From NCBI GenBank assembly GCA_041483195.1, contig JBGPFC010000010.1, positions 1-64,000 on the forward strand: a stretch of DNA of 64,000 bases, written 5' to 3'. Positions within the stretch are counted from its first letter, which is position 1. Each line of letters opens with the position of its first letter. The position numbers and the translations under genes were made by a program. Below, one piece after another: positions 1-64,000 of the stretch. A model generated the notes under the pieces. It was not told where the DNA came from. It did not search any database and worked only from the letters and a program-made list of their open reading frames with translations. Origin of the DNA: Candidatus Eiseniibacteriota bacterium. Its GTDB lineage: Bacteria; Eisenbacteria; RBG-16-71-46.

Positions 1-1361
1 ACCGACACCGTGTTGGAGAAAAAGTTCGCCACCGCCAGGTCGGGATTCCCGTCGCCGCTCACGTCCCCGATCGCGACCGAGACGGGCTGGACCCCGGTCG
101 GCAAGGCGGTCTTCGCCCCGAACCCGCCCGTGCCATTGCCAAGCAGCACCGACGCCGAGTTGGAATTGTAGTTCGCGACCGCGAGGTCCAGCTTGCCGTC
201 GCCGCTCACGTCCCCGATCGCGACGGAGTAGGGAGTCAATCCGGTCTCGAATTCGGTGTTCGTCCCGAACCCGCCCGTGCCCGTGCCGAGCAGGACGGAC
301 ACCGTGCTGGAACCGGCATTCGCCACCACCAGGTCGGGCTTTCCGTCCCCAGTCACATCTCCGATCGCGATCTGGTAGGGATTGCCGCCCGCCCCGTAGT
401 CGGTCCTGGCTCCGAATCCGCCGCTGCCGTTGCCGAGCCGCACGGACACCGTGTTGTCATCGTTATTCGCCACCGCCAGGTCGAGCTTCCCGTCGCCGCT
501 CACGTCTCCGATCGCGACCGAGGCGGGCGATCCCCCGGTCGCGAAGTCGGTCTTCGTACCGAACCCGCCGGCGCCGGTGCCGATGAGCACCGACACGGTG
601 TTGGATCCGAAGTTCGCCACCGCCAGGTCGGGATTCCCGTCGCCGCTCACGTCCCCGATCGCGACCGAAAAGGGACTCGCCCCGGTGGCGAAGTCGGTAT
701 TCGCCCCGAAGCCGCCAGCGCCGTCGCCAATCAGTACCGACACCGTGTTGGAACCGTAGTTCGCCGCCGCCAGATCGAGCTTCCCATCGCCGTTCACGTC
801 TCCGATCGCGATGGATGAGGCAAAGCTGCCGGCCGTGAAGTCTGTATACGGGCCGAACCCGCCCGTACCGTCGCCGAGCAGGACCGACACGGCGTTACTC
901 GCGTTCGCCACCACCAGGTCGGGCTTCCCGTCGCCGTTGAAGTCCCCGATCGCGACCGATGAAGGCAAGTAACCGGTCGCGAAGTCGGTCTTCGCCCCGA
1001 ACCCGCCGCCGCCGTTGCCGAGCAGCACCGAGACCGTGCTGGAGCTATGGTTCGCCAGCATCAGGTCGAGCCTCCCGTCGCCACTCACGTCCCCGATCGC
1101 GACCGAGTTGGGATTGGTGCCGGTCGCGAAGTCGAGCCTCACGCCGAGGTTGAAACCCTGCGCGGCCGACGGCGCGGGCTGGGATGCGAGACAAAGCTCG
1201 ACGCAGATCAGCAGCGTTACGCCAAGTCCATGGCAGCGCGGATGTCGCGGCGTGCTCGGAGTATCAATGTCGGTGCCGGCTCGGCATGCGGTCGGCTTCG
1301 GCGGGCCGGAAACGAAATGCAGTGCTGTCTCGGGCCGGGCATTCGAATCGTGCACGCACAT
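1..1361 (-). CDS. FG-GAP/VCBS repeat secreted protein (3' end runs off the window)
   Basis: Manual translation from ATG at 1361 (AAGGAAG upstream) gives a hydrophobic leader ending SAA-Q, then repeated 'VAIGDVSGDGxxDLxVAN...VSVLLG' units. The frame stays open to position 1, so it is absent from the ORF track. The exact start is uncertain. Confidence 0.88.
   Translation of the reverse strand, partial: MCVHDSNARPETALHFVSGPPKPTACRAGTDIDTPSTPRHPRCHGLGVTLLICVELCLASQPAPSAAQGFNLGVRLDFATGTNPNSVAIGDVSGDGRLDLMLANHSSSTVSVLLGNGGGGFGAKTDFATGYLPSSVAIGDFNGDGKPDLVVANASNAVSVLLGDGTGGFGPYTDFTAGSFASSIAIGDVNGDGKLDLAAANYGSNTVSVLIGDGAGGFGANTDFATGASPFSVAIGDVSGDGNPDLAVANFGSNTVSVLIGTGAGGFGTKTDFATGGSPASVAIGDVSGDGKLDLAVANNDDNTVSVRLGNGSGGFGARTDYGAGGNPYQIAIGDVTGDGKPDLVVANAGSSTVSVLLGTGTGGFGTNTEFETGLTPYSVAIGDVSGDGKLDLAVANYNSNSASVLLGNGTGGFGAKTALPTGVQPVSVAIGDVSGDGNPDLAVANFFSNTVS
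64..1102 (-). repeat. Intragenic tandem repeat, 8 copies of a 147-nt (49-aa) FG-GAP unit
   Basis: Anchor tc(c/t)ccgatcgcga at 64, 211, 358, 505, 652, 799, 943 and 1090 (spacing 147 nt, once 144 nt). Confidence 0.9.
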
Positions 1362-1728
1362 GACGTCTTCCTTTCCCGATGAACGACTTACAGGCTGATG
1401 CAACGTCAGGGGAGCCTGGGACGAATCGGCGCCGACTCGCCGAAGGTGGGCCGATGGCGTGGTTTCTCGGATTCGGTTTCAGCCGCGCGCTCTCGCACCA
1501 GAACAGCCACGTCATCTCACGCTGTCATCCGTGAAGGGCAGAAGCTCCGTCCGCGCGGACCGTCTAATGGTAGACCTCCGCCCGCCGCCGCGATAGAGGC
1601 TCCTTCCCCTGCTCTGATCCCCATTTCGTGAGCCCCCCGTGACCGCTTCTGCCCCCTGTTCACGCCGGCATTCGAGCGGGCTCCAGTAGCCCGGCGCCGA
1701 GTGCGGCGCGCCCTTCCAACATTCCCCT

Positions 1729-4700
1729 TCAGCGCAGGACGCTGAAGGCGCGCCGAGTGGTTCGACCGTCGGCCTCGAGCCGACAGAAATAGCGGCCGGG
1801 CGTCACGACTCGTCCTGCTTCGTCTCTCCGATCCCAGACGCGATGGACCCGGCCCGCCGGGAGCGCGGCGTCGTGGATTCTCCGCACCCGGCGGCCGGTA
1901 ATGTCGAAGATCTCGAGCGTCGCCTCCCCCGCCGCCTGAAGCTGGAACTGGATCTCGATGTCGGCGAGCGCGGGATTCGGAAACACCAGCAGCTCGTGAA
2001 TGCCGAACGCTTCCGGTTCGTCCACCGCGGCGACGGAGAGCGGCACCGGTCCCGCGGCGATCTCGTAGCTGCCGAAACTGCTGTCGTCCTCGACGTAGGC
2101 GATCAGTCCCTCGGGGATGGACGGGTAGCTCGGATCGCAGTCGAACCCGAAGCCCGACAACGTGCCGGTGGGCGAAATCGGATTGCTGGTCGTGGTCCAC
2201 AGGATTCCCGCGGGGCCGATCATCGAATTACAGTCCACGACTCCGGGGTGATTCGCGGGGAGCGGCGACCAGCTCCAGCCCGGCGGCGACACCACAGTCT
2301 GGTAAGGCACGTCGAGGATGATGGCGAAGAACCGCACCGGGCCGATCCCGGTGTTGGTGTACGCGTAGCTGTAGCTGTTCGGCCCGCCCAGCAGCGACGC
2401 CGCGGATCGCGCGGGCACCTGCGCGAGCGCCGGCCGATGCGGTGCCTCCGGCCGGACGACGGCGATGTCCTGAACGCACAGATGGTCGGAGCCTTCCGCG
2501 ACGCCCTTCTCCAGCTTGTCGTTGTCGATCCGAATGCGGCCGTCCGCCCCAACCGTGACTTCGAGCTTGTCGTAGACGCCCTCGCGGTTGTCTTCATTCA
2601 CGTCCTCGGTCTGCTTGCCCCATGGATTCGCGACTCGCAGCCACTTCTTCCCGTCGGCGGTCTCCTCGAAGTTCGCCACCGTTACACGGTGGGCGGCGTC
2701 GCGAATGCGCTGCCCGTTGGCGTCGTACCACCACAGACCGAGCATGACGTCGTGGCACTGGGAGAATTGCTCTTTCAAGTTGGCCCACGTCGCGATCTTG
2801 GGCGGGTATATCGCGATCTCCAGCGGGGGATGGTCGGAAGGCGGCATGGACTCCTTGAAGACCTTCTTCTCCTTCATGTATTCACATCCCCCGGCGTCAC
2901 CCTTGTCAGCGTCGTGGATCTTCTTCTTGAGTTGGTTCTGCATGGCGTTGACCCTGTCCGAATACGACTCACCGGACGGCATCAGTTGCGGGTAGCCGTT
3001 CGCGGCCCAATACGCCAGGCAGTCGGCGAACGCCGTGGCCTGGCAAGTGTACGCTTCGCCCTGGGTGAGGTCGGGGACGTGCTTCCAGAGCTTGGCGGCC
3101 GGCGCTTTCTCCTGCGCCGCGACTTGAATCTCATCGAGCGCCGGCCCGCGGCTCGCCACGGTCGTCCCCGTCAGATTGCGCACGCCCAGCCGGACCATCG
3201 CGCTGTCGGCGCCGGTCGGAATGTCGAGCCGCTCGTTCCATCCTGCGTCGCCGAGCGGAATCGCGAACCGAGAGTCCGCCCACGCGCCCCAGCCTGCCGG
3301 GCCGTGACAGCGGACTCCGATGGTCAGGGGCAGTTGCGCCGCCGAGTGCGCCTGATTGGAGTTCGACGAGAATCGGAGGATCCAGCCGAGCACGTCGGGA
3401 CCGGCATCGAGAACGCTGAAGGCGGGGCTCTGCATGTCGCCGCGCTGATCGGCAAGGAAATCGTGAGTGCCCGGGTCGTCGAACACCAGCGCGCCCCCGC
3501 CGACATCGAACGAGGGCGCGGTCAGCCACGAAGGATTCCCGAGGGCCTCGACGCGCGGCGAAACCGTGGACATGGCCGACGGCGTCCAGCCGTAGCCGAC
3601 GAGGTCGTCGCCGAACCGGTGGAGCACGGTGTACGCGCAGCTGTCGGGCAAGTTCTGCTGGGCCACGCTCAGCGAATCGAAGTCCCACGACCCGGTCTCC
3701 CTGACCGGCTGCCCCATCGCCCCGCCTCCGTAGAGCGCGGTTACGCCGAGCGGCGGCAGCGAATCGAGAAAGCCCAGCGAGACGTTGTCGAAGTAGACGC
3801 CGTCGTTGGAGGCCGCGATGGGACCGCTCGCCGGCCGGCGGGTGTGCACCGCGAGCAGCACGCGGATCGAGTCGGGGACGCCGCTGAGGTTCGAGGTCTG
3901 AATCAACCCGGCGGCGCGGAGCCCGGTGCGAATCGTCAGGCACTCGGGCACCGGATCGGAGACCTCCTGGGCGAGTGTCCGGATGTCGCTCCAGCACGGC
4001 GCCTGATTCCCGTCGTGTCGCACCGGGTAACACTGCACGCCGACGGTCGTCGTGATTCCGGTGTATGGCGCGTCCAGCGCGCCCGTGTACAGCTCGTAGC
4101 GCAGGTAGTAGTCGTCGGTGACGTTCACGATCTCGGCATCGAGACCCTGCCCATTGAAGCTCCCGACCCCGCTCGACACGAGATTGATGGTCGGCGAGAC
4201 GATGGCCTGCCTCGATTCCACCCTCGGGACCCCGATTCCGAAGGGATCGGGAACGGACTCCGACTGATCGTGGTTCCCGGCCGACAGCGCGTTGCCCGAG
4301 AATCCGCAGACCGAAGGATCCGTCGGCGAGAAGATCAGCTCGTTCATGGAATGCGTATGCAGAAACGCCTGCGGCGGTTTGCCAGTGGATTTCCAGGCCT
4401 CGAGGGGGCTGACGAAGATCGAGTTGTCGATCGCGCCGGGGGTTTCGAAGTCGCCGAACCCCGGCGCGGTGCTGACGCTTCCCCCGCTGACGGAAACGTC
4501 GTCGATCTGCACCGCGCCGCGCCCGTACGAGACGAACCCGCCGGTCTGATCGTCGAAGCCCCGATTGGTCTTGCCCCGGAACAACAGCCGCAGCTTGGGG
4601 CCCGCGGCCGCGTACATCGGCGCGAGCACGCTGTTCGGAACGATCAGCGACACCGTTCCCGAGTCTTGGCCGACGGTGGCGAAGATCTCCTTGTAGTAGC

Positions 4701-5685
4701 CCTCGACCGATCGCAGCGTCTCGCCGAACCAGCGGCGCGTGGGATCGAAGACGGCGTGGGTCAACCCATCGGAGCCGAGCCATCCCGCCACATCATTGAC
4801 CGGCGCTCCCACGTAGACCATGAACGAGTCGCGCGGCGCGCTCGCGTTACCCGCGGCGCTGCTGCTGATGAAATTCCCCGCCGCGGTGGAGAGCGGATCG
4901 TGATTGAACCAGCCCACGCGCGTGGCGGCGGCGGTATCGAACGCGGTGGACATCTGGGTGCGGAACTTGAACGAGACGGTGATGCTCGCGCCGGTGGATC
5001 CGATCATGTCCAGATCGCGGTACAGCATCTGATCCATCTGCGAGCCGTAGCCGGGGAAGTTTCGGAGCGTGCCCGAGACGGCGCCCGTGTTCGCGTTGTT
5101 GAAGTCGAGCACGTCCTCGTTGAACGCACGCCCCGCGATGGGATCGATGAACGCCAGATCGCCATGCGCGCGCAGGCCCATCCATGCCGAGTAGCTTCCC
5201 GCCAGCGGCAGCCACGCCGGGGTCGCCGCGGCAACCTGGGGATGGGGGCTGAGCGCACCGTTGTCCACGTGCCACACGCCGACGACGCCGAACGAGCGTT
5301 TGAGCCCCTGCGGGATCGCGTAGTTGGCCTGATTCCCGTAGTCGAGAGCCCACCACGGTCGCTGGGAATCCGTCTGCGGCGTGGGCGTGCTCAGATCGTA
5401 GGGAAGCACGACCGGCCACCAACCGCCGAGGGAATCGGGACCCGGGTTCTGATCCCATGTCCAGACCCCGTTGTTGTCCGCGCCCGGAATGGCCGCACCG
5501 CGGCCCACGTGATAGGGCCCGTCTCCCCCCACGGTGCCGGGAAGCCCGGTCGGGCTATGAACCTGTCCCACCCACACCGGGGGTGAGAATGCGAGCGCGA
5601 TTGCGGCGGAGTTCGCCACGAGTATGACGGTCAACGCGGCGGCGAAGCGACGGGGCGGAAACTCGGGCACTGAGAGTCGCGGCAC
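1729..5685 (-). CDS. Large secreted multidomain protein with a papain/C39-like cysteine peptidase module and a C-terminal FlgD-Ig/T9SS-like domain
   Basis: 1318-aa ORF with a signal-like N-terminus; 'DLTQGEAYTC...AAHRVTV...VANPWG'; C-terminal 'FPNP...IFDITGRRVR...WDRRDEAGRVVTPGRYFCRL'. Confidence 0.8.
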   Translation of the reverse strand: MPRLSVPEFPPRRFAAALTVILVANSAAIALAFSPPVWVGQVHSPTGLPGTVGGDGPYHVGRGAAIPGADNNGVWTWDQNPGPDSLGGWWPVVLPYDLSTPTPQTDSQRPWWALDYGNQANYAIPQGLKRSFGVVGVWHVDNGALSPHPQVAAATPAWLPLAGSYSAWMGLRAHGDLAFIDPIAGRAFNEDVLDFNNANTGAVSGTLRNFPGYGSQMDQMLYRDLDMIGSTGASITVSFKFRTQMSTAFDTAAATRVGWFNHDPLSTAAGNFISSSAAGNASAPRDSFMVYVGAPVNDVAGWLGSDGLTHAVFDPTRRWFGETLRSVEGYYKEIFATVGQDSGTVSLIVPNSVLAPMYAAAGPKLRLLFRGKTNRGFDDQTGGFVSYGRGAVQIDDVSVSGGSVSTAPGFGDFETPGAIDNSIFVSPLEAWKSTGKPPQAFLHTHSMNELIFSPTDPSVCGFSGNALSAGNHDQSESVPDPFGIGVPRVESRQAIVSPTINLVSSGVGSFNGQGLDAEIVNVTDDYYLRYELYTGALDAPYTGITTTVGVQCYPVRHDGNQAPCWSDIRTLAQEVSDPVPECLTIRTGLRAAGLIQTSNLSGVPDSIRVLLAVHTRRPASGPIAASNDGVYFDNVSLGFLDSLPPLGVTALYGGGAMGQPVRETGSWDFDSLSVAQQNLPDSCAYTVLHRFGDDLVGYGWTPSAMSTVSPRVEALGNPSWLTAPSFDVGGGALVFDDPGTHDFLADQRGDMQSPAFSVLDAGPDVLGWILRFSSNSNQAHSAAQLPLTIGVRCHGPAGWGAWADSRFAIPLGDAGWNERLDIPTGADSAMVRLGVRNLTGTTVASRGPALDEIQVAAQEKAPAAKLWKHVPDLTQGEAYTCQATAFADCLAYWAANGYPQLMPSGESYSDRVNAMQNQLKKKIHDADKGDAGGCEYMKEKKVFKESMPPSDHPPLEIAIYPPKIATWANLKEQFSQCHDVMLGLWWYDANGQRIRDAAHRVTVANFEETADGKKWLRVANPWGKQTEDVNEDNREGVYDKLEVTVGADGRIRIDNDKLEKGVAEGSDHLCVQDIAVVRPEAPHRPALAQVPARSAASLLGGPNSYSYAYTNTGIGPVRFFAIILDVPYQTVVSPPGWSWSPLPANHPGVVDCNSMIGPAGILWTTTSNPISPTGTLSGFGFDCDPSYPSIPEGLIAYVEDDSSFGSYEIAAGPVPLSVAAVDEPEAFGIHELLVFPNPALADIEIQFQLQAAGEATLEIFDITGRRVRRIHDAALPAGRVHRVWDRRDEAGRVVTPGRYFCRLEADGRTTRRAFSVLR

Positions 5686-5834
5686 TTCCGGTACCTCGTG
5701 CGAAGCGCTACTGGGGCGCTTCTGCGGGCGGGCCCGACATCACGCTTGCGATGCTCGTCATTCGGGGACGCACGTCCCGCCGAACGCACCCAGAGGCTAC
5801 GCCCGGCCGGGGCAGGTGCCAACAGATATGAATC

Positions 5835-6212
5835 TCATTTCGGACCCTGCGCGAGCGAGAGCAGATTGCCGTCGGGATCCTTGAACCATGCGACCCTCGT
5901 TCCGCTGGGAGCCGTCCACACGCCCGCCTCGTCCTGATCGAGGAATTCATAGCGCTCGAACGTGACTCCGCCCTTCGAGAGCGCCGCCATGGCCCGCCGA
6001 ATGCTGGGCACCTCCCAACCGAGCACCGTGAAGGACGGTGGCTTGATCCTGTCCACCTTCTGAATGCGCAGCTGCACGCCATTGGAGTCGAACGCGAGGG
6101 CGAACTGATCGTCGCCGACCAGACGAAGGCCGAGCGTCTTCTGGTAGAAGGTCCTCGCGCGGCCGGGCCGAGCGGTCGCCACAAACGCGGTGAGCTTCGC
6201 CTTCCGCAGCAT
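5835..6212 (-). CDS. VOC/glyoxalase/bleomycin-resistance family protein
   Basis: 'ARTFYQKTLGL...VAWFKDPDGNLLSL'; GGAGG upstream. Confidence 0.9.
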   Translation of the reverse strand: MLRKAKLTAFVATARPGRARTFYQKTLGLRLVGDDQFALAFDSNGVQLRIQKVDRIKPPSFTVLGWEVPSIRRAMAALSKGGVTFERYEFLDQDEAGVWTAPSGTRVAWFKDPDGNLLSLAQGPK

Positions 6213-6370
6213 GGGTCACCTCCGGGTCCGGGGCTCGAGATCCGCTCTGGAGGGGCTCCTCCTGTGCATGATGGTCTCAACTGACGGCTACATGCCTGGG
6301 CGCTCCAGACTAGTGTATCTTTACGGAGTCTAGCCGAAGCAACGGCTCGCTTAAAGGCTCGGAGGGATAC

Positions 6371-6769
6371 ATGAACACGCTCAGCGCAGAGGAAGCCGCG
6401 AAGCTCCTCCACCTCAACGTGAGGCGGGTGCAGAGCCTCGCCCGCGCCGGGAAGTTGCCGGCGGCGCGAGTGGGCAGGAAGTGGCTCTTCCGTCGCGGCG
6501 AGCTCGAGGCGCTGCTCGGTGGCCCGGCTCCCGCCGCCGCGAATCGTTCACTCGAGATCAGCGCCCGCAATCGTCTCAGCGGGCAAGTCTCGCGACTGCT
6601 GCTCGACGGCCTCATGGCCGAGGTCCACGTCCGCATCGGGGATCAGGACCTCGTCTCGGTGATCACCCGATCGTCAGCGGAACGGCTGGGGCTCAAGATC
6701 GGGGACGAGGTACTCGCGGTCATCAAGTCCACCGAGATCATGATCGGCAAGCGGGGCCGCGGCGAATGA
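6371..6769 (+). CDS. Excisionase-type HTH plus TOBE/Mop domain protein, putative molybdate-responsive regulator
   Basis: N-terminal 'LSAEEAAKLL...GKLPAARVGRKW'; C-terminal Mop motif 'SARNRLSG...VITRSSAERLGL...AVIKSTE'; first gene of the mod operon; GGAGG RBS. Confidence 0.88.
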   Translation: MNTLSAEEAAKLLHLNVRRVQSLARAGKLPAARVGRKWLFRRGELEALLGGPAPAAANRSLEISARNRLSGQVSRLLLDGLMAEVHVRIGDQDLVSVITRSSAERLGLKIGDEVLAVIKSTEIMIGKRGRGE

Positions 6770-7596
6770 AGCGCGGCCGCGCCATCGCGCGCATCGCCGG
6801 ATTGTCACTCGCCCTCGCGCTGGTCGGCGCGTCCCCATCCGGCGCGGGGCCCGCCGCCTCCCAGGGCAGGAGCAAGCTGCAGGTCTTCGCGGCCGCGTCG
6901 CTTTCCGATGCATTCACCGAGATCGGCCGCAAGCTCGAACGGCGGCGGCCGGGCCTGACGATTCACTTGATCCTCGCGGGTTCACAACAACTGGCGACGC
7001 AGATCGAGCAGGGCGCGCGGGCGGACGTGTTCGCCTCCGCCGATGAGCGCTGGATGGAGTACGCGAAGGACCGCGGCCTTCTCGCGGGCGAGTACAGTAT
7101 CTTCGCGAGGAATCGGCTGGTGGTGATCGTTCCGAAGACTAACCCCGCGCGCATCCACCGGCTTCAAGACCTCGCGCGCGGTGGGACCAAGCTGGTGCTC
7201 GGGGCCGACGCGGTGCCGGTCGGCCGCTACAGTCGGACGGTCCTGCGAAATCTCGCGCGAGACCCGGCGTTCGGTGGCGGCTTCGCCGCTCGCACGCTCC
7301 ACAACGTCGTCTCCGAAGAGGAGAACGTGAGGTCGGTCGTCGGCAAGGTGCAACTGGGTGAGGCCGACGCCGGCATCGTGTATCGATCCGACGTCGCCGA
7401 GGCCGTGGCGCGCTTCATCCGCGTGATCGAGATCCCGGAGAACGCGAACGTCCTCGCCTCCTATCCGATCGCGCTGGTCAGGGACACGAAGGAGCCCGAA
7501 GCAGCCAGGGCGTTCATCGACCTCGTGCTGTCCATCGAAGGGCAGCGGATCCTCGAACGACGCGGCCTGATCCCGGTGACGCCCGCGACCCCCTGA
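6766..7596 (+). CDS. modA: Molybdate ABC transporter substrate-binding protein
   Basis: ATGA overlap with the upstream gene; signal peptide; 'VFAAASL...AGSQQL...ADVFASAD...VPVGRY...GEADAGIVYRSD'. Confidence 0.93.
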   Translation: MKRGRAIARIAGLSLALALVGASPSGAGPAASQGRSKLQVFAAASLSDAFTEIGRKLERRRPGLTIHLILAGSQQLATQIEQGARADVFASADERWMEYAKDRGLLAGEYSIFARNRLVVIVPKTNPARIHRLQDLARGGTKLVLGADAVPVGRYSRTVLRNLARDPAFGGGFAARTLHNVVSEEENVRSVVGKVQLGEADAGIVYRSDVAEAVARFIRVIEIPENANVLASYPIALVRDTKEPEAARAFIDLVLSIEGQRILERRGLIPVTPATP

Positions 7597-8456
7597 TGTC
7601 GACCGCGCCTGCATCCTCGTCGGCTGAGGCGCCCCGGCGACGGCGGGGCCTCCTGATGCGGGCGGCCGTGGTCGCGGCGGCCGCGCTGCTCACGGCGTTT
7701 CTCGCGCTGCCGTTCCTCGCGCTGCTCCTGCGCGTCTCCCCCGCGCAGCTCGCGGCGCGACTCGGAGATCCGGTCGTGCTCGACGCGCTGCGGTTGAGCC
7801 TGCTGACCAGCGCCGCCGCGACCGCGACCGTGATCCTGCTCGGGTTGCCGACCGCTTACCTGCTCGCGACCCGGGAGTTCTTCGGAAAGCGCGTGGTCGA
7901 GGTGCTGATCGACCTGCCGATGGTGCTGCCCCCCACGGTGGCGGGCTTCGCGCTGCTGATGGCGTTCGGCCGGGCCGGGCTCGCGGGCCGGTCGCTCGAC
8001 GCGCTCGGCATCACGCTGCCCTTCACCACCGCGGCGGTGGTGATCGCGCAGGTGTTCATGGCCGCGCCGTTCTTCATCGGGCCTGCTCGCGCCGGTTTCG
8101 CCGGCGTGGATCGAAAGTTCCTCGACGTGGCCGCCACGCTGCGCGCCTCCGAGAGCTTCACGTTCTTTCGCGTCGTGCTGCCGCTGGCGATGCCCTCCAT
8201 CGTCGCGGGCATCGCGATGAGCTGCGCGCGCGCGCTCGGCGAATTCGGCGCGACCATCACGTTCGCCGGCAACCTCCCCGGCGCCACCCAGACCATGCCG
8301 CTTGCGGTCTACGTCGCGCTGCAGTCCGATCTCGACGCCGCGGTGGTGCTCTCGGTCCTGCTGCTCATCATGGCGTTCGGCCTGCTCCTGGGGCTGCGGT
8401 TCGCCCCGGCGGGCTGGTTCTGGAATCGATCGCGTGCTCAACGTCCAGCTCGCTAA
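7596..8456 (+). CDS. modB: Molybdate ABC transporter permease
   Basis: 'DLPMVLPPTVAG', 'ARALGEFGATITFAGN.PG.TQTMPLAVY'. Confidence 0.93.
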   Translation: MSTAPASSSAEAPRRRRGLLMRAAVVAAAALLTAFLALPFLALLLRVSPAQLAARLGDPVVLDALRLSLLTSAAATATVILLGLPTAYLLATREFFGKRVVEVLIDLPMVLPPTVAGFALLMAFGRAGLAGRSLDALGITLPFTTAAVVIAQVFMAAPFFIGPARAGFAGVDRKFLDVAATLRASESFTFFRVVLPLAMPSIVAGIAMSCARALGEFGATITFAGNLPGATQTMPLAVYVALQSDLDAAVVLSVLLLIMAFGLLLGLRFAPAGWFWNRSRAQRPAR

Positions 8457-9507
8457 GCGGCTCGGCGAATTCTCGCTCGAGGCATCGATGGCGGTCTCTG
8501 ACCATTCCGTCATGGTGCTGGTAGGTGAGAGCGGGTCCGGAAAGACCACGCTGCTTCGGCTGCTCGCCGGCCTGATGAGTCCCGACCGCGGGCGGATCGA
8601 GGTCGATGGCGCGGTCTGGTTCGATGGCGGCGGGGCGCGAGCGCTCCCCGCATCGGAACGCGCCGTCGGCTACGTGGCCCAGGACTACTCGCTGTTCCCG
8701 CATCTTTCGGCGGCCGAGAACGTCGCATTCGGCCTGCGGGCCCAGGGCATTCAGAGACGGGAGATCGCCGCGCGCGTCGACGCCGCGCTGGAACGCCTGG
8801 GGATTCGCGCGCTCGCGAGGCGACGGCCGCACGAGCTATCGGGCGGCCAGCAGCAGCGGGTGGCGATCGCGCGCGCGATCGTGCTCGAGCCGCGCCTGCT
8901 GCTGCTGGACGAGCCGCTCTCCGCGCTGGATGCGCAGTCGCGGCGCGCGATTCGCGGCGAGCTGCGGCGGCTGCTCGGGGAAATGCCGTGCTCGACGATC
9001 TACGTGACGCACAGCCCGAGCGAGGCGCTGGCCTTCGGTGAACGGATCACCGTGCTCGAGGGCGGACGCATCAGTCAGAGCGGATCGCGTGAACAGCTGA
9101 TGCGGCATCCGCGATCGCGGTACGTCGCGGAATTCCTCGGCGTCAACTTCTTCAGGGGATCGATCGCGTCGCGTCACGAGGATGGTGAGGTCCGGATCGC
9201 GATGCCGGAAGGGGACCTCGTGATCGGGGACGCCGACGCCGAGGGCGGGGCGGCGGTCGTGGTGCATCCCCGCGAGATCACGCTCGCGCTCGAGAGGCCC
9301 GGTGGAACCGCCCGCAACGTGTTCGCCGGAATCATCGAGGAACTGGAGCCCGAGCCCCCATTGGGCGAACTCGTTCGCGTTTCGCTGGCGACGACTCCGC
9401 CGCTGATCGCGGAGGTGACGCGCGAGGCGGTCGAGGCACTCGGGCTGACGCCGGGAATGCGCGTCTACGCCTCGTTCAAGGCCGCGGGCGTCCTCGTGGT
9501 GCGATAG
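8434..9507 (+). CDS. modC: Molybdate ABC transporter ATPase with TOBE domain
   Basis: Walker A GESGSGKT, LSGGQQQR, LLLDEP and a C-terminal TOBE domain. GTG start at 8434 is inferred. Confidence 0.92.
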   Translation: MLNVQLAKRLGEFSLEASMAVSDHSVMVLVGESGSGKTTLLRLLAGLMSPDRGRIEVDGAVWFDGGGARALPASERAVGYVAQDYSLFPHLSAAENVAFGLRAQGIQRREIAARVDAALERLGIRALARRRPHELSGGQQQRVAIARAIVLEPRLLLLDEPLSALDAQSRRAIRGELRRLLGEMPCSTIYVTHSPSEALAFGERITVLEGGRISQSGSREQLMRHPRSRYVAEFLGVNFFRGSIASRHEDGEVRIAMPEGDLVIGDADAEGGAAVVVHPREITLALERPGGTARNVFAGIIEELEPEPPLGELVRVSLATTPPLIAEVTREAVEALGLTPGMRVYASFKAAGVLVVR

Positions 9508-9564
9508 CTCGGCGAGCGACGCGAACGCCGATGGGCGTCGGCGCGCGAGACGATCGGGCCCGCG

Positions 9565-12042
9565 CTACTTCACCACCACCGCCCGCGCCGTCTTCACGCT
9601 CGATCCCTGACTGAACCTGACCACGTACACGCCCGGCGCGACACGCCCCGCGTCGGCGAGGATGACGTCGTGCCGGCCCCGCCCGAGCGAGCCGACCTCG
9701 CGCTCCGCGACGCGGCGGCCCGCGATGTCCATCAGCTCGAGTCTCGCGGGCGCGGCGCTCGGCAGCGCGAATTGCACCGTCAGCTTCGTGCCCACCGACG
9801 GATTCGGGTACACGCCCACCAGGTCGAAGGCCGGGCCCTCCGCAGTCGCCCATGCCTCTCCCGCGAAGCTGAGCGTGCCGCCGTCGGTCAGGCCGAGCCG
9901 GTAGCCGTAGCGCGTCCCGCTCATGACCGTCGCGTCATCGAAGCGCAGGTAGCCGCTGCCATCGATGGCCGTCACGGCGATCGCCGCCCAGTCGCTGCCC
10001 TTCGTGCGGCGGTACACCGTGGCCGGGACGCCCCGCTTGTCGGCCGAGTACCAGGTCAGTCGGATCCGGTCGGGCTGCGCGTCGCAGCTGACGAGTGAAG
10101 CCAGCGCCGGCGTCGGGATCCCCGCAAAGTACGTCTCCGCGAAGTCGACCGCGTCGATCCCGACGGTTCTGCCCATGAGACGACCGGGAATGTCGTCCTG
10201 CGGCGGGTGGATGCCGCCCCAGATTCTCGAGAGGCTGCATTGATCGGCCGCATCCCGATACGTCGCCCATTGGAGCGTCACGTCCATGCTCGGGCCATCT
10301 TCGAACACCAGGAATTGATTCCGCGGCGCGAAGAAGGAAGACATCCCACCCGGAAAATATTCGTCTCCGGTGATGCGCGTCATCACCTCGGCGGCCGCGC
10401 GTGAATAGGTGGAATGTCCGGACGTGTATCCCGCGAACGGCGGGGTCACGAAGGTGGGCCGCTGATAGGGCCACCAGTTCTCGGCGAGAATCCAGCCCAC
10501 CCCGGAGGTGTCCGATGCCGGGTTGGTGACGTACGTGGGTCCGCGCCACGCGTACAGCTTGATCTTGTTGACATTCACATTGCCCGATCCCGCGAGCGGA
10601 TCCCCCGTGTGCACCAGCTCGACGTAACCCGGCAGCAGTGGCAGCCCGGCCGGGGAATAGTGGGGAAGCGTCGCGTCGCTCGACTGTCCCTGACCCGCCA
10701 TCCACCGAAGTGCCGAGACGGGGCGCACGGTGTCGTACCAGCCCTTGTTGCCCCAGCATGCGATCGCGGCGTCGTGAACCGCGCCTCCCATTGCAAGGTA
10801 GGCCTTCACGTCCCACTGCAGGTCATCCAGGACCGGGCCCTGCCCCTCGAGGCGCTTGACGAACGAGGGCTGGTCGCTCACGTAGTTGAGAATGGTGAAC
10901 CAGTGCCCGGGAGGAGTCTCTGAGTTAGGTCCATCTGCCCAGAACTCGGCGAGCACCCGCGTGTAGTCGCCGCGCGGCACGAACTGCGGCGTGTACGGCA
11001 GGCCGGTGCGGGGGTTCAACGGACGCCCCGTCCCGGTATCGCCGCCCTCGAGGAGATTGTAAAAACTCGGGAAGTCCGCCTGGGCTTGTGGGAGCACGGC
11101 GTTGTTGCCCCGGGACGCGGGCGAGATGTCCCACATGACGATGTCGGATGCCTTCAGATGAGACGACCACACCGCGACCAGCTCGTACCCCCACTTGTAG
11201 AGAATGGACCCCGGACTGCTGGCATTCAGCGGATCGATATAGGGCGGGGGGCCGGGATCGTGGTAGACCTGCCAGTCGTAGCCGCCGCGTGGGTGGCTGG
11301 TCAGTTCGCTGGGCGTGAGCGCGAACGGCGTCACCGCGCCCCACTCCGGACCGATGAATTTGGGCGTCGAGCCGGGGATGATGTTGCCATTCTGGTCGAT
11401 GAAGACCGTCACCGTCAGCGGCTGCCAGCGGTTGGGGTCGACCAGGGTCGAGTCGCCCCGCAGTGCCATGATCATGGGAGGGTTGACGGGATTGTAATAC
11501 TGATACGCGAAGTTGCCCTGTTCGTTCGAGCCATCCTGCAGGCCAAAATTAATGATGCATTGGGCGATGTAGTTGCCGAGCGCGGCCGAGGAACCGGTGG
11601 AGTAGTTCGTCGATGTGAATGTCTTGTCGTATCCCAGCGTCGTCATCAGGGCGTCGAACCGCGCCAGCGATTGAGCGGCACCCGGAGAGGTCTGGTAGCG
11701 ATACCTGAGCAGGCGGTAGCACGCGAAGCTGATGGTCTGATTGCGCGCGGCCTGGATGTCGGCGGGGGCGGCGATTCCGTTGAACGGGCAGTAATAGCCG
11801 CCCACCTGATGGCCCAGGAGATACGGCCTGGCGAACGTGTCGTAAGCTGCCCATGAATCGTAGGCCGCGATGGAGAAATGAAAGAGATTTCGCGCCTGGA
11901 TGGGCGGTCGCGCCAGGTCGATCCGGATCGCCGCGATGAGCGCCTCATTCCACTGCCTCGCGACGGATTGCACGGCAAGCGCCGGCTGCGCGAAGAGTGC
12001 GAGCAGCGCGAAGGCCACGGGAAAGCGAAGTGTGGCGGGCAT
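9565..12042 (-). CDS. Secreted vanadium-dependent haloperoxidase-like (PAP2 superfamily) protein with C-terminal T9SS-like domain
   Basis: Signal peptide; vanadate/phosphate-binding motifs KGWYDTVRP, YTSGHS and SRIWGGIH; C-terminal 'YPNP...DIAGRRV...PGVYVVR'; GGAGG RBS. Confidence 0.88.
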   Translation of the reverse strand: MPATLRFPVAFALLALFAQPALAVQSVARQWNEALIAAIRIDLARPPIQARNLFHFSIAAYDSWAAYDTFARPYLLGHQVGGYYCPFNGIAAPADIQAARNQTISFACYRLLRYRYQTSPGAAQSLARFDALMTTLGYDKTFTSTNYSTGSSAALGNYIAQCIINFGLQDGSNEQGNFAYQYYNPVNPPMIMALRGDSTLVDPNRWQPLTVTVFIDQNGNIIPGSTPKFIGPEWGAVTPFALTPSELTSHPRGGYDWQVYHDPGPPPYIDPLNASSPGSILYKWGYELVAVWSSHLKASDIVMWDISPASRGNNAVLPQAQADFPSFYNLLEGGDTGTGRPLNPRTGLPYTPQFVPRGDYTRVLAEFWADGPNSETPPGHWFTILNYVSDQPSFVKRLEGQGPVLDDLQWDVKAYLAMGGAVHDAAIACWGNKGWYDTVRPVSALRWMAGQGQSSDATLPHYSPAGLPLLPGYVELVHTGDPLAGSGNVNVNKIKLYAWRGPTYVTNPASDTSGVGWILAENWWPYQRPTFVTPPFAGYTSGHSTYSRAAAEVMTRITGDEYFPGGMSSFFAPRNQFLVFEDGPSMDVTLQWATYRDAADQCSLSRIWGGIHPPQDDIPGRLMGRTVGIDAVDFAETYFAGIPTPALASLVSCDAQPDRIRLTWYSADKRGVPATVYRRTKGSDWAAIAVTAIDGSGYLRFDDATVMSGTRYGYRLGLTDGGTLSFAGEAWATAEGPAFDLVGVYPNPSVGTKLTVQFALPSAAPARLELMDIAGRRVAEREVGSLGRGRHDVILADAGRVAPGVYVVRFSQGSSVKTARAVVVK

Positions 12043-12145
12043 GGTGGGGCATCCTCCAGGAGACTCGGTGGCACCACAAGGATGTGCGCCTAGAGGAAAG
12101 CGGCGCGCTGTCGACCGATGAGTCTACCCAAGCGGAGCCCTGCTG

Positions 12146-12320
12146 TCATGACGTAAGTCTCGCCAGGATTTGGCTGGCCGTTCGAGTGATGCCACTTTCG
12201 CCCGTCCTGGGGACTCCTGCTTCTTGCGCCCGGGCGGGGGTGTGCAGGCCCGCGAACAGCGCGAGTGCCGCGCACCTGATCACGACCGGGACCGCACGGC
12301 GGAGGATCGAGGCAGTCATC
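12146..12320 (-). pseudogene. Short ORF or truncated gene remnant with a signal peptide
   Basis: MTASILRRAVPVVIRCAALALFAGLHTPARA-QEAG... stops about 26 residues after the AxA site. Confidence 0.35.
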
Positions 12321-12454
12321 AGGCCCTCGGACTTCACGGGGCCTGAGGCCCTCCCGCGCGGGCAGGGGCCGGGGATCAGGATCCAAGCGAGGTACCTTGA
12401 TTCCAGGCTGGGGCGGAGACCCGGGACCAGAGCGTTTTCGGCGCTCGGAGGGCG

Positions 12455-13333
12455 CTACTTCTGATCCGCGCTGGAGGTGCGCCCGGCGCGCCCGGCCGTG
12501 GCTTCGCTCGAGCGGTGGCGCAGCACCGATTCCCGTTTTCTCGCCCAGTCGTCCAGCCACCGCACGACTCGCGGCGGCGATGGGACCGAGAAATCCTTGG
12601 CGGTCGCCACCCGCCCCTCGAGCAGGAGCTCGCGCGGCTGGTGGTAGGTGCCGAACGTCCAGTCCGCGATCGGAAGGCCGAAGAAGCCCGAGATCGCCTC
12701 GTTGCACGAGATGTTCGCGTGATGCATGTGATGGAAGCCGTACAGCTTCCTCCACACCACGCCGAATCGCGGATGCTCGGTCGCGCGCTTCCACCACTCG
12801 TAGGGGTGATGTTCGATCGCGTGGAGAATTTCGTAGAGCGACATGGACCATGCGATCGCCGCATAGCCGCCCAGCAGGAATGGCAGCTGCGGGAACAGGA
12901 GCTGAAGGCCGATCAGCAGCGGGCTGAAAAGCCCCCAGAACGCCAGCAGCGCGTAGATCGGAAAGGCCGAGTCCTCGTGCTGGTCCTCGCTGGTGATCGG
13001 GTAGCGGTTCAGCACGTACCGATCGGAGCCTTCCGTAATCGGCTGCAGGCGAATCGGCGTGAGCCCGTGGTGGTTGCGGTGCGCCTTCGCGAAGGTGAGC
13101 AGCCAGCGGGCCGTCACCGAGTGGAGCACGTAGCGATGGAAGGCCCACTCGAAGAAGCAGACGAACAGGTGCACGCCAAGAAACACCAGCACGATGGCCA
13201 GCGCGCCAGCGGCGAGCTGGCTCTTCCAGACGTTCGGCATTAGCAACCTGAAGGCCACGAACAGCAGCCCGAGCTGGACGACGACCTGAACGCTGAACCA
13301 CCAGATCGAGAAGCGTTTCCTGAGTTGCGCCAT
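12455..13333 (-). CDS. Fatty acid hydroxylase/sterol desaturase family membrane protein
   Basis: His boxes HRYVLH, HRNHH, HAIEH and HHMHH plus TM helices. Start at MAQLRKR is inferred. Confidence 0.85.
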   Translation of the reverse strand: MAQLRKRFSIWWFSVQVVVQLGLLFVAFRLLMPNVWKSQLAAGALAIVLVFLGVHLFVCFFEWAFHRYVLHSVTARWLLTFAKAHRNHHGLTPIRLQPITEGSDRYVLNRYPITSEDQHEDSAFPIYALLAFWGLFSPLLIGLQLLFPQLPFLLGGYAAIAWSMSLYEILHAIEHHPYEWWKRATEHPRFGVVWRKLYGFHHMHHANISCNEAISGFFGLPIADWTFGTYHQPRELLLEGRVATAKDFSVPSPPRVVRWLDDWARKRESVLRHRSSEATAGRAGRTSSADQK

Positions 13334-13608
13334 GAACAAAGGTCTCCGATGTCGGCATGCCGTCTCGCCACGAGCGGCGAGGCCATCACGAATTTCGACA
13401 TGGTAGCCTAATTGGGGCCTTGGCTTCACCTGTTCCGTGTCGAATTCGCGATCGCTGGTCATTTTTCGACGAGCGGCTCGAAGATTCTCGACCGGCGAAC
13501 AGGGCGGCAGGGAATGCCCCCGCTGCTCCCGAAGGCGCCATTCGGGTTATCGGCAGGGTGACGCACACTCCTGAACGCTGCGATAGCGCGCTGAAGCGGC
13601 CAGCGATC

Positions 13609-14091
13609 TCAATCGAATTCGCTTTTTGCCGGCGGAGGCGCCTGGTCCGGGCCGACGCGGCCGATCGTGATCGTCGCGCGCGCATAGTTCTCGCCGCGCA
13701 TCGGCGCGCCTGAGATGCGTCGCAGCATCGTGAGCTGGCCGACGTGGGTGAGCGCGTCGGCGATCGGTCCCTGAAACAGGCGCTCGAGAGGAAATCCCGG
13801 CGTCGCGCCCGAGGCGAGCAGCCCGTCGAACGCGGCGAGCGAGGCGTGGAAACGCGCGACCTCGGCGTCCCACGGCAGTCGCGTCGAGTCGCGCCAGACC
13901 TTCTCGCCCTTCGCGAGCGACAGGGCCCAATCGAGCAGATCCCCGATGTGCGCGAGGATCTCGCCCGGCGTGCGTGTGGTGGGCGACGCCTTGTAGCTCG
14001 CGAACTCGGGCGGCGCGCCGCGGACCGCTTTGGCGCCCCGGTACGCGAGGGTGGCAACGGCGTGGCGGAGAAATTCGCGTGCGTCGTTCAT
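13609..14091 (-). CDS. DinB/YfiT-like protein
   Basis: 'RTPGEILAHI...DALTHVGQLTMLRR'; AGGA RBS. Confidence 0.75.
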   Translation of the reverse strand: MNDAREFLRHAVATLAYRGAKAVRGAPPEFASYKASPTTRTPGEILAHIGDLLDWALSLAKGEKVWRDSTRLPWDAEVARFHASLAAFDGLLASGATPGFPLERLFQGPIADALTHVGQLTMLRRISGAPMRGENYARATITIGRVGPDQAPPPAKSEFD

Positions 14092-14190
14092 TTCCTGCCT
14101 CCGAATGGGGTGACGGCGTGGGGCGCCCCGGTCCGGCGCTGACCGGCGACGATAGCGAGTGCGACCGGCGCATGCCAGCGAAACGCGCGA

Positions 14191-14215
14191 CGGCCACCTC
14201 CCGTCGAGGTGGCCG
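14191..14215 (-). terminator. GC-rich hairpin downstream of the GEVED gene
   Basis: 10-bp perfect stem cggccacctc/gaggtggccg with a 5-nt loop; no U-tract. Confidence 0.4.
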
Positions 14216-14253
14216 CCACGCTTCGAACTTCGCCAGGCTTCAGGTCCGGAGCA

Positions 14254-17007
14254 TCACCGGATCCGAATGCCCCGCTGCGTGAGCACGCGATCGCCCACGC
14301 GCAGCTTCAGCACGTAGTACCCGGATGTGATCTCCGCCCCCCGCGCGTCGCGGAACTTCCACTCCACGCGGTGCTCTCCGGGCTGCATCCGCCCGCGCGC
14401 CAGCTCCGCGAGCTGGCGGCCGGCGATGTCGTACGCGACCAGCGAGACATCGGACTCACGCGACAACGTGTAGCTCGCCACGATCCCGCTGCGCGCGGGG
14501 TTGGGAACGATCGGCGCGAACCACAGATCGCCCGATCGCGACCCATCCTCGACCCCGGTGACCTTCGCCGCGATCCCGATCGGATAGTCCTCGGTCTCGC
14601 CGCCCGTGAACTGGCTGCCCGGCAGGCTGGCCGATCCATTCCATGGATAGTCGTCGGGTGCCGGCTCCGACGAGAGCGTGATGCGCATCCACGGCGTGCC
14701 TTCCCTCGGCCCGACCTGGAACGACGGGGAGGTGAGCGCGTTGCAGCCGGGCGCGAGCCCGACCTTCTTGTTCTTCACCGCCCATTCGGGAGCGCAGCGA
14801 TGTGGCGGACACGCAATCATGTCGTTCCAGTCGCCGTCGTAGTTCCAGTCCACCAGGATGTTCAGGTACACGGTCGTGTTGTTATCGCTGCAGTTGTACG
14901 CGTTGTACGGCACCACGCCGAGCGAGCAGCCGGTGACGGTGACGAAGCTCGCGAGGCCGGCGTCGGCATCCCCGTAGCATTCGTCCTGGCCGTACAGCTG
15001 GCCGTCCGCGAACTCGTTGCAATCCACGATCACAGCATCGTTGCACCAGCTGATCGATCCCGAGATGGCAACGAGGTTCACCTTTCCATCGATCTCGCTG
15101 TCGATGCCGGAGAGCGGGCTGATCGGCGTGCCGCAGCCGAGCCAGAAGTGATCCGCGTCGCTCGCGAGCGCGACGTGCTTCACGTAACCGGTGATCGCGG
15201 GCGGGGTGCTGCTCGGCGGCGCACATTCGAGCTGCTGATCGCCGGGAGCGGTAGGGAAGATGCAGGTCGGGAAGTGCCCGATGATCCCGGTCGAATAGGC
15301 GGCAATCCCCTCTGGCGCATCGCCGAAGTCCTGGTAGTCGATCTGACAGGGCGTCGCGATGGTGACCGGATAGTCCTCGGTCTCGCCGCCGCGGAAGAAG
15401 CCCTGTCCCGCCGGCCCGCCCGCCGAGCCATCCCACGGGAAGTCGTCGGAGACCGGCGTCGCGGTGAGGGTGATGCGCAGCCAGCCGCGGCCGGCATTGG
15501 GCCCCGCGAGGAACGATGGCGAGATGTGCGTCTCGCAGCCCGAACCCAGCGTGACGATCTGATTCTTCACCGCCCACTCGTACGCGCACGAGGGGTTCGG
15601 ACCTGTTCCGCACTGGAAGTTGTCGTTCCAGTCGCCGTCCCGGTTCCAGTCCACGAGGATGTTGAGATAGACGTCCCTCGGGGTCTGGCAGTTGAACGTC
15701 TTGAACGTCACGGTCGAGGCCGTGCAGGTGTTGAAGCTGATGGGCCCCGCGATGCCGGCGTCCACGCCGTCCGCGTTGCACTCGTCCTGGCCGAAGTTGA
15801 GCCCGAATGCGGCCTCGACGCAATCCACGGCGATCGCCGGCGAGCACACGCTGATCGGGCCGCCGGTGTCGTTGGTCTTGCCATCGAGCTCGCTGTCCAC
15901 TCCCGGAAGGCCCGCCGCGGGATCGCCGCAGCCGAGCCAGAACTGGTACGGGTCGTCGGAGGACGATACGTGCCGCACGAAACCCGTCGGACCCGGCGGC
16001 GTGCTGATCGGCGCGCAGAACAATTGCTGAGTTCCCGGCAGCGTGACGGCCGAGCAGGTCGGGAAGCGTCCGGGGATACCGGGATACGCCTGAACCTCTT
16101 CCGGCGCGTCGCCCCAGTCCTCGTAGTCGGGGCACGGCGCGGTGTGATTGATCACGACCGGATAGTCCTCGGTCTCGCCGTCGGTGAACTGCTGCCCCGG
16201 ACTGGTCGCGGTGCCGGCCCACGGGAAGTTGTCGTTCACGGCTTCGTCGCTGATCGAGATGCGCATCCATCCATCGCCCGCGTTCGGCCCCGACATGAAG
16301 ATCGGCGAGGTGACGGTGTTGCAACCCGGCCCGAGCACGATCGAGACGTTCTTGACGGCCCACTCGAACGCGCAGGTGGTGTTGCACTGGTAGTTGTCGT
16401 TCCAGTCGCCGTCCTGGTTCCAGTCCACGAGGATGTTGAGCACGACCTGGCGCGAGACGGTCGCACAATTGTAGGCCTGGAACGTCACCGTCGAATTGGT
16501 GCAGATGCCGAAGCTGACGGGCGAGGCGATGCCGGCGTCGGTGCTGCCGTAGCATTCGTCCTGGCCGAAGCTCATGCCGAAGGCCGCCTCGACGCAGTCG
16601 GTGGGCACCACGTCGTTGCAGACGCTGATCGGTGCGCCCGTGGCGTTCATCTTGCCGTCGATCTCGGAGTCGATGCCCTGCGGGAGGCCACCCGTGAGCG
16701 GGCAACCCAGCCAGTAACCGCCGCCCGCCGCGGGATGCTGATGGCGCACGAAACCGGTGAGGCCGGGCGCGGTGCTGATCGGCGCGCACGCCAACGTCCG
16801 GTCTCCAGGCGCGGTCGGGACGGTGCAGGTCGGGAAGTGCCCGACCACGCCCGGGTACGCGAACACGCCTTCCGGCGCGTCGCCGAAATCCACGGCCGAG
16901 CGCTGACAATCGTTGGGGCCATCGACATCGGTGGCCGGTGCCGGGGCGGGAAGCGCGAGTGCTCCCATCAGCAGCACGCCGATGAATCGCGCGGGGGAAT
17001 ATCGCAT
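14254..17007 (-). CDS. Secreted Cys-rich protein with three GEVED-type repeats and a C-terminal FlgD-Ig/T9SS-like domain
   Basis: ATG at 17007 after GGGAGG; signal peptide; three units 'D(F/W)GDAPE...NILVDWNxDGDWND...WMRI...GETEDY'; C-terminal 'PNP...YDIAGR...SGYYVLKL'. Confidence 0.87.
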   Translation of the reverse strand: MRYSPARFIGVLLMGALALPAPAPATDVDGPNDCQRSAVDFGDAPEGVFAYPGVVGHFPTCTVPTAPGDRTLACAPISTAPGLTGFVRHQHPAAGGGYWLGCPLTGGLPQGIDSEIDGKMNATGAPISVCNDVVPTDCVEAAFGMSFGQDECYGSTDAGIASPVSFGICTNSTVTFQAYNCATVSRQVVLNILVDWNQDGDWNDNYQCNTTCAFEWAVKNVSIVLGPGCNTVTSPIFMSGPNAGDGWMRISISDEAVNDNFPWAGTATSPGQQFTDGETEDYPVVINHTAPCPDYEDWGDAPEEVQAYPGIPGRFPTCSAVTLPGTQQLFCAPISTPPGPTGFVRHVSSSDDPYQFWLGCGDPAAGLPGVDSELDGKTNDTGGPISVCSPAIAVDCVEAAFGLNFGQDECNADGVDAGIAGPISFNTCTASTVTFKTFNCQTPRDVYLNILVDWNRDGDWNDNFQCGTGPNPSCAYEWAVKNQIVTLGSGCETHISPSFLAGPNAGRGWLRITLTATPVSDDFPWDGSAGGPAGQGFFRGGETEDYPVTIATPCQIDYQDFGDAPEGIAAYSTGIIGHFPTCIFPTAPGDQQLECAPPSSTPPAITGYVKHVALASDADHFWLGCGTPISPLSGIDSEIDGKVNLVAISGSISWCNDAVIVDCNEFADGQLYGQDECYGDADAGLASFVTVTGCSLGVVPYNAYNCSDNNTTVYLNILVDWNYDGDWNDMIACPPHRCAPEWAVKNKKVGLAPGCNALTSPSFQVGPREGTPWMRITLSSEPAPDDYPWNGSASLPGSQFTGGETEDYPIGIAAKVTGVEDGSRSGDLWFAPIVPNPARSGIVASYTLSRESDVSLVAYDIAGRQLAELARGRMQPGEHRVEWKFRDARGAEITSGYYVLKLRVGDRVLTQRGIRIR

Positions 17008-17032
17008 GGTGAACCTCCCAGGGGGGTCGCAA

Positions 17033-17166
17033 GTGTGGGGGGCGGCGTCACCTCGGATCATGGACGGCAGTGAGGGGGGCGGCGTCACCTCGGGCGGCAC
17101 GCGTGGCGATCGCTCGGCGCCAGCGAGTGGCGCCGATTCGAGGTGGCGTGAGGGGGGCGACCTCGG
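17033..17166. repeat. Three related direct repeats upstream of the GEVED gene
   Basis: gtg(t/a)ggggggcggcgtcacctcgg at 17033-17056 and 17070-17093; shortened copy gtgaggggggcgacctcgg at 17148-17166. Confidence 0.8.
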
Positions 17167-17389
17167 CATATGCTTGGACCACAGGGTGCGAAGCAAACGC
17201 GCTGACGCGCGGGGCGCGCTCGTGCCCGGGACTCAGGGGCCGGCAGGATCGCGCGCTCGTCGCAAGCACCCAAGCGCCGCCGCTCGATCGAGCGGCGGCA
17301 TCTCGCGTGAGGGCGGCGAGCGGCGCGGGGAGGTTGCGGCCTCTCAGGGATGCCCGGCAGCGACGGGCGTTTCCTTTGCGCCGGGCGAA

Positions 17390-17429
17390 ATGCTAGACCC
17401 CGCGGGCCGCGAATCAAGACAATTCTTGA
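17390..17429 (-). promoter_or_regulatory. Sigma70-like promoter overlapped by a palindrome
   Basis: TTGATT (17417-17412)-N16-TAGCAT (17395-17390); palindrome TCAAGA-N4-TCTTGA at 17414-17429. Confidence 0.55.
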
Positions 17430-17462
17430 GGGGCCGCGGGTGTCGTCGCCAGGGCCGCCGGT

Positions 17463-17642
17463 CTAGGTCCCGGGGTAGGGCCGGTTCGACGAGGCGATAT
17501 CCGAACTCGGGGAGCGGTTCGATTCCGGCTCGGAGACCCGCGCGGACCGCGGCTGGCGCGGCGCGGCCTTGCGCCCCGCGGCCGCGCCCCGGCGCAGCAG
17601 GAACACCAGCACCAGGATCACGATCGGAAGCAGATTCCACAT
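17463..17642 (-). CDS. Small (59-aa) single-pass membrane protein
   Basis: GGGAGG RBS before ATG; MWNLLPIVILVLVFLL then a basic/polar tail; directly downstream of tadA. Confidence 0.5.
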   Translation of the reverse strand: MWNLLPIVILVLVFLLRRGAAAGRKAAPRQPRSARVSEPESNRSPSSDIASSNRPYPGT

Positions 17643-17680
17643 GGTCCCTCCCGCCGCCCCGCCGCGAGCCTCGAACACCG

Positions 17681-18172
17681 CTACGCGTGCCCGGGCTCGC
17701 GGCGCGATTCCACGGCGCGCCGCTTGCGCTGAAAGAAGCTGCGCAGGATCGCGCCGCACTCGTCGGACAATACGCCGGTCGTCACCTCGACGCGATGGTT
17801 GAGCCGCGGCTCGTGGATGACGTCCAGCACCGAGCCGCAGGCGCCCGCCTTGGGATCGGCGGCCCCGTATGCCAGCCGCCCGATCCGTGCGAGCACGATC
17901 GCGCCCGCGCACATCGCGCACGGCTCGAGCGTCGCGTAGAGCGTGCAGTCGATGAGGCGCCACGACCCGAGCGCGTTCGATGCCGCCCCGATCGCGAGAA
18001 TCTCCGCGTGGGCGGTCGCGTCCTGCAGCGCCTCGGTCTGATTGTGACCGCGGCCGATGACGATCCCGTCGTGAACGATCACCGCGCCGACCGGCACCTC
18101 GTCGGCCGCCGCGGACGCCCCCGCCTCGCGCAGCGCCGCGCGCATGCCGGCTTCGTCGTCGCGAATCAGCAT
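17681..18172 (-). CDS. tadA: tRNA adenosine(34) deaminase
   Basis: 'EVPVGAV', 'AHAE', 'TLEPCAMC', 'DPKAGA', 'LNH', 'FF' motifs. Confidence 0.93.
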   Translation of the reverse strand: MLIRDDEAGMRAALREAGASAAADEVPVGAVIVHDGIVIGRGHNQTEALQDATAHAEILAIGAASNALGSWRLIDCTLYATLEPCAMCAGAIVLARIGRLAYGAADPKAGACGSVLDVIHEPRLNHRVEVTTGVLSDECGAILRSFFQRKRRAVESRREPGHA

Positions 18173-18224
18173 GGCGTGCCGAGCAGCGTGGCGAGCGAGC
18201 ACGCGCGATGGGGCGGTGCGCGCC

Positions 18225-18989
18225 TCATCGCGCGGAGTCCCGCGGCGCGGCGGCGCCCGGCACGGAGCGCGGCGGATACGCCGCCACCCACCGCGCGAAC
18301 ATCGGCGCGAGCACGGTATCGAAGCCAGGCGGACGCGTCTCGTTCCCCACCGGCTGGGTGCCGAGCCCGCTGCTGCTCATCCCGAGCGCGGGCGGCCGCG
18401 CCTCGTGGTAGGGGCCCTCCGCGACCTCGCGTCCCTGGGCGGTCCACGCCAGCCGTCCGAGCGAATCCACCAGCGCCGCGCGCAGCGCCGCGGAGGTCGT
18501 GGGCTTCCCCGACTGGTCCCACTCCATCGCGACCTGCTCCCAGGTCTCGATGCGCACCGCGAGCAGCGCCTGCACGCGCAGCAGCGCGCACAGCCGCGGC
18601 GCGGCGAGCGAGTCGACGCGCCCGCGTTCCACGATCTGATTGCGCACCGCGCGCAGCAGCGAATCGCCGCCGCTCGAGCGCAGCATCGCGCGGGTGGTGA
18701 CGCTCGATACCCAGCGATACGACGTGGAGCGAAGCGCCACGCCCAGCGCGGCGTCCACCTGCCGCTCGGCATCGAGCTGATTGTCGAAGCTCGCGGCGGG
18801 CAGCAGCGCGATGGCGCCCACGCCGAACGAGGCGAAATCGGGATGCGTCCAGATGCGGTCGACCGGCTTCGGTGGCTTCGCGGCGTGCGCGACCGCGGAC
18901 GCCATCAGGAGCGCGGCCAGCGCGAGCGTTGCGGACGCGAGCACCGCGGGTGCGGGCGCGGCGGGTGCGACCGGCCGAGGGTGCGACAC
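18225..18989 (-). CDS. Hypothetical exported protein
   Basis: Signal peptide ending AHA; fills the gap between the lipoprotein gene and tadA. GTG start is inferred. Confidence 0.7.
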   Translation of the reverse strand: MSHPRPVAPAAPAPAVLASATLALAALLMASAVAHAAKPPKPVDRIWTHPDFASFGVGAIALLPAASFDNQLDAERQVDAALGVALRSTSYRWVSSVTTRAMLRSSGGDSLLRAVRNQIVERGRVDSLAAPRLCALLRVQALLAVRIETWEQVAMEWDQSGKPTTSAALRAALVDSLGRLAWTAQGREVAEGPYHEARPPALGMSSSGLGTQPVGNETRPPGFDTVLAPMFARWVAAYPPRSVPGAAAPRDSAR

Positions 18990-18993
18990 GGCG

Positions 18994-19377
18994 CTATTTC
19001 CCGGAGGCGGCACCCGGCAGCTCGGCGGCCATCGCGGTCTTCTCCACGCGCGCGTTCGCGGCGCAGCGCGGGCACTTCCCGGAGTGTTCGACCGGCTTGT
19101 TGTCGGCGGGGCAGATGTAGCTCACGCGAGTCTCGACCAGCGCCGTGCTGTCCATCTCGCACACGCCGGCGCGATCGTAGTCCATGCCGCACTTCGGGCA
19201 TTCCCACACCTGAGTCTGGTTGGTGAGCTCATCGATGGACCGCGGCGCGGAGGCCGTCACCGCCTCGGTGCCGGATGCGCTCGAAGACGAGTGGGCCGCC
19301 GAGGTCGACGAGCCCGGCGAAGCCTGACAGCCCGCGATGGCGAGCGCGATCAGCGTGATGAGGAGCGGACGGTGCAT
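18994..19377 (-). CDS. Lipoprotein with two heavy-metal-binding-domain-like Cys motifs
   Basis: Lipobox AIAGC; 'WECPKCGM..AGVCEMD' and 'YICPAD..SGKCPRC'; GGAG RBS. Confidence 0.75.
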   Translation of the reverse strand: MHRPLLITLIALAIAGCQASPGSSTSAAHSSSSASGTEAVTASAPRSIDELTNQTQVWECPKCGMDYDRAGVCEMDSTALVETRVSYICPADNKPVEHSGKCPRCAANARVEKTAMAAELPGAASGK

Positions 19378-19395
19378 GACGGACTCCAACGAAAG

Positions 19396-19472
19396 TGGTG
19401 CGCCCTGGAGGATTTGAACCCCCAGCCTTCTGGTCCGTAGCCAGACGCTCTATCCAATTGAGCTAAGGGCGC
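19396..19472 (-). tRNA. tRNA-Arg(ACG)
   Basis: GCGCCCTTAGCTCAATTGGATAGAGCGTCTGGCT-ACG-GACCAGAAGGCTGGGGGTTCAAATCCTCCAGGGCGCACCA folds as a cloverleaf with CCA. Confidence 0.97.
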
Positions 19473-19494
19473 ACACATCGACCGCATGAACATC

Positions 19495-19586
19495 TGGCGG
19501 AGAGGAGAGGATTCGAACCTCCGGATCAGTTTTACCCGATCAACCGCTTAGCAGGCGGCTGCCTTCAGCCACTCGGCCACCTCTCC
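19495..19586 (-). tRNA. tRNA-Ser(GCT)
   Basis: GGAGAGG...GCCGCCT-GCT-AAGCGGT, long variable arm, GTTCGAATC, GCCA end. Confidence 0.97.
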
Positions 19587-19596
19587 AAGCTACATC

Positions 19597-19682
19597 TGGC
19601 GGAGGGAGTAGGATTCGAACCCACGGAGCTTTCGCTCTCCGGTTTTCAAGACCGGCGCCTTAAACCACTCGGCCATCCCTCC
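19597..19682 (-). tRNA. tRNA-Ser(TGA)
   Basis: GGAGGGA...CCGGTCT-TGA-AAACCGG, variable arm, GTTCGAATC, GCCA end. Confidence 0.97.
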
Positions 19683-19745
19683 GAGGCGCTGGGCCTGAGC
19701 ACGATCAGCGACCAGCGACGAGCCTGCGAAAGCTTACGCTGCTAC

Positions 19746-20600
19746 GGCTGTTGCTACGGTCGCCACTCCCTACGCCCCCGCGAGCCGCGACGCCTCGCGC
19801 TGCACGGCCTCGTCAGTCAACCGGGCGTAGCGCTGCGTGGTCACGAGCGTCGAGTGACCAAGGATGGCTTGCAGGCCGGCCAAACTACCACCCCGCTCAA
19901 GCCACTTGCAAGCGACCGTGTGCCGCCGCTGTTGGGGGTGGGATCTCGCTACGCCGCTCAGTCGCTTGGCCGGGCGCGTGAACGATCCCTGCGCCCGGGG
20001 AGAGAACGGCACGAGCTTGCGGGCGCGGTTTCTCAACTCCGCTCGAAGCTCGGCGGGCAGTGGCACCCGACGCACTCGGCCGGTCCTGATGTGGTGGACG
20101 AGGTTGCCCCGAGCATGGCGCGTCACGCCGCGATCCGGCCAGATGCCCCGGGTACCCCCTCTCGCCGCGTGCCCACGGCTGGCCGTGGGGTCTTCTTCCC
20201 TGCCATCGCAGGCAAACCAATCGAAGGCTCGCGCATCTCTTGCGAGCTCCCTATCGACGCCCTTCCCGATCTCCTGCTCGACCTCAGCGACTGGCCCGAC
20301 CCTATTCATGAGTGCTTTCGCGCCTTCCTCGAGTCGTTCTGACACGTTGCCCTTGACCGCTCGAATCCACAATAGAACACTTTTCAACATTGTCGATTCG
20401 AGCGGTAATCGCCCCACGGCGCACGCGACTCGATGTTTCCGTACTGGAACCACTCTTCCACCTGCTAGAAGCCGGGGGTGATCGCTCCTGGTGCGGCTCC
20501 GGCTTCAAAGTGACGCTCGGACCGCGCGCCCACGCGTCGCTCCATGACCACTCCAGGCCCAAGCGGATTTCTCCGCGCGGAACGATGGGCTGTTGCTACG
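19746..20600. mobile_element. Decayed integrative-element remnant bounded by 13-bp direct repeats
   Basis: ggctgttgctacg at 19746-19758 and 20588-20600; encloses an integrase fragment; adjacent to the tRNA cluster. Confidence 0.55.
19770..20130 (-). pseudogene. Tyrosine recombinase/integrase C-terminal fragment
   Basis: 'RTGRVRRVPL...HPQQRRHT.AC.WLERGGSL..LQAILGHS....TQRYA' matches box II (HxxR, LGH, Y) in degenerate form. The box I Arg (TGxR) was not found upstream. Confidence 0.8.
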
Positions 20601-20712
20601 CTCTCATATATACTGCCGCCGCGATGGTCCGCGTTCCGAATCGCTCCACCCAGACTGAGGGCCGGCCGGCCCCCCCGGCGTGCGCTTCGCTGCGCGGCGT
20701 GCAGCGCGCCGC

Positions 20713-22308
20713 ATGACGCACCGCGGCCGCCGGCCCGACACACCTCCTTCTCATTCCGACACCCGTCGCCTTTTCCCGGGGGCTGCCGGGGTCGCGCCCG
20801 AGCTGCTGCGCGACGCTCCCCGTCGACTGGGTCTCGTGGGTCTCGTCTTCGCGATCGGGCACGTGACCTACTATCTGATCTCCCTCCTCCAGTACCGCCT
20901 GCACTGGGTCCACTACCGACCCGAGCGGGAGATCGCGCAGTGGGTGGGCATCGTCATGGGATTCGCCGTGTACTGGATCTCTCGCCGCCGCTCGATTACG
21001 CCGGAGTCGCTGGTCTGGGTCGGGGTGATGTTCGAGCTGGTGGGGGGGATGGTCCTTGTGTACCCGGAAGATCTGGTGGTGCTCGCCCATCTGCCGGATG
21101 CGCTCATCGGAGTGTCGTGGCTGGCGGTCTGGATCACACTGTTCCCGCTTGTCCTTCCCGCCAGCACGGCCCTGATCGTGACCACCGGCCTCGTGACTGC
21201 GTGCACCAGCCCGGCGGCGATGGGGCTGCTTCATCTGCAGGGCCATCCGTGGCCGCCGCCCGACGTTCAGATGTTCACCTTCCTTCCCAATTTTGTGGCC
21301 GCGGGGCTCGCGAGCTTTCCGTCGATCGTGCTCAGCCGGCTGCGCCGCGCCGTCTCCGAGGCTCGGGTGATGGGAAGCTACCAGCTGGAAGAGCGCCTCG
21401 GCGCAGGGGGCATGGGCGAGGTGTGGCGCGCCTCGCACCGTTTGCTGGCTCGACCCGCCGCGATCAAGCTCATCCGGACCGAACGCCTGGCACAGATCAC
21501 GGGGGACGAGGCGGATACCTTGCTCCAACGCTTCGATCTGGAGGCGCAGGTCACTGCCTCACTCACCTCGCCGCACACCGTCGCACTTTACGACTTCGGC
21601 GTGACCGAAGACGGCACGCTTTACTACGTCATGGAGCTGCTGCACGGCCTCGACCTCGAGCGTCTCGTCGAGCGCTTCGGACCGGTGCCGGCCGGACGAT
21701 GCGTGGCGCTCCTCGCGCAAGCGTGCGAATCGCTCGAGGAGGCGCACGCGCGCGGGCTCACACACCGCGACATCAAGCCCGCGAATCTCCATGTCGGCCG
21801 GATGGGCAGGCGCTGGGACGCCGTCAAGGTGCTCGACTTCGGGCTCGTGCTCCGCGACCGGGTGGCCGGCCGCGCGGAGGCCCGGCTCACCGCGGCCGAT
21901 CAGGTGGGTGGCACGCCAGCATTCATGGCGCCCGAGATGATTCTTGGCAACGCCGTGGACGGGCGCGCGGACCTGTACGCGCTGGGTTGCGTCGCCTATT
22001 GGCTGCTGACCGGGACCATGGTCTTCGAGGGCCGGACGTCGCTCGACGTGATGATGCGGCACCTCGGGGCGGAACCCGTGCCGCCCTCGCAGCGGACCAA
22101 GCTCCCCATACCACGCGAGCTCGAGGCGCTGGTGCTCGCATGCCTCGCCAAGGACCCCGCGGCGCGCCCCGCGAACGCATCGGTGATGCGGCGTGAGCTC
22201 ACGGCCATTCCACTTGCCGAGCCGTGGACGGACGACGACGCGGCACGCTGGTGGCAGGTGCACATGCCGGAGCTGGCCACGGAAGCTCTTTCCGCCGTGA
22301 TTCAGTGA
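20713..22308 (+). CDS. Membrane-anchored Ser/Thr protein kinase
   Basis: About 6 N-terminal TM helices; GAGGMGEV, AIK, HRDIKPAN, DFG, GTPAFMAPE, DLYALG. Confidence 0.92.
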   Translation: MTHRGRRPDTPPSHSDTRRLFPGAAGVAPELLRDAPRRLGLVGLVFAIGHVTYYLISLLQYRLHWVHYRPEREIAQWVGIVMGFAVYWISRRRSITPESLVWVGVMFELVGGMVLVYPEDLVVLAHLPDALIGVSWLAVWITLFPLVLPASTALIVTTGLVTACTSPAAMGLLHLQGHPWPPPDVQMFTFLPNFVAAGLASFPSIVLSRLRRAVSEARVMGSYQLEERLGAGGMGEVWRASHRLLARPAAIKLIRTERLAQITGDEADTLLQRFDLEAQVTASLTSPHTVALYDFGVTEDGTLYYVMELLHGLDLERLVERFGPVPAGRCVALLAQACESLEEAHARGLTHRDIKPANLHVGRMGRRWDAVKVLDFGLVLRDRVAGRAEARLTAADQVGGTPAFMAPEMILGNAVDGRADLYALGCVAYWLLTGTMVFEGRTSLDVMMRHLGAEPVPPSQRTKLPIPRELEALVLACLAKDPAARPANASVMRRELTAIPLAEPWTDDDAARWWQVHMPELATEALSAVIQ

Positions 22309-22421
22309 GCCGGGCCACGTGGCCGCAGCCTCGCGCGCCGCGTCGTCGTCCGCCCGGGCGATTCGGGGCCAAGTGCGCCGTGACGGAGCGCTGGGCCGTA
22401 TGTACTGTCCTCGTCGTGCGC

Positions 22422-25136
22422 ATGAGAGTTCCCATCCTTCGTGTCCTCTGTCCGCTGATCATCGCGGCATGCCTCGTACCCGCGTCCGTTCCTGCTCAGG
22501 AGACGACCGGCAACATCGAAGGCCGAGTCCTCGGCGAGCGGCTCGGCCCGATGGCTCAGGCGCACATCTTCGTGGCCGGGCCAGACCTGCAGGGCAAGCG
22601 CGCGGCCTGGTCCGATGATCAGGGCTACTTCCGCGTGCCTGCGCTGCCGGTCGGGCTCTATGTCGTGACCGTGTCAGGGATGACTTACCGCAGTGTGACC
22701 TTCGAGAACGTGCGCGTTCAGCTCGGCGCGACCGCCGCGCTCGGCAATATTCGAATGGTCATCGCGGCTCTCGAGGTGGAAGGCACGACGACCGTCGCCA
22801 CACGCCCACTCATCGACCCGGCCTCCACTTCGGCGGGCGGCAATATCACGTCAGACACGTACACGGCACTCCCAGGTGATCGCGACTACCAATCGATCGT
22901 GACCCTGGTGCCCGGGGCGAACGCGTCGTCCTTCGGTGACCGCGCCAATCTGTCGGGCGCGACGGGACCCGAAACCGCCTACTTCGTGGACGGAGTCAAC
23001 GTCGTTCAGCCTCCCAGCAACTCGCAAAGCATCAGCCTCCCCCACAACTTCCTGCGTGAGGTCGAAGTGCGCGAAGGCGGCGATGAGGCCGAATATGGTG
23101 GGGTGCTGGGCGGCATCGTCAATGCCGTCACGGCTTCGGGCGGAAACGAATTTCACGGTCAAGCGTTCGGGTTCTATGCCAACCGACTTCTGACCAGCGG
23201 AGCCAAGCGCGGGGCGGCGCAGACCGCTTCGGGCTACTTCGCGTACGACGTGGGTGCGAGTGTGGGCGGTCCGCTCATCAAGGACCGCCTGTGGTTCTTC
23301 CTGGCTGGCAACCCGACCGCAGAGCACGAAAGGGTGGTCGTGCCCGGGCTTGGCGACCGCACTGATCGCCAACGCGCCGAGCGCTACTCGGCCAAGATCA
23401 CATGGCAGGCAGCGGATAACACTCACGTAGTCTTCACCGCTATTGGTGACCCCGCGCTTCGCGACCAGGTCGGGGGCATCATCCGTGAAAACGGTGCGGG
23501 CGGGCTTTCCCAGGCCAGCAGCCTGGGGAACTTGGATCCCTACCTGGGAGAGCAGAAGAAGGGCGGCGCGAACTTCTCGCTCTCGGCGGTCCACATCCTG
23601 AGCCCGAAGGCATTCCTGGAGGCCACGCTCAACCGCGCGGACTCTCGTGCTTCGCTGCTTGCGACTACCGCGCGCGGCCGCGACGAACCGCTGTTCATCG
23701 ACACCCGAACCGGATACGTAGAGGGTGGGTTCGGGACGCTATCTGACCGGAAGAGTGGTCGCACGGGAGCGCGACTCGCGGGCAGCTACGCGTGGAGGAG
23801 ACACTCCTTCAAGGCCGGCGTCGAGTACTCCGACGAGTTCTACCGCACCTTCGAGGACCAGTCAGCCGGCGACCTCGGCATTGTCCTGAGAATCGGCGAC
23901 TCGCTCTACCAGACAACGACCTACGAGGACAAGCGCACCAGCAATCACAATCGTATCCCCGCTGGCTTCGTCCAGGACTCGTGGCAGCTCGGGCGCGGAC
24001 TGCGGCTGAACGTCGGCCTGCGCTGGTCCGCGGAGTATTGGATCAGCTCGGGCGGCGACGTGGGCCAGCGGATCACCGACGAGTGGCAGCCCCGCGTGGG
24101 CTTGACCTACCTCCCGGGCGAGCAGGGCCGGCAGAAGCTCTTCGCATCATATGGTCGCACCTACCAGCCGACCCGCCTCAATACGCCACAGCTTTTCCTT
24201 CAGGATATGCCGAATCTGTTCAGCATCCGGCTCTTCAACCACGATCCGCGCCAGGATCCGGCCGGAGGCGCCACGGTCTTCTCCCAGCTGCTCGGGCGGC
24301 AGCCCGAGGTGAACGGCCTCGAGGGGGCCCACCACGATGAATTCCAACTCGGCTACGAGCATCTGCTGCTCGATCGGCTCAAGCTCGGCGTTCGCGGCCG
24401 CTACAGGGCTCTGCGGCAGGGAATTGTCGGTGTGATTTCACCCGCAACCGGGCGCGCGGTGTACGGCAACCCCGGAAAGGGAGAGTTGGCCGCCTATCCC
24501 GAGATGAACCGGGAATATCGCGCGCTCGAGCTGGTGGTCGAGCGGACGCCGGCCGGTTCCACTTCGCTCGAGGCGTCGTGGGTCTGGTCGAGGAATCTCG
24601 GGAACTACGAGGGTTACTGGGATCAGTCGATCGGGACCAACGATCCGGTCGGAGCCGCCACCTTCATGACCTCACCGTCGCTGGCCCGGAACACGGGCGG
24701 CTTCCTCCCCAACGACCAGACGCACGTGCTCAAGCTCTTCGGTTCGCAGGGCTTCCACGCTGGCATCAGCGCAGGCGCGTCTCTCACCTGGGCCAGCGGC
24801 ACACCTCTGAGCGAACTCGGCGCCTCTCCGTATGGCTACCCGTACTTCGTATTTCTCAAGCCTCGCGGGCAGGCCGGCCGAACGCCTTCCACATACGATC
24901 TCAACCTTCGGCTCAGCTGGAATGTGCCACTCGATCGCCGCGGCGCGCGGAATTTGCGGGTGATTGCCGACGCCTACCATATCGGCAATCCGCGCCGCGT
25001 GGTGTTCGTGGACCAGGTTCGCTACCTCGCCGTCACCAACTCGGGAGTTCAGGCGTCACCCAACCCGGACTACCGGAAGCCGCTCGCCTTCCAGCCGCCG
25101 ACGGCGGTGCGCCTGGGGATGGAGGCGGGTTGGTAG
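22422..25136 (+). CDS. TonB-dependent receptor (Oar-like) with carboxypeptidase regulatory-like N-terminal domain
   Basis: Signal peptide; 'TGNIEGRV...SDDQGYFRVPALPVGLY'; plug 'YFVDG...AEYGG..GG.VN.VT.SG.N'; 'GGPLIKDRLWFF'; C-terminal W. Confidence 0.9.
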   Translation: MRVPILRVLCPLIIAACLVPASVPAQETTGNIEGRVLGERLGPMAQAHIFVAGPDLQGKRAAWSDDQGYFRVPALPVGLYVVTVSGMTYRSVTFENVRVQLGATAALGNIRMVIAALEVEGTTTVATRPLIDPASTSAGGNITSDTYTALPGDRDYQSIVTLVPGANASSFGDRANLSGATGPETAYFVDGVNVVQPPSNSQSISLPHNFLREVEVREGGDEAEYGGVLGGIVNAVTASGGNEFHGQAFGFYANRLLTSGAKRGAAQTASGYFAYDVGASVGGPLIKDRLWFFLAGNPTAEHERVVVPGLGDRTDRQRAERYSAKITWQAADNTHVVFTAIGDPALRDQVGGIIRENGAGGLSQASSLGNLDPYLGEQKKGGANFSLSAVHILSPKAFLEATLNRADSRASLLATTARGRDEPLFIDTRTGYVEGGFGTLSDRKSGRTGARLAGSYAWRRHSFKAGVEYSDEFYRTFEDQSAGDLGIVLRIGDSLYQTTTYEDKRTSNHNRIPAGFVQDSWQLGRGLRLNVGLRWSAEYWISSGGDVGQRITDEWQPRVGLTYLPGEQGRQKLFASYGRTYQPTRLNTPQLFLQDMPNLFSIRLFNHDPRQDPAGGATVFSQLLGRQPEVNGLEGAHHDEFQLGYEHLLLDRLKLGVRGRYRALRQGIVGVISPATGRAVYGNPGKGELAAYPEMNREYRALELVVERTPAGSTSLEASWVWSRNLGNYEGYWDQSIGTNDPVGAATFMTSPSLARNTGGFLPNDQTHVLKLFGSQGFHAGISAGASLTWASGTPLSELGASPYGYPYFVFLKPRGQAGRTPSTYDLNLRLSWNVPLDRRGARNLRVIADAYHIGNPRRVVFVDQVRYLAVTNSGVQASPNPDYRKPLAFQPPTAVRLGMEAGW

Positions 25137-25200
25137 GTCGGCGGTGAGCGCAGGACTCTGGATCGTGCCCTTCTTCCGCGTCGCGGGGACGCGCAGCGCG

Positions 25201-26781
25201 TCAGCCGCCGCCCTGATGCTCGGGCCGCAATAGATCGAGCACGGTCTTCACCGGGTTGAACACCGCGAGCGGCACCTCGACGAAGATCGTGCTCCAGCGC
25301 GCCATCGCCCCGTTCCAGAGCCCGGGGCGCTCGAGCGTCATCAGCTCGCGCCCCTCGTGTGATTTCTTCGTCACGATCACGGCCTCGGGATCCACGAAGC
25401 GGCGAAGATCGAACGCTTCCCCGCGCCGGTCGCGCAGCGCGCAGGCGAGGAAGACCGGATTGAAGTGCGTGCTGCGCGCGAGCGCCTCGCGCTGCGCGGC
25501 CTCGGCCCCATCCACCTGCGCGGATTCCACCACCTGAAGGCTCGTGCCCCCGTCGCGTCCGCGCACCCAGAACGGTCCGCCGCCGGGCTCGCCGGTGTTG
25601 GGCACCATCCCGCACACGCGCAGCGGGCGATCGAGCAGCCGCACCGCCTCCCCCCGCCGGTGGCCGCTCGAAGCCGATTCCGGCGGCGGAACGGCGTGGA
25701 GCTTTTCGCGCGCGAAGGCGAGCGCGTCCTCCGGTGCGTCGAGATCGCGGGCGTCCTCCAGCCGCGCCAGCAGCGCGAAGATCGCGGCCTGGGTCTCGAT
25801 GAGCTTCCCGGTGAGCGCGCGGTTCCACGCGATGGTCGCGTCCTTCATCGCGTCGACCGCGACGTTGTCGACGTTCTTGATGAACGCGAATTCGGCGTCC
25901 AGGTCCTGGAGATTCTCGAGCAGCGCGCCGTGCCCCGCCGGGCGGAACAGCAGGGTGCGGTCCGCGCCGCGGAACGGGCGGCCCGATTCGTCGAGCGCCA
26001 GCGTCTCGCTCGAGGCCTTCTGCACCGAGAACTCCGCGTCGAATCGCACGCCGCAGCGAGCCTCGAGCGACGGCCGGGTGCGCTCGAGCCGTTCGAGAAA
26101 CCGGTCGAGATGTTCGTGCGCCACCGTGAAATGAACACGGCAGCGCCGCGTGGCGTCGGCGAGCAGGGTCGCGGCCTCCACCAGATGCTCCTCGAACGCG
26201 GTTCGCACTCCGCCCGCGGTCCGGTGGAATGGAACGAGCGCCTTCGGGGTCTCCGCGAGGCCGAGCCCGGCGGGCGTGAGCAGGGCCTCGAGCAGCGTCC
26301 CGTATTCCCCGCGCGCGATCAGCCCTGCGCGATCGAGCCCGGTGCGCGCGAGCTCGCGAGCGAGAGATTCATCGAACGCGAAGCGCGCGATCCCCTCGAG
26401 AAACGCGCGCAGGACGCGCGCCTCGGGCCTGCCGGCCCGCAGGTCCTGATCGAGCGAGCGCGGATCGAGCGGCCGGCCGCGGTCCAGGATCAGGAGCAGG
26501 TCCGCGAACATCCGGGTCGCGGCGCCCGAGGCGGGCACGAACGCCGCGCAGCGTCCGGCCTCGGCCGCGCGGGCGGCGATGGGGCGCAGTCGCTCCGCTT
26601 CGTCGTCGGTCAGCACCTCGATGCCGTCGCCGCGCGTGCATGGCCGCTCGAGCGCGAGGTGTGCCTCGGGCCGGGCGAGCAGGGCGATCTGGCGATAGGC
26701 CTCCTCGAGATCGAGCCCGCGCCGCTCGAGCTGCACGGCATCGGCCGCCGAGAACAGGTCGCCGCCCGCGGCGCGAGTCAT
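25201..26781 (-). CDS. DUF4301 family protein
   Basis: 'FVPASGAATRMF', 'FEEHL', 'RPAGHGALLENL', 'FIKNVDN', 'GEPGGGPFW', 'PGLWNGAM', 'FNPVKT'. Confidence 0.9.
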   Translation of the reverse strand: MTRAAGGDLFSAADAVQLERRGLDLEEAYRQIALLARPEAHLALERPCTRGDGIEVLTDDEAERLRPIAARAAEAGRCAAFVPASGAATRMFADLLLILDRGRPLDPRSLDQDLRAGRPEARVLRAFLEGIARFAFDESLARELARTGLDRAGLIARGEYGTLLEALLTPAGLGLAETPKALVPFHRTAGGVRTAFEEHLVEAATLLADATRRCRVHFTVAHEHLDRFLERLERTRPSLEARCGVRFDAEFSVQKASSETLALDESGRPFRGADRTLLFRPAGHGALLENLQDLDAEFAFIKNVDNVAVDAMKDATIAWNRALTGKLIETQAAIFALLARLEDARDLDAPEDALAFAREKLHAVPPPESASSGHRRGEAVRLLDRPLRVCGMVPNTGEPGGGPFWVRGRDGGTSLQVVESAQVDGAEAAQREALARSTHFNPVFLACALRDRRGEAFDLRRFVDPEAVIVTKKSHEGRELMTLERPGLWNGAMARWSTIFVEVPLAVFNPVKTVLDLLRPEHQGGG

Positions 26782-26912
26782 GCCGCCACCTCTCCCCCGG
26801 CGCTAAGGGCGCGAAATCGGCGGCGCGGCGCGCGGGTCTCGATTGCGGGGGCGAGGGAGGCTGCGGGGGATGACATGGCCGCCGCGCAGGCTAGGAATGC
26901 GCAGCGGCGCTG

Positions 26913-29762
26913 TCAAACCCCCGGAGTGTGCCCCGCGGACTCGCCATCGCCCGGCGCGCCGGCCGGGGGGGCCGCCGCGTCCGCCGGGGGCTCCGCGTCG
27001 AGCACCTCACGCACCTTGCGCACGAAGGCCTCGAGCGCGAACGGCTTCTGGAGGAACGCGGTGCCCTGCTCGAGCACGCCGTGACGCACCACGGCGTCAT
27101 CGGTGTAGCCGGACATGTAGATCACGCGCAGGGCGGGCCGCAATCGAATCAGCGCCTGGGCGAGCTCGCGACCGCTCATCTGCGGCATCACGACGTCGGT
27201 CACCAGCAGGTGAATGGTCTCGGCATGCGCGCGCTCGATCGCGAGCGCGTCCGGGCCGTGACGCGCCTCGAGCACAACGTAGCCGGTGGTCTCGAGCACC
27301 TCGCGCGCCATCGAGCGCACCGCGTCCTCGTCCTCCACCAGCAGCACGGTCTCGCTGCCCCGCAGCGACCTCCCGGCCGCCCGCTCGGGGGCGCTCGCCG
27401 CCGGCCCGCCGTCGGCACGCGGCAGGTAGACCTTGAACGTCGTGCCCAGGCCCGGCTCGCTGTACACCGTGATGGTCCCGCCGCTCTGCTCGATGATGGC
27501 GTACACGGTCGAGAGTCCGAGCCCGGTGCCCTTGCCCTGCGCCTTGGTCGTGAAGAACGGCTCGAATGCCCGCGCCAGGGTCGGCGAGTCCATCCCGCAT
27601 CCGTCGTCGCTCACCGTGAGCAGCACGTGCGGTCCGGAACGTAGCTGCGGATGCTGGTCGGCGAATGCGACATCGACCATGACGCCGGCCACCTCGATCG
27701 TGAGCCGCCCGCCGCGCGGCAGCGCGTCGCGCGCGTTAACCGCAAGGTTCATGATGACCTGCTCGAGCTGGCCGCGGTCGGCGCGCACGCGCAGCGGAGC
27801 CGGCCCGATGTTGCTGTGAAGCTCGATGTCTTCGCCGATCAGGCGGCGCAGCATGCCGTCCATCTCGGTCACCACCAGATTGAGGTCGAGGTCCCGCGGC
27901 GCGAGCACCTCCTTGCGGCTGAACGCCAGCAGCTGCCGCGTCAGCAGCGCGCCGCGCGCCGCGGCCTTCTGCACCTCTTCGGCGTTGGTGTGAAGCGGAT
28001 GCCCGGCGTGGATGCGGCTCAGCATCAGCTCGCTGTGCCCCATGATCGCGGCGAGCAGGTTGTTGAAATCGTGCGCGACCCCGCCCGCCAGCCGTCCGAT
28101 CGCCTCCATCTTCTGCGAGTGCCGGAGCTGGTCTTCGAGCCTGCGCTGGTCGGTGACGTCGGTCGCCACGCCGATCAGCCCCCTGAACTCGCCGGCGGTG
28201 CCGCGCAGCGGCGTGTAGCGCGTCTCGAATGCGAGCTTGCCGACCTCGGTCACGGTCGTGAACTCCTCTCCGGCGAGGGCGCGGCGAATCGCGGCGAGGA
28301 CGCTGGGGAAGTCCCGGTAGACGTCGAACACCGAGCGTCCGACGACTTCCCCCGGCTCCAGGCCCAGCGCCTCGAGCCCATGGCCCTCCGACATCGTGAA
28401 GACCCCGCCGGCGTCGATCGCGAACAGCACGATCGGGGCGTTCGAGATGACAGTGTGCAGACGCTCCTCGGCGGCGCGCAGCGCCTCTTCCACGTGCAGG
28501 CGTTCGGTGACGTCGGTGTACTCGAGCATCAGCATCTCGCGGCCGTCGAGATCGGCGAGCGTCCCGCTCACGGTCGCGATGCGCTCGATCCCGTCGCGCT
28601 GGCGAACGCGGCACTCCAGGGCGCTCAGGCTCTTCTCGGCGAAGCCGACGGCGTAGTGTGCCTCCAGCCTGGCCCACTCCGGCGGCGCGTGCAGCGACTC
28701 GAGCGGAACGCCGATCAGCTCCTCGCGCGGACAGCCGAGCAGGCGGCTCGCCATGGGATTGACCAGCACGATTCGGCGCGTGGAAGGATCCGCCATCACG
28801 ATCGCCTTGGGGCTGCGCTCGAACAGCAGCCGGTAGCGCGACTCCGAGCGGCGCAGCACGTCGAGACCGCTCAAGTCCTGGATCATCACCATGACCTCGG
28901 CCGGGCGGCCGTCCGGCCCCTTGATCGGGAGCGCGGTGAGGTAATGATTGCGGACCGCGCCGGCGTCCACCCGCCTCAGCTCGTGGTGCGTGACCTGGTT
29001 GTGCACGAGCGTGCGGCTGACCGGGCACTCCGCGCAGCCGTCGCCCGAGAGTTGCTCGCCGAAGCGCCCGCACACCGCGCGGCACGCGAGACCGATCCAA
29101 CTCGAGTGTTCCCCGGCGGGCGGCGGCTCGGCCGCCAGCACGCTGTTGGTCCAGCGCACGATCCCGGAGGGATCGGTCACGAACACCCAGGCGTCGGACT
29201 GGTGCACCATCGCCGCGAACTTCTGCCGCTCGCGGTCGAGCACGCGCACCTGCTCGTCGAGGGTGCGGAACCAGCGCTCGAATTGCGCCTTGAGCGCTGC
29301 GGCTCGCGTGGCCTCCAGCTGCGCGGCCAGCCGCTGCGCGACGACCCGCAGCAGCAGCGCGACCCGCGGGTCGGCGGAAGCGCGCTCGAGATCGTCGGCC
29401 CCCGCGAAGCACGCGACCCCGACGACCCGTCCCGCCGCGATCAACGGCAGGGCGCGCACCCCGCGACCGCCTTCGCCGGCGACGACCGACGCCCCCGAAC
29501 CCGGCTGCGCGGCGCCACGCGCGGCACGCAACATCTCGCCCCGCAGCGCCTCCTCGAGCGCGCCCTTCTCGGGGCGCCACGCTCCGCCCGCGAGCTCCGC
29601 GCCCTCGACCGGCAGGAGCGCGAGCGCTTCGGCACGAACCAGGGTGGCGAGCCGCTCCAGCGCGCACTCCAGCGCGCGCTCGAACTGCGCTTCGTCCAGC
29701 ACCGGGTCGATGTGCGCGATCAGCGCCTCGACTCCGTTCGCAGCGGGCTCGGCGGGGCTCAT
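26913..29762 (-). CDS. PAS-domain hybrid sensor histidine kinase/response regulator (CckA-like)
   Basis: Three PAS-like domains, 'GGVAHDFNNLL', 'FTTKAQGKGTGLGL' and a C-terminal receiver domain. Confidence 0.93.
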   Translation of the reverse strand: MSPAEPAANGVEALIAHIDPVLDEAQFERALECALERLATLVRAEALALLPVEGAELAGGAWRPEKGALEEALRGEMLRAARGAAQPGSGASVVAGEGGRGVRALPLIAAGRVVGVACFAGADDLERASADPRVALLLRVVAQRLAAQLEATRAAALKAQFERWFRTLDEQVRVLDRERQKFAAMVHQSDAWVFVTDPSGIVRWTNSVLAAEPPPAGEHSSWIGLACRAVCGRFGEQLSGDGCAECPVSRTLVHNQVTHHELRRVDAGAVRNHYLTALPIKGPDGRPAEVMVMIQDLSGLDVLRRSESRYRLLFERSPKAIVMADPSTRRIVLVNPMASRLLGCPREELIGVPLESLHAPPEWARLEAHYAVGFAEKSLSALECRVRQRDGIERIATVSGTLADLDGREMLMLEYTDVTERLHVEEALRAAEERLHTVISNAPIVLFAIDAGGVFTMSEGHGLEALGLEPGEVVGRSVFDVYRDFPSVLAAIRRALAGEEFTTVTEVGKLAFETRYTPLRGTAGEFRGLIGVATDVTDQRRLEDQLRHSQKMEAIGRLAGGVAHDFNNLLAAIMGHSELMLSRIHAGHPLHTNAEEVQKAAARGALLTRQLLAFSRKEVLAPRDLDLNLVVTEMDGMLRRLIGEDIELHSNIGPAPLRVRADRGQLEQVIMNLAVNARDALPRGGRLTIEVAGVMVDVAFADQHPQLRSGPHVLLTVSDDGCGMDSPTLARAFEPFFTTKAQGKGTGLGLSTVYAIIEQSGGTITVYSEPGLGTTFKVYLPRADGGPAASAPERAAGRSLRGSETVLLVEDEDAVRSMAREVLETTGYVVLEARHGPDALAIERAHAETIHLLVTDVVMPQMSGRELAQALIRLRPALRVIYMSGYTDDAVVRHGVLEQGTAFLQKPFALEAFVRKVREVLDAEPPADAAAPPAGAPGDGESAGHTPGV

Positions 29763-29775
29763 GAATCGGCCGGGC

Positions 29776-30252
29776 TCAGGCGGCGGCCGCGCGCGACGCG
29801 AACAGGCTCGCGAGGCGATCGGCGACCTGCTGCACCCCCGCCACGGTCTCATCGTCGAACGCCGCGATCTCGTGGCTGTCGATGTCGATCTGCGCGTGAA
29901 TCCGGTCTCCGGAGCGGATCAGGACCACCAGCTCGGAGCGAGTCTCGGTGCTGCATGCGAGGTAGTTCGCGATGCGTCGCACGTCGGGAATGTTCATGTT
30001 GCGCTTCTCGGCCACCGCGGTGCCGCATACCCCCTGGCCCACGCCGATGAACACGTGATCGGTGGGAGCCCCCACGAACGGTCCGAGACGGAGCACCTGG
30101 TCCGGAAACAGCTCGTAGATGCCGGTCCAGTCGAAGCGCTCGTCCAGCCGATGCAGGCCGGCCACCGCCGCCTCGAGCACCGCCCCGAACGAGAGGCCCT
30201 GGGCGTTGAGCGAGTCGATTTCCTGGAGCAGCGGCTGGACGTTCATGGCCAT
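29776..30252 (-). CDS. msrC: GAF-domain protein, free methionine-R-sulfoxide reductase-like
   Basis: 'DWTGIY...LGPFVG...GVCGTA...YLAC...SELVV...IDIDS'. Confidence 0.8.
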   Translation of the reverse strand: MAMNVQPLLQEIDSLNAQGLSFGAVLEAAVAGLHRLDERFDWTGIYELFPDQVLRLGPFVGAPTDHVFIGVGQGVCGTAVAEKRNMNIPDVRRIANYLACSTETRSELVVLIRSGDRIHAQIDIDSHEIAAFDDETVAGVQQVADRLASLFASRAAAA

Positions 30253-30429
30253 TTCTTCCGGTATCAAGTACGGGCGCGGCGACATCATGCCCGCGGTGTG
30301 GAACGTGGACTCGAAGGGTTATCGGCGCCGCCCGTACCCGACTTGACGGGCGCCGGGTCCCGGGCGCCCCCATGTATACTGCGCGCTTTCGCGCCTCACC
30401 CGGGCGCGCCCCCAATCCCGGAGGTCCCG

Positions 30430-33045
30430 ATGCGGTCGCATCACCGAGTCCCGTTCCACCTGCTCGCGGCCATGGGCCTGATCGCTCCCGCGCTCGCCAA
30501 CGCCGACGGAGCGCGGCTCGGCCACGCGGTCATCCCCACCGCGCAGAGCGTCCGCCTCACGCTCGACCCCGCGAAGCACGACTACTCGGGCGAGGTGGCG
30601 ATCGATCTGCGGGTGAGCGCCGCGCTGGACTCGTTCGAGCTGAACGCGCGCGGCCAGCGCCTCGATCGCGTGACGCTCACCGGAGCGGACGGCGCGATTC
30701 CCGTGACGACCGGCACCGCGCCCCACGATCGCCTCGTCGTGCGTCCCGCCCGCCGGATCGCGGCCGGGAGCTACACGCTCGACATCGCATTCACGAACGA
30801 TTTCGACACGCAAGCGGCCAGCCTCTACCGCCTCGAGACCGGCGGCGATTCGTATGCGTTCACCCAGTTCGAGGCCGACGACGCGCGCGGGGCGTTCCCG
30901 TGCTGGGACGAGCCCGAGTTCAAGATTCCCTGGCGCGTCACGCTGATCGTGCGGGACGGCCAGCTCGCGATCGCGAACACGCTGGTCGAGCGCGAGAGCG
31001 TCGCGGACGGGATGCGGACCGTCGCCTTCAGGGTGACGAAGCCCCTGCCCTCCTACCTGCTCGCGTTCGCGGTCGGACCGCTCGAGGCGGTCCCGATTCC
31101 GGGCATGAGCGTCCCGGGGCGCGTGATCACCGTGAAGGGCGCCTCGGCGCTCGCGACCGACGTGGTGCGCCAGACCCCGCCGCTGCTCGCCGCGCTCGAG
31201 CGCTACTTCGGGCGGCCCTATCCGTACGAGAAGCTCGATCTGCTCGCGGTGCCGGAGTTCCTCTACGGCGCGATGGAAAACGCGGGCGCGATCACCTTCG
31301 CCGATCGCATCCTGCTGATGGATCCGAACAGCTCTGGCGTGCAGCAGCGGCGCCGGCTCGCCGAGATCAACGCGCACGAGATGGCCCACATGTGGTTCGG
31401 CGACCTGGTCACCATGCAGTGGTGGGACGATCTCTGGCTCAACGAATCGTTCGCGTCGTGGCTCGGCGACAAGATCACGCAGCAGGTGTTCCCGGAGTTC
31501 GACAGCGCGGTGCGCGAGCTGGAGGGGAGCGGACGCGCGCTCGCGACCGATTCCCGGCTCTCGACCCGCGCCATCCGCCAGCCGGTGGATCAGAACGTCA
31601 ACCTCGAGCAGATCGCGGACGTGCTCGCTTACAACAAGGGCCAGGCGGTGCTCGGCATGTTCGAGCACTGGCTGGGGCCCGACGTGTTCCGCAAGGGAGT
31701 GGTCGCCTACCTCGACGCGCACGCAAACGGCAACGCGACCGCGACCGACCTGTGGAGCGCGCTCTCGAAGGCCTCGGGACGCGACGTGGGCGCCGCGATG
31801 TCGACGTTCCTCGATCAGCCCGGCGTCCCGCTGGTGAGCGTCGAGCCGCTCGCGGGCGGCAGGCTGCGTCTCACCCAGCGCCGGTTCCTCAACTACGGAT
31901 CGAGCGCCCCGGACCCGCAGCTGTGGAAGATCCCGGTGGTGCTCGAGTTCTCGGAAGGCGGCCGGGTTCATACGCAGCCCGTGCTGCTCACCGCGGCCGA
32001 GCAGACCGTCTCGCTCGATGGGGCGCGCGCTCCCGCGTGGATTCACCCGAACGCCGACGAGCGCGGGTACTACCGCTGGAGCCTGCCCGCGGCGGATCTC
32101 GACCGGCTGGCCGCGGCGGGCGCGATGGGCACGCGCGAGCGCGTGGGATTCCTGGCGAACGCCGGCGCGCTGCTCGATGCCGGCGCGATGCACGGCGACG
32201 ACTACCTGCGGACGATCGAGCGCTTCCGCGACGACCCGCAGCCCGAGGTGGTGGACGCGGTGGCCGGGGCGCTCGGGCGCGTGAAGCGCGCGTTCGTCAC
32301 CCCGGAGCTGCATGAAGCTTTCGCGCGCTACGTGCGCGAGACGCTGGGCCCCGCGTTCCACCGCGTCGGATACGCGACGGCGCCCGGCGAGCCGCCATCG
32401 CTCACCTCGCTGCGCGGCACGCTCATCGGATGGCTCGGCGACGACGGCCGCGATCCCGACGCGATCGCGCACGCCGGGGCGATGACACGCGATTACCTGC
32501 GCGATCCGGCCTCGATCGACCCCTCGCTGGCGGACGCGGCGCTGCGGCTCGCGGCGATCGGCGGCGACGCCGCGCTCTACGACGAGATCCAGAAGCGTTT
32601 CGAGACCGCGCGCTCGCCGGTCGAGCGCACGCGCGCGCTGATGACGCTCGGATCGTTCCGCGACCCGGCGCTGATCGAGCGCACGCTCGCCTACGCGCTG
32701 GCCGGCCCGCTGCGCCCGCAGGAGCTGCGATTCATCACCCAGGGCATCGGGGCCGAGCCCAGCGGCGAGCAGCGGCTGTTCGAGTGGATGACGGAGCACT
32801 ACGCGGCGATCGTCTCGCGGATGCCGCCGAACTTCGCGGCGTTCATGCCGGCCTACGCGGGGGGTTGCTCGGCCCAGCGGCTCGAAGCCGCGCGCGCGTT
32901 CTTCGCGAGCCCCGAGCACTCGACGGTCGGCACCGCGCAGCAGCTGGCGAAGGTGGCCGACCAGGTGAACGACTGCGTGGGACTGCGCGGGCGCGAGGGC
33001 GCTGCGGTGGCGGCGTATCTGAGGGCCGCGCGCGCGGCGAATTAG
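30430..33045 (+). CDS. M1 family aminopeptidase with ERAP1-like C-terminal domain, exported
   Basis: GGAGG RBS; signal peptide; TQFE..AR..FPC.DEP, GAMEN, HEMAH-x18-E. Confidence 0.95.
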   Translation: MRSHHRVPFHLLAAMGLIAPALANADGARLGHAVIPTAQSVRLTLDPAKHDYSGEVAIDLRVSAALDSFELNARGQRLDRVTLTGADGAIPVTTGTAPHDRLVVRPARRIAAGSYTLDIAFTNDFDTQAASLYRLETGGDSYAFTQFEADDARGAFPCWDEPEFKIPWRVTLIVRDGQLAIANTLVERESVADGMRTVAFRVTKPLPSYLLAFAVGPLEAVPIPGMSVPGRVITVKGASALATDVVRQTPPLLAALERYFGRPYPYEKLDLLAVPEFLYGAMENAGAITFADRILLMDPNSSGVQQRRRLAEINAHEMAHMWFGDLVTMQWWDDLWLNESFASWLGDKITQQVFPEFDSAVRELEGSGRALATDSRLSTRAIRQPVDQNVNLEQIADVLAYNKGQAVLGMFEHWLGPDVFRKGVVAYLDAHANGNATATDLWSALSKASGRDVGAAMSTFLDQPGVPLVSVEPLAGGRLRLTQRRFLNYGSSAPDPQLWKIPVVLEFSEGGRVHTQPVLLTAAEQTVSLDGARAPAWIHPNADERGYYRWSLPAADLDRLAAAGAMGTRERVGFLANAGALLDAGAMHGDDYLRTIERFRDDPQPEVVDAVAGALGRVKRAFVTPELHEAFARYVRETLGPAFHRVGYATAPGEPPSLTSLRGTLIGWLGDDGRDPDAIAHAGAMTRDYLRDPASIDPSLADAALRLAAIGGDAALYDEIQKRFETARSPVERTRALMTLGSFRDPALIERTLAYALAGPLRPQELRFITQGIGAEPSGEQRLFEWMTEHYAAIVSRMPPNFAAFMPAYAGGCSAQRLEAARAFFASPEHSTVGTAQQLAKVADQVNDCVGLRGREGAAVAAYLRAARAAN

Positions 33046-33052
33046 CCCCGCT

Positions 33053-33961
33053 TCATCGCGGCTTGCGCGCGACCAGCGTGACTCGGTCGCCCATCACGTT
33101 GAACGCGAGCGTGAGCGGCAGGTTGATGGCGTCCAGGATCGCCATCGCCGCGCGTTCGAGCGGCGTCTTGTTCCCGTGCGCGCGTCCCGGCGGGATCTTG
33201 CTCTGGCGCATCGTCACGAGGCGCAGGCCCGAAGCCTCCGCGAGCCGGGCGAGCGGGCGCGGGGTGAACTCCCACAGGTGGTAGGGCGGCTCGCGCAGCA
33301 CGATGTCGCGGCCGGCGATCCCGCAGGCGCCGAGCGCGACGCGCCGCGCGAGTGAATGGGTCGTGATCGGGCCGCGCAGGTAGAGGTGCCCGCCCGGCGC
33401 GAGCACCCGCGCCGCTTCGACCATCGTGGCGCGGCAGTCGGGCACGTGCTCGAGCACGTCGCCCATGTACACCAGGTCGGCGCTCGCGGCCGGCCGGCGC
33501 GCGGCTTCGAGCTCGCCATCGAACACCTCGAGCCCGAGCGCGCGCGCGTGTGCCACCGCGGTCGCCGAGAACTCGACGCCGCGCGCCTCCCAGCCGCGCT
33601 CGCGCGCGAGCTTGAGCAGCCATCCGCCCGCGCAACCCACCTCGAGCAGGCGGCGCCCGGGGCCGAGCGCTTCGAACGCCTCGAGCAGCGCCTGGTTCTC
33701 GCCGCGGAACGCGCGCTCGTCGAAGTAACCGGCCGCGCTTCGCCCGCAGCGAAAGTCCTGCTCGAAATACTCGGGCGCGTAGAACTCGGCGAGCGAAGCG
33801 CCGGCGGGCTGCACCCGCAGGAAGCGCATGCCGCAGTCGCGGCATTCGGCGGCCGGGAACGTGCCGCGGAACTCGTAGCGCAGCGGGAGCGCCGCGATCC
33901 GCGTGCTCAAGCACGCGAGGCAGCGGTCGAGGGTGCGGGTCGTGAGCGGCGCTTCGTTCAT
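33053..33961 (-). CDS. Class I SAM-dependent methyltransferase with N-terminal CxxC pair
   Basis: CLAC...CRDC; 'LLEVGCAGG'; 'DVLEHVPD'; ATGA overlap with mnmA. Confidence 0.88.
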   Translation of the reverse strand: MNEAPLTTRTLDRCLACLSTRIAALPLRYEFRGTFPAAECRDCGMRFLRVQPAGASLAEFYAPEYFEQDFRCGRSAAGYFDERAFRGENQALLEAFEALGPGRRLLEVGCAGGWLLKLARERGWEARGVEFSATAVAHARALGLEVFDGELEAARRPAASADLVYMGDVLEHVPDCRATMVEAARVLAPGGHLYLRGPITTHSLARRVALGACGIAGRDIVLREPPYHLWEFTPRPLARLAEASGLRLVTMRQSKIPPGRAHGNKTPLERAAMAILDAINLPLTLAFNVMGDRVTLVARKPR

Positions 33962-35055
33962 GCGCCGCCGGCGATGGTCGCGCCGCCCAGGCAGCGCTCG
34001 CCGGCGTAGAACGCGCACAGCTGGCCGGGCGTCACCGCGGACTGCGGCTGATCGAAGCGCACCTCGACGCTTCCATCCTGGCGCGGGAACACGCGGGCGG
34101 CGGCCGGCGCGTGGTGGTAGCGAATCTTGACGTCGACTCGCGCGCCACCTGCGGGCGGCGCGGCGCACAGCCAGTTCGCGACCGCGGTCACGAGGCCGGG
34201 CGATGCGAGCGCCTCCTTCGGCCCGACGATCACGGCGTTCTTCTCCGGCTCGATCTCGAGCACGTGGAGCGGCGCGGCGGCCGCGAGCCCGAGCCCGCGC
34301 CGCTGCCCCACCGTGTAGTGAATGATGCCGCGGTGGGTGCCGAGCCTTCGTCCCGAGCGGTCGAGGAACGGCCCGGGCGACGTGCCGCGGACCTGTCCCA
34401 GGTTCTTCTCCATGAATCCCGCGTAGTCGCCATCCGGGACGAAGCACAGATCCTGGCTCTCGGGCTTGTCCCACACCCGCAACCCGAGGCGCTGGCCGTG
34501 GGCGCGCGCCTCGGCCTTGGTGAGGTCGCCGAGCGGGAAGATCGCGCGCGCCAGCGACGCGTACGGTACCAGCGCGAGCGCGTAGGACTGGTCCTTGTCG
34601 GCGTCGCGCGCGCGCAGCAGCGCGACGTCGCCGTCCGCGCCGCGCCCGACCCGCGCGTAGTGGCCGGTCGCAATGCGGTCCGCGCCGATCGCGTCCATGC
34701 GCGCGACCAGATCTCCGAACTTGAGGTGCTGGTTGCACAGCGCGCACGGATACGGGGTGCGGCCGCTCGCGTAGTCGTCGAGGAACGGCTGCAGCACGCG
34801 CGCGCGGAACACCTCCTCGGCCTCGACCACGAAGTGCGGGAAGCCCATGCGCCGGGCGACGCCGCGCGCGTCGTCGATCGCATCGAGCGTGCAGCAGGCG
34901 CGCGCCGAGAGCTTCGATGTGCCGTAGCACCAGAGCTTGAGCGTGACGCCCGTGAGGTCGTGGCCCCGCTCGGCGAGCAGCGCGGCCGCGACCGCGGAGT
35001 CCACGCCGCCGCTCATCGCGGCGAGCACGCGCATGCGGGACGGCTCCGCGCTCAT
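33958..35055 (-). CDS. mnmA: tRNA 2-thiouridine(34) synthase
   Basis: SGGVDS, TPYPCALCN, ATGHY, KDQSY, ESQDLCF, YTVGQRRG, VTPGQ. Confidence 0.96.
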   Translation of the reverse strand: MSAEPSRMRVLAAMSGGVDSAVAAALLAERGHDLTGVTLKLWCYGTSKLSARACCTLDAIDDARGVARRMGFPHFVVEAEEVFRARVLQPFLDDYASGRTPYPCALCNQHLKFGDLVARMDAIGADRIATGHYARVGRGADGDVALLRARDADKDQSYALALVPYASLARAIFPLGDLTKAEARAHGQRLGLRVWDKPESQDLCFVPDGDYAGFMEKNLGQVRGTSPGPFLDRSGRRLGTHRGIIHYTVGQRRGLGLAAAAPLHVLEIEPEKNAVIVGPKEALASPGLVTAVANWLCAAPPAGGARVDVKIRYHHAPAAARVFPRQDGSVEVRFDQPQSAVTPGQLCAFYAGERCLGGATIAGGA

Positions 35056-36212
35056 CGACCCGCGCCGGCGTGCGTGGCGCCCGCCGCGCGCGCCGCCGCC
35101 ACGCTCTCGCGGAGCGCATCGATCACGCGCTCCAGCTCTCCGGCGGTGGTGGTGCGGCCCATCGAGAGCCGCAGCGCCGCGATCGCGAGATCGCGCGGCA
35201 CGCCCATCGCGGCCAGCACCGGAGAGGGCTCGACCGCGCCGCTCGCGCACGCCGCGCCCGCCGACACCGCGACCCCGCGCGAATCGAGCGCCATGAGCAG
35301 GTGATCGCTGCGAGCGCCCGGGAACGACGCGTTCACGGTGTTGGGCAGGCGCGGGGCGCGGGCGCCGTGGATGACGGCCCCGGGAGCCACCTCGAGAATT
35401 CCGGCTTCGAGACGCTCGCGTAGCGCGGAGAGCCGCTCGGCCTCGCCCGAAAGCTCCCTCGCCGCGCACTCGGCGGCCACCCCGAACCCCACGATGCCGG
35501 GCAGATTCTCGGTCCCGCCGCGGCGGCCGCGCTCGTGGCCGCTGCCGCGGAACAGCGGCTCGAGCGCCACGCCATCGCGCACGATCATGGCGCCAACGCC
35601 CTTCGGTCCGCCCAGCTTGTGGGCCGAGATCACGAGCACGTCCACGCCGAGTCGCGTCATGTCGATCGGAATCTTGCCCGCCGCCTGCACCGCGTCGCAC
35701 ACCGTGACGCGTCCCGCGACGCGGGCCCGCGCCGCGATCGCCTCGACCGGCTGGATGACGCCGGTCTCGTTGTTCGCGAGCATCACGGCGATCACGGTGG
35801 TCTCCGCCGCGAGCGCCTCCGGCGCATCCGGGTCCACCGTGCCGGCCGCGCCCGCCGGAAGATGCGAGACCGCGAAGCCGATGCGCTCGAGGAACGAAGC
35901 GGCGCCATGCATCGCATGGTGCTCGATCGCGGAGATCGCGACCCGACGGCCGCGCGCCTCGGCTCCGAGCGCTGCGCCGATCAGCGCAGCGTGATCGCCC
36001 TCGGTGCCGCCGCTTACGAACGCGACCTGCTCAGGCGCCGCGCCGGCCAGCGCTGCGACCTGCGCACGGGCGCGATCGATGGCGGCGCGGGCGCGCTGTC
36101 CCTCGCGGTGCATGCTCGAGGGATTCGCGTCGAGGTCGCCGAGGCACGAGGACATCGCGGCCCGGACCTCGGGGCGCACCGGCGTGGACGCGTTGTGGTC
36201 GAAGTAGATCAG
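35052..36212 (-). CDS. iscS: Cysteine desulfurase (IscS/NifS type) with an anomalous start
   Basis: IYFDHNAST, NPSS, NNETG, DAVQ, SAHKLGGPKG, SAGAAC. The only start-like codon in frame before IYFDH is CTG at 36212 (see findings). Confidence 0.88.
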   Translation of the reverse strand: MIYFDHNASTPVRPEVRAAMSSCLGDLDANPSSMHREGQRARAAIDRARAQVAALAGAAPEQVAFVSGGTEGDHAALIGAALGAEARGRRVAISAIEHHAMHGAASFLERIGFAVSHLPAGAAGTVDPDAPEALAAETTVIAVMLANNETGVIQPVEAIAARARVAGRVTVCDAVQAAGKIPIDMTRLGVDVLVISAHKLGGPKGVGAMIVRDGVALEPLFRGSGHERGRRGGTENLPGIVGFGVAAECAARELSGEAERLSALRERLEAGILEVAPGAVIHGARAPRLPNTVNASFPGARSDHLLMALDSRGVAVSAGAACASGAVEPSPVLAAMGVPRDLAIAALRLSMGRTTTAGELERVIDALRESVAAARAAGATHAGAGR

Positions 36213-36299
36213 ATCCGCCTCATCGCGCCGCGCCCCGGCGTCGCGGTCGCTCGGGAAGGCGCGCGAGGGCGCCGCGGGCGCGCCACGCGGCCGGGATCG

Positions 36300-36998
36300 C
36301 TACTGCCCCTTCAGATACTTGGTGAGAACGTCCATGCTCTCGCGGGCGCTGATCCCCTCTGGGGACTCTGGCGCGAGCTCGACCACCCGGTTCCACATGC
36401 GGATGGCGTCGCGGTAGAGACCGGCATCCGCGAACGCGACCCCCATCGTGAAGTAAGCGCAGTGCGAGCCGGGCTTGGTCTCGATCACCTTGCGCAGCAC
36501 GTCCACCGCCTTCTGATACTGGTTCTGCGCGTAGAGCGAGCTCGCGAGCCGGCACATCGCCACCGAGTCGCCGGGCGCGACGTCGAGGGCCCGGTTGTAA
36601 TAGTTCTGCGCTTCGGCCGGGGTGCCGCCCGCATCGTACGCCGCGCCGAGATTCACGAGCGCCTTGAGATCGGTCGGCTTGATCTTGACGGCCCGCGCCA
36701 GCACGCGTACGGCCTCGGCCGTCCGCTCGCGATCGAGGTACATCACGCCCAGCCGGTAGAGATTGTCGAACCGGGTGGAGTCCTTCGCGACCGCCTTCTC
36801 GAGCATCGCGAGGCTGTCCACGGTTGCGTCCGTGGCGGCCGTGGTCGCCGCGGCCGGAGGAGCGCCGCTCGCGGCCTGTGCCGGGACGGCCGACGGCTTC
36901 ACCGGGACGGCGGACGGCTTCTTGGGGGCGGCGTGGACGGAAACGGCGAAGGTCAGGGCGAGACTCGCGGCGATCAGGACGGCGACGGGACGCTTCAC
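36300..36998 (-). CDS. Exported tetratricopeptide-repeat protein
   Basis: GAGGAGG then GTG; signal peptide; several TPR units. Confidence 0.87.
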   Translation of the reverse strand: MKRPVAVLIAASLALTFAVSVHAAPKKPSAVPVKPSAVPAQAASGAPPAAATTAATDATVDSLAMLEKAVAKDSTRFDNLYRLGVMYLDRERTAEAVRVLARAVKIKPTDLKALVNLGAAYDAGGTPAEAQNYYNRALDVAPGDSVAMCRLASSLYAQNQYQKAVDVLRKVIETKPGSHCAYFTMGVAFADAGLYRDAIRMWNRVVELAPESPEGISARESMDVLTKYLKGQ

Positions 36999-37042
36999 GG
37001 GACGGGTTCCTCCTCGTGGGCTGAACTGGAAAGCGGCGCGAG

Positions 37043-37051
37043 ATTGTAGCA
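37043..37051 (-). promoter_or_regulatory. Extended -10 element for the TPR-iscS-mnmA-MTase unit
   Basis: TGCTACAAT about 45 nt upstream of the GTG at 36998. Confidence 0.45.
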
Positions 37052-37119
37052 CGGCCCCGGGGACGCCGGAAAACCGCGCGGAGCGGCCGCGCCGGCGGCC
37101 GCTCCGCGCGCGCATCGCG

Positions 37120-38331
37120 CTACGCCCGGGCGGGCATCGCGGCGCGGGCGATCGCCTGATCGAGATCGGCCCACAGATCGTCAACGTCTTCGATCCCCAC
37201 CGACAGTCGCACCAGTCCGTCCGGAATTCCGGCGCGCGCCCGTTCGGCCGGGGTCCGGTGGATGTGCGACGTCATCGCGGGCAGCGACACCAGCGACTCC
37301 ACGCCGCCGAGGCTGGGCGCATGCAGCACCAGCGAGAGCGCGTCGACGGTCGCGGCGGCGGCCGGGGCGCCGCCCCGCACCTCGAACGCGACCAGCGGTC
37401 CGAAGCCCAGGCTCATCTGCCGGCGCGCGAGGGCGTGACCCGGGTGCGATTCCAGCCCTGGATAGAACACCTGCGCGACCCCCGCGTGCCGCGCGAGACG
37501 CTGCGCGAGCGCGAGCGCGCCGGCGTTTCCGCGCTCGACGCGCAGCGGAAGCGTCTTGAGGCTGCGCTCGATCTGCCACGCCACCGCCGGATCGGGCACC
37601 GGGCCGAAGATGCGCCGCGCGCTCCACACCCGCTCCATCCGCGCGGATGAACCGAGCGCCGCGCCGGCCAGCAGATCCGCATGACCGCCGATCGACTTGG
37701 TCGCGCTGTAGATCACGAGGTCGGCGCCGAGCGCGAGCGGATGCTGGCCCACCGGCGAGGCCACGGTGTTGTCCACCGACAGCAGAGCGCCATGACGGTG
37801 GGCGAGCGCCGAGGCGCGCGCCAAATCCACCACGCACAGCGTGGGGTTGGTGGGCGACTCGACGTGGAACAGTCGCGTGCTCTGACGGAACGCGCCCTCC
37901 CAGCTCTCGGGATCGCGCGCGTCCACCAGGTCGAACGACCAGCCCAGCCGCTCGGCGCCCCAGCGCAGCAGGTCGTGCGTGCCGCCGTAGGCCTGCTCGA
38001 GCGCCACCACGTGATCGCCGGCGGCGAGGTGCGCGAGGAACAGGCAGGACAGCGCGGCCATGCCCGAAGAAAACAGCAGCGCGGTCTCGGCGTCCTCGAG
38101 CGCGGCGAGATGTTGCTCGCACGCGCGCAGCGTGGGGTGCCCGAGGCGCTGATAGTACGCGCCCGCCGGGCCGCGCTCCTGCTCGGCCATCATCGCCTCG
38201 AGGCTCGGGAACGCGAAGGTCGCGGAGTGAATGATCGGCGTGCTCACCGCCCCCGACGCGGGGCGGGCGGGGCCGTGCACCGCGCGGGTGCTCGCGCCGC
38301 GCTTCGGACCGGGTCTGCGCTCCAGGCTCAT
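37120..38331 (-). CDS. Cys/Met metabolism PLP enzyme (methionine gamma-lyase/cystathionine gamma-synthase family)
   Basis: YQR.GHPT, SSGMAA, ESPTNP, VDNT, SATKSIGGH, SLGGVESL, RLSVGIED. Confidence 0.9.
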   Translation of the reverse strand: MSLERRPGPKRGASTRAVHGPARPASGAVSTPIIHSATFAFPSLEAMMAEQERGPAGAYYQRLGHPTLRACEQHLAALEDAETALLFSSGMAALSCLFLAHLAAGDHVVALEQAYGGTHDLLRWGAERLGWSFDLVDARDPESWEGAFRQSTRLFHVESPTNPTLCVVDLARASALAHRHGALLSVDNTVASPVGQHPLALGADLVIYSATKSIGGHADLLAGAALGSSARMERVWSARRIFGPVPDPAVAWQIERSLKTLPLRVERGNAGALALAQRLARHAGVAQVFYPGLESHPGHALARRQMSLGFGPLVAFEVRGGAPAAAATVDALSLVLHAPSLGGVESLVSLPAMTSHIHRTPAERARAGIPDGLVRLSVGIEDVDDLWADLDQAIARAAMPARA

Positions 38332-38407
38332 TCTGATCCTCGGGGTTCGCGATGGAATCGCTCGTGCGACCTGGGCTAATGTCCGCCCCATCATACCTCA
38401 CGCCGAC

Positions 38408-39469
38408 ATGCCCGCCTCCCGTCCGGTCGATCGCCTCACGGTGCGCAGCGTGCTGCTCGTGCGCCCGCGCTTCCTGGGCGACGTGTGCCTCACGCTGCCG
38501 GCGCTGGAGGCGGTGCGCGCGGCGTGCCCCGGGGCACGGGTGGCCTACCTGGTCGAGCGCGAGAGCGCGCCGCTGCTGGAGGGCGATCCGCGCGTGGACG
38601 AGCTGATCGTTACGCCCCGCGCGCCGGGGGCGTACGCCACCGCCGTGCTGATCGCGCGCATGCGGCGCTTCGCGCCTCAAGTGGCGTTCGATTTCTTCTG
38701 CAACCCGCGCACCGCGCTGTGGACATACGCCTCCGGCGCGCGGGTGCGCGTCGGATATCCCCACAAGGGCTGGCGCTCCGCGCTCTACACGCACCACGCG
38801 CGGCCGCGCACGCTCTCCGCGATCGGGTTTCATCTGGCGTCGCTCGGCGCGCTCGGCTGGCCTTCGGCTGCGACGCGGCCGCGACTGCACGTTGGCGACG
38901 ACGCGCGCGCGCAGGCGCGGCGTGGCCTGGACGCGCTCGGCGTCCCGGAGGGCGCGCCGCTGGTGGGCTTTCACCCCGGCGCGCGCTGGCCGACGCGGCG
39001 CTGGGACGCCGAACGGTTCGCCGCGCTGGCCGAGCGCTATCTCGAACGCCGCCGCGACGGCGTCGCGCTCATCACCGGCGGCCCCGGCGACCAGCCGCGG
39101 GTCGCGAGCGTCATCGCGAGACTCGGCCGCGGGCGCGCGCGCGCGGTGCTCGGCTGGCCGCTCGCGCAGTTCGTCGCGCTGCAGTCGTTGTGCCGCGCGT
39201 TCGTGTGCGGCGACACCGGGCCCATGCACACCGCGGCGGCGGCCGGCGCGCCGACCCTCGGGCTCATGTCACGCAACCGGCCCGCGATGTTCTTCCCGTA
39301 CGCCGAGGCGGACGGCCATCGCGCATACTACGCCCGGGCCGAGTGCAGTCCCTGCCACCGCGACGAGTGCGACGATCTGCGTTGCCTGGAGCGGCTCACG
39401 GTGGAGGGGGCGTGGCAACGGCTCGACGCCATCCTCGAGCAGGGCGCGCGAACGCGCGCGGGAGGCTGA
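38408..39469 (+). CDS. Glycosyltransferase family 9 (heptosyltransferase-like)
   Basis: 'RFLGDV', 'HPGARWPTRRW', 'DTGPMH'. Confidence 0.9.
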   Translation: MPASRPVDRLTVRSVLLVRPRFLGDVCLTLPALEAVRAACPGARVAYLVERESAPLLEGDPRVDELIVTPRAPGAYATAVLIARMRRFAPQVAFDFFCNPRTALWTYASGARVRVGYPHKGWRSALYTHHARPRTLSAIGFHLASLGALGWPSAATRPRLHVGDDARAQARRGLDALGVPEGAPLVGFHPGARWPTRRWDAERFAALAERYLERRRDGVALITGGPGDQPRVASVIARLGRGRARAVLGWPLAQFVALQSLCRAFVCGDTGPMHTAAAAGAPTLGLMSRNRPAMFFPYAEADGHRAYYARAECSPCHRDECDDLRCLERLTVEGAWQRLDAILEQGARTRAGG

Positions 39470-39470
39470 C

Positions 39471-40274
39471 ATGCCATCACGGATCGTGACCTTCACCTCC
39501 GACTTCGGACGACAGGACTGGTTCGTGGGAGTGGTGCACGGCGTCGTGCACGACCTCGCCCCCGAGGCGCGGCTGGTGGATCTCACGCATGAGATTCCGC
39601 CGGGCGCGGTCGAGCGCGCGGCGTTCGTGATCGAGGCGGCGGCTCCCGACTTCCCGCCCGGCACCGTCCACCTCGCGGTGGTCGACCCCGGCGTCGGCAC
39701 GGCGCGGCGCGCGCTCGCGGTCCACGCCCACGATCAGTGGTTCGTCGGCCCCGACAACGGCATCCTCGAGTGGGCGCTCGCCGACCCGCGAGCCGAAGCG
39801 CACGCGCTCACCGAGGCGAGATACTTCCGCGAGCCGGTGAGCCGCACGTTTCACGGCCGCGACGTCTTCGCCCCGGTCGCCGCGCACCTCGCGCGCGGTG
39901 TCGCGCTCGAGGCGCTCGGGCCCCGGATCGCCGATCCCGTGCGCCTGCGCCGTCCGCCGCCGCGGGCGATCGACGGCGAGATCGAGGGCCGGATCATGTG
40001 GGTGGACCGCTTCGGCAACGCGCTCACCAGCATCACGGCCGACGCGATCGCCGCGGCGTTTCCGGGCGCGCGCGAGGAGGACGTCGAGGTGCGAGTGGGG
40101 CTGCTGCGCCTGCGCGGGGTGGCACGCTCGTATGGGGACGCGCCGGTTGGCACGGCGATCGCGATCGTCGGCTCGAGCGGACGGCTCGAGATCGCGCAGG
40201 TCGGCGGGCACGCCGCCTCGCGCCTCGGGCTCGGCATCGGGGACACGGTAGGGGTGACGCACCACGGCGCCTGA
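39471..40274 (+). CDS. DUF62 SAM hydroxide adenosyltransferase (SAM hydrolase)
   Basis: 'TSDFG', 'VVDPGVGT.RR', 'GPDNG', 'SRTFHGRD', 'DRFGN'. Confidence 0.9.
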   Translation: MPSRIVTFTSDFGRQDWFVGVVHGVVHDLAPEARLVDLTHEIPPGAVERAAFVIEAAAPDFPPGTVHLAVVDPGVGTARRALAVHAHDQWFVGPDNGILEWALADPRAEAHALTEARYFREPVSRTFHGRDVFAPVAAHLARGVALEALGPRIADPVRLRRPPPRAIDGEIEGRIMWVDRFGNALTSITADAIAAAFPGAREEDVEVRVGLLRLRGVARSYGDAPVGTAIAIVGSSGRLEIAQVGGHAASRLGLGIGDTVGVTHHGA

Positions 40275-40280
40275 GCTTGA

Positions 40281-40327
40281 CGCGCGCGAAAGCCCCGGCC
40301 TCGCGTCGAGACCTGGGGCTTCGCGCG
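40281..40327. terminator. Hairpin between convergent genes
   Basis: aagccccgg...ctggggctt stem, extended by cgcgcg arms. Confidence 0.55.
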
Positions 40328-40339
40328 TGTGACGTGCAG

Positions 40340-41956
40340 TTACGGGTGCGCTCGCTTCGGCGCGTCGAGCGCCTGCGACATGAGCTTGCTCGCGCGCGGG
40401 AACAGCTCGAGAGCGCTCTGCAGCTGGGTGTCGTCTTCGACCAGGATGCGATAGCGCGCGAGCTGGCCGCTGGTGTCGAGGGCGAGCTCGGAGCGCACCT
40501 GCCGCATGATGAACGGACGGTCCGCGGTCCAGATCGAATCGGTGATCGTGACCTTGTGGCTCTCCATCGACTTGCGCAGCTCGGCCCAGTCGGCGTCGGA
40601 CAGCTGGAAGTCCTTGTTGAAGGAGTCGGCCGTCCACTTCGCGTCCTTGTGACGCGCGACGTAGTGGGTCGCGAAGTCCACGATCGGGCGCTTCTGGAGC
40701 ATCTCGACCTGCGGGTTGGTGAGCCGGTCGGGCTCCTTGAGGACCACGTCCGGGTAGATGCCGCCGCCGCCGTACACCGTGCGGCCGCCCGCGGTCTTGA
40801 ACTTGGGACGGGTCGCGAGCTCGGAATCGCTCGGCACGTCCTCGCGCATCGCGTCCATCGCGTAGGCCTCGCGGTCCGAGAACTTCGTGTAGTCGCGCTG
40901 GATCAGCCGGCCGCTCGGCGTGTAGTAGTGCGCGATCGTGAGCAGCAGCTTCGAGCCGTCGGAGAGCCGGAGCTGATTCTGCACCAGCCCCTTCCCGAAC
41001 GAATTCGTACCGGCCACGATGCCGCGGTCGAGATCCTGGATGGCGCCGGCCACGATCTCGGAGGCCGAGGCGCTGCCGTGATCGATCAGCACCACGGTCG
41101 GCATGTCGGCCAGCTTCGGCCGGTCGGTGCTCTTGTAGTCCATGTTCGCCGAAGGGGTCCGGCCGCGCGTGTACACCAGCAGCTTGTCGGACGGCACCAG
41201 CTGGTCGAGCACGTCCACCGCCTGCGAGAGCAATCCGCCCGAGTTCGAGCGCAGGTCCACCAGCAGCGATTTCATGCCCTGCGGGCGCAGCGTCGTGATC
41301 GCCTTCTCGAGCTCCTCGCCCGTGGTCTGCGCGAAGCGGTTGATTCGCACGTAGCCGATGCCGGACCGGATCATGTAGGCGTAAGGCACGCTCTCGATGG
41401 GGATCTTGGCGCGCTCGATCGTGAAGTGGAGCAGCTCGGCCTCGTCCTCGCGCGCGATCGAGACCTGAACGATGCTGCCGGTGGGCCCCTTCAGCAGGCG
41501 GAACACGTCGTTCTCGACGATCGATTTCGGCACCGGCTTGCCGTCGACCTCGACGATGCGGTCGCCGGCGCGGATCCCGAGCCGGTGGGCGGGCGTGCCT
41601 TCGAGCGGCGAGATCACGGTGATCACGCCGTCGCGGATCTCGAATGCGACCCCGATCCCCGAGTACTCGCCCTGGAACTGCTCGTCCATCCGCTCCGCGC
41701 GCGCCTGGGGCATGTACACGGTGTGCGGATCGAGGGTCTTCAGCATGCCGTCGATCGCGCCGTGGATGAGCTTCTCGTTGTCCGGCACCTCGACGTAATG
41801 GTTCTGCACCAGGTAGAGCACCTGTGTGAAGAGGTCGAGCTGCGAGCGCAGGTCGTCGGTGGCCTGCAATCCCCGCGCGAGGCCGAAGCCCAGGAACAGT
41901 GAGAGCGCCATGGCCACCACGAGGGGGCCCAGCGAAGTGCGACGAAAGAACGCCAT
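40340..41956 (-). CDS. ctpA: S41A C-terminal processing protease with PDZ domain
   Basis: LDPH, GIG (PDZ), DLRSNSGG, SASASE, FGKG, YYTPSG. Confidence 0.93.
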   Translation of the reverse strand: MAFFRRTSLGPLVVAMALSLFLGFGLARGLQATDDLRSQLDLFTQVLYLVQNHYVEVPDNEKLIHGAIDGMLKTLDPHTVYMPQARAERMDEQFQGEYSGIGVAFEIRDGVITVISPLEGTPAHRLGIRAGDRIVEVDGKPVPKSIVENDVFRLLKGPTGSIVQVSIAREDEAELLHFTIERAKIPIESVPYAYMIRSGIGYVRINRFAQTTGEELEKAITTLRPQGMKSLLVDLRSNSGGLLSQAVDVLDQLVPSDKLLVYTRGRTPSANMDYKSTDRPKLADMPTVVLIDHGSASASEIVAGAIQDLDRGIVAGTNSFGKGLVQNQLRLSDGSKLLLTIAHYYTPSGRLIQRDYTKFSDREAYAMDAMREDVPSDSELATRPKFKTAGGRTVYGGGGIYPDVVLKEPDRLTNPQVEMLQKRPIVDFATHYVARHKDAKWTADSFNKDFQLSDADWAELRKSMESHKVTITDSIWTADRPFIMRQVRSELALDTSGQLARYRILVEDDTQLQSALELFPRASKLMSQALDAPKRAHP

Positions 41957-41978
41957 GATGTCCCCGCGAGTTGAGGTT

Positions 41979-43154
41979 CTACGCCGCCGGAGCGCGAGCC
42001 TTGAGCCGGCTCAGGCGCTCCACGGCCGCTTCGAGTGTTTCACGACGGCGCGCGAAGTGAAAGCGGAGCCGCTGCCGTCCCGCAACCGGATCCGAGTAGA
42101 AACTCGAACCGGGCACCGCCGCCACGCCCACGCCCGAGACCAGGTCGCGCGCGAAGCTCACGTCGTCTGATGCGCCAAATCCCGAGATGTCGGTCATGAC
42201 GTAGTAGGCACCCCGCGGCATGAACGTCCGGAAACCCGCGGCGGCGAGCGCGGGGACCAGATAATCGCGGCGTTTCCGGTAGTCGTCGGCGAGCTTCCCG
42301 TAGTAGCCCGGCGGCGATTCCAGCGCCACGGCCGCGGCCTCCTGCAGCGGCGCGGGCGCCCCCACGGTCAGGAAGTCGTGAACTTTGCGGATCGCAGCGC
42401 TGAGCGGCGGGGGAGCGAGACACCAGCCGATGCGCCAGCCCGTGACGCTGTAGGTCTTCGAGAGCCCGCTGATGGTCACGGTGCGCTCCCGCATGCCTTC
42501 GAGCGTCGCGAGCGAAACGTGCTCTGCGCCGTCGTAGAGAATGTGCTCGTAGATCTCGTCGGTGATCGCGACCACGTCCCACTTCCGGCACAACGCCGCG
42601 ATGTGCGCGAGCTCCTCGCGGCTGAACACCTTTCCCGTGGGATTGTTCGGGGTGTTGATGACGATCGCCTTGGTGCGGTTGCTGAACGCGCGCTCCAGCT
42701 CGTTTTGGTCGTAGCCCCAGTCGGGCTCGCGCAGCCGGACGAAGCGCGGAGTCGCGCCGCAGAGGATGGCGTCGGGCCCGTAGTTCTCGTAGAACGGCTC
42801 GAACACGACGACCTCCTCCCCCGGATTGACCAGCGCGAGGAGGGTCGCGGCCATGCACTCGGTGGATCCGCAGCACACCGTGATCTCGGTCTCGGGATCG
42901 AACTCGAGGCGATTGGTCCGGCGCGTCTTCGCGACCAGCGCGTCGCGCAGCCGCTTCGCGCCCCAGGTGATGGCGTACTGATTGACGTCGGCGCGCACCG
43001 CCCTCGCCGCCTCGTCCTTGAGCGTGTCCGGGGCGGGAAAATCGGGAAAGCCCTGCGCGAGATTGACGCCATGGTGCTGCTGGCACAGCCGGGTCATCTC
43101 GCGAATCACCGACTCGGTGAACAGCGTGCTGCGCAGCGAGACGAGGGATCGCAT
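41979..43154 (-). CDS. Class I/II PLP aminotransferase (YbdL/DapC-like)
   Basis: NLAQGFPD, NTPNNPTG, DEIY, SKTYSVTGWRIG. Confidence 0.92.
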   Translation of the reverse strand: MRSLVSLRSTLFTESVIREMTRLCQQHHGVNLAQGFPDFPAPDTLKDEAARAVRADVNQYAITWGAKRLRDALVAKTRRTNRLEFDPETEITVCCGSTECMAATLLALVNPGEEVVVFEPFYENYGPDAILCGATPRFVRLREPDWGYDQNELERAFSNRTKAIVINTPNNPTGKVFSREELAHIAALCRKWDVVAITDEIYEHILYDGAEHVSLATLEGMRERTVTISGLSKTYSVTGWRIGWCLAPPPLSAAIRKVHDFLTVGAPAPLQEAAAVALESPPGYYGKLADDYRKRRDYLVPALAAAGFRTFMPRGAYYVMTDISGFGASDDVSFARDLVSGVGVAAVPGSSFYSDPVAGRQRLRFHFARRRETLEAAVERLSRLKARAPAA

Positions 43155-43164
43155 GTGACCGTCA

Positions 43165-43193
43165 AGTGTACCCGCGCGCCCCCCCTCGCCCAA
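43165..43193 (-). promoter_or_regulatory. Sigma70-like promoter giving a near-leaderless transcript
   Basis: TTGGGC-N17-TACACT ending 10 nt before the ATG at 43154; no RBS. Confidence 0.4.
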
Positions 43194-43271
43194 CATGCGA
43201 TTTGCACGATCGCCGAGCAAGCCGCGACGAGCGCGGGGGGCGGGCGGCGGGAAGAGGGCGGCGGGCGGCGT

Positions 43272-43475
43272 GACATGCTGCGGCCGTTCGGACGGAGGTC
43301 GGGGGCGGCGGGCGGCGAGACATGCGCGGCGTGCGGGGTGCGGTGGGAGACATGCGGCGGCGACTCGGAGCCTCGCGGGAGCCAGGGATGGCGGAGCGAG
43401 GCTTCGCGTCAGTGAGGACTCGCAGGATGCGAGTCCGAACGGCCGCCGCATGTCTCCCACCGCGCCCCGCACGCC
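43272..43475. repeat. Structured intergenic element with a 34-bp inverted repeat and GGA-loop hairpins
   Basis: Arms at 43328-43361 and 43442-43475 (1 mismatch); alternative pairing 43272-43293 with 43433-43454; internal GCCAGGGATGGC and GGACTCGCA-GGA-TGCGAGTCC. Confidence 0.8.
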
Positions 43476-43534
43476 CCCCGGACCCTCGCTCCAATGTTTG
43501 ACTTCGCATCCACCCTCCCCCAACTTCCAGCGCC

Positions 43535-44956
43535 ATGGACGCACAGCGCGGCGTCGCGCGCCGCATGGTGATCGGCTTGCCGCGCGAGGGCCTCTTCCCC
43601 GCATGGGAACGCGACTTCGCATCGTATCCGCCCGCCGGAGTCATCCTCTTCGCGCGCGACTTCGCCGATCTCGACGCGTTGCGGCGGCTCACCGCGCGGC
43701 TGCGCGAGCTCGCGCGCCCGCGGCGCATCTTCATCGCGATCGACGAGGAGGGCGGCTTCGTCTCGCAACTCGCGGGGCATCTGATCGTGCCTCCCTCCGC
43801 CGCGCTGCTCGCGCGCGGGGCCGAGCCCGGCGAGATCGAGTGGGTGCACCGCGTGACCGCGCTCCGCATGCGCGCGCTCGGGCTCGACTGGGCGTTCGCC
43901 CCGGTCGCGGACGTGCACTCGGAGCCTCTCAATCCCGTGATCGGGCCACGCGCGTTCGGCGCGGACCCCGACGCCGTGGCGCGCTGCGTCGGCGAGGCGT
44001 TGCGCGGCCTGCGGGCGGGCGGCGTGGCCTCGTGCCTCAAGCACTTCCCCGGTCACGGCGACACCAGCGTCGATTCGCATCTGGCGCTGCCGGTCTGCCG
44101 CGCGGACGCCCGCCTGCTCGAGCGCCGCGAGCTCGCGCCGTTCCGCGCGCACCCGGACGCCGACGCGATCATGACCGCTCACGTCGTGTACCCCGCGCTC
44201 GACCCGGAGCGCCCGGCGACGTTCTCGAAGGCGATCACCTTCGACCTGCTCCGCGAGCGGCTGGGCTTTCGGGGGGTGAGCATCACCGATGCGCTCGAGA
44301 TGAAGGGCGCCGCCGCCGGGCGCGAGCCGCTCGAGATCGCGGAGCTGGCGCTCGAGGCGGGATGCGACCTGCTGCTGTTCGCGTTTCACGACGAGGAGGT
44401 GCGACGCGTGCGGCTCGGTCTCGCACGCGCGGTGCTGGACGGGCGCATCGACCGCGCGCGATTCGACGCGGCCCGGCCGCGGCTCGCGGCGTTCGACCGC
44501 GCGCACCCGGAACCCGACGCCGGCTCGCTCGCCGCCCCGCTCGCCACCCTCACGCCTCCGGAGTGGGAGGCGCGCCTCGAGCGCATCGTCGAGCGCGGGC
44601 TGGAGCTGAGGGGCGAGTGGCCGGCCATCGCGCGGTCCGGCCCCTGGCGCGTGACGGAGCCCGAGAGCGGTTCCACGTCGACCCTGCGCGCGGCGCTCTC
44701 GTCGCTCGGGGTCGCCGTCGTCGAGGACGGCGCGGCCGCCGAGGTGATCGCGATCGCGACCCGCGTGCCGCTCGGCGCGGCGGAGATCGATGGCCTGCGC
44801 GCCCGCTGTCGCGCGCGCCCTTGCGCGCTCGTCGCGCTGCAGGCCGGCGCGTTTCTCGAAGCGCTGCCCGAGGCCGCGCTGCGCGTCGCGGCGTCCGACG
44901 CCACGCCGCTCACCCGCCGCGTGGTCGCACGCGCGCTGGCCTCGCGCCCGGCCTGA
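43535..44956 (+). CDS. nagZ: GH3 beta-N-acetylhexosaminidase
   Basis: DEEGG, KHFPGHGDTSVDSH, MTAH, TDALEM. Confidence 0.9.
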   Translation: MDAQRGVARRMVIGLPREGLFPAWERDFASYPPAGVILFARDFADLDALRRLTARLRELARPRRIFIAIDEEGGFVSQLAGHLIVPPSAALLARGAEPGEIEWVHRVTALRMRALGLDWAFAPVADVHSEPLNPVIGPRAFGADPDAVARCVGEALRGLRAGGVASCLKHFPGHGDTSVDSHLALPVCRADARLLERRELAPFRAHPDADAIMTAHVVYPALDPERPATFSKAITFDLLRERLGFRGVSITDALEMKGAAAGREPLEIAELALEAGCDLLLFAFHDEEVRRVRLGLARAVLDGRIDRARFDAARPRLAAFDRAHPEPDAGSLAAPLATLTPPEWEARLERIVERGLELRGEWPAIARSGPWRVTEPESGSTSTLRAALSSLGVAVVEDGAAAEVIAIATRVPLGAAEIDGLRARCRARPCALVALQAGAFLEALPEAALRVAASDATPLTRRVVARALASRPA

Positions 44957-45019
44957 GCGCCGCGCCGGGCGAACGACAACGGTGACTGGCGCGGGGTCCG
45001 GGCCGCCCTGCGTTTCGCC

Positions 45020-46255
45020 TCAGTACGAGAAGTGGAATTGGAGATACATCTGATTCTCGTTGTCCACCTTCTTGCTGCTCACGAACGAGAACTGGTCCGC
45101 CTTGTAGTCGACGTGCCGCAGCGTCCAGCGCAGCTCGCCGAACGGGACCGGCACCACTTCCCCTTCGAGCGCGTAGCGTGAGTAGGTGTTGTTGTCGCGA
45201 ACCGACTGGCGGCTGTTGCGGTCGAGCACCAGGTAGTCGTAGCGCACGCGCACGTTGACCGTGCGGCGCGGTGCGTAGTCGAGCTCACCGAAATACGCGA
45301 GCTTGTTGATCTTCGAGCCGAACGGCGGAATCGGCACCTCGCGTTCGTCGGTGCCCGCCCCGATCTCGCCCAGCACGGAGAACGGCCCGCGATGGGTCAT
45401 GCCGTAGTAGCCCCAGCGCGTCGCGCGGCGGAGCGACGAGGTTTCCTTGCGATAGTCGTCGTAGAGCGAGATCGCGCCCTGGTAGTAGGCCGCGTTGTAG
45501 CCGAGCTTCAAGGTCTTGGCCTCCGCGAACGTGTTCCCGGAAACGCCGAACGGATCGGACGCGCCGTTGGTGTAGGCCATGCGCCCGAAGAACGGGCCGC
45601 GGGATCCGCCCAGCTCGATTCCCTGATCCGGATTGCGAGGATCGAACGGGAGGAACGACCGCTGGTTCAGGAAGTCGAGGAAGCCGTTGCGAGTCGCGAC
45701 CGTGTGGTCGTCCATCCGCAGCCCGTAGGGCGTGCGAAAGCGCCCCGCCTTGAGGTAACCGTCGAGCGGGAACCCGCCGATCATGCCCCATGCGTCCTTG
45801 GGCTGCGCGGGGTTCCCGGCGATCACGTTGAGCTCGGTCGTGTAGACGAGCGTCAGACGCGGATGCGGCTGGAACGCGATGTGGAGCGAATTCTCCATGT
45901 TGAAGAAGCCGAAGCGGTCGAGCGAGTCCTTCAGCACCTGCGCGTTGGCGAGCACCATGAAGCGCTGATTGACCCCGAGGTAGACCGGCATGTTCTCGCC
46001 GATTCGATTGGTGAGCGCGAGCTCGTGGAACGGACTCTTCTCGCCCTCGGGCTCGAGCGCATGGCGGTTCTTCGCGAACGCGAAGCCAAACTCGTTGCGC
46101 GGTCCGCCGCCGTTCGGATCGAAGTGGCAGGTCTGGCACATGAAGCCGTTGCGCGCGGCGTACTGCGGCACGCTCCGCGCGCGGCGCGGCAGGACGAGCA
46201 CGGTGAGCGACGCGAGCAGCAACACGACGGGAATCGCGCGAAATCCGAGACGCAT
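45020..46255 (-). CDS. Outer-membrane beta-barrel with N-terminal monoheme cytochrome c (Cyc2-like architecture)
   Basis: GGAGGAG RBS; signal peptide; 'VPQYAARNGFMCQTCH'; amphipathic beta strands; C-terminal 'YLQFHFSY'. Confidence 0.8.
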   Translation of the reverse strand: MRLGFRAIPVVLLLASLTVLVLPRRARSVPQYAARNGFMCQTCHFDPNGGGPRNEFGFAFAKNRHALEPEGEKSPFHELALTNRIGENMPVYLGVNQRFMVLANAQVLKDSLDRFGFFNMENSLHIAFQPHPRLTLVYTTELNVIAGNPAQPKDAWGMIGGFPLDGYLKAGRFRTPYGLRMDDHTVATRNGFLDFLNQRSFLPFDPRNPDQGIELGGSRGPFFGRMAYTNGASDPFGVSGNTFAEAKTLKLGYNAAYYQGAISLYDDYRKETSSLRRATRWGYYGMTHRGPFSVLGEIGAGTDEREVPIPPFGSKINKLAYFGELDYAPRRTVNVRVRYDYLVLDRNSRQSVRDNNTYSRYALEGEVVPVPFGELRWTLRHVDYKADQFSFVSSKKVDNENQMYLQFHFSY

Positions 46256-46313
46256 GGGCTCCTCCAAGGGTGCGACGCGGCCCGACTCCCCGGTCGCGGA
46301 ACGCGCGCGACGC

Positions 46314-47987
46314 CTAGCCGCGCGCGCGAGGAGCAGTTCTGGGGCGCGCGCGCGCCGTGGAGTGGCGCGCGCGCGCGGTGCGACCGTACCCACCGCCGCC
46401 GGGGCTCGCGACCGTTATCACCGCGCCCGCTTCGAGGTCAATCTGGAACTTGCCGGGCATCACGATCGGGCGTGTGCGAGTTAAGCGATACCGAACCCCG
46501 CGCCGCCGCTCGCGCGCGGGAGGCGCCTCGACGAGGTTCACTCCGGCCGATCCGGGCGCTCCGCCCTTCAGCCCGTAGGGCCCGCGCGTCCGCCGATCGG
46601 AGATCACGGTGACGCGCGCCGGAGCGAGCAGCTCGAGCTCGCGCACGATGCCGTCGCCGCCGCGCCAGCGCCCGCGGCCGCCGCTGCCCCCGCGCACGCG
46701 CGTCGCCCGCATCCGCAGCGGATACGCGTGCTCGAGGGACTCGATCGGCGTGTTGCGCGTGTTCGTCATGTGCGCCTGCATCGCGCTCGCGCCATCCCAG
46801 CCCGGGCCAGCTCCGTGCCCGCCACCCAGCGTCTCGTAGTACGCGAACGGCGAGCCTCCCCGCGGATCGACCCCGCCGATCAGGAGGTTGTTCATCGTGC
46901 CGCTGCTGGCCGCCGGCACTCGATCCGGGCACGCGCGCGCAAACGCGCCCAGCACCGCGTCCACGATGCGTTGCGAGGTCTCGACGTTGCCGGCACTCAC
47001 CGCGGCCGGGAGCCGCGCGTTCACGATGCTGCCCGCCGGAGCGAGCACCTCGATCGGACGGAACGCGCCGTGATTCACCGGAAAGTCCCCGCCCAGCACG
47101 CAGCGCACCGCGTAGTAGGTGGCGGCCCGGGTCACCGGCTCGACCGCGTTGACCGGCCCCCGCGCCTGCGGGCTCGATCCGGCGAAATCGACGCACGCGC
47201 GTGGACCGTCGAGGCTCAGCGTCACCGCGATGGTCTGGGGTCCGCTCCCGAGGCCGTCGTCGTCGAGCGCGTCGCGGAAGCGGTAGACGCCCCGCGGCAA
47301 CGCCCGCAACGCGGCGCGCACGCAGCGTTCGGCGTGCGCGATCAGCGCCGTGGCCGCGCGCGTAAGCGCTCCGCGGCCGCGCGAGCGCGCGAGCGCTCCG
47401 AGCCGCCGGGCGCCGGTCGCCTGCGCGCCGAGTTGGGCGGCGAGATCCGCGCCGCGCTCGTCGGGCGTGCGCACGTTGGCGAGCAGCAGCGCCAGCACGT
47501 CGCCCACGATGCGCCCCTCGCGCGCGAGGAACACCGGCGGCAGTCGCAGGCCCTCCTCGTAGATCTCGCGCGCGAGCGGCATCGAGCCGGGCGCCGCCCC
47601 GCCGATGTCCGCGTGGTGCGCGCGGCTCGCGACGAAGAACTCCGGCCGCCGCGCCCCGGCGAGAAACACCGGCGACACCAGCGTGACATCCGGCAGATGG
47701 GTGCCGCCCGCGAACGGATCGTTGAGCGCCACGGTGTCGCCGGGACGGAACGGCGCTCTCGCCAGCGCGGCCTCGACCGCGCGCGGCATGCTGCCGAGGT
47801 GCACCGGAATGTGCGCGGCCTGTGCGACCAGCCGCCCGGCCGCGTCGAACACGGCGCACGAGTAGTCGAGCCGCTCCTTGATGTTGGGTGAGTACGCGGT
47901 CCGCATCAGGGTCGCGCCCATCTCCTCGGCGCAGGCCGCGAACAGTCCCTGGTCGAGCGCGAGCGCGACCCCGTCGAATCGCGTCAT
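46314..47987 (-). CDS. Hydantoinase B/oxoprolinase family protein
   Basis: 'SPNIKERLDYSCA', 'HIPVHLGSM', 'GGTHLPD', 'HHADIGG', 'HMTNT'. Confidence 0.93.
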   Translation of the reverse strand: MTRFDGVALALDQGLFAACAEEMGATLMRTAYSPNIKERLDYSCAVFDAAGRLVAQAAHIPVHLGSMPRAVEAALARAPFRPGDTVALNDPFAGGTHLPDVTLVSPVFLAGARRPEFFVASRAHHADIGGAAPGSMPLAREIYEEGLRLPPVFLAREGRIVGDVLALLLANVRTPDERGADLAAQLGAQATGARRLGALARSRGRGALTRAATALIAHAERCVRAALRALPRGVYRFRDALDDDGLGSGPQTIAVTLSLDGPRACVDFAGSSPQARGPVNAVEPVTRAATYYAVRCVLGGDFPVNHGAFRPIEVLAPAGSIVNARLPAAVSAGNVETSQRIVDAVLGAFARACPDRVPAASSGTMNNLLIGGVDPRGGSPFAYYETLGGGHGAGPGWDGASAMQAHMTNTRNTPIESLEHAYPLRMRATRVRGGSGGRGRWRGGDGIVRELELLAPARVTVISDRRTRGPYGLKGGAPGSAGVNLVEAPPARERRRGVRYRLTRTRPIVMPGKFQIDLEAGAVITVASPGGGGYGRTARARHSTARARPRTAPRARG

Positions 47988-49972
47988 CCCCGCCCCCGGC
48001 GCAGCACCAGCGTGCCGCTCGCGTGCAGCGCGCCGTGCCAACCGGACGGCACCCACAGCGTGGCGCCGGATTGCGTGACGATCGCCGGCCCGCGCACCGC
48101 GCCGCGCGCGGCGAGCGCGTGCGGATCGAGGCACACCGCCTCGAGCCATCGCCCGGCCTCGCGCACGCGCGCGCGAGCGACGCCGGACGCGACGACGGCG
48201 CCCGCCGCGAGTGCCCGGCGCGGCGCCGCATCGAGGACCGGCGTGCCCGGTGTGGCGCCGCGCACCTCGAGAGTCACCACCTCCACCGGGCGATCCGGGT
48301 GCGCGAATCCGAAGCGGCGCGCGTGCTCGCGATGGAAGCGCGCGACCAGGTCCGCGCCTGCGGGAAGCGAGAGCTCGTGGGATTGCCCGCGGTAACGCAC
48401 CTCCGCCCAGCGCTCGATCGAATATCGCGCGCGCGCGCCGAACTCCGCGCGCACCTCGCGCTCCAGCGCCCGGAGCTGTCGCGCGATGGCGCGCGCATCG
48501 CCGGCCGGCGCGAGCACCGAGCGCCCGCGCTCGTGCCGCTCCCCGCCCGACAGCGCGCCGAGCGCGGAGAGCACGCCGGCATGGGGCGGGAACAGCACCG
48601 CAGCGCAGCCCAGCGCGCGAGCGAGCGAGCACGCGTGCAATCCGCCCGCGCCGCCGAACGCGACCAGCGCAGCGCCGCGCGGGTCGTGCCCGCGCTCGAC
48701 CGAGACCGCGCGCAGCGCGGCCTCGATGCGCCCCTCCGCGACCGCCACCACGCCTTCTGCGGCGGCGGACGCATCGCGGCCGCCGAGCGCCCGGCCCAGT
48801 CCCGCGAGGGCGCGAGTGGAGGCGTCGCGATCGAGCCGCAGCGCGCCGTCCGCGAGCGATGTGCCCGGGATCCGGCCCAGCACCACCAGCGCGTCGGTGA
48901 CCGTCGCGAGCCCGCCGCGCCCGTAGCACGCGGGACCGGGATCGGCGCCGGCGCTCTGCGGCCCGACCCGCAGCAGCCCGCCCGCGTCCACCCGCGCGAT
49001 CGATCCGCCCCCCGCGCCAACGGTGTGAACGTCGAGCAGCGGGAGCTGCACCGGGAATCCCGCGACCTCGCGCGCGCGCCGCCGCGGAAGCTCGCCGTCC
49101 ACGAACGCGCAATCGGTGGAGGTTCCGCCCACGTCGAGCGTGAGCGTCCGCGCGAATCCACACGCGCGCGCCACCTCGCGTGCGGCGGCCAGCCCCGCGG
49201 CCGGGCCCGAGAGCAGCTGCCGCACCGGCTCGCGGGCGGCGTTCGATGGCGACGCGACGCCGCCGTGCGAGAGCACGATCTCGAGCTTCGCGCGCGTGCC
49301 CGCCGCGAGCCTGCCGAGGTAGCGCGCGACCCGCGGCATGAGGTACGCGTTGGTGACCGTGGTCGCGAAACGTTCGTACTCGCGGATCTCGGGGCACAGC
49401 TCGGACGAGACGCTCACCGTGAATCCGGCACGCCGAAACGCGCGGGCGATGGCGCGCTCGTGGGCGGGATTCGCGTACGCGTGGAGCAGGCCGACCGCGA
49501 TGGTCTCGGGCCTCCGCGCGCGCGCGGCGCGCAGGGCGCGGCGGATCGCGGCCGGGGTCAGACGCTCGAGCACCTCGCCGCGGGGACCGATGCGCTCCGC
49601 GACGCCCACCCGCCGCGCGGAGGGGACCAGCGGCTCGACCCGGCGCGTGCGAAGCGCGTACAGGTCGGGGCGGTCCTGCCGGGCGATCTCGATCAGGTCT
49701 TCGAAGCCCGCCGTGGTGAGCAGCGCGACGCGCGCGCCGCTGCGCTCCAGCAGGGTGTTGGTGGCCACCGTCGAACCGTGGCGCACGCGGGACGCGGCTC
49801 CCGCCTCGAGCCGCGCCAGCCCGGCAAGCACCGCGCGCTCCGGCGCCCGCGGCGTGGAGGGCAGCTTGAACGCGACCAGCGCGCCTCCCGAGCGCGCGAC
49901 GAAATCGGTGAACGTGCCGCCGGTGTCCACCCCCACCACGCTCGCGGGCGGGTTTCGGGCGGCGCGTCTCAC
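47984..49972 (-). CDS. Hydantoinase A/oxoprolinase family protein
   Basis: 'GVDTGGTFTD', 'HGSTVATN', 'SGPAAG', 'DVGGTSTD', 'GAGGGS'; GTGA overlap with the upstream gene. Confidence 0.93.
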   Translation of the reverse strand: MRRAARNPPASVVGVDTGGTFTDFVARSGGALVAFKLPSTPRAPERAVLAGLARLEAGAASRVRHGSTVATNTLLERSGARVALLTTAGFEDLIEIARQDRPDLYALRTRRVEPLVPSARRVGVAERIGPRGEVLERLTPAAIRRALRAARARRPETIAVGLLHAYANPAHERAIARAFRRAGFTVSVSSELCPEIREYERFATTVTNAYLMPRVARYLGRLAAGTRAKLEIVLSHGGVASPSNAAREPVRQLLSGPAAGLAAAREVARACGFARTLTLDVGGTSTDCAFVDGELPRRRAREVAGFPVQLPLLDVHTVGAGGGSIARVDAGGLLRVGPQSAGADPGPACYGRGGLATVTDALVVLGRIPGTSLADGALRLDRDASTRALAGLGRALGGRDASAAAEGVVAVAEGRIEAALRAVSVERGHDPRGAALVAFGGAGGLHACSLARALGCAAVLFPPHAGVLSALGALSGGERHERGRSVLAPAGDARAIARQLRALEREVRAEFGARARYSIERWAEVRYRGQSHELSLPAGADLVARFHREHARRFGFAHPDRPVEVVTLEVRGATPGTPVLDAAPRRALAAGAVVASGVARARVREAGRWLEAVCLDPHALAARGAVRGPAIVTQSGATLWVPSGWHGALHASGTLVLRRGRG

Positions 49973-50493
49973 GCCGGTCTCCGCGAACGGCGCCAGCGGT
50001 CGATCAGGACGCCCAGCACGATGATCGCGGTCGCCGCGATCAGCACCCAGGTCGGGATCGCGAGCTTGCGCCCCACCAGCGCGAGGGCGAAGTAGTAGGG
50101 GAGCGCGCCCAGATACACCGCGAGCGCGTAGAGCGGGGCCGGATAGTTCACCGCCGCCGCGACCAGCTTGAGCGGCGCGTCGGGCAGCGGCGTGGCGCGC
50201 GCCACCATCAGCGCGACGAACGACGCAGACGGATACGCGCGGGCGGCGTCCTGCAGCTTCTGCTTCGATGGCGCGAAGCGCCGCATCCACGGATGCGCGG
50301 AGCTCAACAGCCAGCGCAGCACGAGCAGCTGGAGCGCGCTGCCCAGCGCGCTCGCGGCGCCACCCACCACGGCCACCACCCACGGCTCGTGAAAATGCCC
50401 GTAGCGGAGCAACAGCGGAGTGGTCGCGAACGCGAAGGTCGCGCCGTCGAGCAGCAGCAGCAGACACAGCACCCAGATCGAATCGGCGCTCAC
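49969..50493 (-). CDS. VTT/DedA-like membrane protein
   Basis: Hydrophobic helices; 'ARATPLPD' resembles the DedA RxxP motif. Confidence 0.7.
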   Translation of the reverse strand: MSADSIWVLCLLLLLDGATFAFATTPLLLRYGHFHEPWVVAVVGGAASALGSALQLLVLRWLLSSAHPWMRRFAPSKQKLQDAARAYPSASFVALMVARATPLPDAPLKLVAAAVNYPAPLYALAVYLGALPYYFALALVGRKLAIPTWVLIAATAIIVLGVLIDRWRRSRRPA

Positions 50494-50577
50494 GCGCGAC
50501 CGTCCCCGCTCGTCGTGGCATCGCCCCCCGCGCCCCGCGTCGTGCGGGGCGTGCGGCGGGCGACGTGCTCGCCTGCG

Positions 50578-51927
50578 TCAGCCCAGGGCGGGCGGTGCCG
50601 GCGGATCGACCGGCGGAGGCGCCGGCGGACTCATCGGCGGCTGCGCGGTTGCCGCGGCGACCGGAGGCGCCGCGATCACCGATTCCGCGGCCGTGCGCGA
50701 AGCGCGCCGGCCCCAGAGCCGCGACAGCATGCCCGACTCGAACTCGACACGCAGCCAGGCGCCCGACCCGAGCAGCGTCACGACCGAGAACGTCAGAAAC
50801 GCGGCCACCCGGAACAGCGTGCCGATGGCGCCGAGCCCGACCTGATGCAGCAGCGTACCCACCAGGCCGGCGCCACTGATGAGCAGCACGCCATAGAGCG
50901 CGGCCCGCGTCAAGCTCACGGGGCCGGGTCCCTGCCGGGCGGCAACTCGTTCGCCGAGCGCGGTGGCTCCCACCACGAACCCCCATACCCACAGCAGGGC
51001 GAGGAAGCAGAAGTATCCGAGCAGCGCGGCCACCGCGAGCGGGATCCCGATGATCGTGATGCAGAGCAGCGCGGCGACCAGCGCGAGCGCGACGATCGAC
51101 GGCACGGCGAGAATCACGGCGAGGAAACCGGTGAGCGCCGCGCTCCCCGGCTCGCGCTTGAGGCTCGCAAGCGCCGCGCCGGTGCGGCCCGGGGCGAGAG
51201 CGGCCAGCATCCAGGCGAACAACAGGGTGATCACCAGCCACACCATCGAGGCGGCGATGTGAGCGCCCCGCCGGGCCTGATCCATGGCGATGCTGCGCGG
51301 GAAGTGGCGCCGGCCCTTGCCGATCGCGGTCACGCGCTGGCCGCCGATCGAGGAGCCCTCTTCCTCGTGAAGCTCGCCGCCCATGCACACGACGTCACCA
51401 TCGACCCGTGCCGTCGAATTGAGCGTGACGTCCCCGCCCATCGCCACGACGTCGCCTTCGACGTGGCCGTCGACGACCACGTCACCGCCCACCGCCATCA
51501 CGTCACCCACCACCACCTGTTCGGACTCGATGTGGATGTCCGCGCCGACCCGCATGATGTTGCCGGACTTGCCGAACGTGATCTGGTTCGAGCCAGCATC
51601 CAGGGGCGGGGCATGCGCCGTCGGTGCTTCAGGCGCCTCGGACGCCGAGGGCGCGGGCGGCGGCGATGGCGCGCCGCGCCGGCGCGGACGGGCGGCCTCG
51701 ATGCGCGCGGCGCTCTCGGGCGACACCGGCTTGAACTCGAGCACTTCCTGTGCGCCCGCCGGAGTGCCGAGGGACCACGCGAGCGCCGAGAGCGCGCGAT
51801 GCCGCGCGCCGTGCACCACTCGCGCGAACGGACCCACCATGCGCGCGGGATGCGACATCATTCCCGCCGCCAGCAGGGTGGCGCCGGCAACCAGCGCCAG
51901 AACGAGCAACGCGGGGAGTCGTCGCAT
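50578..51927 (-). CDS. Membrane protein with a bactofilin-like (polymer-forming) beta-helix domain
   Basis: Repeats 'GDVMAVGGDVVVDG.VEGDVVAMGG' followed by several TM helices including 'ITIIGIP'. Confidence 0.8.
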   Translation of the reverse strand: MRRLPALLVLALVAGATLLAAGMMSHPARMVGPFARVVHGARHRALSALAWSLGTPAGAQEVLEFKPVSPESAARIEAARPRRRGAPSPPPAPSASEAPEAPTAHAPPLDAGSNQITFGKSGNIMRVGADIHIESEQVVVGDVMAVGGDVVVDGHVEGDVVAMGGDVTLNSTARVDGDVVCMGGELHEEEGSSIGGQRVTAIGKGRRHFPRSIAMDQARRGAHIAASMVWLVITLLFAWMLAALAPGRTGAALASLKREPGSAALTGFLAVILAVPSIVALALVAALLCITIIGIPLAVAALLGYFCFLALLWVWGFVVGATALGERVAARQGPGPVSLTRAALYGVLLISGAGLVGTLLHQVGLGAIGTLFRVAAFLTFSVVTLLGSGAWLRVEFESGMLSRLWGRRASRTAAESVIAAPPVAAATAQPPMSPPAPPPVDPPAPPALG

Positions 51928-51929
51928 GA

Positions 51930-52994
51930 TCAATTGCCTCCGGCCAACAGGTGGATGTCACCGGACGAGCTGCGCAGGACGACCGGGGCCGTCCCCTGTC
52001 GCACGCGTCCGGTCACGAGATGACGCGTCACGGTCTTCACTTCGAGCGGCAGGTCGGTGTTCAGCGCCCCGTTCGAGGTGCGCAGCTCGAGCTCGCAGCC
52101 CAGACCCGGGGCGAGGCCCACGGTGATGTCGCCACTGCCGGTGGAGATGTCGGCGCGGCGCAGCGGGGAGACCAGGCGCAGGTCGACGTCGCCGCTCGAG
52201 GCTCCGATCCTCACGATGCCGGATCCCGCCCGCACCTGGATGTCGCCACTGGTGGTGGTCGCGCTCAGGCCGCGCGGCGCGCGATCGACGTGAATATCGC
52301 CGCTCACCGAGCCGAGCACCAGCGAATCGGTGGCGCCGCGCACGGTCAGGTCGCCGCTCGTGGTGTGCACATCGAGCGGGCCGGCGACCTCGGACGCGAC
52401 CACGTCGCCGCTGACGGTGCGCAATACGCCGGCCGCCATGCCGCTCAGCTCGAGGTCGCCGCTGGTGCTCTCGGCCCGCAGCGGGCCCCGCGCATCCGCG
52501 ACGCTGATGTCGCCGCTGGTGGTCTGCACGTCCTGGATGGCGGCCAGCCCCTCGGTCTGAATGTCGCCGCTGGTCGAACGCAGCACGAGCGGCAGGGTGG
52601 GTGGAACTGAGACGGTGAGCCGCACCTCGACGACCGGGAGCTCGAGCCCGCAGAACATCTGCCAGAAGCTGATGTGAATCGACTCCCGCTGAGGATAACG
52701 AACCCGGACGTCGCAGCGTCCGCCCTCGGTGGCGAGCGTCACCTGGGTCTCGCGCGCGATCTCGGCGGCCCGCTCGCGGCTGGCCGAGCGCACGATCTTG
52801 AGGGCGGTGAGGTGGATCTGGCCGTCGGTGCTGGGGAGGATGTGGACCAGACCACGTGGGTTCTCCACCCGCAGGCTCGCGATGCCGTGCGCGTCCAGGA
52901 CCCGGCCGCTCTGCTCGCGCAGGGCCTCGCCCGCGGTCGCGGGGGCCGCCAGCACGGCGAGCCAAGCGATGACGGTGAGGATCGTGGATTTCAC
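51930..52994 (-). CDS. DUF4097 family beta-strand repeat exported protein
   Basis: AGGAGG then GTG; signal peptide; many '(T/S)SGD(I/V/L)' repeats. Confidence 0.88.
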   Translation of the reverse strand: MKSTILTVIAWLAVLAAPATAGEALREQSGRVLDAHGIASLRVENPRGLVHILPSTDGQIHLTALKIVRSASRERAAEIARETQVTLATEGGRCDVRVRYPQRESIHISFWQMFCGLELPVVEVRLTVSVPPTLPLVLRSTSGDIQTEGLAAIQDVQTTSGDISVADARGPLRAESTSGDLELSGMAAGVLRTVSGDVVASEVAGPLDVHTTSGDLTVRGATDSLVLGSVSGDIHVDRAPRGLSATTTSGDIQVRAGSGIVRIGASSGDVDLRLVSPLRRADISTGSGDITVGLAPGLGCELELRTSNGALNTDLPLEVKTVTRHLVTGRVRQGTAPVVLRSSSGDIHLLAGGN

Positions 52995-53181
52995 GGCGTC
53001 TGCCCTCCTGGTACGCCCGCCTCTACGCGGCGCCGGGGCCGCGGGTTGCGCCGATCGAGCCATGGCGGGCGCGAGGGCCAGGGGGGGCGGCGCCCCATTT
53101 CGCATGGCCGATCCACGCGCCGACCCGGCGCGAGGCGTGCCCGCGCGGCCGGCGCGGGGGTGGCGCGAAGCGGGATGAAGA

Positions 53182-53217
53182 GGGGGAGCACCCGGATCCG
53201 GATGCCCCCCCCGTTTT
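53182..53217. terminator. Intrinsic terminator-like hairpin downstream of the small lipoprotein gene
   Basis: gggggagcacccgg-at-ccggatgcccccc stem flanked by T-rich tracts on both strands. Confidence 0.6.
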
Positions 53218-53248
53218 CGGCACTGCATCATGCAATGAAGACTGGCGG

Positions 53249-53434
53249 CTACTGGTGCATCGAGGTGTCGGCCATGGTGCTTTCGGGCGCGGCCTCGGTC
53301 GTCGTGGTCGTCGTCGTGGTCGGTGCCGCAGACTCCTCGCTGCTCTTCTTGCTGCAGCCCATCACCGCGACAGCCAGAGCCAGCGCCACCAGGGCGATCA
53401 ATGCCAGAGCGGAAATTTTCCTCATCGGGTTCAC
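53249..53434 (-). CDS. Small Thr-rich lipoprotein
   Basis: AGGAGG RBS; lipobox VMGC; poly-Thr tail. Start is GTG 53434 or ATG 53425. Confidence 0.75.
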   Translation of the reverse strand: MNPMRKISALALIALVALALAVAVMGCSKKSSEESAAPTTTTTTTTEAAPESTMADTSMHQ

Positions 53435-53659
53435 GTTCACCTCCTCTCGGTCTTGCCGCCTGAGAGCAAACGCCAGGCTCCCCGGCGACCCCGTTCATTT
53501 TGAATTGGAATCGAAGACACAGAAGCAACACCACGCGTGAGCGGTGTCGGGGCTGGCGACGTCCCTGTTGCGCTGCCGAAGCAAGGATGAGGAGCTGTCG
53601 CGAGACCTTGAAGCGCACGCGCTCGGGGACGAGGGCACTTCAATCCATAAGCGCGCGAA

Positions 53660-53688
53660 AGGCTAGGGTGGCACCCCCCGCTTGTCAA
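53660..53688 (-). promoter_or_regulatory. Sigma70 promoter
   Basis: TTGACA-N17-TAGCCT. Confidence 0.7.
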
Positions 53689-53785
53689 CCTCGATTTTGG
53701 AAAGAAATCCCCCCGAATCCTCCGGAATCGCCGTCCGGCACGGCCTGGCCCGCCCGGATCGCGGCCGCGCGGTGCTTCGCGAATC

Positions 53786-54967
53786 TCAGCCCCCGCTCCC
53801 CTCGAGCGCCTGCTCGAGGTCCGCGCGAAGATCCGCGACGTCTTCGATCCCCACCGAGAGCCGCAGCAGCCCATCGGCGAATCCCATCGCGAGCCGCGTC
53901 TCGCGGGGGACCGAGGCGTGGGTCATGGACGCCGGGTGGCATACCAGGCTCTCGACCCCGCCCAGGCTCTCGGCGCGGGTGAACAGCCGGAACCGATCGA
54001 AGACTCGCCGGCCGCTCTCCAGCGATCCGTCGCCGGGGATGAACGAGATCATGCCCCCGAATCCCGAAGCCTGGCGGCGCGCGAGCGCGTGCTGCGGATG
54101 ACTCTCGAGTCCGGGATAGAACACCGCGCTGACGCGCGGATGTGCCTCGAGCACCGCCGCGAGCGAGCGCGCATTCTCATCGTGCCGCTGCATGCGCACC
54201 GCGAGCGTCTTCGTGCCCCGCAGCGCGAGCCAGCAGTCCATCGGCCCCGGCACCGCGCCCGCCGCGTTCTGGAGAAACCGGATCTGCTCGGCGAGCGGCT
54301 CGTCGCTGGTGATCAGCGCCCCGCCCACCATGTCGCTGTGCCCGTTCAGGTACTTGGTCACCGAGTGGACCACGACATCGGCGCCGGCCGCCAGCGGGCG
54401 CTGGAAGAACGGGGTCATGAACGTGTTGTCCACCACGACCCGGATGCCGCGCCGGTGGGCGCGCGCGCTCACGTCGGCGATGTCGGTGATCTGCATCATC
54501 GGGTTGGTGGGCGTCTCGATGAACACCAGCCGGGTCTCGGGCCGGATGGCCGCCTCGACCCCCGCGGCATCCGCGGCGGGTACGAACGTGAAACCGAGCC
54601 CCAGCCGCTTGAACACGCGTTCGAACAGCCGATAGGTGCCACCGTACAGATTGTCGCCGGCGACCACGTGATCGCCCGCCGACAGCGTATGCATCAGCGT
54701 CGTGGTCGCCGCCAGCCCCGACGCGAAGCAGAAGCCGTGGCGCCCGCCCTCGAGCGCGGCCAGGTTGTTCTCGAGCGCGGAGCGCGTGGCGTTGTGGGTG
54801 CGCGCGTATTCGAAGCCCTTGTTGCGGCCGAGCGCCTCCTGCGCGTAAGTCGAGGTCTGATAGATCGGCACCGTGACCGCGCCGGTGGTGGGATCGGGCT
54901 CCTGTCCCGCGTGGATCGCCAGCGTGCTGAAGCCCGACCGCGGCCTCACCGCCCCTTCTCCGCCCAT
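53786..54967 (-). CDS. Cystathionine gamma-lyase/synthase
   Basis: PIYQTSTY, EYART.N.TR, ETPTNP, DNTF, HSVTKYLNGHSD, AESLGGVESL; TGATG coupling to CBS. Confidence 0.93.
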   Translation of the reverse strand: MGGEGAVRPRSGFSTLAIHAGQEPDPTTGAVTVPIYQTSTYAQEALGRNKGFEYARTHNATRSALENNLAALEGGRHGFCFASGLAATTTLMHTLSAGDHVVAGDNLYGGTYRLFERVFKRLGLGFTFVPAADAAGVEAAIRPETRLVFIETPTNPMMQITDIADVSARAHRRGIRVVVDNTFMTPFFQRPLAAGADVVVHSVTKYLNGHSDMVGGALITSDEPLAEQIRFLQNAAGAVPGPMDCWLALRGTKTLAVRMQRHDENARSLAAVLEAHPRVSAVFYPGLESHPQHALARRQASGFGGMISFIPGDGSLESGRRVFDRFRLFTRAESLGGVESLVCHPASMTHASVPRETRLAMGFADGLLRLSVGIEDVADLRADLEQALEGSGG

Positions 54968-56358
54968 CACACCCCTCCCGCGATGAAGTGGAGCATGTCG
55001 AACCGCGTCAGGATGCCGGTCACCGCGCCGTCCTCGCTCACCAGCACCGCCGGGTTGCGGCTCGCGAGCAGGCGCGTGACCTGCGCGACCGGCTCGTCGC
55101 TCTTCACGACCGGCAGCGGCTCGCCCATCAGGGACTCGACCGGCTGATCGAGCGTCGAGGAATCCGCGAGCACGCGCTTCAGGATCTCGCTGTCGACGAG
55201 CGTGCCCACCACCTCGGCTCCGCGCAACACCGGAATCTGCGAGATGTCGTGCTGCTGGACCAGCGCGAGCGCCCGGCGGAGCGGCTCGCCGACCTGCACC
55301 GTGAGCAGCCGCGGCGACTGCCGGCCCTTGATGCCGAGCACGTCGGCGACCCGCGTCGCGGCGGGATCGAGCAGGTGATTGTCGCGCATCCACTCGTCGC
55401 TGTGCACCTTCGTGAGGTAGCGCTCGCCGGTGTCGGGGAGCAGCACCACCACCAGCGCGTCGGCCGTCAGATCCTTCGCGACCTGGAGCGCGACCCACAC
55501 CGCCATCCCCGACGATCCGCCGACGAAGATCGCCTCCTCACGCGCGAGACGGCGCGCCATGTTGAGCCCGTCGCGGTCGTTGCACGCGACGACCTGGTCG
55601 ATCACCGAGAAGTCGGTGGCGGTCGGGATGAAGTCCTCGCCGACGCCCTCGATCTTGTAGGGATGCGCCTCCGCCATCTCGTGCGTCTCGTGATAGTGCT
55701 TGAGGATCGACCCCACCGGGTCGGCCCCGATCACGCGCACGCGGGGGTTCTTCTCCTTGAGATAGCGCCCGGTCCCGGTGATGGTGCCCCCGGTCCCCAT
55801 GCCGCACACGAAGTGCGTGATCTTCCCAGCGGTCTGCTCCCACAGCTCGGGGCCGGTGCTGGCGTAATGGGCCTGCGGATTCGCGGGGTTGTGATACTGG
55901 TCGGTCAGAAACGCGCCCGGGCGCTCTGCGGCGATGCGCTTCGCGACCGAGTAGTACGACTGAGGGGAGTCGGGCGGGACCGCGGTCGGCGAGAGCATCA
56001 CCTCCGCGCCGAATGCCTTGAGCAGATTGACCTTCTCGCTCGACACCTTGTCCGGCATGCAGAAGACGGCGCGGTAGCCCTTGATCACCGCCACCATCGC
56101 GAGTCCGAGCCCGGTGTTTCCCGATGTGCACTCGACGATGGTTCCCCCGGGCTTGAGCTTGCCCGCGCGCTCCGCGCTCTCCACCATCGCGAGCCCGATG
56201 CGATCCTTGACGCTTCCGCCGGGATTGAAGAACTCGAGCTTCGCGAGCACCGGGGCCGCGCTCTGCCGCGCGACGCCACCGAGCCGCACCAGCGGCGTGC
56301 GCCCGACGGTCTCGAGGATGTTCTCGTGGTAGCGCACACCGTCCAGGACGTGACTCAC
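54967..56358 (-). CDS. cbs: Cystathionine beta-synthase (PLP domain plus CBS pair)
   Basis: NPGGSVKDR, TSGNTG, GTGGT, YKIEGVG and C-terminal CBS domains. Confidence 0.92.
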   Translation of the reverse strand: MSHVLDGVRYHENILETVGRTPLVRLGGVARQSAAPVLAKLEFFNPGGSVKDRIGLAMVESAERAGKLKPGGTIVECTSGNTGLGLAMVAVIKGYRAVFCMPDKVSSEKVNLLKAFGAEVMLSPTAVPPDSPQSYYSVAKRIAAERPGAFLTDQYHNPANPQAHYASTGPELWEQTAGKITHFVCGMGTGGTITGTGRYLKEKNPRVRVIGADPVGSILKHYHETHEMAEAHPYKIEGVGEDFIPTATDFSVIDQVVACNDRDGLNMARRLAREEAIFVGGSSGMAVWVALQVAKDLTADALVVVLLPDTGERYLTKVHSDEWMRDNHLLDPAATRVADVLGIKGRQSPRLLTVQVGEPLRRALALVQQHDISQIPVLRGAEVVGTLVDSEILKRVLADSSTLDQPVESLMGEPLPVVKSDEPVAQVTRLLASRNPAVLVSEDGAVTGILTRFDMLHFIAGGV

Positions 56359-56469
56359 GGGGAACAGACTCCTGTCGAAGATGGGCCTTGCGGATTCGGC
56401 TGGCGGCCGGCGCGCCTGTTCGCGGCCGCGTGGGGTGCGGCCAGGCCGCGCACTCTGGGCCGGACCGGC

Positions 56470-56498
56470 AGATTAGGCGCGGGGCTTTTCGCGGTCAA
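56470..56498 (-). promoter_or_regulatory. Sigma70 promoter for cbs-cgl
   Basis: TTGACC-N17-TAATCT. Confidence 0.6.
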
Positions 56499-56565
56499 GC
56501 GGGCGGACTCGGGGTCCGCGGCCGGACGAGGCGGGCGCGCCCGCGGTGGTGGGGCGCGCCCGGCG

Positions 56566-57918
56566 CTAGTGGATGATCTTCGACCGCTTCTGGGCGAAGT
56601 TCCAGCTCGGATCGTTGTCGCCCTGGTGGCAGGTGACGCACACCTGCTCTGTGACGGCGCGATGCTCCTTCGTGTAGGCGTCGTGCTGGGTTCCCATGCC
56701 GTGGCAACTTTCGCACTGGACGTTGACGAGCGCCGGCGATTCGCTGGCATTCACGAATCCGCCTGGCTTCTTGTAGCCCACCACGTGGCACGAGACGCAA
56801 TCGGACGACGTGTCCTTGTGGTTGTCGATCAGCGTCTGCCAGGCACGCGCGTGGGGCGTCGTCTTCCATTGCTCGGCCTGCTGGGCGTGGCAGCGAGTGC
56901 AGACCTCGGCGCCCACGAACTTGTCGGGGCTGTTCTCGAGATCCTTCTGGGCCTGCTGCACGACCTGTTCCTTCTCGCGCTTGCGCAGTTTCTCGTTCCA
57001 ACTGTCGTCGAACAGCTTGACCATCTGCGCGATCTCGGGCTTCTCGCCGACCTCGGGCCCGAGGATGAAGGTCTCGTTGTCGCCGGTCGTCACGTGGCGC
57101 TTCGCGTCGAGCGCGAGCACGGTGCGCCCGATGTACTGGCCCTGCTCGCCGCCGTAGCAAGCGACCGTGGTCTTGATGAGACGGCCCTTCTGGAGCATCG
57201 GCGCGTTGCGTCCGACGATCAGCGCGTCGATGCCGTCCACCGCGGTCACCAGGTCTTCGCTCTCGACCTTGCCGAGCTGCGAGAGCAGCACGATGACCGT
57301 CGCGCCCTTCTTGCGCATCTCGGCCACGGCCGCCTTGGCCGCCGCGACCGGATCCTGGACGACGAGCGAGTCGCGGGCCGGGCCGAGGTCCACTTTGTCG
57401 CTGATGACTCCCATGATGCCGAGCGTGGCCGTTCCCACCTTCTTGACGACGTAGGGCTGGAGCACGGGCTTCTTCGTCTTCTTGTCCATCAGGTTGACGC
57501 ACACGACCGGGAGATGGTCGGCCGCGGCGCGCGACTTGATGAACGCGAGCCCGTAGCGCAGATCACGATCGCCCACGCCCACCGCGTCGGTGCCGAGCAC
57601 CTTCATCGCGTCCATCAGGAACCAGGCGACGTCCTCGTACTGATCCTGCTCCGGGAAGTAGCCGCCGTTGTCGACGAGCACCACCTGTCCGTACTGCGCC
57701 TTGATGCTGTCCGTGAAGCTGGCCCGCCGGGCCAGTCCGCCCTTGGGGGTGTGTCAGCCACAGGGACCGGTCTTGCCCTTCACGTCGGTGGTCGAAAGGA
57801 TGATGACCTTGTCGGGCTCGAGCGTGGAGTGACTGGCCGTCGTGGCGCCCGAGAGCATGACCCACAACAGGACGGCCATCACGGCGGACGCGAGCAGGCG
57901 GGAAGCCAGCGACTTCAT
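56566..57918 (-). CDS. Putative selenoprotein: UshA-like (C-G-U) domain fused to a tetraheme cytochrome c, 450 aa with U55
   Basis: ATG at 57918 gives a signal peptide and 'IILSTTDVKGKTGPCG-TGA-HTPKGGLARR', in frame with track ORF 56566-57684. C-terminus has CTRCH, CVSCH, CESCH and CVTCH. Confidence 0.88.
57719..57756 (-). promoter_or_regulatory. In-frame UGA plus bacterial SECIS-like hairpin
   Basis: TGA at 57756-57754, an 18-nt spacer, then CTGGCCC-GGC-GGGCCAG (57735-57719) with a G-led apical loop. Confidence 0.75.
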
Positions 57919-57982
57919 GGAGTGCGATCTCCGGTCTCGAGGGTGGCATCGCGTCGAAGCGTGGCGCGCGAAAACGCTTGCG

Positions 57983-58012
57983 ATTCTACGGGTCTGGCTC
58001 CGGCAACGTCAA
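57983..58012 (-). promoter_or_regulatory. Sigma70 promoter for the selenoprotein gene
   Basis: TTGACG-N18-TAGAAT about 65 nt upstream of the ATG at 57918. Confidence 0.65.
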
Positions 58013-58034
58013 GAATATGGGCGTCCGGATTTTG

Positions 58035-58328
58035 CTAAACCTCGACCCGATAGCGCCGCAACAGATCCTTCGATGGCACCCGCTTGCGGGAGCCGCCATG
58101 GACGACCAGGACGCGGAACCCGTACCGCTCGAGTCCGAAGTGGCGCTCGATGATCCGGACCAGCCCATCGATCGTCGCGTCGCCGCGGATGGTTCGGCCG
58201 CGGCGGCCCTGCCCGTGCGCCCGGGCCAGCCCCGCCTCGTAGCCTTCCTCGTATGAGCGCTTGAGCAACCGTTGCAGAGTCCGCCAGTGGGTGAGGCGCA
58301 GCTTCTTCAGGACCTGTGTCTGGGTCAT
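58035..58328 (-). CDS. Hypothetical basic protein (97 aa)
   Basis: GGAGG RBS before ATG; plausible codon use; no family recognised. Confidence 0.7.
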   Translation of the reverse strand: MTQTQVLKKLRLTHWRTLQRLLKRSYEEGYEAGLARAHGQGRRGRTIRGDATIDGLVRIIERHFGLERYGFRVLVVHGGSRKRVPSKDLLRRYRVEV

Positions 58329-58469
58329 GACGTGCCCTCCCTGAATACTTGGAGCCCGCCGGGACTCTAGCAGACGGCCGCACCGGCCGCTCGGAAACCG
58401 GGGAGTCCCCCCGGCGCCGATGAGCCGGCGGTCGGCATCGGGGTCCGGCCGCGCTCCCGCCCCGCGGGA

Positions 58470-58498
58470 TTGCGAGGTCCGCGCGAGGGTCTTACACT
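58470..58498 (+). promoter_or_regulatory. Sigma70 promoter for rhodanese-mauE
   Basis: TTGCGA-N17-TACACT. Confidence 0.6.
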
Positions 58499-58628
58499 GA
58501 GTGGTCCCTTAAGGACCTCCGGACCGCACCGATGCGGGGGCCGGAAGCACGCCGATCGGACTCCCGGTTCGGGCCGCGAGACGGGAGACGATCGAAGACC
58601 GAAGGCCGATCATGGGAGCGAGAGGCGC

Positions 58629-59486
58629 ATGGCGATTCCGGAGCATTCCGATCGCGGTCCGAGCGGCGATGAAACCCTGCGATTCGCACTTCTGATACTC
58701 GTGATCGGGATCGGTCTCGGGATCGCGTACAACGCGCTCGGGCTCGCGAGCCGGCCCGCCCGGGGCCTGCCGTGGGTCGGGCACGCCACGAGCGTGCAGA
58801 GCCTCGAATCGCTGGAGTCGCTCCCGGATGCGACGCCCGCAGCGGCCTCGACCCGCGCACCGACCACGACGCCCGCGCCGAGCGGCACGGGGGCACAAGC
58901 TGCGAAGACGCCTCCGTCGCACCCGGATTCGACAGCGCGGGCGGCGACTCCCGCGCGCGGCACCAGGTCCCCGTCCAAGACGCCCGCCGCTCCCCCCCGG
59001 CACGCCGCGGTCACCACTCCCGCCCCGATCACGGCGCCGCCCCCCGCCGCGACGCCGCCCGCCGCGATGCCGCCCGCCGCGCCGGCCACGGCGCCCCGCA
59101 CCGCCGACCTGCCGGTGATTCCGGACGTGAGCGGTCCGCTCAAGCTGGAGATCGCGACGCTCCGGCGGCTCTACGACGCCGACGCGGCGCTCATCATCGA
59201 CGCCCGGGATTCCGAAGACTACAAAGACGGCCACATCGCGGGCGCCATCGGCCTCTCTTACAACGACGCCCTCGCCGAACCCGACAGGGTGAAGCGGCTC
59301 GATTCGGGCGGGCGCCCGTTCGTGCTCTATTGCAGCGGCGGGGATTGCGAGCTGTCCATGGATCTCGCGAAGGTGCTGGTCGCCGCCGGCAAGCGGAAGG
59401 TTCTGGTGTACGAGGGTGGCTTCCCCGAGTGGCAGGCGGCGGGCAATCCGGTCGCCAAGGGCCCGGACCCCGGAGCGCGTCCATGA
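58629..59486 (+). CDS. Membrane-anchored rhodanese-like protein with Pro/Ala/Thr linker
   Basis: N-terminal TM helix; 'IIDAR...Y..GHIAGA', 'LYCSGGDCELS', 'YEGGFPEW'. Confidence 0.9.
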   Translation: MAIPEHSDRGPSGDETLRFALLILVIGIGLGIAYNALGLASRPARGLPWVGHATSVQSLESLESLPDATPAAASTRAPTTTPAPSGTGAQAAKTPPSHPDSTARAATPARGTRSPSKTPAAPPRHAAVTTPAPITAPPPAATPPAAMPPAAPATAPRTADLPVIPDVSGPLKLEIATLRRLYDADAALIIDARDSEDYKDGHIAGAIGLSYNDALAEPDRVKRLDSGGRPFVLYCSGGDCELSMDLAKVLVAAGKRKVLVYEGGFPEWQAAGNPVAKGPDPGARP

Positions 59487-59911
59487 GCGCCGGCGGAAAT
59501 TTCCTCACCTCGCGCGCGCTCGTCGGCCTGTGCCGAATCGTGGTCGGACTCGTCATGATCGCGGCGGCGCTCGGCAAGATCGGCGACCCCGCGGCGTTCG
59601 CATCGCAGATTCATCACTACCGTCTCATCCCGGCGGCCCCCGAGAACCTGCTCGCCATCACGCTTCCCTGGATCGAGCTGGTCGCGGGGCTCGCTCTGGT
59701 GCTCGGCGTGCGGGCGCGATCGGGAGCATGGCTGGTGGCGGCGATGATGGTGGTCTTCACGCTCGCCGTGACCTCCGCGCTCGCGCGCAACCTGAACATC
59801 GACTGCGGTTGCTTCGGCACCGCCGACGCCTCGCGGATCGGATGGACGAAGCTGCTCGAGAACATCGCCCTGACCGGCGCTGCGGTGGTCGCCTCGCTGC
59901 GACCGAGATGA
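59483..59911 (+). CDS. MauE/DoxX family redox-associated membrane protein
   Basis: ATGA overlap; 'LPWIELVAG', 'IDCGCFG'. Confidence 0.9.
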   Translation: MSAGGNFLTSRALVGLCRIVVGLVMIAAALGKIGDPAAFASQIHHYRLIPAAPENLLAITLPWIELVAGLALVLGVRARSGAWLVAAMMVVFTLAVTSALARNLNIDCGCFGTADASRIGWTKLLENIALTGAAVVASLRPR

Positions 59912-60035
59912 TCTCGCCCACGCCGCGCGGCGCAGGCTCGCCCCGCGCGACGTTCGGGCTCCCCGCCCCGCGCGCATTGCCAGATGCCGGAGGGGGTTCT
60001 ACTCTGCGGTTCGCGCGAAGGGAGCCCGGAACCGC

Positions 60036-60854
60036 ATGAGCTACGAGACCCTCAACGAGACCGAGTGGGACCAGGTCCGTCACATCTGGGAGATGCTCGA
60101 CGACGGCGAGACCGACCGGGCGCGCATCCAGCTCGACGACCTGATGCGCAGCCGCCCCGGGCATCCGGATCTCCGCATCGTCGACGCCTCGATCGCGCTC
60201 GACGAGGGTGACGCGAAGCGCGCCCACGATGCGCTCGATGGCGCCGAGCGCTCGGCCGATCCCGCACTCTTCTTCCAGCTGCGCGCGGTCGCGGGGTTTC
60301 AACTCGTGCGCTTCGAGGAAGCGCTCGCCGACGCCGAACGCGCGCTCGCCGTCCAGCCCGAGATGGCCGAGTCGCACGAGCTGCTCGCACGCATCCACGA
60401 ATTCCTCGGGAACGCCGCGAAGGCGCGCGAGCACGCCCTGGAGGCGGCGGAGCTGGATCCCGAGCTGTGCCCGCTTCCGCTCGACGTGAGCGACGAGGAC
60501 TTCGACGCCGTGGTCGAGAAGAGCCTGGTCGAGCTGCCGGACGAGGTGCGCGCCCATCTCGCCGAAATTCCCGTGATCGTCGACCCGTTGCCCGACCGCG
60601 CGGTGCTCACCGCCGAGAATCCGCCGCTCGCGCCCGACCTGCTCGGGCTGTTCGTCGGCCGCCACCTGCTCGAGCGCCAGCACGACGACGTGCCGGGCTC
60701 GCCGGGATCGATTCACCTGTTCCGCCGCAACCTGCTGCGCGCGTGCGCCGACCGCGAGGAGCTCGAGAAGGAGATCCGCATCACCGTGCTCCACGAGGTC
60801 GGGCACCTGCTCGGTCTCGACGAGGACGATCTCGAGCGCTGGGGGCTGGGCTAG
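60036..60854 (+). CDS. TPR plus minimal zincin metallopeptidase
   Basis: TPR-like N-terminus; 'LLGLFVG...IHLFRRN...TVLHEVGHLLGLDEDDL'. Confidence 0.87.
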   Translation: MSYETLNETEWDQVRHIWEMLDDGETDRARIQLDDLMRSRPGHPDLRIVDASIALDEGDAKRAHDALDGAERSADPALFFQLRAVAGFQLVRFEEALADAERALAVQPEMAESHELLARIHEFLGNAAKAREHALEAAELDPELCPLPLDVSDEDFDAVVEKSLVELPDEVRAHLAEIPVIVDPLPDRAVLTAENPPLAPDLLGLFVGRHLLERQHDDVPGSPGSIHLFRRNLLRACADREELEKEIRITVLHEVGHLLGLDEDDLERWGLG

Positions 60855-62038
60855 CCGCTCCCGGTTTCGTCCTCCACCACCTCGTCCACCCCGATCGCGC
60901 CGCTCTCGCATCGCGCGCACGGCAGCCGGTAGCGCGAGACCTCCGCGCGCCGCGCCAGCGCCGTGACCGCCACGCGCGCAGCGGCGGGGCCCCCCGCATC
61001 CAGCGCGGATGCGATCGCGCGCAGCGCGGGACCGAGCGTGGTGCCGCGCGCGAAGGGTTCCTCCATCAGGCGCGAGAGCCGCTCGCGCGCGAGCGGCGCC
61101 GACGCGCGCCCCGCCTCGTCCTTCATGCCGAGCGCCGCGTACCCGTGCGCCACCAGCGCGCGATCCCAGAACGTCTCGTGCTCGAGCTCGCCCTCTGCCG
61201 CGCGCAGCACGCGCGCATCCACGCACGCCGCGCCGTCGCGTGGCGCCCGCGATCGCGCGCGCTCCACCAGCAACGACCACAGCAGGCGGCCGACCGTCGC
61301 GTCGCTCCAGTATTCGGACGGCGGCCCCGCCTCCTCGCGCGCGGCGGCGATGACGGCGGCCGCCGGGAGCCCGGGCGTGACGGCCACCGCCTCGACGATT
61401 GCGAGCGCCGCGCGATTCCAGCGCACCTCGCGCCGATCGCCGGCGTGCGCGAAGTCGTCGCGGGCGCCGGCGAAATCCGCGCGTGTCGCGCGCAGCGCGC
61501 CGCGTGCCAGGCGCGTCGCGGGGTCGTCCTCCGCCGCGAGCGCGCGATCGTATGCGCGCTCGGCGAGCGCGAGATCCCGCGTCCGCTCGGCCGCGATCCC
61601 GACCGCGCGCGCGACCCGTCCCGTCGCCCCGCCCGCCGCGCGCAGGGCGCTCAGGCTGGTGAGCGCGCGGCGCCACGCGCCGGCGCGCAGCGCGCCGAGC
61701 GCATCGCGGGTCGCGGCGTCGTCACCCGGCGCGGCATCGGGCGGGGTGAGATCGGTGAGAAATCGCGGCCGCTCCGGGAGGATCGCGCCGAGCGGCGCGG
61801 CGTCCTCCAGCCAGGCGGCGAGCACGGCGTCCAGATGCTGCAGCGTGGAGGACAGCTCGACGAAGCGCGGCGCGCCGAGCGTGAGCTTCGCGCCGCACGC
61901 GCAGCGGGGCGGCGGCGCTTCGCGCGGGACCGTCGCGCCCCGCTGGCACGCCTCGCACCAGGCGTCGATCGCCGCGCCGCGCGGGCCGATCCACGCGCCG
62001 GCGCCGCAGGCATCGCAGCTCAGACGCCAGCGCGCCAT
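60851..62038 (-). CDS. Hypothetical protein with Cys pairs and TPR-like helices
   Basis: CDAC, CEAC and CAC near the N-terminus and CARC near the C-terminus; starts just downstream of lptD. Confidence 0.65.
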   Translation of the reverse strand: MARWRLSCDACGAGAWIGPRGAAIDAWCEACQRGATVPREAPPPRCACGAKLTLGAPRFVELSSTLQHLDAVLAAWLEDAAPLGAILPERPRFLTDLTPPDAAPGDDAATRDALGALRAGAWRRALTSLSALRAAGGATGRVARAVGIAAERTRDLALAERAYDRALAAEDDPATRLARGALRATRADFAGARDDFAHAGDRREVRWNRAALAIVEAVAVTPGLPAAAVIAAAREEAGPPSEYWSDATVGRLLWSLLVERARSRAPRDGAACVDARVLRAAEGELEHETFWDRALVAHGYAALGMKDEAGRASAPLARERLSRLMEEPFARGTTLGPALRAIASALDAGGPAAARVAVTALARRAEVSRYRLPCARCESGAIGVDEVVEDETGSG

Positions 62039-62066
62039 GGCGTGTTCCCGCGCATCGTGCCCATCG

Positions 62067-64000
62067 CTACTGGATGCCGCCGATGCTGCCGGTCCTCGTG
62101 CCGCGCTCGACGAAGATCTCCTTCTGATCCTTCACCGAGAGACGGAAGTAGTACTCGGCCTCGCCGCCGGTGGTGAAGCTCCGCGAGAAGGCGACGATCC
62201 AGCAGTGGAGATCGCGCGACAGCCCGAAGCGCTGGGTGAGGATCTCGCGCTGGCCGAGATCCATCGAGGTCGAGTAGTCGAGGCCCCAGCCCGGACTGAT
62301 CTGGTATTGGAGCACCGCGTTCGCGGTCTGGCTGCTGCTCCACAGATTGCGGAACACGTAACCGCCCGAGTACGAGTAGGCGAGCCCCAGCGTCCAGCTC
62401 TCGCGAGCCTCGGGCTCGGTGGGCGCGCCCTGATCCACCGGCAGCTCGGGGGCGGCCGACGGATGGCGGCCGCTCGAGAGGCTGAGCCCGGTGCTGTAGC
62501 CGAGATTGCGCACCGGGTGCGGGTTGTACACGTCGGTGTTCCAGCTGAAGCTCGCGTTGAAGACGCCGGGCGGCTGGAGGAAGAGGCTCGAGCCCAGCGT
62601 CGAGAGCGGGTGCAGCTGCTGCTGCTCCTTCCACAGGAAGTTGTATGAGCCGCGCGTGCTGAACGAGACCAGGTTGTCGAGCCGCTGCACGCGCTCGCCA
62701 TGCTGGAGCTTCACCTGGAGCCGCTGATCGAGGCCGAAGCTCATGAACGACTGCTTGAAGCCCGACACGCCGAAGCCGCCGAAGCTGTCGAACCGCTGCT
62801 GGCGCTGTCCGTTCGCGTTCACGAACGTCAGGCTCTCGAACTCGGGGCTGTACGAGTACGAAGCGCTCGGCGTCACGACGTGGCGGATCCCGACCAGCGG
62901 GCCGATCCGCCGGCGAAACGTGCCGTAGAACGACGCGCTGGTCGTGACCCCCGAGCTCCACACCCCCGCCGCCGTCCGGCCCAGGGATTTCGGATCGCTC
63001 AGGTCGAGATGGTGCCCCTGTTCGTCGAAGTCGAAGATCACCGTGTTCGCGTCGACGAAGGGTTGGAGGTTGAGCCAGCCGAACATCCGCCGCGAATCGG
63101 AGAGCGAGGCGCTCGACGCGAACGCGCGCCGCGTCGTGTTCCGCTGCCCGAGCACCGCGATCGAGTCGGGAACGCCGCCCACGCTGAACGTGTCCTGCCG
63201 CGCGACGAAGGCGCGGCGCTCGCGCTGAGATGCGAAGCGGGTGCTGAGCGAGAAGTAGAGCGTGCTGAGCGGCTTCTGGAGGAACGTCTTCTGCAGCGGG
63301 CCGAACGCCCCCACCGAGCGGGTGGGGAACGACACCGAGAGGTTGGGCGCGGTCTCGAGCAGGTTGGGCAGCGACGCGAGGGTGCCGGTCGGGCGACCGT
63401 GCAGCGGACCGCTGCCGTCGGGATCCTCGATCCCGACGTCGGCGTCGAGGTCCTGCCGCCGGTCGAGCGCCGCGCTGATGCCGGCCCAGTCGGCGTTGTG
63501 GTTGATCGAGAGGCTCGAGGTCAGGAAGCGATTGAGCCGCTGGCTCAGCGTGCGGCCGAACTGGTTGCTGGTGCTGTAATCGCGGCTCGAGACGAACGAG
63601 GCGAGCGCCGCCAGTTGGGTGCGCGGCGAGAGCTCCTGCCAGTGATTGGCGGTGAAGTCCCAGTCTTCGTGCTGCTTGGCCTCATCGCGGGTCAGCGTGC
63701 CGCGGAACTGGCCGTTCAGCGCGTAGAGCAGCTTGTATTCGCCCTCGGTGCGCATCACCCACGAGGGCTCCGCCTGGTAGTAGTCGCCAGAGAACGTGAG
63801 ATCCATGTAGTCGTTCGGCGCCCAGTAGTAGCCGGCATTGCGCAGGAACTGCCCCGCGCGATTGCTGAAGCCGAACTCGAACTGCGGGAACAGGAACCCG
63901 GAGTGACGCCCGGGCTTGATCGGAAAGATCCAGAACGGCAGCGCGAGCAGCGGAACGTTCTTCACGTAGAACACGACCGGCTTCGCGATCAGCTTGTCCT
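62067..64000 (-). CDS. lptD: LPS assembly protein LptD (5' part outside the window)
   Basis: 'P....P...FP....RHSGFLFP', 'GYYWAPNDYMD', beta-barrel strands and 'RDLHCW'. Confidence 0.88.
   Translation of the reverse strand, partial: DKLIAKPVVFYVKNVPLLALPFWIFPIKPGRHSGFLFPQFEFGFSNRAGQFLRNAGYYWAPNDYMDLTFSGDYYQAEPSWVMRTEGEYKLLYALNGQFRGTLTRDEAKQHEDWDFTANHWQELSPRTQLAALASFVSSRDYSTSNQFGRTLSQRLNRFLTSSLSINHNADWAGISAALDRRQDLDADVGIEDPDGSGPLHGRPTGTLASLPNLLETAPNLSVSFPTRSVGAFGPLQKTFLQKPLSTLYFSLSTRFASQRERRAFVARQDTFSVGGVPDSIAVLGQRNTTRRAFASSASLSDSRRMFGWLNLQPFVDANTVIFDFDEQGHHLDLSDPKSLGRTAAGVWSSGVTTSASFYGTFRRRIGPLVGIRHVVTPSASYSYSPEFESLTFVNANGQRQQRFDSFGGFGVSGFKQSFMSFGLDQRLQVKLQHGERVQRLDNLVSFSTRGSYNFLWKEQQQLHPLSTLGSSLFLQPPGVFNASFSWNTDVYNPHPVRNLGYSTGLSLSSGRHPSAAPELPVDQGAPTEPEARESWTLGLAYSYSGGYVFRNLWSSSQTANAVLQYQISPGWGLDYSTSMDLGQREILTQRFGLSRDLHCWIVAFSRSFTTGGEAEYYFRLSVKDQKEIFVERGTRTGSIGGIQ

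Follow-up and report, generated by a model that had tools for sequence, protein, structure and literature searches.

The question raised by this locus is whether a single TGA codon on the minus strand ends one gene and precedes another, or is read as selenocysteine in the middle of one protein, and, in the latter case, what such a protein might do. Standard ORF calling in the window (the whole stretch of 64,000 nt that was analysed) yields 2 products here, a 54-residue ORF with an ATG start (57754..57918, minus strand) and a 372-residue ORF with a GTG start (56566..57684, minus strand). The larger of these carries 4 CxxCH motifs and no signal peptide. The 2 ORFs share one frame, and the sole separator is the TGA at 57756-57754. 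When this codon is read through, the frame 57918..56566 (minus strand) runs from ATG 57918 for 450 codons to a TAG stop at 56568-56566, containing one in-frame TGA and the 4 CxxCH motifs. The 450-residue product has a hydrophobic N-terminus, MKSLASRLLASAVMAVLLWVMLSGATTAS, and the motif around the TGA reads LSTTDVKGKTGPCG-U-HTPKGGLARR, with P-C53-G-U55 at residues 52-55. Residues 1-29 (57832..57918, minus strand) form a putative Sec-type signal peptide, with K2, R7 and a hydrophobic core followed by ATTAS, as judged by reading the sequence and from the similarly hydrophobic N-termini of homologs. Upstream of the gene, at 58012..57983 on the same strand, is a candidate sigma-70-like promoter, TTGACG-N18-TAGAAT, which matches the consensus at 10 of 12 positions (1 found versus 0.1 expected in shuffles). 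The GC3 of 0.91 and GC2 of 0.41 in the read-through frame are typical of real genes in the window. The original prediction, made from the letters of the DNA, had described the ORF with 4 hemes' worth of motifs and no signal peptide, the ATG, hydrophobic stretch and PCG-U motif regained by reading through the TGA, and the promoter; all are found where it placed them.

The conservative reading is that the TGA is a true stop, leaving either a pseudogene or a 54-residue leader peptide followed by a separate 372-residue tetraheme cytochrome initiated at GTG 57684. The 54 + 372 split is exactly what standard ORF calling delivers, and the databases contain many homologs entered at ~370-412 residues, spanning 82-85% of the query. 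However, a true stop would leave a 372-residue product having 4 CxxCH motifs and lacking a signal peptide, and comparison with relatives is difficult to reconcile with it. A match to the target is present in 39 of 41 related genomes, and in 36 of the 41 there is a copy containing exactly one TGA in frame; the 65 matches listed from these genomes divide into 44 with one TGA and 21 without. Orthologs align across residues 1-450 with one TGA each, and the single TGA persists at the same codon down to ~30% protein identity (its position was read in a subset of loci, and wherever it was read it sat at the codon-55 site). The 54 codons upstream of the TGA are conserved as well as those downstream. 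With the TGA shown as an asterisk, each of the 20 loci L030-L049 has C-G directly before it, 19 as 'PCG*' and one, L031, as 'QCG*', and more distant relatives read 'CG*HSGQKGG', again after C-G. Where TGA is replaced, it is replaced by cysteine: position 55 is Cys in each of the 20 full-length homologs from the database, and the residues to either side of it are strongly conserved. Across 72 loci from many phyla, the tally is 39 CG-TGA and 33 CG-Cys (31 and 32, respectively, by regular expression, and the other 9 by eye).

The source genome, searched with profiles, has its own genes for selenocysteine insertion, all over the respective cut-offs: selA (552 bits), selB (352.7 bits), selD (348.6 bits, itself with one TGA) and a tRNA-Sec, selC (69.9 bits). 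The original prediction had staked its case on finding all 4 of these genes, on Cys or selenocysteine at position 55 of homologs, and on the TGA not being a sequencing error. On the last point, contigs from 4 other runs (not flagged as source) span the TGA without differences, and on the other 2 the findings above bear it out.

The remaining element is the hairpin that the prediction had noted 18 nt after the UGA, with a 7-bp stem and a G-led loop. It was found at 57735..57719 (minus strand) as CUGGCCC-GGC-GGGCCAG, the stem pairing 57735-57729 with 57725-57719 around the loop GGC at 57728-57726. Two extra pairs, 57738-57737 with 57718-57717, lie beyond a bulged A at 57736 and extend the SECIS-like element to 57717..57738. 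The bSECISearch model of a bacterial SECIS sets the spacing from the UGA and requires a G in the apical loop; the hairpin, shortly 3′ of the UGA and with such a G, fits this rule. Taken as a single sequence, the 71 nt after the UGA show no gain in folding over shuffles (z = +0.80; 158 of 200 fold at least as well), a result that favors a true stop, and Rfam at gathering thresholds reports 3 tRNAs only, and no SECIS family, across the window. The hairpin is not remarkable on its own sequence, and only a comparison across relatives makes it significant. Over 31 sequences, 99.5% of stem cells are paired, compensatory changes occur at 2 pairs (10 cells), and none of 500 shuffles reaches the score; RNAalifold returns the same 7-bp stem plus 2 pairs. 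Moreover, all 7 stem pairs are kept in 58 of 75 Sec forms versus 1 of 43 Cys forms. A hairpin that both covaries and tracks the UGA argues against a true stop, a reading that we now regard as scarcely credible. The TGA at 57756-57754 almost certainly encodes selenocysteine, and the product of 57918..56566 is very probably a single exported selenoprotein, 450 residues long, from the UshA-like CxU ('PCGU') family. UGA-55 would be decoded by the SelA/SelB/SelD/tRNA-Sec system of the genome itself, directed by the hairpin, which overlaps the codons for L-A-R-R-A-S. The hidden selenoprotein of the original prediction is thus upheld by the Sec machinery, the conserved TGA, its Cys counterparts, a covarying and UGA-specific hairpin and 4 other assemblies.

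What that prediction implied about the novelty of the fusion is not supported. The best-scoring family for the product is NCBIfam NF041198 (UshA_like_PCGU, 'UshA-like (seleno)protein'), at E 3.5e-81 and 273.3 bits, which falls 1.7 bits short of the curated cut-off (275). Relatives from the clade of the query score 260-269 bits, against 355-370 bits for 3 members from deltaproteobacteria or acidobacteria, so that 3 of the 10 family proteins scored, query included, lie above the cut-off. Both halves of the protein match the model, the N-terminal half at model positions 7-269 and the tetraheme half at 344-518, and the query has the P-C-G-[U/C] motif and the UshA-like/multiheme architecture of the family. 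In 71 of the 72 loci from many phyla, 4 CxxCH motifs stand behind CG[U/C]; the fusion is therefore the usual layout of a family already on record. Since the protein belongs to a catalogued selenoprotein family, what is gained is a sound correction of the annotation rather than a discovery: in the source genome, 2 called ORFs would become one exported 450-residue selenoprotein, and many database entries of the family, at ~370-412 residues, appear to be shortened in the same way. What sets the Eisenbacteria-type clade apart within NF041198 is that it has lost more of the phosphoesterase motifs, reading 'VDNGG', 'GDRD', 'SQLG' and 'GRN' where the deltaproteobacterial and acidobacterial members read 'DSGD', 'GELD', 'THQG' and 'GGH'. 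The related model NF049981, 'UshA-like (seleno)protein family 2', also covers selenocysteine proteins related to the N-terminal domain of UshA; however, its motif is CxxU, its 262 model positions include no heme domain, and the query scores 22.1 bits against a cut-off of 140.

As far as the accessible parts of the sources go, a 'COG0737, UshA-like' CxU selenoprotein family has been in the selenoproteome literature since 2008 (PMC2398784; reviews PMC9312934, 2022, and PMC13188914, 2026). To judge from those parts, it has in common with the query the COG0737/UshA homology, the CxU motif and the Cys-containing homologs; the query shows 5′-nucleotidase matches by sequence (E 4.3e-22) and by fold (E ~2e-21) together with CGU/CGC alternation. 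Neither a function nor a heme domain for this family was found in the accessible parts of PMC2398784, PMC9312934 and PMC13188914, and a literature search combining selenocysteine, multiheme and nucleotidase returned nothing.

The N-terminal domain (residues ~37-290; 57049..57810, minus strand) is where the relation to UshA resides. Its best solved relative by sequence is the 5′-nucleotidase of T. thermophilus (2z1a), and the top Foldseek matches of the predicted structure, in which pLDDT exceeds 90 in this domain, are again 5′-nucleotidases. Together with the NF041198 match, these bear out the UshA-like C-G-U domain of the original prediction. In common with UshA and other 5′-nucleotidases (2z1a; E. 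coli 1ush; human CD73), the query has the N-terminal fold and 'GG-x-ARR' after the first strand. The metal site of these enzymes is another matter. Catalytic members have the dimetal motif set DxH, GD, GNHE, H and GHxH; the query, from sequence reading, has D45-V-K47 at the first of these, and in the alignment to 2z1a it has G86 at the Asp of 'GD', 'GDRD' at 'GNHE', Q214 at the His of 'SHLG' and 'GRN' at 'GHSH'. The C-terminal nucleotide-binding domain is also missing, and in its place, behind the CxU motif, is the cytochrome. Neither Pfam Metallophos (PF00149) nor 5_nucleotid_C (PF02872) matches the 450-residue product at E up to 0.1. A 5′-nucleotidase metallophosphoesterase fold with replaced metal-binding residues is thus strongly supported.

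One could still imagine that hydrolase activity has been retained, as a 5′-nucleotidase, a cyclic phosphodiesterase or a SoxB-type thiosulfohydrolase, with the hemes as accessories. The fold and sequence relation to 5′-nucleotidases speaks for this, as do the 'GD', 'H' and 'GH' motifs kept in some distant family members and weak matches to SoxB (TIGR04486, 55.4 bits; PDB 2wdc, E 2.8e-7). SoxB, a periplasmic enzyme of sulfur metabolism, comes from the same 5′-nucleotidase-type superfamily. But the TIGR04486 score is far under the cut-off of 550, the query lacks the dimanganese site of SoxB, and SoxB is not known to carry a CxU motif or hemes. Moreover, the residues that stand opposite the 2z1a metal ligands (G, D-R-D, Q and R-N), the lack of a Metallophos match and the replacement of PF02872 by a cytochrome all tell against a working hydrolase, and what the family keeps invariant is CG[U/C] rather than a metal site. 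Retained hydrolysis is very unlikely.

The C-terminal domain (residues ~332-450; 56569..56925, minus strand) is, with strong support, cytochrome c554-like, and its 4 CxxCH motifs are predicted heme sites. They lie at residues 340-344 (56901-56887), 374-378 (56799-56785), 402-406 (56715-56701) and 427-431 (56640-56626), all on the minus strand. The domain matches PF13435 with 63.2 bits over a cut-off of 20.8 and, by sequence, cytochrome c554 (PDB 1bvb) at E 7.9e-16, and the fused tetraheme cytochrome c that had been predicted is borne out. As in the Nitrosomonas c554, the 4 CxxCH motifs are in a c554-like arrangement; unlike c554, which is a free electron carrier, the domain is the C-terminal module of a larger selenoprotein. 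Homologs show no variation at the CxxCH residues, H356 or H450, and very little at H412. With 3 further conserved histidines for 4 hemes, one heme has no conserved His partner.

This shortfall invites the idea that Sec55 or Cys53 is itself the axial ligand of a heme, or sits beside its open site, with sulfur-sulfur bond chemistry taking place at the heme iron. The match of the heme domain to c554 is in keeping with this, heme 2 of cytochrome c554 being five-coordinate, and TsdA and SoxAX offer an analogy in their Cys-ligated hemes. However, the 2 parts that would have to meet are the low-confidence parts of the structure model (pLDDT below 50 in the CGU loop, residues 54-58, and block means of 55-80 in the heme domain), and a conserved Met or Lys could be the ligand instead. 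Direct ligation of this kind, or chemistry at the iron, strikes us as unlikely.

The reading that we prefer, tentatively, is that the protein is not an esterase and that it works in the periplasm as a redox enzyme passing electrons from selenol/thiol to heme through Cys53 and Sec55; it is plausible, though somewhat less likely than not. Cys53 and Sec55 would be placed on the loop that follows the first strand, over what was once the dimetal pocket and would now hold Lys, Arg and Gln. The low pLDDT of the CGU loop and of the heme domain counts against this reading too, since it leaves the closeness of Sec55 to any heme as a supposition. The pair could cycle between selenol/thiol and selenenylsulfide, and 2 electrons would pass between it and the 4 hemes, in either direction, so that the Sec/Cys site may be redox-coupled to the hemes and periplasmic thiol or sulfur-compound chemistry linked to the c-type cytochrome pool. 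A more specific version, which is doubtful, would make the whole family a periplasmic selenol/thiol:cytochrome c oxidoreductase, in which a Cys-x-Sec loop on a metal-free remnant of a 5′-nucleotidase active site relays electrons between a built-in four-heme wire and either thioredoxin-fold partners or small compounds of sulfur or selenium, one heme perhaps having no distal His ligand and lying near Sec. If true, the thiol network of the periplasm and the respiratory cytochrome pool would be connected by a soluble route; we know of no such route described for the 5′-nucleotidase fold. A selenol on a disabled phosphoesterase scaffold, joined to 4 hemes, would in any case be an unusual catalytic design, and its substrate is worth finding. 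That question concerns the UshA-like family as a whole and is not raised newly by the window: relatives are encoded by at least 559 stretches of species-representative genomes, and many phyla are represented, with Sec and Cys forms about even in the 72 loci read.

Gene neighborhoods are the obvious place to look for partners. The order LptD-target-CBS-CGL-DUF4097-bactofilin is collinear across the class, and cystathionine beta-synthase and gamma-lyase were considered as functional partners on the strength of an adjacency that reaches class level. However, the whole LptD-to-bactofilin block is collinear, and outside Eisenbacteria-labelled records CBS shares a locus with the target only in L097 and L117, and is not adjacent in L117; we have therefore treated the CBS adjacency as inherited gene order, which it may be, rather than as a sign of shared function, and set these 2 enzymes aside. 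Rhodanese and MauE/DoxX were also rejected as conserved partners, being adjacent only in the genus of the source (L050 and L051) and in L096, and missing at the other 18 of the 20 loci checked (17 same-family genomes and 1 second copy in one of these). Candidate partners for the oxidoreductase reading are the DsbA-like, TlpA-like and DsbD/CcdA neighbors of some family members. DsbD/CcdA adjoins paralogs at 3 of 7 loci examined (L083, L085 and L087), and a TlpA-like redoxin is also beside the paralogs at L083 and L085; among 80 loci of other lineages, tblastn found CcdA, DsbD or TlpA beside L142 and L164 only. These neighbors are a weak indication of a thiol-redox context, and they could serve cytochrome c maturation with no tie to the CxU site. 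Of 113 neighbors at 30 loci from other phyla that were searched with Pfam, most are unrelated, largely housekeeping genes; the others are 3 DsbA-like and 1 AhpC-like immediate neighbors, at 4 of the 30 loci, and as a thiol-redox context these are suggestive only.

The frame in question runs on the minus strand from ATG 57918 to TAG 56568-56566 and is interrupted by a single TGA at 57756-57754. Because of this codon, a gene caller would split it into the two ORFs listed for the frame, 57754..57918 (54 aa, ATG start) and 56566..57684 (372 aa, GTG start). Read through, it yields a 450-residue product with a basic, then hydrophobic N-terminus, the segment LSTTDVKGKTGPCG-U-HTPKGGLARR around residue 55, and CxxCH motifs at residues 340, 374, 402 and 427; its codon-position GC (GC3 0.91, GC2 0.41) is like that of real genes in this 70% GC window. 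ORF listing and translation confirm the frame as the original prediction described it, with its one TGA, ATG start, hydrophobic N-terminus and four CxxCH motifs. The promoter-like TTGACG-N18-TAGAAT that it placed upstream is found at 58012..57983 on the minus strand (1 site versus 0.1 expected in shuffles). That the TGA is a sequencing error is excluded, since it is reproduced in contigs from four sediment-metagenome runs, none of them flagged as a possible source, which cover 57754-57756 without differences; no variant is listed there in these contigs.

The machinery for selenocysteine is in place. The search for selA, selB, selC and selD proposed with the prediction found selA, selB, selD and tRNA-Sec in the window's own genome (93 contigs, 96.8% complete), all above family cut-offs in profile searches. 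The selD match, at 87663-88583 of contig C9 of that genome (G000:C9), itself holds one in-frame TGA, and its SelD is probably a selenoprotein too; the tRNA-Sec gene (G000:C9:87191-87284) lies about 400 bases away on the same strand, the two genes being covered by loci L010 and L014. Moreover, the interrupted frame is widespread. Matches at E up to 1e-30 were found in 39 of 41 related genomes, the window's own included, with at least one TGA-bearing copy in 36 of the 41, down to about 30% identity; these tallies include one unpublished genome, G026, on which no claim depends alone. Among the 65 matches listed, 44 have exactly one in-frame TGA and 21 have none. Each of the 20 loci L030-L049 shares the motif, with C-G just before the TGA (PCG in 19, QCG in L031), and more distant copies read CG, TGA, HSGQKGGVARRA. 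The homolog alignment suggested for position 55 gave Cys in 20 of 20 full-length database homologs, with invariant residues on either side, at the codon where relatives have TGA. Many other database entries are shorter, at 370-412 residues with 82-85% query coverage, as truncation at the TGA would produce, the underlying DNA being checked solely for the genomes searched in the related-genome comparison. Among 72 loci of other lineages, labelled Acidobacteriota, Nitrospirota, Gamma- and Deltaproteobacteria, Myxococcales and Latescibacterota among others, CG-TGA was read in 39 and CG-Cys in 33 (31 and 32 by regular expression, the remaining 9 by eye), and four CxxCH motifs stand behind the CG[U/C] site in 71. 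Thus six agreeing lines (machinery, spread of the TGA, motif, Cys homologs, phyla and other assemblies) bear out a hidden selenoprotein and strongly support Sec at residue 55; that the TGA is a real stop codon, as the listed split would have it, is extremely improbable.

The predicted hairpin, CUGGCCC-GGC-GGGCCAG, does begin 18 nt 3′ of the UGA. Taken as a single sequence, the 71-nt stretch that follows the UGA does not fold better than its shuffled versions, and Rfam reported no SECIS family in the window. Across 31 aligned Sec-form sequences (TGA at the CG[U/C] site), 99.5% of the cells of the 7-bp stem are paired, and two stem pairs show compensatory changes (10 cells), such as CUG...CAG to CUC...GAG at synonymous sites. 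Its covariation score was not matched by any of 500 shuffles, and pairing falls to 18-56% when the partner is shifted by 1-3 columns. RNAalifold returns the same stem plus two extra pairs past a one-base bulge. To control for constraint imposed by the peptide, in-register stem pairs were counted in every distinct family sequence collected: all 7 pairs occur in 58 of 75 Sec forms, an underestimate because a few anchors are misplaced, versus 1 of 43 Cys forms, and a perfect stem of 7 bp at any position within the first 60 nt in 70 of 75 versus 10 of 43. Where Cys forms encode this L/F/V-ARRA-S/T peptide, their Arg and Ala codons are mostly different ones, with 6 of 7 pairs kept in locus L069, 5 of 7 in L093 and all 7 in one L087 copy. 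Given this difference between Sec and Cys forms, the hairpin goes with the UGA and not with the protein sequence.

The protein is a borderline-scoring, Eisenbacteria-type-clade member of a catalogued selenoprotein family. Its top NCBIfam match is NF041198, 'UshA_like_PCGU, UshA-like (seleno)protein' (E 3.5e-81, 273.3 bits versus a curated cut-off of 275). In the genome search this model matched in two parts, model positions 7-269 (the N-terminal domain, which contains the TGA) and 344-518 (the cytochrome part), so the apparent fusion is the normal architecture of the family. Five Eisenbacteria-type or similar relatives score 260-269 bits, a gammaproteobacterial Cys form 216, and three deltaproteobacterial or acidobacterial Sec forms 355-370; the near-miss is a feature of the Eisenbacteria-type clade. 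Pfam recognizes the heme part alone (Cytochrome_C554, 63.2 bits), and neither Metallophos nor the 5′-nucleotidase C-terminal domain matched the protein at E up to 0.1. A family profile against solved structures matched 5′-nucleotidase 2z1a (E 4.3e-22), cytochrome c554 1bvb (E 7.9e-16) and, weakly, SoxB. The AlphaFold2 model averages pLDDT 83; it is reliable over residues of about 37-330, poor in the CGU loop (54-58, under 50) and modest in the heme domain (block means of 55-80), and Foldseek matches it to 5′-nucleotidases (E about 2e-21, roughly 310 columns). The original observation and its core interpretation, an exported UshA-like C-G-U domain joined to a tetraheme cytochrome c, are correct; export is strongly supported, as is a disabled 5′-nucleotidase-type domain followed by a four-CxxCH domain like cytochrome c554. 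The family has been seen before: the GOS selenoproteome counts 'COG0737, UshA-like' (motif CxU) as one of its major families, remarking that this is not, in the usual sense, a Cys-based redox-motif family (PMC2398784), and review tables of 2022 (COG0737; PMC9312934) and 2026 (NF041198; PMC13188914) give an 'UshA-like protein' with motif CxU, the latter review adding a second UshA-like family, NF049981. The excerpts of these three accounts that treat the family mention no function and no heme domain, and we found no literature combining selenocysteine, multiheme and nucleotidase.

In the alignment with the nucleotidase-type domain, 2z1a has AGD where the target has NGG, which puts Gly86 in place of the metal-bridging Asp; GNHE is replaced by GDRD and SHLG by SQLG, and GGHSH is VGRNV in the family profile and VGRNA in the target. 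The first motif reads D45-V-K47, which we take to be the counterpart of the metallophosphoesterase D-x-H. Since the metal-site residues are replaced, the protein is very unlikely to be a metal-dependent esterase, and residual hydrolase activity, despite the nucleotidase fold, is very improbable. Deltaproteobacteria and Acidobacteriota members (L122, L119, L162) retain DSGD, THQG and GGH at phosphoesterase positions where the Eisenbacteria-type clade has VDNGG, SQLG and GRN; clades hence differ in metal-ligand loss, and metal binding might persist in some members. Just past the first strand comes the CG[U/C] loop, adjoining a GG-x-ARR segment common to the family and true 5′-nucleotidases. Within the heme domain, conservation is complete for the four CxxCH motifs and for H356 and H450, and nearly complete for H412, giving three candidate distal ligands for four hemes. 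In this the target would resemble cytochrome c554, which has one five-coordinate heme. Sec or Cys serving as a ligand at a heme is improbable. We tentatively infer, at somewhat below even confidence, that Cys53 and Sec55 would work as a redox couple on the face that once held the active site, exchanging electrons with the hemes; the substrate would be a thiol, a disulfide, or a sulfur- or selenium-containing anion.

Directly upstream of the selenoprotein gene lies a conserved 97-residue ORF (58328..58035, minus), which recurs in 15 of 20 loci from same-family genomes and whose only family hit is a weak winged-helix one (PF13551, E 0.011). Downstream on the same strand follow cystathionine beta-synthase (CBS; 56358..54967, over the TIGR01137 cut-off), a cystathionine gamma-synthase/lyase family gene (54928..53786), a DUF4097 gene and a bactofilin-domain gene (weak Pfam match, 26.0 bits versus a cut-off of 27.9). 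The target adjoins CBS in 14 of 20 loci from same-family genomes, and again at order and class level. We read this adjacency as inherited synteny, because the whole LptD-to-bactofilin block is collinear and, outside Eisenbacteria-labelled records, a CBS match shares the locus only in L097 and L117 (not adjacent in L117). The L097 record, titled Candidatus Saccharimonadaceae, carries a 60%-identical copy in an Eisenbacteria-like target-CBS-CGL order, and the contig may be mis-binned. Upstream of the target and divergent from it, on the plus strand, are a membrane-anchored rhodanese (58629..59486), whose long linker is rich in Pro/Ala/Thr, and a MauE/DoxX membrane protein (59489..59911). This pair adjoins the target only in its own genus (the window and two same-genus genomes) and, rearranged, in L096, where it lies downstream, between the selenoprotein gene and CBS (L096:7597-8831). 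Elsewhere in the window, a three-tRNA cluster occupies 19399-19682 on the minus strand (Rfam RF00005, 57-69 bits).

Other loci carry redox genes beside the family. A TlpA-like redoxin and a full DsbD lie directly upstream on the same strand in L083, CcdA and a redoxin directly upstream in L085, and a CcdA accompanies three tandem family copies in L087. In 30 loci of other phyla, immediate neighbours are DsbA-like at L126, L132 and L147 and AhpC-like at L131, the remaining 109 of 113 being unrelated or without family. These neighbours, taken without a background control, are hints of thiol-disulfide partners; CcdA or TlpA could equally serve heme attachment. Paralogs also stand in tandem, with a Sec form directly adjoining a Cys form; such multiple copies were noted at G008:C29:28696-31597, G023:C379:329-4415 and L087:7370-12881 and in L071 and L075. 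Several genomes also have a shorter Cys copy (for example L071:4724-5551 and L075:8609-9436) whose match stops at about residue 315 (residues of about 1-315) and which thus has no cytochrome domain. In a Chromatiales locus (L146:8315-10648), the Cys-form member is followed about 1 kb downstream, on the opposite strand, by a NIR_SIR sulfite/nitrite reductase carrying a fused TusA domain.
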